Assembly: GCA_001724265.1 (NCBI GenBank)
Contig: MEDY01000149.1
Location: 54,915-74,914 of the forward strand
DNA: 20,000 bases
Origin: Rhizaria sp. SCN 62-66
Taxonomy: Eukaryota
Direction: 5' to 3'
Numbering within the stretch: the first letter of the stretch is position 1; the number at the start of each line of letters is the position of its first letter. This document shows positions 1 through 20,000 of the stretch, one piece after another. Under the pieces are notes generated by a model, which was given only the letters and a program-made list of their open reading frames with translations, was not told the DNA's origin and did not search any database. Both the position numbers and the translations under genes were made by a program.

Positions 1-287
1 ATGCGCGCGTTGGTAGCCGGGTTGGCAGCCGCGGCCTTCTTGGCGGCGGCATCGGACTCAGCCTTGGCGTCAGCCTTGGCCTTGAGCTTGGCCTTCTCAG
101 CGGCCGCCTTCTCCTCGTTGGCCTTCTTCTCGGCCTCGGCCTTAGCGGCGGCCACAAGCTCGGGGTCCTCCTCGCCGCGGGCGAGGGCGGCCTCGCGCTC
201 CGCGGCCTTCTTGGCCTTGACGTCGCCGAGGATGTCGTCGAGGAAATCGTCCTCGTCGTTCTTCTTCTTACCCTTGTTCTTAGACAT
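1..287 (-). CDS. Partial CDS (N-terminus, runs off window start): K/E/D/A-rich charged protein, possibly eIF5B or ABCF1-like
   Basis: Manual translation from ATG at 287: MSKNKGKKKNDEDDFLDDILGDVKAKKAAEREAALARGEEDPELVAAAKAEAEKKANEEKAAAEKAK...; open to window edge, strong GC3 bias. Absent from the ORF track (no stop in window). Basic-then-acidic N-terminus resembles eIF5B/ABCF, but no diagnostic domain is visible. Confidence 0.75.
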   Translation of the reverse strand, partial: MSKNKGKKKNDEDDFLDDILGDVKAKKAAEREAALARGEEDPELVAAAKAEAEKKANEEKAAAEKAKLKAKADAKAESDAAAKKAAAANPATNAR

Positions 288-1101
288 GGCTCGAACTGTC
301 AGTCGGTAACGGAGCGAGAACACGCGATCCGAGTGGGACGGGGGTCCAACAGGGCAGAGAGAATACGCGCAGAACGAAAGAGCGAGAGAGTGATGCGGGA
401 GTGGGGAAGAGGTGCGACAAGCGCGGACGGGTCAAAGGGAAGAATAAGAGGGGTAGATGAGAAATAAGAACATAAGAAAGATAGGCCTATGTTGCAGCTT
501 GTGGGATATGAAGCCATCATGTGCTGGACGGATATACAGCGGTGCTTAGGGTATGAATGCGATCCGGATCGACATGAAAAGACTTGTGGTGCGCATGGAA
601 TTCGACGATACACAGGGGGCGAGCGCGGCCCTCTTGAGTCATATGAATAGCGTAGGAATACAGCTAACTGCGCAACCCTACCGAGATGAGGCGCGCAGCT
701 TAACCCAGGGGCGGCCACGGGCAAATCGGGCAGATGTTTCACTCTCCTTCGATCGATGCGCCGCACACCACTGACTGTGAGCAGCGCGCCTCTGTGGCGC
801 CAAGCCGAGCCAGACTGAGCAAAGTCGGCAACGGATGGGACAGGCCAGAAACCGCTGTTATTTACACCTCGATTTGGCGGATAATCCATCATCAAAGTTT
901 GGTGATATGGTTGTCAACGACAAATGAAAACGTTTACTATAAGATCATTATATTTTAGTTGCGCTCGTTGACATATGTGTTGCGCTGTGTATCCACAAAA
1001 TTCCGCTCTGACAGCCCGTCTACACTGTCGACTCGACTGGCCCTCACACACCCCGCCTCGGCCTTTCCCCTTGTCCCTGCATCTCTAGAGCCGGGTTCAC
1101 A

Positions 1102-3151
1102 ATGATGAACAACCGGCAGAACTCTGCCTTTGAGGAGCTCATCCAAAAGGAACAGCGGTACGTCCTCCATGCCCCCACTTCTCACAGTCCCTACAGGCCC
1201 TCTCTCAGCCCAACATCGCTGCCTGCTCGCACAACACCGCCCCTCAACATAATCTTCCCTGACACACTCCCCACTTTTGCACACTGCGTTTGCCGCTCTA
1301 CACAGCACTAAGGCCCGCTGGCAGCGCACGCACGGCCGCGCAATGGCGCTCGAGTCCGGCGTGCTGCCCGATTCCGGCATGATGCTCGCCAACGACGAGT
1401 TTATGTCGGCCACCGCGGGCTCTGCCGCCGTGCCGCTGCCGCGCCCCGACCCGGCCGCCGCCGCCGCGCTTGCCTCCGCGTCGTTTGTCGGCCGCCCGCG
1501 CTTTGCCGACTCCCAGGCCATTCCCCGCAACACCGCCAGTAACAACGGCAACGGCCGTACACAGTCCCCCCGCCCAAGCGATAACAACAACGCGGCCGAC
1601 AACGGCGGCTTCGACGCCTGCGCGGACCCGTTTGCGCAAACCGTGGGCGAGTGCCCCGTGCTCTCCGACGCCGGCTTCCCCCTCGTCCGCAAGAAGGTCG
1701 TCCGCACCGTCGAAGTTCCCGTCACGCGCACGGTCAAAGTGCCCATCAAGCTCGCTCCTAGCGCCGCCAACCCGGAGCGCGCGGGCCGCGCGTTCCACGT
1801 CGTGAACGAGAGCTACACCGACTACGTTGAGCGCCCCGCCGTGCGCCACCGCGAAGTCTGGGTGAAGCGCGTCGTCCCGGAACAGTACCTGCAGCGCGTA
1901 CCCGTGACCCGCACGCGCCAGATCAAGGTACCCGTGGCTGAGGGCGCCGGGTACTCGGTCGTGCCGCCGCAGCAGGCCGACGCGTGGCGCATTGACCAGG
2001 TGCAGGAGACGAAGCTTGTCGAGGTTGAGGAGTGGGCTGATTTTGAGCTCCGGCCGGTGCCGGTCACGCGCCCCGTCCCCGTCGCAGCACGGTACGTGAT
2101 GTTATAATTGAGCGAATATCTTGCTTAGCTCGTGTATAATGACATAATAATTATGTCCAGAAACGTAATCTATAACTTATTTTGCCTGCTCTAACTCAAT
2201 AACTCATCAATGCTCGCGATATCCTCCGTTTTTTGTGTTTCCATATGCTCGCTCGCAGTGAGATCCCCATGGAGCGCGGGCCCTACACCGCCTCAAACCC
2301 GCGCCAGGTGCTCAAGATTGTCCGCGGCTCCGACCCGGCGCACGAGACCGTCCGCGAGGTCGACCAGTCCCCCGTTGTCGCCTCCGCCGTCTTCGAGCCC
2401 GCCAACAATGGCAGCGCCGCTGCTGCGAACACTCGGACCAGTGGCGCCGCGCGCGGTAGTGGCAACCCGAAGCGCAGCCAGACGCAGCGCGCTGGCGGCG
2501 TCAAGGGTTTCAGCGGCAGCCGCACGCACGCGCTCGCGGCCACAAACGGCGCCATTCACAGCTCCGACCGTACGTCTTTATCTCACGTCACTCTGTATTC
2601 CTCTGTTTTGTGGTGTAAAATGCGTCCTGAAACCTTTTTCTCTTGCTCACATGTCGTTATTGTTGTTTGTCTTCATCTTTACACTGTGTATAGTGTCCCG
2701 CCGTGCGCCCCCCGCGCCGTCTGCGGAGCAGCTCGCCGCGCAGCGCCGAGCTAACGCCGCCGTTTCCTCCCTCGGCTTCACGGGCTCGCTCGCCGCCACA
2801 CTCCCGCCCGCGCCTGGTGCCGTGCCCAGCGGCCCGCGCGTGGGGATGAATGCCGGCGTCGCTGCCTCTTGGGGGCTGCGCACCGTGCCCGTCGGCGCGG
2901 ACGGCCCGGCGGCGGCCGTGACCTCCGGCGGCGTCCGAGTCGTCGGTGTCACCCCGCTCACCGCGCCCGCCGTCGCCGGTCTGCAGGTGCGCGACGTGAT
3001 CACGCACGTCAACGCGCGCCCCACGCCGTCGCCCGAGGCGCTGGCGCGCGCGCTGGATGGGTCGGATGGCCCCGTCGCGCTGTCTGTCGTGCGCGGCGCG
3101 ATCAAGATGAAGGTCGTCGTGATGCTCTCAAATAAGAACAAGGGGTATTGA
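1102..3151 (+). CDS. 4-exon gene (1102-1157, 1306-2091, 2259-2569, 2694-3151), 536 aa; VPV-repeat (articulin/alveolin-like) region plus C-terminal PDZ-like domain
   Basis: Three GTACGT...YAG introns join ORFs 1102, 1277, 2233 and 2210 in frame (1611 nt). RTVEVPVTRTVKVPI / QRVPVTRTRQIKVPV repeats; C-terminal GVRVVGVTPLTAPAVAGLQVRDVITHVNARP is PDZ-like. Ends TGA. Confidence 0.85.
1158..1305 (+). other. Spliceosomal intron 1 of VPV/PDZ gene (148 nt)
   Basis: CG|GTACGT ... CTACACAG|C; split codon CGC restores frame; C/T-rich body. Confidence 0.85.
2092..2258 (+). other. Spliceosomal intron 2 of VPV/PDZ gene (167 nt)
   Basis: CG|GTACGT ... CTAAC (2191-2195) ... CTCGCAG|T; AT-rich, contains stops, frame restored. 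Confidence 0.88.
2570..2693 (+). other. Spliceosomal intron 3 of VPV/PDZ gene (124 nt)
   Basis: C|GTACGT ... GCTCAC ... GTATAG|TG; T-rich, frame restored into the PDZ exon. Confidence 0.82.
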
Positions 3152-3874
3152 AGTGTGAGCAACTGAGCAGTGGACACCGCTCCAGTCTACGCGTCGTGCT
3201 GTTCTGCTGGTGTGAATAAGACTGCGGCGTGGGGAAGTTAAGTCACCCCTCGCAAGAAGTCAAACTACACCCGCAACACGCCCGCACTGTGACAACAGTC
3301 ACTTACAAGAGCATCTCTGTTGATATGCTTCGTTTGTATGACATGCATGCTGCTCTTTTCGGTTCCGTCCCTGTTTCTGTTTTTTGTTTATGACATTGTT
3401 GTTTGCCCTGGTTCTCCATAGTACACTGTGAGAGGCCGGGCCAGCGCCGCGCGCTTTGACGCGCGACGCCGTATGTCACAGCACAGCTGATGGATGATAC
3501 TGGTGACTGGCGAGCTCTGCTGTTCGCATCGACAGCCCGTCCTACCCACATGCACTGTCTGTCTTCTGTTTGACGTTCCTCTAGATCACATCAAATAAAC
3601 ACAAAATACTTCAATCTTAACCCGACATGTCTGCTGCTTCGATCAATAAAATCAATTGAACATCGATGTATTTGAAAGCGTCCCACTGTAGCGACGCATA
3701 TGTGCTTTAAAACGTCAAACGTACGTTAACAACAACTAAAATATATATCGAAACTCAACCTATTCAAACTAAATCGTATTACAACAACAAAACAATCCAA
3801 TAACACATCACATCATACACTGCATCATAACTCTCTAGTCGAGCCTTGCTCGCGTTGCCCACAGACACTCGCGC

Positions 3875-5030
3875 TTAGACTGGCGGCGGGGGCATGAACG
3901 ACGCGGGGTAGAGCCCGTCGTCGAGCGCGACATAGGCCCCGCCTCTGGACACCGTGAGCCCGCGCTGGCCCGGCACGCCGCCCTGCACCGTCGTCGCGGG
4001 GGCGTAAAAGGGCCGCGAGCACCGACGCTTGATGACCGAGAGCAGCAGCGCGAGGACGAAAAACCCGGCGGCGGCGACGGGCGTGAGCGCGTACCACAGC
4101 GCGCCGTGTTCGTCCCAGTTGAGGAAGTTGTAGATCCAGATCCCGCGGCGGTGGTGGTACAGTGCAACGTAGCCCAGTGCGCCGCAGACCGTGAGCAGTG
4201 GCGCCCACACGTGGCGCAGGAGCACTGACCAGCGCGTGAGGAGGAAGTCGATCGAGAGCAGTGTGAGCGGGATGCCGTGCATGCAGAGGTTGGCGAGCAG
4301 CTCGCTGCCATCGGCGGGTCGGGACTCGGAGGGGTAGATGAGAGCCCAGTACACCACGGTGACGACGCAGCCACCTACCCAGAGCGTGGTGAATAACAGC
4401 CAGACGAGCTTAAGTGAGAAGCCCAGTGGCGCGGGCGACGCGTGGGGGCCGTAGGCGGAGACCTGCTTGATGTAGTGACGGTTCGGCAGCGCGGAGAGCG
4501 CGGCAATGAAGAAATAGCCGCACGTGGCAGCCATGGTGATGAACGAAAGAGTGTGGTAGACTGGCACGCCGTTCTCGCCAGAGTGCGAGAAAATCCGGAT
4601 CACATCAACAATGCCTGCAAGGGGAACGACAAGACATAAATACAACGCAGGATCGGATAGAATAACGCAGGATGAGCGAGAGACATTACCAGTGGAACAA
4701 CAAAAAATGATAGTTGGAGGAAAGAGAACTTGGCGAATAACGGACATCGGAAAGAGAGTATATCGTCATAGTAACACGCCTTCTGCGTAAATTAACCGTG
4801 TGAAGTGCGTGAAAAACTGTGATACATCGCTATCAAAAATGGAGGTGATGCAGATACGTACCGAAAATGAGGAAAGCACAGGCGAGGATCCTGAAGACAA
4901 CGAGCGTGGCGGGAGGGCCGACCGTCGAGGCCACGGCCTCAGGGGCCGTGATCTCATGCCAGCCGCAGCACGACGTCTCCGTCTTGGTCTCGACGTGCTG
5001 GTATGAGTTCACCGTGTGCATGCCGAGCAT
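3875..5030 (-). CDS. 2-exon multi-pass membrane protein (5030-4862, 4614-3875), 302 aa; rolling-stone / FAR-17a-AIG1-ADTRP-like
   Basis: Splicing G|GTACGT...TTGCAG|GC gives ...FRILACAFLIFGIVDVIRIF...; several hydrophobic helices; motifs VVTVVYWALIY, CMHG, IDFLL, WIYNFLNW recall this family. Ends TAA. Start Met (5030 vs 5021) uncertain. Confidence 0.75.
4615..4861 (-). other. Spliceosomal intron of membrane-protein gene (247 nt)
   Basis: Minus-strand GTACGT donor at 4861 and CCTTGCAG acceptor ending at 4615; phase 1 consistent. Confidence 0.8.
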
Positions 5031-5928
5031 ATGACGGGACTCACAGCGGTCACGAGGAGGAGGCAACAAGACCAAGCTCGCACGCCTAGAGGCCGGAAGT
5101 TAAGGTCTTCAGCAGCGATAAAAAATGCGATGATACAAAGTGAGTTTGATTGAGTGTGTAATGCACGTTATTTTAATGGTCATGAACAAAATATGGCACA
5201 AATGACGACTATATTATCTCAGAAAATGTCGTTGAAATCCAGGAGCCCATCACATCATGATCGACGTAGAAGACGAAGAAAAAAATAGTGTACTAGTATC
5301 ATTCAGCCCATCAACAAAATTAGAGACGCGGCGACAACTTTTGTAAGCTTACCAGTGCTATTGCTTGGGTCGATCGATGCATCACATGATGATATACGCA
5401 AAAATTATATTCACTTTGCACTTGGCTGTGCTTTTTGAAACGAGAGCTGGCTCAGCAACTTAAGTGCCTGGGTTTACTTAAACTGTTGTTGAGACGCCTT
5501 GTGCACATGAGCCGAATGCGACGCAAAGTGATATTGACAATGGCATCGCTCTGCATGACAACTTCTACTTTGCGTAGATGGTTGATATTGGGCGTGGATG
5601 AGGGAGTGTGTGAGAGTGTGTGTGTGCGGCAACTCTAGTGTGCTTTAGCTATTGTTTTCTGACAGCGGAGCTTGTATGAATACAATACATATAATTAACA
5701 TTATATACATGTAACAAGATAATATTAATTATATAATTAATATAATGCTGTAGCTGAAACGAAAAGCTGTACATGTATTGATTCATTTGTCTCAAAGCGA
5801 CGTGGTATAGTAACCATCGGATATGGTTTACGTCTATGAATCCAAAACCGTAACTAGTGAAGTACATGTACTTGATGGACTCTGCTTGGTCACTATGGAT
5901 TCTTAAATAGGACTATATAACTCTGGTT

Positions 5929-8900
5929 TTATATAGCGTTATGGCAAAAGTACCTGTTAAGCTCCTGCGCAAAGCCGCGACTGGGATAAATGCCGGCACC
6001 TGAGCCTGCACCCGCGCCAGCTCCGATCTCCGCCTCGGCCTCTGCCACCGCGGCCATTGCGCAGTGCAGCATCGCCCGCATCACCTCTTTCGCGCCCACC
6101 CCATGCTCTTGCTCTCGCGCTTTCTCCTGATCATGCTCCGTCTCCGAATCTTGCACCCCACTAGGCTCCTGCGAGTGCAACGCGATCTGCAGCGGCGGCA
6201 GCACGGCGGGCACGCCAAACATCAGCGTCGCACCCGTTGCAGCAGCCCGGCGCGCACTCGCGTTCACAGCGCCACACTGCCGCGCGCAGAGCGCAAACCG
6301 CGGACTGCGGCCAGCCGCGCACCGCAGCACATTGCCCACAGTCACCGTAGGCACCGTGACGCCGCCAGCGCCGGGGCCATCAGTGGGCGAGGGCCGGCAG
6401 AGAGCGAGCATCACGGCGGCGGCCAGACAGGTCGACGTCTCAGCGCAATCGCTCAACAGCAGCAACGGTGCGATCTGTGCCGCAGCCGCGCTCACAGTAG
6501 CCGCGGCGGCAGCAGCAGCGGCTGCGAGGAAGCGAGGCAACGCCTTAAAGAGCGAAAGCTTCGCCGAGCGTGCAGGCGACACCGGCAACACAAGCACACG
6601 CGCAACTGCGGCAAAGCCGTCGCCACAGCGGCTCGCGGCGGTTGCCACGGCTGCACTCACGATGGAAGCGACCTGTGCGGCGGCCTCTGCGGCTGCGGCT
6701 TGCGCGGGAGCTGTCGCTGCAACAGCACTGGCAAACTCCGCGGCGTCCAGGTCTAAGGGGGTACTTACACTGGCGCCGTCGGAAGCGCAGCCAGGAAGCA
6801 CGCCCAGTGCCGAGAGCGCGCGAGCCAGCGCCAGTGCGCGTCCGCGGCCACCCGCTTGGTCCTGCTTGTCTTGCTTGCTCGTCTTGGCCTTGGTAATCTG
6901 TGCTTTGGCACTACTGTCTGTTGCATTGTTGTCCACGTCAACGGTGCAGCTGGTGTGAAGAGTAGCAAGAACTGCGGCTGCGGCAGGCGCGTCTGAGTGA
7001 CCGGTAAGAGCGCTTAGCACTGGCGCCAGAGCGCAACGCGGTAAAACCACCCCTGTGCAATCGCCATCTGTGTCCGCGTGGCTGCGAGTAACTGTAAGCA
7101 ACAGAGCAGGTGTGTCCGCAGCGTATATACCACCTTCACAGTCACAGTTAGAGTTGCTTGTGGAGGAACACTGCTTGGTGTGACTGCGGCAGAGTCCGTG
7201 CTTCTGCGCCTCCGCTGGCGACAACAGCCGTGCACGCACTACAACGCGGTCGCCGTTCTTATCACACGGGCTTTGTTGTGCAGCGACGACAACAAGCAGC
7301 GCCGCAGCGGAAGCCTGACTTGTCACAACGGTCAACGCTACGCGGCTCGCCACGTCACCAGCAGCGTCACTGGTAGCCGCAGCAGAAATAGAAACAGCAG
7401 CAGTGGCTGCGGCGGTTGCTAGAGGGGCGTAGCGTAGACCGCTGCCAGTCGCGTCTGAGAGAGTGACCGTAGGCACCCCAGCGCCAGGCGGCGGCAACAC
7501 ACTCGCATTGCCGTTAGTCGCAACTGCGCCGCGCATATACCAGTCGTCTTGTACCGGGACGGCAGTGCTTGAAGTGTGCGCGCTGCCGCCGTTCTTTGCT
7601 GCAGTAACGTTAACAACAGCGGAAGCGGTACCGTTGGCCGCAGTGGTCGCAGATGAAGCAGTGACGGCATCCGCGCCCTGTGCGCCGGCGATAACTGCGG
7701 CGATACGCGCGTCACAGTCCGCAGCACCGCGCGAACTGAGCAAAAACACACGATTAGCCCAGAAAAGCTCCGGTGTAAGTCCGCGTGCCCATGTCTCTTC
7801 GTCGTCGCCAGCGCCCTGCACGTACGTCCACTCGCGCGACACGCCCACGGTCACGTCAACCGGCGCAGCGGATGTCATTGCAGCAATAGCGCTCACACTG
7901 CGACTGCCCGTAACGCTATTGTCGTCGTTGTCGCTGTCTTCCTCAACATCATCCTCATCGTTCACGTCATCATCATCATTGCTGTCGGCTTCGTTGCCGG
8001 CTCCCAATGAACGTTCGAATACAAAGCCGCAATCGTCGTCGCCACCATCATTGCCGTTCTTAGGAACGTTGATAGCGGCAGCAGCAGAATGTTCCGGTTT
8101 TGCGCCAACGCCCATGCTCTTACTTTTGCCTTTCCCCTTGCCCTTATTAACAGCAGCTGCAGTGGCCTCCGCGCTGTCGCAGCCGTTACCCGCGCCGCCG
8201 CCGTGGTTTGCCTCCGCGTCCTCCGCTCCCGCCGCGCCGCCCGCCGCCGAAGCGTAACCGGTAAGGAATGAGTGTCCGTGCGCAGGCGCTTCGCCGACAG
8301 GCCGCGACGCAGAGTAGAGATACAGCGCGGTCGCAGTCTCCGCAGCGCCCACAGCCACCGTGTTCTGCTCAGGCGTCGTCGTAGAGTCTGTTGATGTGTC
8401 GCTGTCAACACACGCCACCGAGACAACGCCGCCGCAAGAGGTCGGCGCAAAAGGGTGTGGCTGCCGCGTCACAGACGCAGTCGCGGTGGCAGAGTCGCTT
8501 TTATCCGCAGCAGCGCCCCCAGACGCGGCTTGACTTTCCACGTGCACGGCGGCCAGGTCCTCGGCCAGCGAACCGCGGTGCAGCCACACCGGCCGCAGCG
8601 GCAGCGCGCGCAGCGACCACAGCATCGGCGCCGGGGCCGCAGTCGTGTTGTTGCCGGCGCCGCCGCCGCGGCTGTTGCTGCCGTGGTGAAAAGCGACCGC
8701 TGTGGCGGCGAGGTGTGCGAGAACTTCACCGCGCGTCGGCGGCCGCACAAGAGCGCGCGCGAGCGGCCGCAGGCGGGCGCCGCAGTGGGCTGCGAGCTCT
8801 TTGCTCAGCCGCGGCAGCGCGAGGGTAGCGATCAAGTGGCGCTCCAGCGGGGGCAGAGCGGGTGGCAGCTGCGGCTGCGTGGGCAGCGGGAACAGCGCAA

Positions 8901-10486
8901 CCGTACATGTGGCGACTGCGGCGCTCACTGTTAACGTCTCTGTTAACAGGTTCTGTGTGTTTGACACAGAACCTGTTGTGACAGTAGATGACTCAGATGC
9001 AGTTGTATCAGTAACAGCGGGCGCCTGTAAAAGCATGGGCGCCGCAGGCTCTGGACACGGAGTAGGGAATAAGTGCGTCTTCAGACTGCTGGTGCGTTCA
9101 GTTGCTCCTGTGAATGCGGCAGCAAGAGCAGTCTCGGTTTCAATCTCGGTTATGGCAGCCCATTTGCTCGCTTCGTCATCGTCCTCGGCCTCAGCCTCCG
9201 CCTCAGCCTCATCAGCATCAGCATCAGCGTCAAAGTCCGTGTTCACTGTGCTGTTCGTGCTGTTGGCTGTGTTGCGGCTCTCGCGAGCCTGAGTGCGAGT
9301 GGGAAGCAGCAGCAGCGGAAGCCCCCCGACAGCGGCCACTTGCTCACTATACCCCACGCCTGGCACTTCACATAGCCGAGCGTCACTCAATGCTCCAGGT
9401 TCACAGTCACTATTCTCCACACCTGGCGCTTCACGAAACGCAGCACCACTCACTGCGTCAGCCGCAGCCGTCGCTGGGTTACGGGCGCGTGCACGCGCGT
9501 GTGCGCGTGCGAGAGAGAGCACTTGGGGCCACTGCGCCGCCGCCCACCGCTGCACGGCGTCTCCCGCGCGCGTCAGCTCTGCGGCGACCGCCAAGTGCAG
9601 GGCGCAGAGCCACAGCGGCACGGTGCGCGTGAAGGCGTCCGGCGCGCGCTTGCCGCGCCGAGTCGAGTCGACAAGCAGCAAACCGGCAGGCAGCTGTGCA
9701 GTCGCGTTATCGTTCTTCAAGGCACTGTTGTTGATGTGATGGTTGACGTTTTCGCTCGCAAGTGTGGCCAGAGTGGCAAAGCGCTCCAGCGGCAGCTTCA
9801 CACCGCTATCGGCTTCGCAGACAGTGTCAGGCTTTTGCTGTCGCTCCTTTTGCTGTTGTTGCTGTTGTTGCTGTAATTGCTGCTGTTGTTGCTGTTGCTG
9901 CCGCTGTTGTGTCCAGCCCTTTCGGCGTGCGGCAATGCGGGCGTGCTTCAGCGCCAGCCTCACCAAGTGCAGGTTGAGGCGCGACCACGACACGGTCCAA
10001 TGGTGGCAGTGCCCGTCCGTCGACTTGAAGTAGCACGTCGCCACCGCCGCCGCAGGCGTCTGCGCAGGCGCACCGGTGCCGTGTGGAGTGGACGGAGAGG
10101 ACGGTATGGGGGGAGCGTAAGCCGCGGCGGCGACAGGATCGGCGTACCAGCGCCCGCAGCGCAGATTCGCCAGCAGCGGTGTGCCTGGGGGCAGGCGCGG
10201 CAACGCGGAGGCGTACAGCGCGGCTGCGTCGTCGGCGATCGACTTGAGGCGGTTCTGTAACGGGACAAGAAGGTTTAGGCAAGGAGTGAGTTGATAATAG
10301 TGAGCTACCGAGTGCGGTGGGTGCGGTGTGTTGCGAGCAATTCAGAGGGGTATAGGGGGTCGAATGATGGCTTACCAGAGCACCGCGCTCGCTGCGTTTA
10401 AGCTTTTTAGCGACCTTGGCCATGTTCGCAACGGAAGGTCCGGCGAACTGGCTGCGGGCCGCGGACGCGGGGGGGCGTCCCGACAT
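5929..10486 (-). CDS. RIT1: tRNA A64-2'-O-ribosylphosphate transferase (initiator tRNA phosphoribosyl transferase), 2 exons (10486-10376, 10254-5929), about 1478 aa
   Basis: Family motifs in order: LKRSERGAL|NRLKSI, LANLRCGRWY, CYFKSTDGH..W.VS.SRLNLHL, LLVDSTRRGKRAPDAFTRTVPLW, YVQGAGDDEETWARGLTPELFW, C-terminal PSRGFAQELNRYF. Ends TAA. Confidence 0.92.
9851..9909 (-). repeat. CAG/CAA polyglutamine-coding tract in RIT1
   Basis: Plus strand (TGC/TGT)n; translates QQRQQQQQQQQLQQQQQQQQ. Confidence 0.9.
10255..10375 (-). other. Spliceosomal intron of RIT1 (121 nt)
   Basis: CTG|GTAAGC ... CCCGTTACAG|AAC; phase 0; joins the conserved LKR...NRL.SI motif. Confidence 0.88.
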
Positions 10487-10954
10487 GCGTTGCGTCTGTT
10501 CTGTGGTGGGCAAGGCAATGCAACGGAAAGCAGAGTTAGATTAGGTCCAATGGCGATAGTCCGACCGTTCTTAAAAGTGTCGCTTTAACATAATATCATA
10601 TTAGCTATACCGTTTCTTTTCCTAAAATTAGACACGTATTGGAGGCGTTTCTTGCTCTATACCCGCTAATTTGTTGGTGGCGATTGTGCATGGCGATGAC
10701 GTGCTGTCCCAGCTGCGTCATCACCCCCATCTCTCATGATATACTTATCTTGTTGATAGACCAAGCTGCAGCCGATGGTTACACGCGCAGCCACTACTAT
10801 TGTGCATGTTCTTTTCTCTCCTGATGGCGAGCAACGCCTCGTATCGATCTGGCTCCTCCCTCACCGTTACCTGCTGCTTTGCTCTCTCTCTTTCTCGTCC
10901 CACGCTTTATCGCCCTTGATCTGTGTGCCTTGCTTTCCGTAGACAGTCTGGGAG

Positions 10955-11740
10955 ATGGGCGGCGTTTTGTCCCGTCTGCTCTCCGTTTTCCACTCGAAGA
11001 AACTCGATCTCGTCCTCATCGGCCTCAGTGGCGCGTACGTTTAGATCGAGTGAACCTCTCTCGCTTTGTAATCACATCTCGCGAGCTTTCTGTTCGCTGT
11101 CCTAACATCTCTCATCGCGCAATATCGCGAGTAGTCTCCTTGCTGCGATACATTCCGCGTCTATTCTTCTGTTGTTACACATCATCTCATCTCCTTTCAC
11201 TGCTCTCTTCGCCTCCACATTCTGCTTCACTTCTCGCTGTGTTGCGTCGTTGAAATGCTCTCGCCCTCGCTCTTCAGCGGCAAGACGACGTTCGCGAACG
11301 CGCTGTCCTTCGCGCCCTCGACCTCCTCCCTGGACACAGTCCCGACCGTGGGCCTCAACGTCCAAGTCTTCCGCCGCCAGGGCGTCGTCTGCAAAGTCTG
11401 GGACATGGGTGGGCAAGCGGCCTACCGTGCCGAGTGGGCTCGCTACGCGCGCGGCTGCGGCGTCATCTGCGTGCTCGTCGACACCACGCGGCCAGAGGAC
11501 CTGCCGCAGGTCAAGCGCGAGCTTATTCAGCTGCTTGAGGACCGTGAGCTCGCCACTACGCCACTGCTCATCTTGGCCAACAAGGTCGATTTGGGGCCGC
11601 AGATCACGGAGCAGGAGCTCATCACGGGGCTCAATCTCGACTATGTGGTCGATGCGCCGTGGTTGCTTATCCCCGTGTCGGCCAAGCGCGGGGATAACAT
11701 CCCCAAGGCGCTTGAGTTCCTCATCAAACACGCCAAGTGA
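10955..11740 (+). CDS. ARF-family small GTPase, ARL8/ARL18-like, 2 exons (10955-11034, 11278-11740), 180 aa
   Basis: Spliced protein MGGVLSRLLSVFHSKKLDLVLIGLSGA|GKTT...PTVGLNV...WDMGGQAAYRAEWARYARG...ANKVD...VSAK: all G-boxes present; WDxGGQ..R..W.RY.RG is ARL8-like; Gly2 retained. Ends TGA. Confidence 0.92.
11035..11277 (+). other. Spliceosomal intron of ARL gene (243 nt)
   Basis: GC|GTACGT ... CTCTTCAG|C; splicing rebuilds the P-loop GLSGAGKT. Confidence 0.92.
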
Positions 11741-12511
11741 AGCAAACAAGCATCAACTCACTCTAAACCAAGTGATCTTACGTGAATTCGAGATATCAAG
11801 TGGAAGACGATATTTAGTGAAAGCTGAGATGCTGTGATTGTTGTCCGGTGAAGTGGGCCGTTTGTGACCTGTCCCTGCTCATGTCCCCGAGTCCTTTGCG
11901 GTGTCTCTCTGTACACGGCGGGCCAGAAAAACAATCCTGTAATACAATTAGATTCCTTAGTTATCATGCACTTTGCAAATTTTCCTGACGTGGAGGATCT
12001 GTATCTGCAATTGACATCCTTAAATTCAGATTGTACATTGTGTGTGCAGTCGACTTAGCATTGACTTTGATGACATTTCACTTTTTTGTTGATCGAATAA
12101 TTCTTTCAACTCAAAAGCTGACAATGTGTTGACTACTCGTAGGAGCAGCTTCTGTTTCGGTGACATGTATAAATTCCTCGAATATCTAAAAAACGTTATA
12201 TTCAAATAAGAAATCTCATAAAATAACGAGAGTTCGATTATTAACTCAGAAAACAAGAGTGTTTATATCTGTTTCAAAGAAATATAAAAGCTGTCGGCCA
12301 CACCACAAACGCAAAAAGCAAGCAACAGCGACGGAAAAATGGCATTTTATTCGCATTTAAAGCTCGCACACGCACGCCGCAATATGGCCTTGCAGAATCA
12401 CATACAATACACATCGCACACTGTAATACTCGGCAATTCTAAGTCTAGTGACCATATGGCGCGTTTATAGAACAAAACTAGCAAAAAGCATCGCGACTCA
12501 GTTTCACACGC

Positions 12512-13117
12512 TCACTGTTCGTCGTCCTCGTCGTCCTCGTCATCATCGCTGGCGGTGGGCCGCGCCGTGGGGTCGACATAGCGCCCCGCAGCCTCCTCCG
12601 CGGCCTGGTTGCGCATATACTCGCCAATCCACGCAATAATGCGGTCACAGTTCTCCTTCAGCTAGTCCTCGGTGTCCGACTGCAGCTCCACCACAACCGA
12701 CTCGTCGTAGCTCTCCGCCGCCTCGCTCGACACCACGCACATGATCTCGCACTCCATGTTTTCTTCGCGCTTTTGGTCAGAATACCCGCGCGCAGTTAAA
12801 CGGTCGTACAAGACGGAGTTGTCGCAGCGCAGCACGACGACGAGCTGGAAGAAGCGCTCGGGGAAGAAGCCGCACGTGTGGTGATCGATCACGACGCCGC
12901 CCTCGGCAATAGGGCCCTCAAGCTCGTCCAGCACGGCGTCATCGTCGAGGAGCAGCGAGTCAAACTCGGCGTGGCGGCCATCGTACAGCCCCTTTTCAGT
13001 CGCGAGTGCCGAGACGTTGATGAACTTGAAGTTGAGCTTCTCTTTGAGGAGCTCGGCGTGCTGGGTCTTGCCGCAGCCGGGCGTGCCCGTTAGGAGAATG
13101 TTTGGCAGCTTGGGCAT
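12512..13117 (-). CDS. AK6: Adenylate kinase 6 / FAP7 / hCINAP, 201 codons including one in-frame TAG at 12662-12664
   Basis: MPKLPNILLTGTPGCGKT (P-loop), GGVVIDHH.CGFFPERFF.LVVVLR.DNSVLYDRL.ARGY, ENMECEIM, SYDESVVVELQSDTED*LKENCDRIIAWIGEY...DDDEDDEDDEQ-TGA. The ORF track stops at the TAG. Confidence 0.92.
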
Positions 13118-14373
13118 TGTTGGGACGCGCGCAGGCTGGACGGAGGGCACGCGCGGTCGCGGGAGAAGCGGAGAGCGGAACACGCAAGAAGCAAAGTGCC
13201 GTGAAGGTGTGCAGGGAGAGGAAGCAAGAGACAGGGTGACAGGGAAAGTGAGCTAAGAGTTTTTATGGGTGCGCGGTTATGTAAACAAACAAGCGCTATC
13301 AAAAAACACCGGCGGCGTATCTATATCGTTCGATTATCCGCCTCAGGGCGCGCCTCGCGAGCATGTTCTGGAGTGCACAGGTTCACACTGTAAAAGTCGC
13401 GATCGCACTACCATCGACTAGAGAGGGTTCATGACGGCTTCAGAACATATTATTACAAAATCAGAAACAATATCCCTAATGCGTAGATAAACCAAGGCCT
13501 TTGTCCCAAAGAAATGATTGAATGCGCTGCTTTGATAGTGGCAAAGTGACGCCGAGTGGACCCCTGTCCCGAAGCAGAGGTTCCGAAAAAAGAAATTGGT
13601 TTTGGAATCGTTCTGACAAAGCAAACATTTTGAAGCTCATCTATCGACTCCTGTGATTCGTCAAATGCTCTGATAGTGTTTGTTCAGATATTAATAGGTT
13701 GGTTAATATTAAATTATTCAAATATTTGCCGCGTGGCACGAAGTTTTACGTCCTATCTCGTCTTGAAGAAGGTTCCTCGGCAAGCCACTTTTGGGCTAGG
13801 GCCCTCCCCGCGCCCGACCGCCGGGACGTCTCCGGTCGGTCCCCACAGCATCTCTGACGCTTGCGACACACTTCATCTGCTGTAACTCGGTGACTCCGCA
13901 CTGTCTTCAACTCGCGTGCGCATGTCTTTGCGAATCACGCGCTGTGTGTAGTGTGCTTTGTCCTATCAGTCTACACCTCTGTCAGTTCTATCTTACTTTG
14001 CACTCTCTGCAGCAGCAGCAGACCAACATTGATCTTGATATGTTTTATGCAAGTTGCCCGCCATCACTGCGCGTTTGTTACAGCCGCGCCCGTACTTGCA
14101 CTCTTGTAACCCCATCGCCTCACGCCCCGCCCGTCATACTCCGCCGCCTTTGATTCTCTCTTGCGACGATCTTCCCTTATTCCCCAGTCTAGCTTCGCGT
14201 AACGCAGCTCTTGCTTTCTCTTTGCTGGCCTTGCTGCTGCCTCTGCACGCGCAGCACACACCAGCTGGGTTGCCCCCGCCTCAGCTCTTTTCTCAGCATC
14301 AGTCTCGACCGTCACAGTCGCAGACGCCGACGCTGTCGTTGCCGTTGACATCGTCGTCACAACCGCAGTCACC

Positions 14374-16956
14374 ATGAGCATTCTATCGACTCTGGGGCTC
14401 ACATCCTCGTCGTCATCGTCTGCATCTGCAGCGTCTAGAGCGACAAGCGGCCCAGGCCCACAGCAGCACGCACAATCCCCATCACAGCAGGCTGCTGCTG
14501 CGAGACAGACGAGTATCTTCTCATTCGGTCTCTCTAGAGCCGCGCCGAGCTCTGCCAGCGCCAATACCAACGGCAGCGGCAGTGCAGCGCCGCAACAGCC
14601 CGCGCGGCCGCAGCCCACGGGCGGCGCCGCGCCGCTTTTGGGCCCCACAGTCTCTCTAGGCCCTTACACTGGCGCGGCGAACACTTACAATTATCCTGGC
14701 GCTCAGCAGTACCAAGCCGGTGTCAATGCGCAAGGGTACAACTATGGTCCTGCATTGCCCCCTGCTGGCTCTGCATCGACGGTCGCAACAAGCTCTCATA
14801 GCTCTAGCTCCAGCTCTAGTTCCAGTGGTAAAGTTAACAAGCACAAAAACAGCAAGACCTCTGCTGCCCACGGCGCCGGCGCCGCCGCCGCGGGAGCCGC
14901 CTCTGATGCCGCCGTGCCCGCGTCGCCCCCACCGCCGCCGCCGCCGCCGCTGTCGATCAAGCTTGCTGGCCGCTGGGTGCGTTTCACGCTTGATGGCGAG
15001 ACCGTCGCGCGCTCTCAGCTCCCCGTGGCGCCGTCCCCGCGTGCTCACTATGACTGGGCGCTCTCCAAGCACCGTGACGACCAGGAGGCCTCCCCGGCCA
15101 CCGCGCGCGCGGCCGCCGTGCTTGCGGGCGAGGCGTCCAAGGGCCGCAGCGTGATCGTCAAAGTGATTGACGCGAACAAGTTCCGCACACGCGTCGCACC
15201 TGAGGCGCTGTGTATCAACGCCGCCACGCGCCGGATGGAAGTCACCGCGGGGTTCTTCTGGCGTGTGTTTGACGAGTTCACCGACTCGTCCTGGCACTGC
15301 TGGGCTTGTGTCTGCGCCTCGGACCCCCCGCTCACAGCGCTGCCGCCGCTCCCGGCGCCTCTGAACCCCGCCAACGGTGCCAACAGCGCGTCCTCTCTGT
15401 CAGCAACCGACGGCGACAGCAGTGCGCCCGCCGCCGCGGAGCTGCCCGAGGCCGTGCCGGTGTTTGTCGACGGCGCGCTGACGGCCGCAGAGGCCGCGGC
15501 CGTGGCTGCGGGCGGGTGGGCTGACGCTGCGACCGTCGTCCGCGACGCGACGGGCCGCGCGCTTGACCACTCGCTGCGGGGACAAGTGCTCAGTTCCCCG
15601 ACAGCTATCGCAGAGGAGGACAGGATCGTTTCGCCGGGCCCGCCTGTATCGCCCGCACCGCCGCCCTCTGCTGCCACCGCTGCGGCCACTGCAGCCACTG
15701 CTGTTGGGGGTAAGCCTTTCCCGCCGCCGCCGAGTCACAGTCTAAACCAGAGCCTGAGTCAGAGTCAAAGCTCTGCGACGGCTGCGACGACTGTACCGAC
15801 GACTACGACAGTGAATGGCGTGACCACAGTCGTTGCTGCGCCGCCGCGCGCGTCGCCGCTGTCTTTTTTCGGTCCCGTGCGCCCTTCTACGCTCGCGACC
15901 CTGCCCCCCGGTGCCTTCCCGGTGCCTCTGGTCGATTCCCCCGCCTTCTCACTAGGGCCGCATGACCACGTGTGCGGACTCGTGGTTCTCCAGGCCTTTG
16001 TGCACGACTCGACGTATTTCCGCTGGGGCGCGCCGATCGACGGCAACGTCGCCCCGCCCGACCCCGTCTCGGGCGCCTTCTCCCAAGTCGCCGAGATATC
16101 AGTTTTCTGCGCCAAGGCCTGTGGCACTCGCTTGCTCGACGCAGCCATCGCGCATGCCGCCGCGCACACGGATTACCGCTTCCTCGTTGCCGCCGCGACA
16201 GCGAGCGCCGTGCCGTGGTATCTTTCGCGCGGATTCAAGCCCGTCGGGGCGTACCGCCAGGAGCCGCCGCGCGGGCCGCGCGCCGCCGCGGTAGGCGAGG
16301 AGATCCGCCTCACTCAGCCGCATCTCTACCGGCACCGTATCCCTGACGCCGTGTTGGACGCCGCGCGCGACGAACCTGCACATATGGTGTACGTTGCCGT
16401 CCCCGCGCTGCGCGAGGGCGAGCGCGCGCCGACCGACTGGGCGACGGCGGCCGCTGCGCGCAAAGCCAAGGCCGCTGCGGCTGCGGCTGCGTACGGCGCG
16501 GGCGCGGGCAACGGCACTGGCGCTGGCGAGGGGGACGGGGACGGGGACGGCGCGGAGGGCAACGGGGAGGACGCGGGGCGCGGCGGGCGCGGCAGGGGCC
16601 GCGGGCGTGGGCGCGGGCGCGGACGCGGGCGCGGCAGGGGGCGCGGCGGGCGCGGCGCCTATTCAGCTTCTGCTTCTACTGCGACGGCGGCTGTGCCGGG
16701 GCCTGGTGGCCAGCAGGTCGCGGCGGGTGTGCGTGCTGGTGCGGCTGCGGTGGCTGCGAGCGCGTCGGGTTACCCCTCGTACGCCTCGTACTCGTACAAT
16801 AGCAATGCCACTGGTAGCGGCAGCAACAACAGCAATGCGAGCTACACTGCTGGAGGTGCTGCCGCGGCGGCCACGGCGCCGACGGTGGGCCAGAGTGCGA
16901 ATGAGGGCGAGGCTGCGGGTAAGCAGCAGTCTGGCCAAGATTGCGTTGTCATGTGA
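14374..16956 (+). CDS. 860-aa protein with GNAT-like acetyltransferase region, low-complexity linkers, RG repeat and C-terminal CaaX (CVVM)
   Basis: Long ORF with GC3 bias. EISVFCAKACGTRLLDAAIAHA...YRFLVAAATASAVPWYLSRGFKPVG resembles GNAT motifs A/B; ends ...QDCVVM-TGA. Confidence 0.75.
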   Translation: MSILSTLGLTSSSSSSASAASRATSGPGPQQHAQSPSQQAAAARQTSIFSFGLSRAAPSSASANTNGSGSAAPQQPARPQPTGGAAPLLGPTVSLGPYTGAANTYNYPGAQQYQAGVNAQGYNYGPALPPAGSASTVATSSHSSSSSSSSSGKVNKHKNSKTSAAHGAGAAAAGAASDAAVPASPPPPPPPPLSIKLAGRWVRFTLDGETVARSQLPVAPSPRAHYDWALSKHRDDQEASPATARAAAVLAGEASKGRSVIVKVIDANKFRTRVAPEALCINAATRRMEVTAGFFWRVFDEFTDSSWHCWACVCASDPPLTALPPLPAPLNPANGANSASSLSATDGDSSAPAAAELPEAVPVFVDGALTAAEAAAVAAGGWADAATVVRDATGRALDHSLRGQVLSSPTAIAEEDRIVSPGPPVSPAPPPSAATAAATAATAVGGKPFPPPPSHSLNQSLSQSQSSATAATTVPTTTTVNGVTTVVAAPPRASPLSFFGPVRPSTLATLPPGAFPVPLVDSPAFSLGPHDHVCGLVVLQAFVHDSTYFRWGAPIDGNVAPPDPVSGAFSQVAEISVFCAKACGTRLLDAAIAHAAAHTDYRFLVAAATASAVPWYLSRGFKPVGAYRQEPPRGPRAAAVGEEIRLTQPHLYRHRIPDAVLDAARDEPAHMVYVAVPALREGERAPTDWATAAAARKAKAAAAAAAYGAGAGNGTGAGEGDGDGDGAEGNGEDAGRGGRGRGRGRGRGRGRGRGRGRGGRGAYSASASTATAAVPGPGGQQVAAGVRAGAAAVAASASGYPSYASYSYNSNATGSGSNNSNASYTAGGAAAAATAPTVGQSANEGEAAGKQQSGQDCVVM
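16576..16656 (+). repeat. Gly-Arg dipeptide repeat (RG/RGG box) coding tract
   Basis: GGGCGC-like hexamer repeats translating GRGGRGRGRGRGRGRGRGRGRGRGGRG. Confidence 0.9.
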
Positions 16957-17514
16957 TTGAATGACAAAGTGCACAACGCCTAAACGCATCAGGGCACACT
17001 TTGGTTACGCCATTTATTATAAAAGAACTTTCGAAGAATAAAGGTTTAATTTCAAGAATACACGCATTGTTTAACCATAAGTGTCGCCAGTGTATATGAA
17101 AAATGCGTATGATTTTATAACGACTTCGATCTACTATGCTTTACACAACCTCATTGCGGTTTTCAAGTCTTTGAGCTGAATCGGACTGGCGCTCTTTGCG
17201 CCTCAGCAGTCAAGTGCGCACAAAAGTGGCTGCACGGCAGAAAATGTATCTTCTTACTGGGAGCAGCCACTTTGAAATAACAGTATTCACATGAATATAG
17301 CGTTAATATTCTACACCGCCACTTAATAATATCTCTTGGCATGACCAACATATATCGTTTCTACCCACATTGCCGCAGCCCTTTTTCCCTCTCCACCGCA
17401 AGCAACCAAACTCTTTATTCACCACACTTGCAACGCATAAGGGATTACTCACACGCCTCATCACCCACATATTGAATTAAACACTTCACCAATAACCGAC
17501 CACTTGCAGACTTA

Positions 17515-18963
17515 ATGGCGACTAAGCGTCCTTTGGCCCCACCCAAGACGACCGACGTGATTGAGTCGCACACAGCTTCGTGGTCCGAGGAGAAGCGCGC
17601 GCGCATGGCGGCATACATCGAGACGCAGCGCCTCGACTATGAGCCTCTGATCAACGACCGTGACCACGCGATCCTGTCCCTTGGCAAGGGCGACATGTTT
17701 GCCTCGATCCGCCGCGGCCAGGACGTCCGCGTGCGCAGCACCCGCGCTAAGGTTGATGCTATGATTGGCCAGCCTTACCACGCCACGTTCGCGGTCGACC
17801 GCGGCACTCTGTCGCGCCGTGAGGGCGGACCGATCAAGGCGACCGCACTGTTTGATCACTTGGAAGACAAGGACATCGACACGACCTTCATGCCCACCGC
17901 CAACAACTCCGAACTGTTCGACAACCGGTCCAACCAGACGATGACACAGGAGGACATCGCCAAGCTTAAGGCCGCGGGCGCGACGGGCGACGAGATCATC
18001 CGCGCCGTCGCCGCGGCGTCTAAGACGTTTGAGGGCAAGACAGAGTACTCGCAGGAGAAGTGGCTCCGTAAGAAGCACGCCAAGTACTCGACCGACATGC
18101 AGGTGTTGGCGCCGACCCCGCAGAACATCATCGCCGCGCTGCTGGAGCGCGAGCCGCGCAAGATCCTCTCTCTGCGCGACGACACCCTCGCGCAGCTTCT
18201 CTCCTCCGCCAACGTTGCCGCGGGCTCCGTCACGCTTGTCGTCGACGGCGCGTCCGGTCTCGTCACCGGCGCCGCTGCTCTGCGCCAGGGCGGCCAGGGC
18301 GCGATTATCTCGCTCCACGTCGCGCCCGTCCCGTCGCTGCCACTGATGAACGAGATGAACCTCTCGCCCGACGTCGCCGCTGCCGTCTTCACGCTGCCGG
18401 CCTACCTCCTGGGTCAAATCACGCCCGTCAACCGCGGGACGGTGGGTGCGCCGTTCCGCGCTGACCCCACCGTGCCTGAGCTGCCGACTCTCGAGGCGGA
18501 CGAGCTCGCCGCGATCCAGACGGAGCGCCAGGCGACCCACGCCGCGCTCGTGGCGGCCGCGGCGGCCACGGCGGCCGAGACCGGCGCCAAGCCCGAGCGC
18601 GCGGTGTACACTGGCCCGCGCGGCGACTCGCAACAGCGCCTCGCTCAGCGCCGCGCCGCGACTGAGCTGCGCCGCGGTGCGCATTCGCTCATCGTGGCGA
18701 CGTACCACTCCCCGCTTGAGACGACGCTGCCGCTGCTGCCGTACCTGCGTCCGTCGTCGCCCATCGTCGTGTACTGCCCGTTCGTTGAGCCCCTGGCGCG
18801 GCTGCAGAGCCATCTGCTGGCGACGCGCGCCGCTGTGGACGTGCAGGTGACCGAGACGTGGTATCGGCCGCTGCAGGTGCTGCCCAACCGTACGCATCCG
18901 CATATGAGCATGAACGCGACTGGCGGGTATCTGCTGCACGCTACCACCGTTGCGCTTGACTGA
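17515..18963 (+). CDS. TRM6: tRNA (adenine58-N1)-methyltransferase non-catalytic subunit TRM6/GCD10, 482 aa, intronless CDS
   Basis: Motifs NQTMTQEDIAKLK..G.TGDEII...SKTFEGKTEYSQEKW..KK..KY, REPRKILSLRDDTLAQLLSSANV, PSSPIVVY..F.EPL, ETWYRPLQVLPNRTHPHM.M...GGYLL. Ends TGA. Confidence 0.95.
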   Translation: MATKRPLAPPKTTDVIESHTASWSEEKRARMAAYIETQRLDYEPLINDRDHAILSLGKGDMFASIRRGQDVRVRSTRAKVDAMIGQPYHATFAVDRGTLSRREGGPIKATALFDHLEDKDIDTTFMPTANNSELFDNRSNQTMTQEDIAKLKAAGATGDEIIRAVAAASKTFEGKTEYSQEKWLRKKHAKYSTDMQVLAPTPQNIIAALLEREPRKILSLRDDTLAQLLSSANVAAGSVTLVVDGASGLVTGAAALRQGGQGAIISLHVAPVPSLPLMNEMNLSPDVAAAVFTLPAYLLGQITPVNRGTVGAPFRADPTVPELPTLEADELAAIQTERQATHAALVAAAAATAAETGAKPERAVYTGPRGDSQQRLAQRRAATELRRGAHSLIVATYHSPLETTLPLLPYLRPSSPIVVYCPFVEPLARLQSHLLATRAAVDVQVTETWYRPLQVLPNRTHPHMSMNATGGYLLHATTVALD

Positions 18964-19388
18964 GAAACACAATTTTCGTGATGACGAATGCCACACTTGC
19001 ATGCTACCATGACTCAATTTTCGTGCAACTTAAAAAACGAGGGCACACTTATGGCTGACGTGGAAGGAGTGAGTGTTGCGTTTGTTGAACATGTCAGGAA
19101 ATATGCGCCTGTTGCGGATTTGACGCGATGTTACAATGCTACATATGTCTTTACTGTGATGGTGCGCTTGAGACATGTGCGAAACACCAGCGTGACTTGC
19201 TGCGTCACGGTCAGGACCAACTTCGGGCCAGGTTTCGCAATGTTATATAATACACTTTTCAATTCAAGACAACAGAAAACAATAATTTACAACAGTTTAC
19301 ACCTTAAACGATATATTTTATCTTCAAAGCATCTGTTTACCATGTAGATATCTGGCCAAACAAATCTCCACCACTAATCAAAAATCGA

Positions 19389-19417
19389 TGTTCGCGAACT
19401 CCAGAAATTCGCGAACA
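19389..19417. promoter_or_regulatory. Candidate heat-shock-element-like inverted repeat upstream of HSP70
   Basis: TGTTCGCGAA-ctccagaaa-TTCGCGAACA: two nTTCnnGAAn units (19391-19398, 19408-19415) about 490 nt before the HSP70 ATG; spacing is not a perfect 5-nt phase. Confidence 0.45.
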
Positions 19418-19904
19418 AATCAGTGCAGAATCGGCCTCCAATCCGGCACTTTGTATTTCTATTAATTTCTATTAAATTTGCTCCAACCAACGCTAGATGA
19501 TTACGATTCAACATTATCTACAACCGAATAGTATTAACAATTTCTCTCAGACGAAGGATACTCCAGGATTGTTGTCCGAAGTAAAGTTGGTCACCTTGGC
19601 TGCGATGGTCGGGATCCCCCACTCATCTCAACCTCGGTTGACACACTTCCACTTCTCTTAACAGCAATCCGGTCTTCGGGACATAGCCTTCTGGGTTTGC
19701 TTGGCTTTTTTCTTTGGATGCTTTGCTCTCTCATGCTTTTGTCACGCTGCTCCATTCTCTTTCGTTCTCTATTTTACCTGAGATGCAGAATCCACGTGCT
19801 GGCTACTTAACTTTCCAACGCACATTTGCTCACTTTAGCTTCCTTTACTTCTTTACATCGAATTTCCACATTTTTGCCCGACAGCTTACAGCTTTCTTCA
19901 GAGA

Positions 19905-20000
19905 ATGTCTTCCACCACAGGCGTTTCTGTTGGTATCGACCTCGGTACCACGTACTCGTGCGTCGGCGTGATGCGCAACAACCGCGTTGAAATCATCGCT
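19905..20000 (+). CDS. HSP70: Cytosolic-type HSP70, N-terminus (partial, runs off window end)
   Basis: Manual translation: [32 protein letters not shown], containing the HSP70 signature IDLGTTYS; no signal peptide from this ATG. Confidence 0.93.

Follow-up and report, generated by a model that had tools for sequence, protein, structure and literature searches.

A nuclear genetic code that probably reads UAG as glutamate while retaining UAA and UGA as stops

The window analysed here is a 20,000-nucleotide stretch (G000:C149:54915-74914) of a eukaryotic assembly of 34.9 Mb in 714 contigs. The gene context is ordinary housekeeping. Pfam identifies a 1443-aa Rit1-domain protein (5929-10260, minus strand), an ARF-family GTPase (11135-11740, plus strand) and Gcd10/TRM6 (17515-18963, plus strand), while an 886-aa low-complexity protein (14296-16956, plus strand) has no Pfam match. 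That two tRNA-modifying genes lie in this window is probably chance. A further 254-aa protein with VxVP-rich repeats (1343-2107, plus strand) also has no Pfam match and a best Atlas score of 0.77; we take it to be articulin- or epiplastin-like.

Among these genes lies AK6/FAP7 (hCINAP; 12512..13117, minus strand), an intronless, single-copy gene whose coding sequence starts with the ATG at 13117 and comprises 201 codons plus TGA. Its identity follows from Pfam (PF13238, E 1.4e-33) and from human AK6 structures, which match residues 4-170 (E 1.6e-51). Codon 152 is an in-frame TAG (12662..12664, minus), most likely read as Glu, the residue that human AK6 carries in this homologue column. Past it, 49 sense codons (12515..12661, minus) encode a helix and then an acidic tail before the true stop, a TGA (12512..12514, minus). 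An earlier note on this DNA had described this arrangement and called its composition coding-like, and both descriptions hold. GC3 is 0.85 in codons 1-151, 0.80 in codons 153-201 and 0.51 in the 49 triplets past the TGA; the codon-usage score is 0.40, 0.34 and -0.81 over the same three segments. Codon 152 is the sole internal stop triplet among 3843 codons in eight window ORFs, matching the note's single in-frame TAG in roughly 4000 codons. The note was also right that no window gene ends in TAG, but the other ORF ends number seven (four TGA, three TAA) and not six (four and two).

A stop at the TAG would, judging from homologues and a structural model, delete a conserved C-terminal helix. At least 11 residues follow the site in 45 of 48 homologues, and N156 (41/48), R159 (35/48) and W163 (41/48) are conserved. 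AlphaFold2 models codons 150-176 (12590..12670, minus) as one helix, with pLDDT above 90 to about residue 180, in keeping with the helix that the earlier note had described. Nor does splicing plausibly remove the TAG, as the note had also argued: 13 in-frame GT..AG intervals no longer than 75 nt span it, all of them starting at codons 128-143, and therefore each deletes L145 (42/48) and S147 (43/48). An intact AK6 paralogue, which the note had considered as evidence against recoding, was not found in a search of the genome. A truncated 151-aa AK6 prediction is already on record, from 6 contigs.

The same triplet recurs in independent data. We compared the window with contigs of sequencing runs X2-X5, leaving out the small-share runs X6-X9; X2 and X3 have near-identical tables and are probably one data set filed twice. 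The X2/X3 contig spans 11164-15600 with no differences and contains the TAG. Run X4, from another study, yielded a contig over 10500-12847 with three differences, none at the TAG, and its long contigs carry four SNPs, none at the AK6 TAG. From X5, a polyA RNA library, came a 201-base contig (12549-12749) that carries the TAG with no differences and no gaps. Since an RNA library may contain some DNA and rare variants are lost from contigs, these contigs speak to the presence of the TAG only, not to homozygosity or transcription. The earlier note had proposed a read check at 12664 and rated sequence error, a nonsense allele and leaky readthrough as equally live. Run on contigs, that check finds the TAG in two independent DNA studies and a polyA RNA contig, which excludes sequence error. 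It is also most improbable that the TAG is a nonsense allele, AK6 being single-copy and the sole eRF1 gene likewise carrying an in-frame TAG, and leaky readthrough sits poorly with many sites that share no +4 base and with a dedicated CUA tRNA.

AK6 is one of many genes with such a codon. In about 1 Mb of the 34.9 Mb examined directly, and with intron acceptors removed, at least 14 further genes contain in-frame TAGs, within conserved domains: eRF1, five kinases, UBE2J1, an ASCC3/Brr2-like helicase, a Prp5/DDX46-like helicase, a ubiquitin-like domain, an Argonaute (two sites), two UCH proteases and one Ras-family gene. The codon is very rare. It makes up 18 of 113,382 coding-context codons (0.016%, or 0.16 per 1000), compared with 4786 GAG, 623 GAA, 3213 CAG and 336 CAA, and thus about 0.3% of Glu-type codons; GAA itself supplies only 11% of Glu codons. 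TAGs fall mostly at variable surface positions. The base following AK6's TAG is C, and across 19 TAG sites the +4 base is C in eight, G in five, A in four and T in two, with no common context. Programmed stop-codon readthrough does not describe this pattern, in which many genes are involved, no context is shared and TAG is depleted as a terminator.

Several apparent in-frame TAGs dissolved into introns. Eleven of 142 kinase matches carried a TAG, five as internal sense codons, four as intron acceptors and two within introns, and the TAA and TGA triplets within two kinase matches that we checked lay behind GT donors. Family scans found one TAG in 43 DEAD matches, one in 54 kinesin matches and two TAG-bearing matches among 54 for Ras; the DEAD TAG, the kinesin TAG and two of three Ras TAGs all proved to be intron acceptors. 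Scans of the dynein, ABC, AAA and histone families gave no in-frame TAG. SNF2 and UCH matches with mixed stops were taken as introns, and one TAG-only SNF2 match was left out. A codon-pattern scan returned 118 matches; among the 100 listed, 38 were chosen by eye and examined together with two UCH matches, and 13 of these 40 pass a coding test, 10 of them matching the pattern in frame. A second codon pattern gave five matches, one clearly in frame. One candidate, a GTPase N-K-x-D motif with TAG at the Lys position, turned out to be the tail of a P2X-receptor-like protein. As a separate observation, loci L290 (G000:C150) and L308 (G000:C125) hold a P2X-receptor-like channel and the Argonaute with two in-frame TAGs.

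Gene ends present the complementary picture. Across about 0.9 Mb of the genome's own loci, we tested stop triplets lying behind 50 clean, high-scoring codons for continued coding. Coding ends at TAA in 52 of 52 cases and at TGA in 54 of 54, some of which ends will be intronic. Of 18 TAG cases, 12 continue by the automatic rule and closer reading adds two, one in a helicase Q-motif that precedes an intron and the other in L075; a further two are intronic or in the wrong frame, and the last two are ambiguous. No terminal TAG is therefore certain, and at most two of 108 ends qualify, both with a TAA or TGA 0-3 codons behind. In these two, L113:1100-1105 (plus) and L076 (minus), TAG is followed at once by TAA or, three codons on, by TGA, and is either a last-residue Glu or a remnant TAG stop. 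TAG accounts for 167 of 810 stop triplets (21%) in 3' flanks; at that rate two or fewer TAG ends in 108 has a binomial P of 6e-9, and at a rate of 10% a P of 1e-3. The earlier note had held that common use of TAG as a terminator elsewhere would speak against recoding, and the counts run the other way. UAA and UGA are retained as terminators and are not sense codons.

A search for a tRNA-CUA, another of the note's proposals, found one gene, and its body resembles tRNA-Glu. This 73-base gene lies at G000:C84:76008-76080 (ARAGORN anticodon CUA; Rfam RF00005, 58 bits) and is the only anticodon-loop match for CUA in a pattern scan of the genome, nuclear and single-copy. A T-run follows it, and its contig of 85,858 bases has similar GC and GC-rich eukaryotic genes; we take its flanking genes to be formin-like and GINS-like. 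Scanning for CUA, UUA, CCA and UCA loops gave 11 matches, among which the real tRNAs were one CUA, two Trp, two Gly and two Pro; no UUA or UCA tRNA was among them, in a scan that intron-bearing or long-arm genes may escape. The Rfam tRNA scan scored 63 of 506 candidates. Gene counts are eight for Glu(CUC), one for Glu(UUC) and one for CUA. The covariance model gives the CUA tRNA a cloverleaf and minimum-energy folding did not (z -1.5), a common outcome for unmodified tRNAs.

Among the tRNAs recovered from this genome, the CUA tRNA is closest to Glu(CUC), with 47 of 73 positions identical, followed by Glu(UUC) and His (40 each), Asp and Lys (39 each) and two tRNA-Gln (33 and 29). The acceptor pairs U1-A72, C2-G71, C3-G70, C4-G69 and A5-U68 are common to it and both tRNA-Glu, and unlike those of tRNA-Asp and tRNA-Lys; its T-stem is that of Glu(CUC). 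A single base change separates the anticodon from CUC, and two separate it from GUC. At position 38 the gene carries A in place of the C found in both tRNA-Glu, which yields A36-A37-A38, the motif for i6A37. We rejected tRNA-Pyl as an identity: the ARAGORN label 'Pyl' only follows the anticodon, and an ordinary tRNA model fits all 71 positions. The gene has a 5-bp anticodon stem and a 4-nt variable loop, features by which we assume it can be set apart from tRNA-Pyl.

The decoded residue can be predicted from the proteins as well. Four orthologue columns differ greatly in what they reveal. The eRF1 column at human Glu107 holds E in 106, D in 10 and V in 1 of 117 homologues, and Q in none; being well conserved, it is the only site that separates Glu from Gln sharply. 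At the AK6 site the 48 homologues have D 17, E 16, Q 8, other residues 5 and gaps 2, in line with the polar or acidic position (D, E or Q) given in the earlier note. UBE2J1 has D 30, S 7, E 7 and Q 1 of 59, and the ASCC3/Brr2 column is variable and uninformative (E 24, N 24, D 20 and Q 9 of 150). Pooled log-odds over the four columns are E 7.6, D 7.3, Q -0.9, S -2.5, K -5.8 and L -9.1. The two closest AK6 relatives have Q at the site and the closest eRF1 relative has V. Pfam bit sums over seven sites, with eight residues tried, are E 832.4, Q 830.5, K 830.1, D 828.1, S 825.5, Y 819.5, L 817.3 and W 814.9. They exclude Leu, Tyr and Trp and barely separate E, Q and K, the margin of E over Q being 1.9 bits.

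A neighbour-residue model trained on the organism's own genome gave the 18 TAG sites scores of D 16.5, Y 11.0, E 10.3 and Q -4.0; true GAA sets, too, came out as D more frequently than as E. Its E minus Q difference of +14.3 bits is reached by 0.2-0.5% of true-Gln sets and by 86% of GAG sets. For a second set of 10 pattern-scan sites with matched controls, the corresponding figures are 52% of Glu sets and 1.2% of Gln sets, with Lys, Leu and Asp sets also compatible by this test. Three sites lean toward Gln: the Prp5/DDX46-like site, whose counterpart is H in DDX46 and Q in DDX5; the ubiquitin-like site, aligned with a Q in the ubiquitin that this genome encodes; and a TAG within a Gln-rich run. 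Overall, the protein evidence points to an acidic residue and the tRNA to Glu, and the two agree at eRF1 107. The earlier note's proposal of Gln or Glu is thereby supported, and narrowed to Glu by the tRNA and by this eRF1 position.

That TAG lies in exon 2 of eRF1, an N-domain exon (L033:1594-1596, G000:C63, minus strand), in the genome's one eRF1-type match, where introns measure about 130-280 nt. A check for eRF1 substitutions, also raised in the note, turned up departures from the common residue at 32, 57 and 58 in human numbering: T32S and G57S, each seen in 0 of 117 homologues, and T58K, seen in 1 of 117. L126M and K130Q occur as well. E55, NIKS, S70, Y125, C127, N129 and F131 are intact. 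The one other bearer of T58K is the nearest eRF1 relative, the JGI protein P0058, which is 84% identical, retains T32 and G57, and carries Val at 107. Yeast does not survive T32A (PMC4381064), and T32G in Iotanema spirale reportedly disrupts a hydrogen bond with the UAG guanine (PMC9161772). In human eRF1, by contrast, the T32S protein is described as releasing at all three stops largely as before in vitro, and the residues given as UAG determinants are E55, Y125 and N129 (PMC3632111). We found no report on T58K in the literature, and an eRF1 screen preprint (PMC12440015) yielded no mention of the residues of interest. With T32S largely neutral in the human protein and E55, Y125 and N129 intact, a causal role of these changes can only be inferred.

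Taken together, the in-frame codons, the tRNA gene and the gene ends make it probable that this nuclear code reads UAG as Glu and UAA and UGA as stops, the residue being a prediction from sequence. Rare in-frame TAGs lie in many genes, AK6 and eRF1 included, and frames end at TAA or TGA and not clearly at TAG. The AK6 TAG would then be a rare synonymous Glu codon and the AK6 protein 201 residues long. The candidate decoder is the single nuclear CUA tRNA with its tRNA-Glu-like body, which may have arisen from a duplicate of tRNA-Glu(CUC) through C36->A and would be charged by GluRS, as in other lineages with UAG as Glu. A CUA anticodon should be unable to pair with UAA, so that UAA would stay a stop; the Tetrahymena CUA tRNA does not wobble onto UAA, as cited in PMC5304391 and PMC11687900. 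An eRF1 with unusual residues 32, 57 and 58 may, finally, compete poorly at UAG.

Of the alternatives, the one that survives best, and that we still regard as unlikely, is an ambiguous intermediate in which the CUA tRNA-Glu competes with eRF1 for UAG, producing a mixture of full-length and truncated protein and perhaps leaving a few UAG-ended genes. Low usage fits this (18 TAG beside 4786 GAG and 623 GAA, or about 0.3% of Glu-type codons, mostly at variable surface positions), but would equally be expected if the change were recent and the genome GC-rich, with T/A-rich codons avoided. The ratio of one CUA gene to eight for Glu(CUC), the intact E55, Y125 and N129 of eRF1 and the two possible terminal TAGs in L113 and L076, with TAA or TGA within 0-3 codons, are likewise compatible with competition. 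TAG has nearly gone as a terminator, however, at no more than 2 of 108 ends, and truncation of the single-copy AK6 and eRF1 should be costly.

UAG could instead mean Gln, as in Iotanema, if GlnRS charged the CUA tRNA, or stand for a mixture of Glu and Gln, a reading we hold to be very unlikely. Amber suppressors derived from bacterial tRNA-Glu do insert some Gln, Q occurs in 8 of 48 AK6 homologues, the two nearest among them, three sites lean toward Gln, and the Pfam margin is small. Against these stand Q in 0 of 117 homologues at eRF1 107 and in 1 of 59 at UBE2J1, the two neighbour tests, which place the TAG sites outside the Gln distribution, and a CUA tRNA whose lowest identities are those to the two tRNA-Gln (33 and 29 of 73). 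Asp, Lys or some other polar residue is more doubtful still: Asp leads the AK6 and UBE2J1 columns and the neighbour model, yet at eRF1 107 E is found in 106 of 117 homologues and D in only 10; Lys trails Glu by only 2.3 bits in the Pfam sums, yet scores -5.8 in the pooled columns. The CUA tRNA, moreover, has the acceptor stem of tRNA-Glu and not that of tRNA-Asp or tRNA-Lys, and its anticodon is nearer to CUC than to GUC. The standard code, with the AK6 TAG an error, nonsense allele or leaky codon and the CUA tRNA a pseudogene or mitochondrion-only, deserves the least credence and is largely refuted by AK6 contigs, homologue columns and gene-end counts: it can appeal to the +4 C at AK6, to apparent TAGs that proved intron acceptors and to the precedent of Balanophora, whose nuclear tRNA-Trp(CUA) is proposed to serve the plastid (bioRxiv 10.64898/2026.01.09.698701), but it has to contend with the same TAG in independent DNA and RNA contigs, no AK6 paralogue, at least 14 other internal-TAG genes without a common context, and the near absence of TAG terminators.

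UAG as Glu beside two working stops can be compared with codes already described. Nuclear recoding of UAG only is reported for Iotanema spirale (Gln), the rhizarian exLh (Leu), Scotinosphaera (Ser), phyllopharyngean ciliates (Leu, Gln) and Protocruzia tuzeti (Gln), with a CUA tRNA found in two of the ciliate genomes and predicted in the other UAG-only cases (PMC5304391, PMC11687900). Iotanema and a rhizarian had been cited in the earlier note, correctly according to PMC5304391, but these precedents do not supply the residue here: Gln, Ser and Leu appear not to fit, with pooled scores of -0.9, -2.5 and -9.1 against 7.6 for Glu. The code proposed here shares with the UAG-only codes a sense UAG, UAA and UGA stops and a CUA tRNA as candidate decoder. 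It differs in specifying Glu instead of Leu, Gln or Ser, in using UAG at 0.16 per 1000 codons, in its GC-rich genome and in eRF1, where T32 is Gly in Iotanema and Ser here (PMC9161772). As reconstructed, it is structurally like Iotanema-type codes and a member of no named variant.

Other lineages assign UAG to Glu together with UAA. The peritrich ciliate code, NCBI table 30, reads both as Glu; UAG as Glu is common to that code and the one proposed here, but in our organism UAA terminates in 52 of 52 cases and no UUA tRNA was found in the loop scan. Oligohymenophorea sp. PL0344 reads UAA as Lys and UAG as Glu, with UGA as its only stop and 10 CUA genes (PMC10553269). Its CUA tRNAs are nearest to tRNA-Glu, at 69-93% identity compared with 64% here, but its code is described as deriving from one with UAR as Gln, whereas our organism has one CUA gene and two working stops. 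In Blastocrithidia spp., UAR encodes Glu and UGA Trp, with UAA also serving as stop (PMC12153298), and a tRNA-Glu(CUA) arose from a tRNA-Glu copy, much as we propose. No in-frame UAA or UGA sense codons of the Blastocrithidia kind were found in the tested loci, where all 54 TGA and 52 TAA end coding. Blastocrithidia avoids recoded codons in abundant proteins, where our organism rarely places TAG at conserved sites; UAG there reaches 1.4-1.7% of codons against 0.016% here; and AT pressure is invoked for its code, where here coding DNA is GC-rich and eRF1 S70 unchanged.

UAG as Glu with UAA and UGA stops was not found in a full-text literature search covering the main text of mostly non-subscription papers, and it seems undescribed. 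Few nuclear codes treat UAG and UAA differently, and the reports consulted give Leu, Gln or Ser for UAG alone and Glu only where UAA is recoded too. If true, this would be a new code variant that comes with a candidate tRNA and a candidate eRF1, both lacking for Iotanema and exLh, which are known from transcriptomes only. It would mean that a single-base change in a tRNA-Glu anticodon can capture UAG from the standard code without AT pressure. The very low UAG usage makes the organism a test case for codon capture versus ambiguous-intermediate models. There is a practical side as well: standard-code gene calling truncates such proteins, as in the 151-aa AK6, and rare UAGs are easily missed in metagenome surveys.

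A more specific scenario, which we advance tentatively as possible, has a GC-rich flagellate outside the ciliates turning UAG, and no other stop, directly into a Glu codon, and doing so recently enough that the process is seen close to its beginning. A single new tRNA-Glu(CUA), UAG at about 0.3% of Glu codons and T32S in the GTS loop would suit it, as would G57S and T58K, beside E55, as candidate eRF1 changes. The UAG within the eRF1 gene itself makes feedback on termination possible: each time eRF1 won the competition its own output would be cut, which could lock the code in place. A relative with T58K but without T32S and G57S, whose eRF1 is 84% identical, would order the steps.

The organism occurs in runs labelled bioreactor, wastewater or activated sludge. 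About 11 dynein heavy-chain loci (13 matches) indicate a flagellate, and GC-rich genes, introns above 100 nt and TAA stops, set against the traits for which ciliates are known, speak against a peritrich. Named neighbours are distant and scattered (Cantina, Luapelamoeba, Amoebidium, Paradermamoeba, Diphylleia), and trees join the query only to environmental proteins. A metagenome scan for relatives' DNA with at least 80 loci gave at most 52% identity among the matches listed, none from a close clade.

The clues to the lineage disagree, and one of them comes from an rDNA contig that may not belong to this organism's bin. The SSU rDNA (L146:1501-5945; G000:C706:4459-8903) is AT-rich (41% GC) and very divergent, with four large insertions that we take to be group I introns, the first with an ORF bearing what looks to us like a His-Cys-box motif. 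Helix 17 has 21 bases against 4 in the model and folds as an extra hairpin, which in our view recalls helix 17-1 of Tetramitia. Ubiquitin genes, in turn, start Met-Ser-Met, recalling the rhizarian one-residue ubiquitin insertion (PMC6133090), and no polyubiquitin array occurs in 10 ubiquitin loci. Loci L167, L168, L170, L171 and L174 hold single-unit ubiquitin genes whose products have two extra residues at the N-terminus and a tail of three at the C-terminus.
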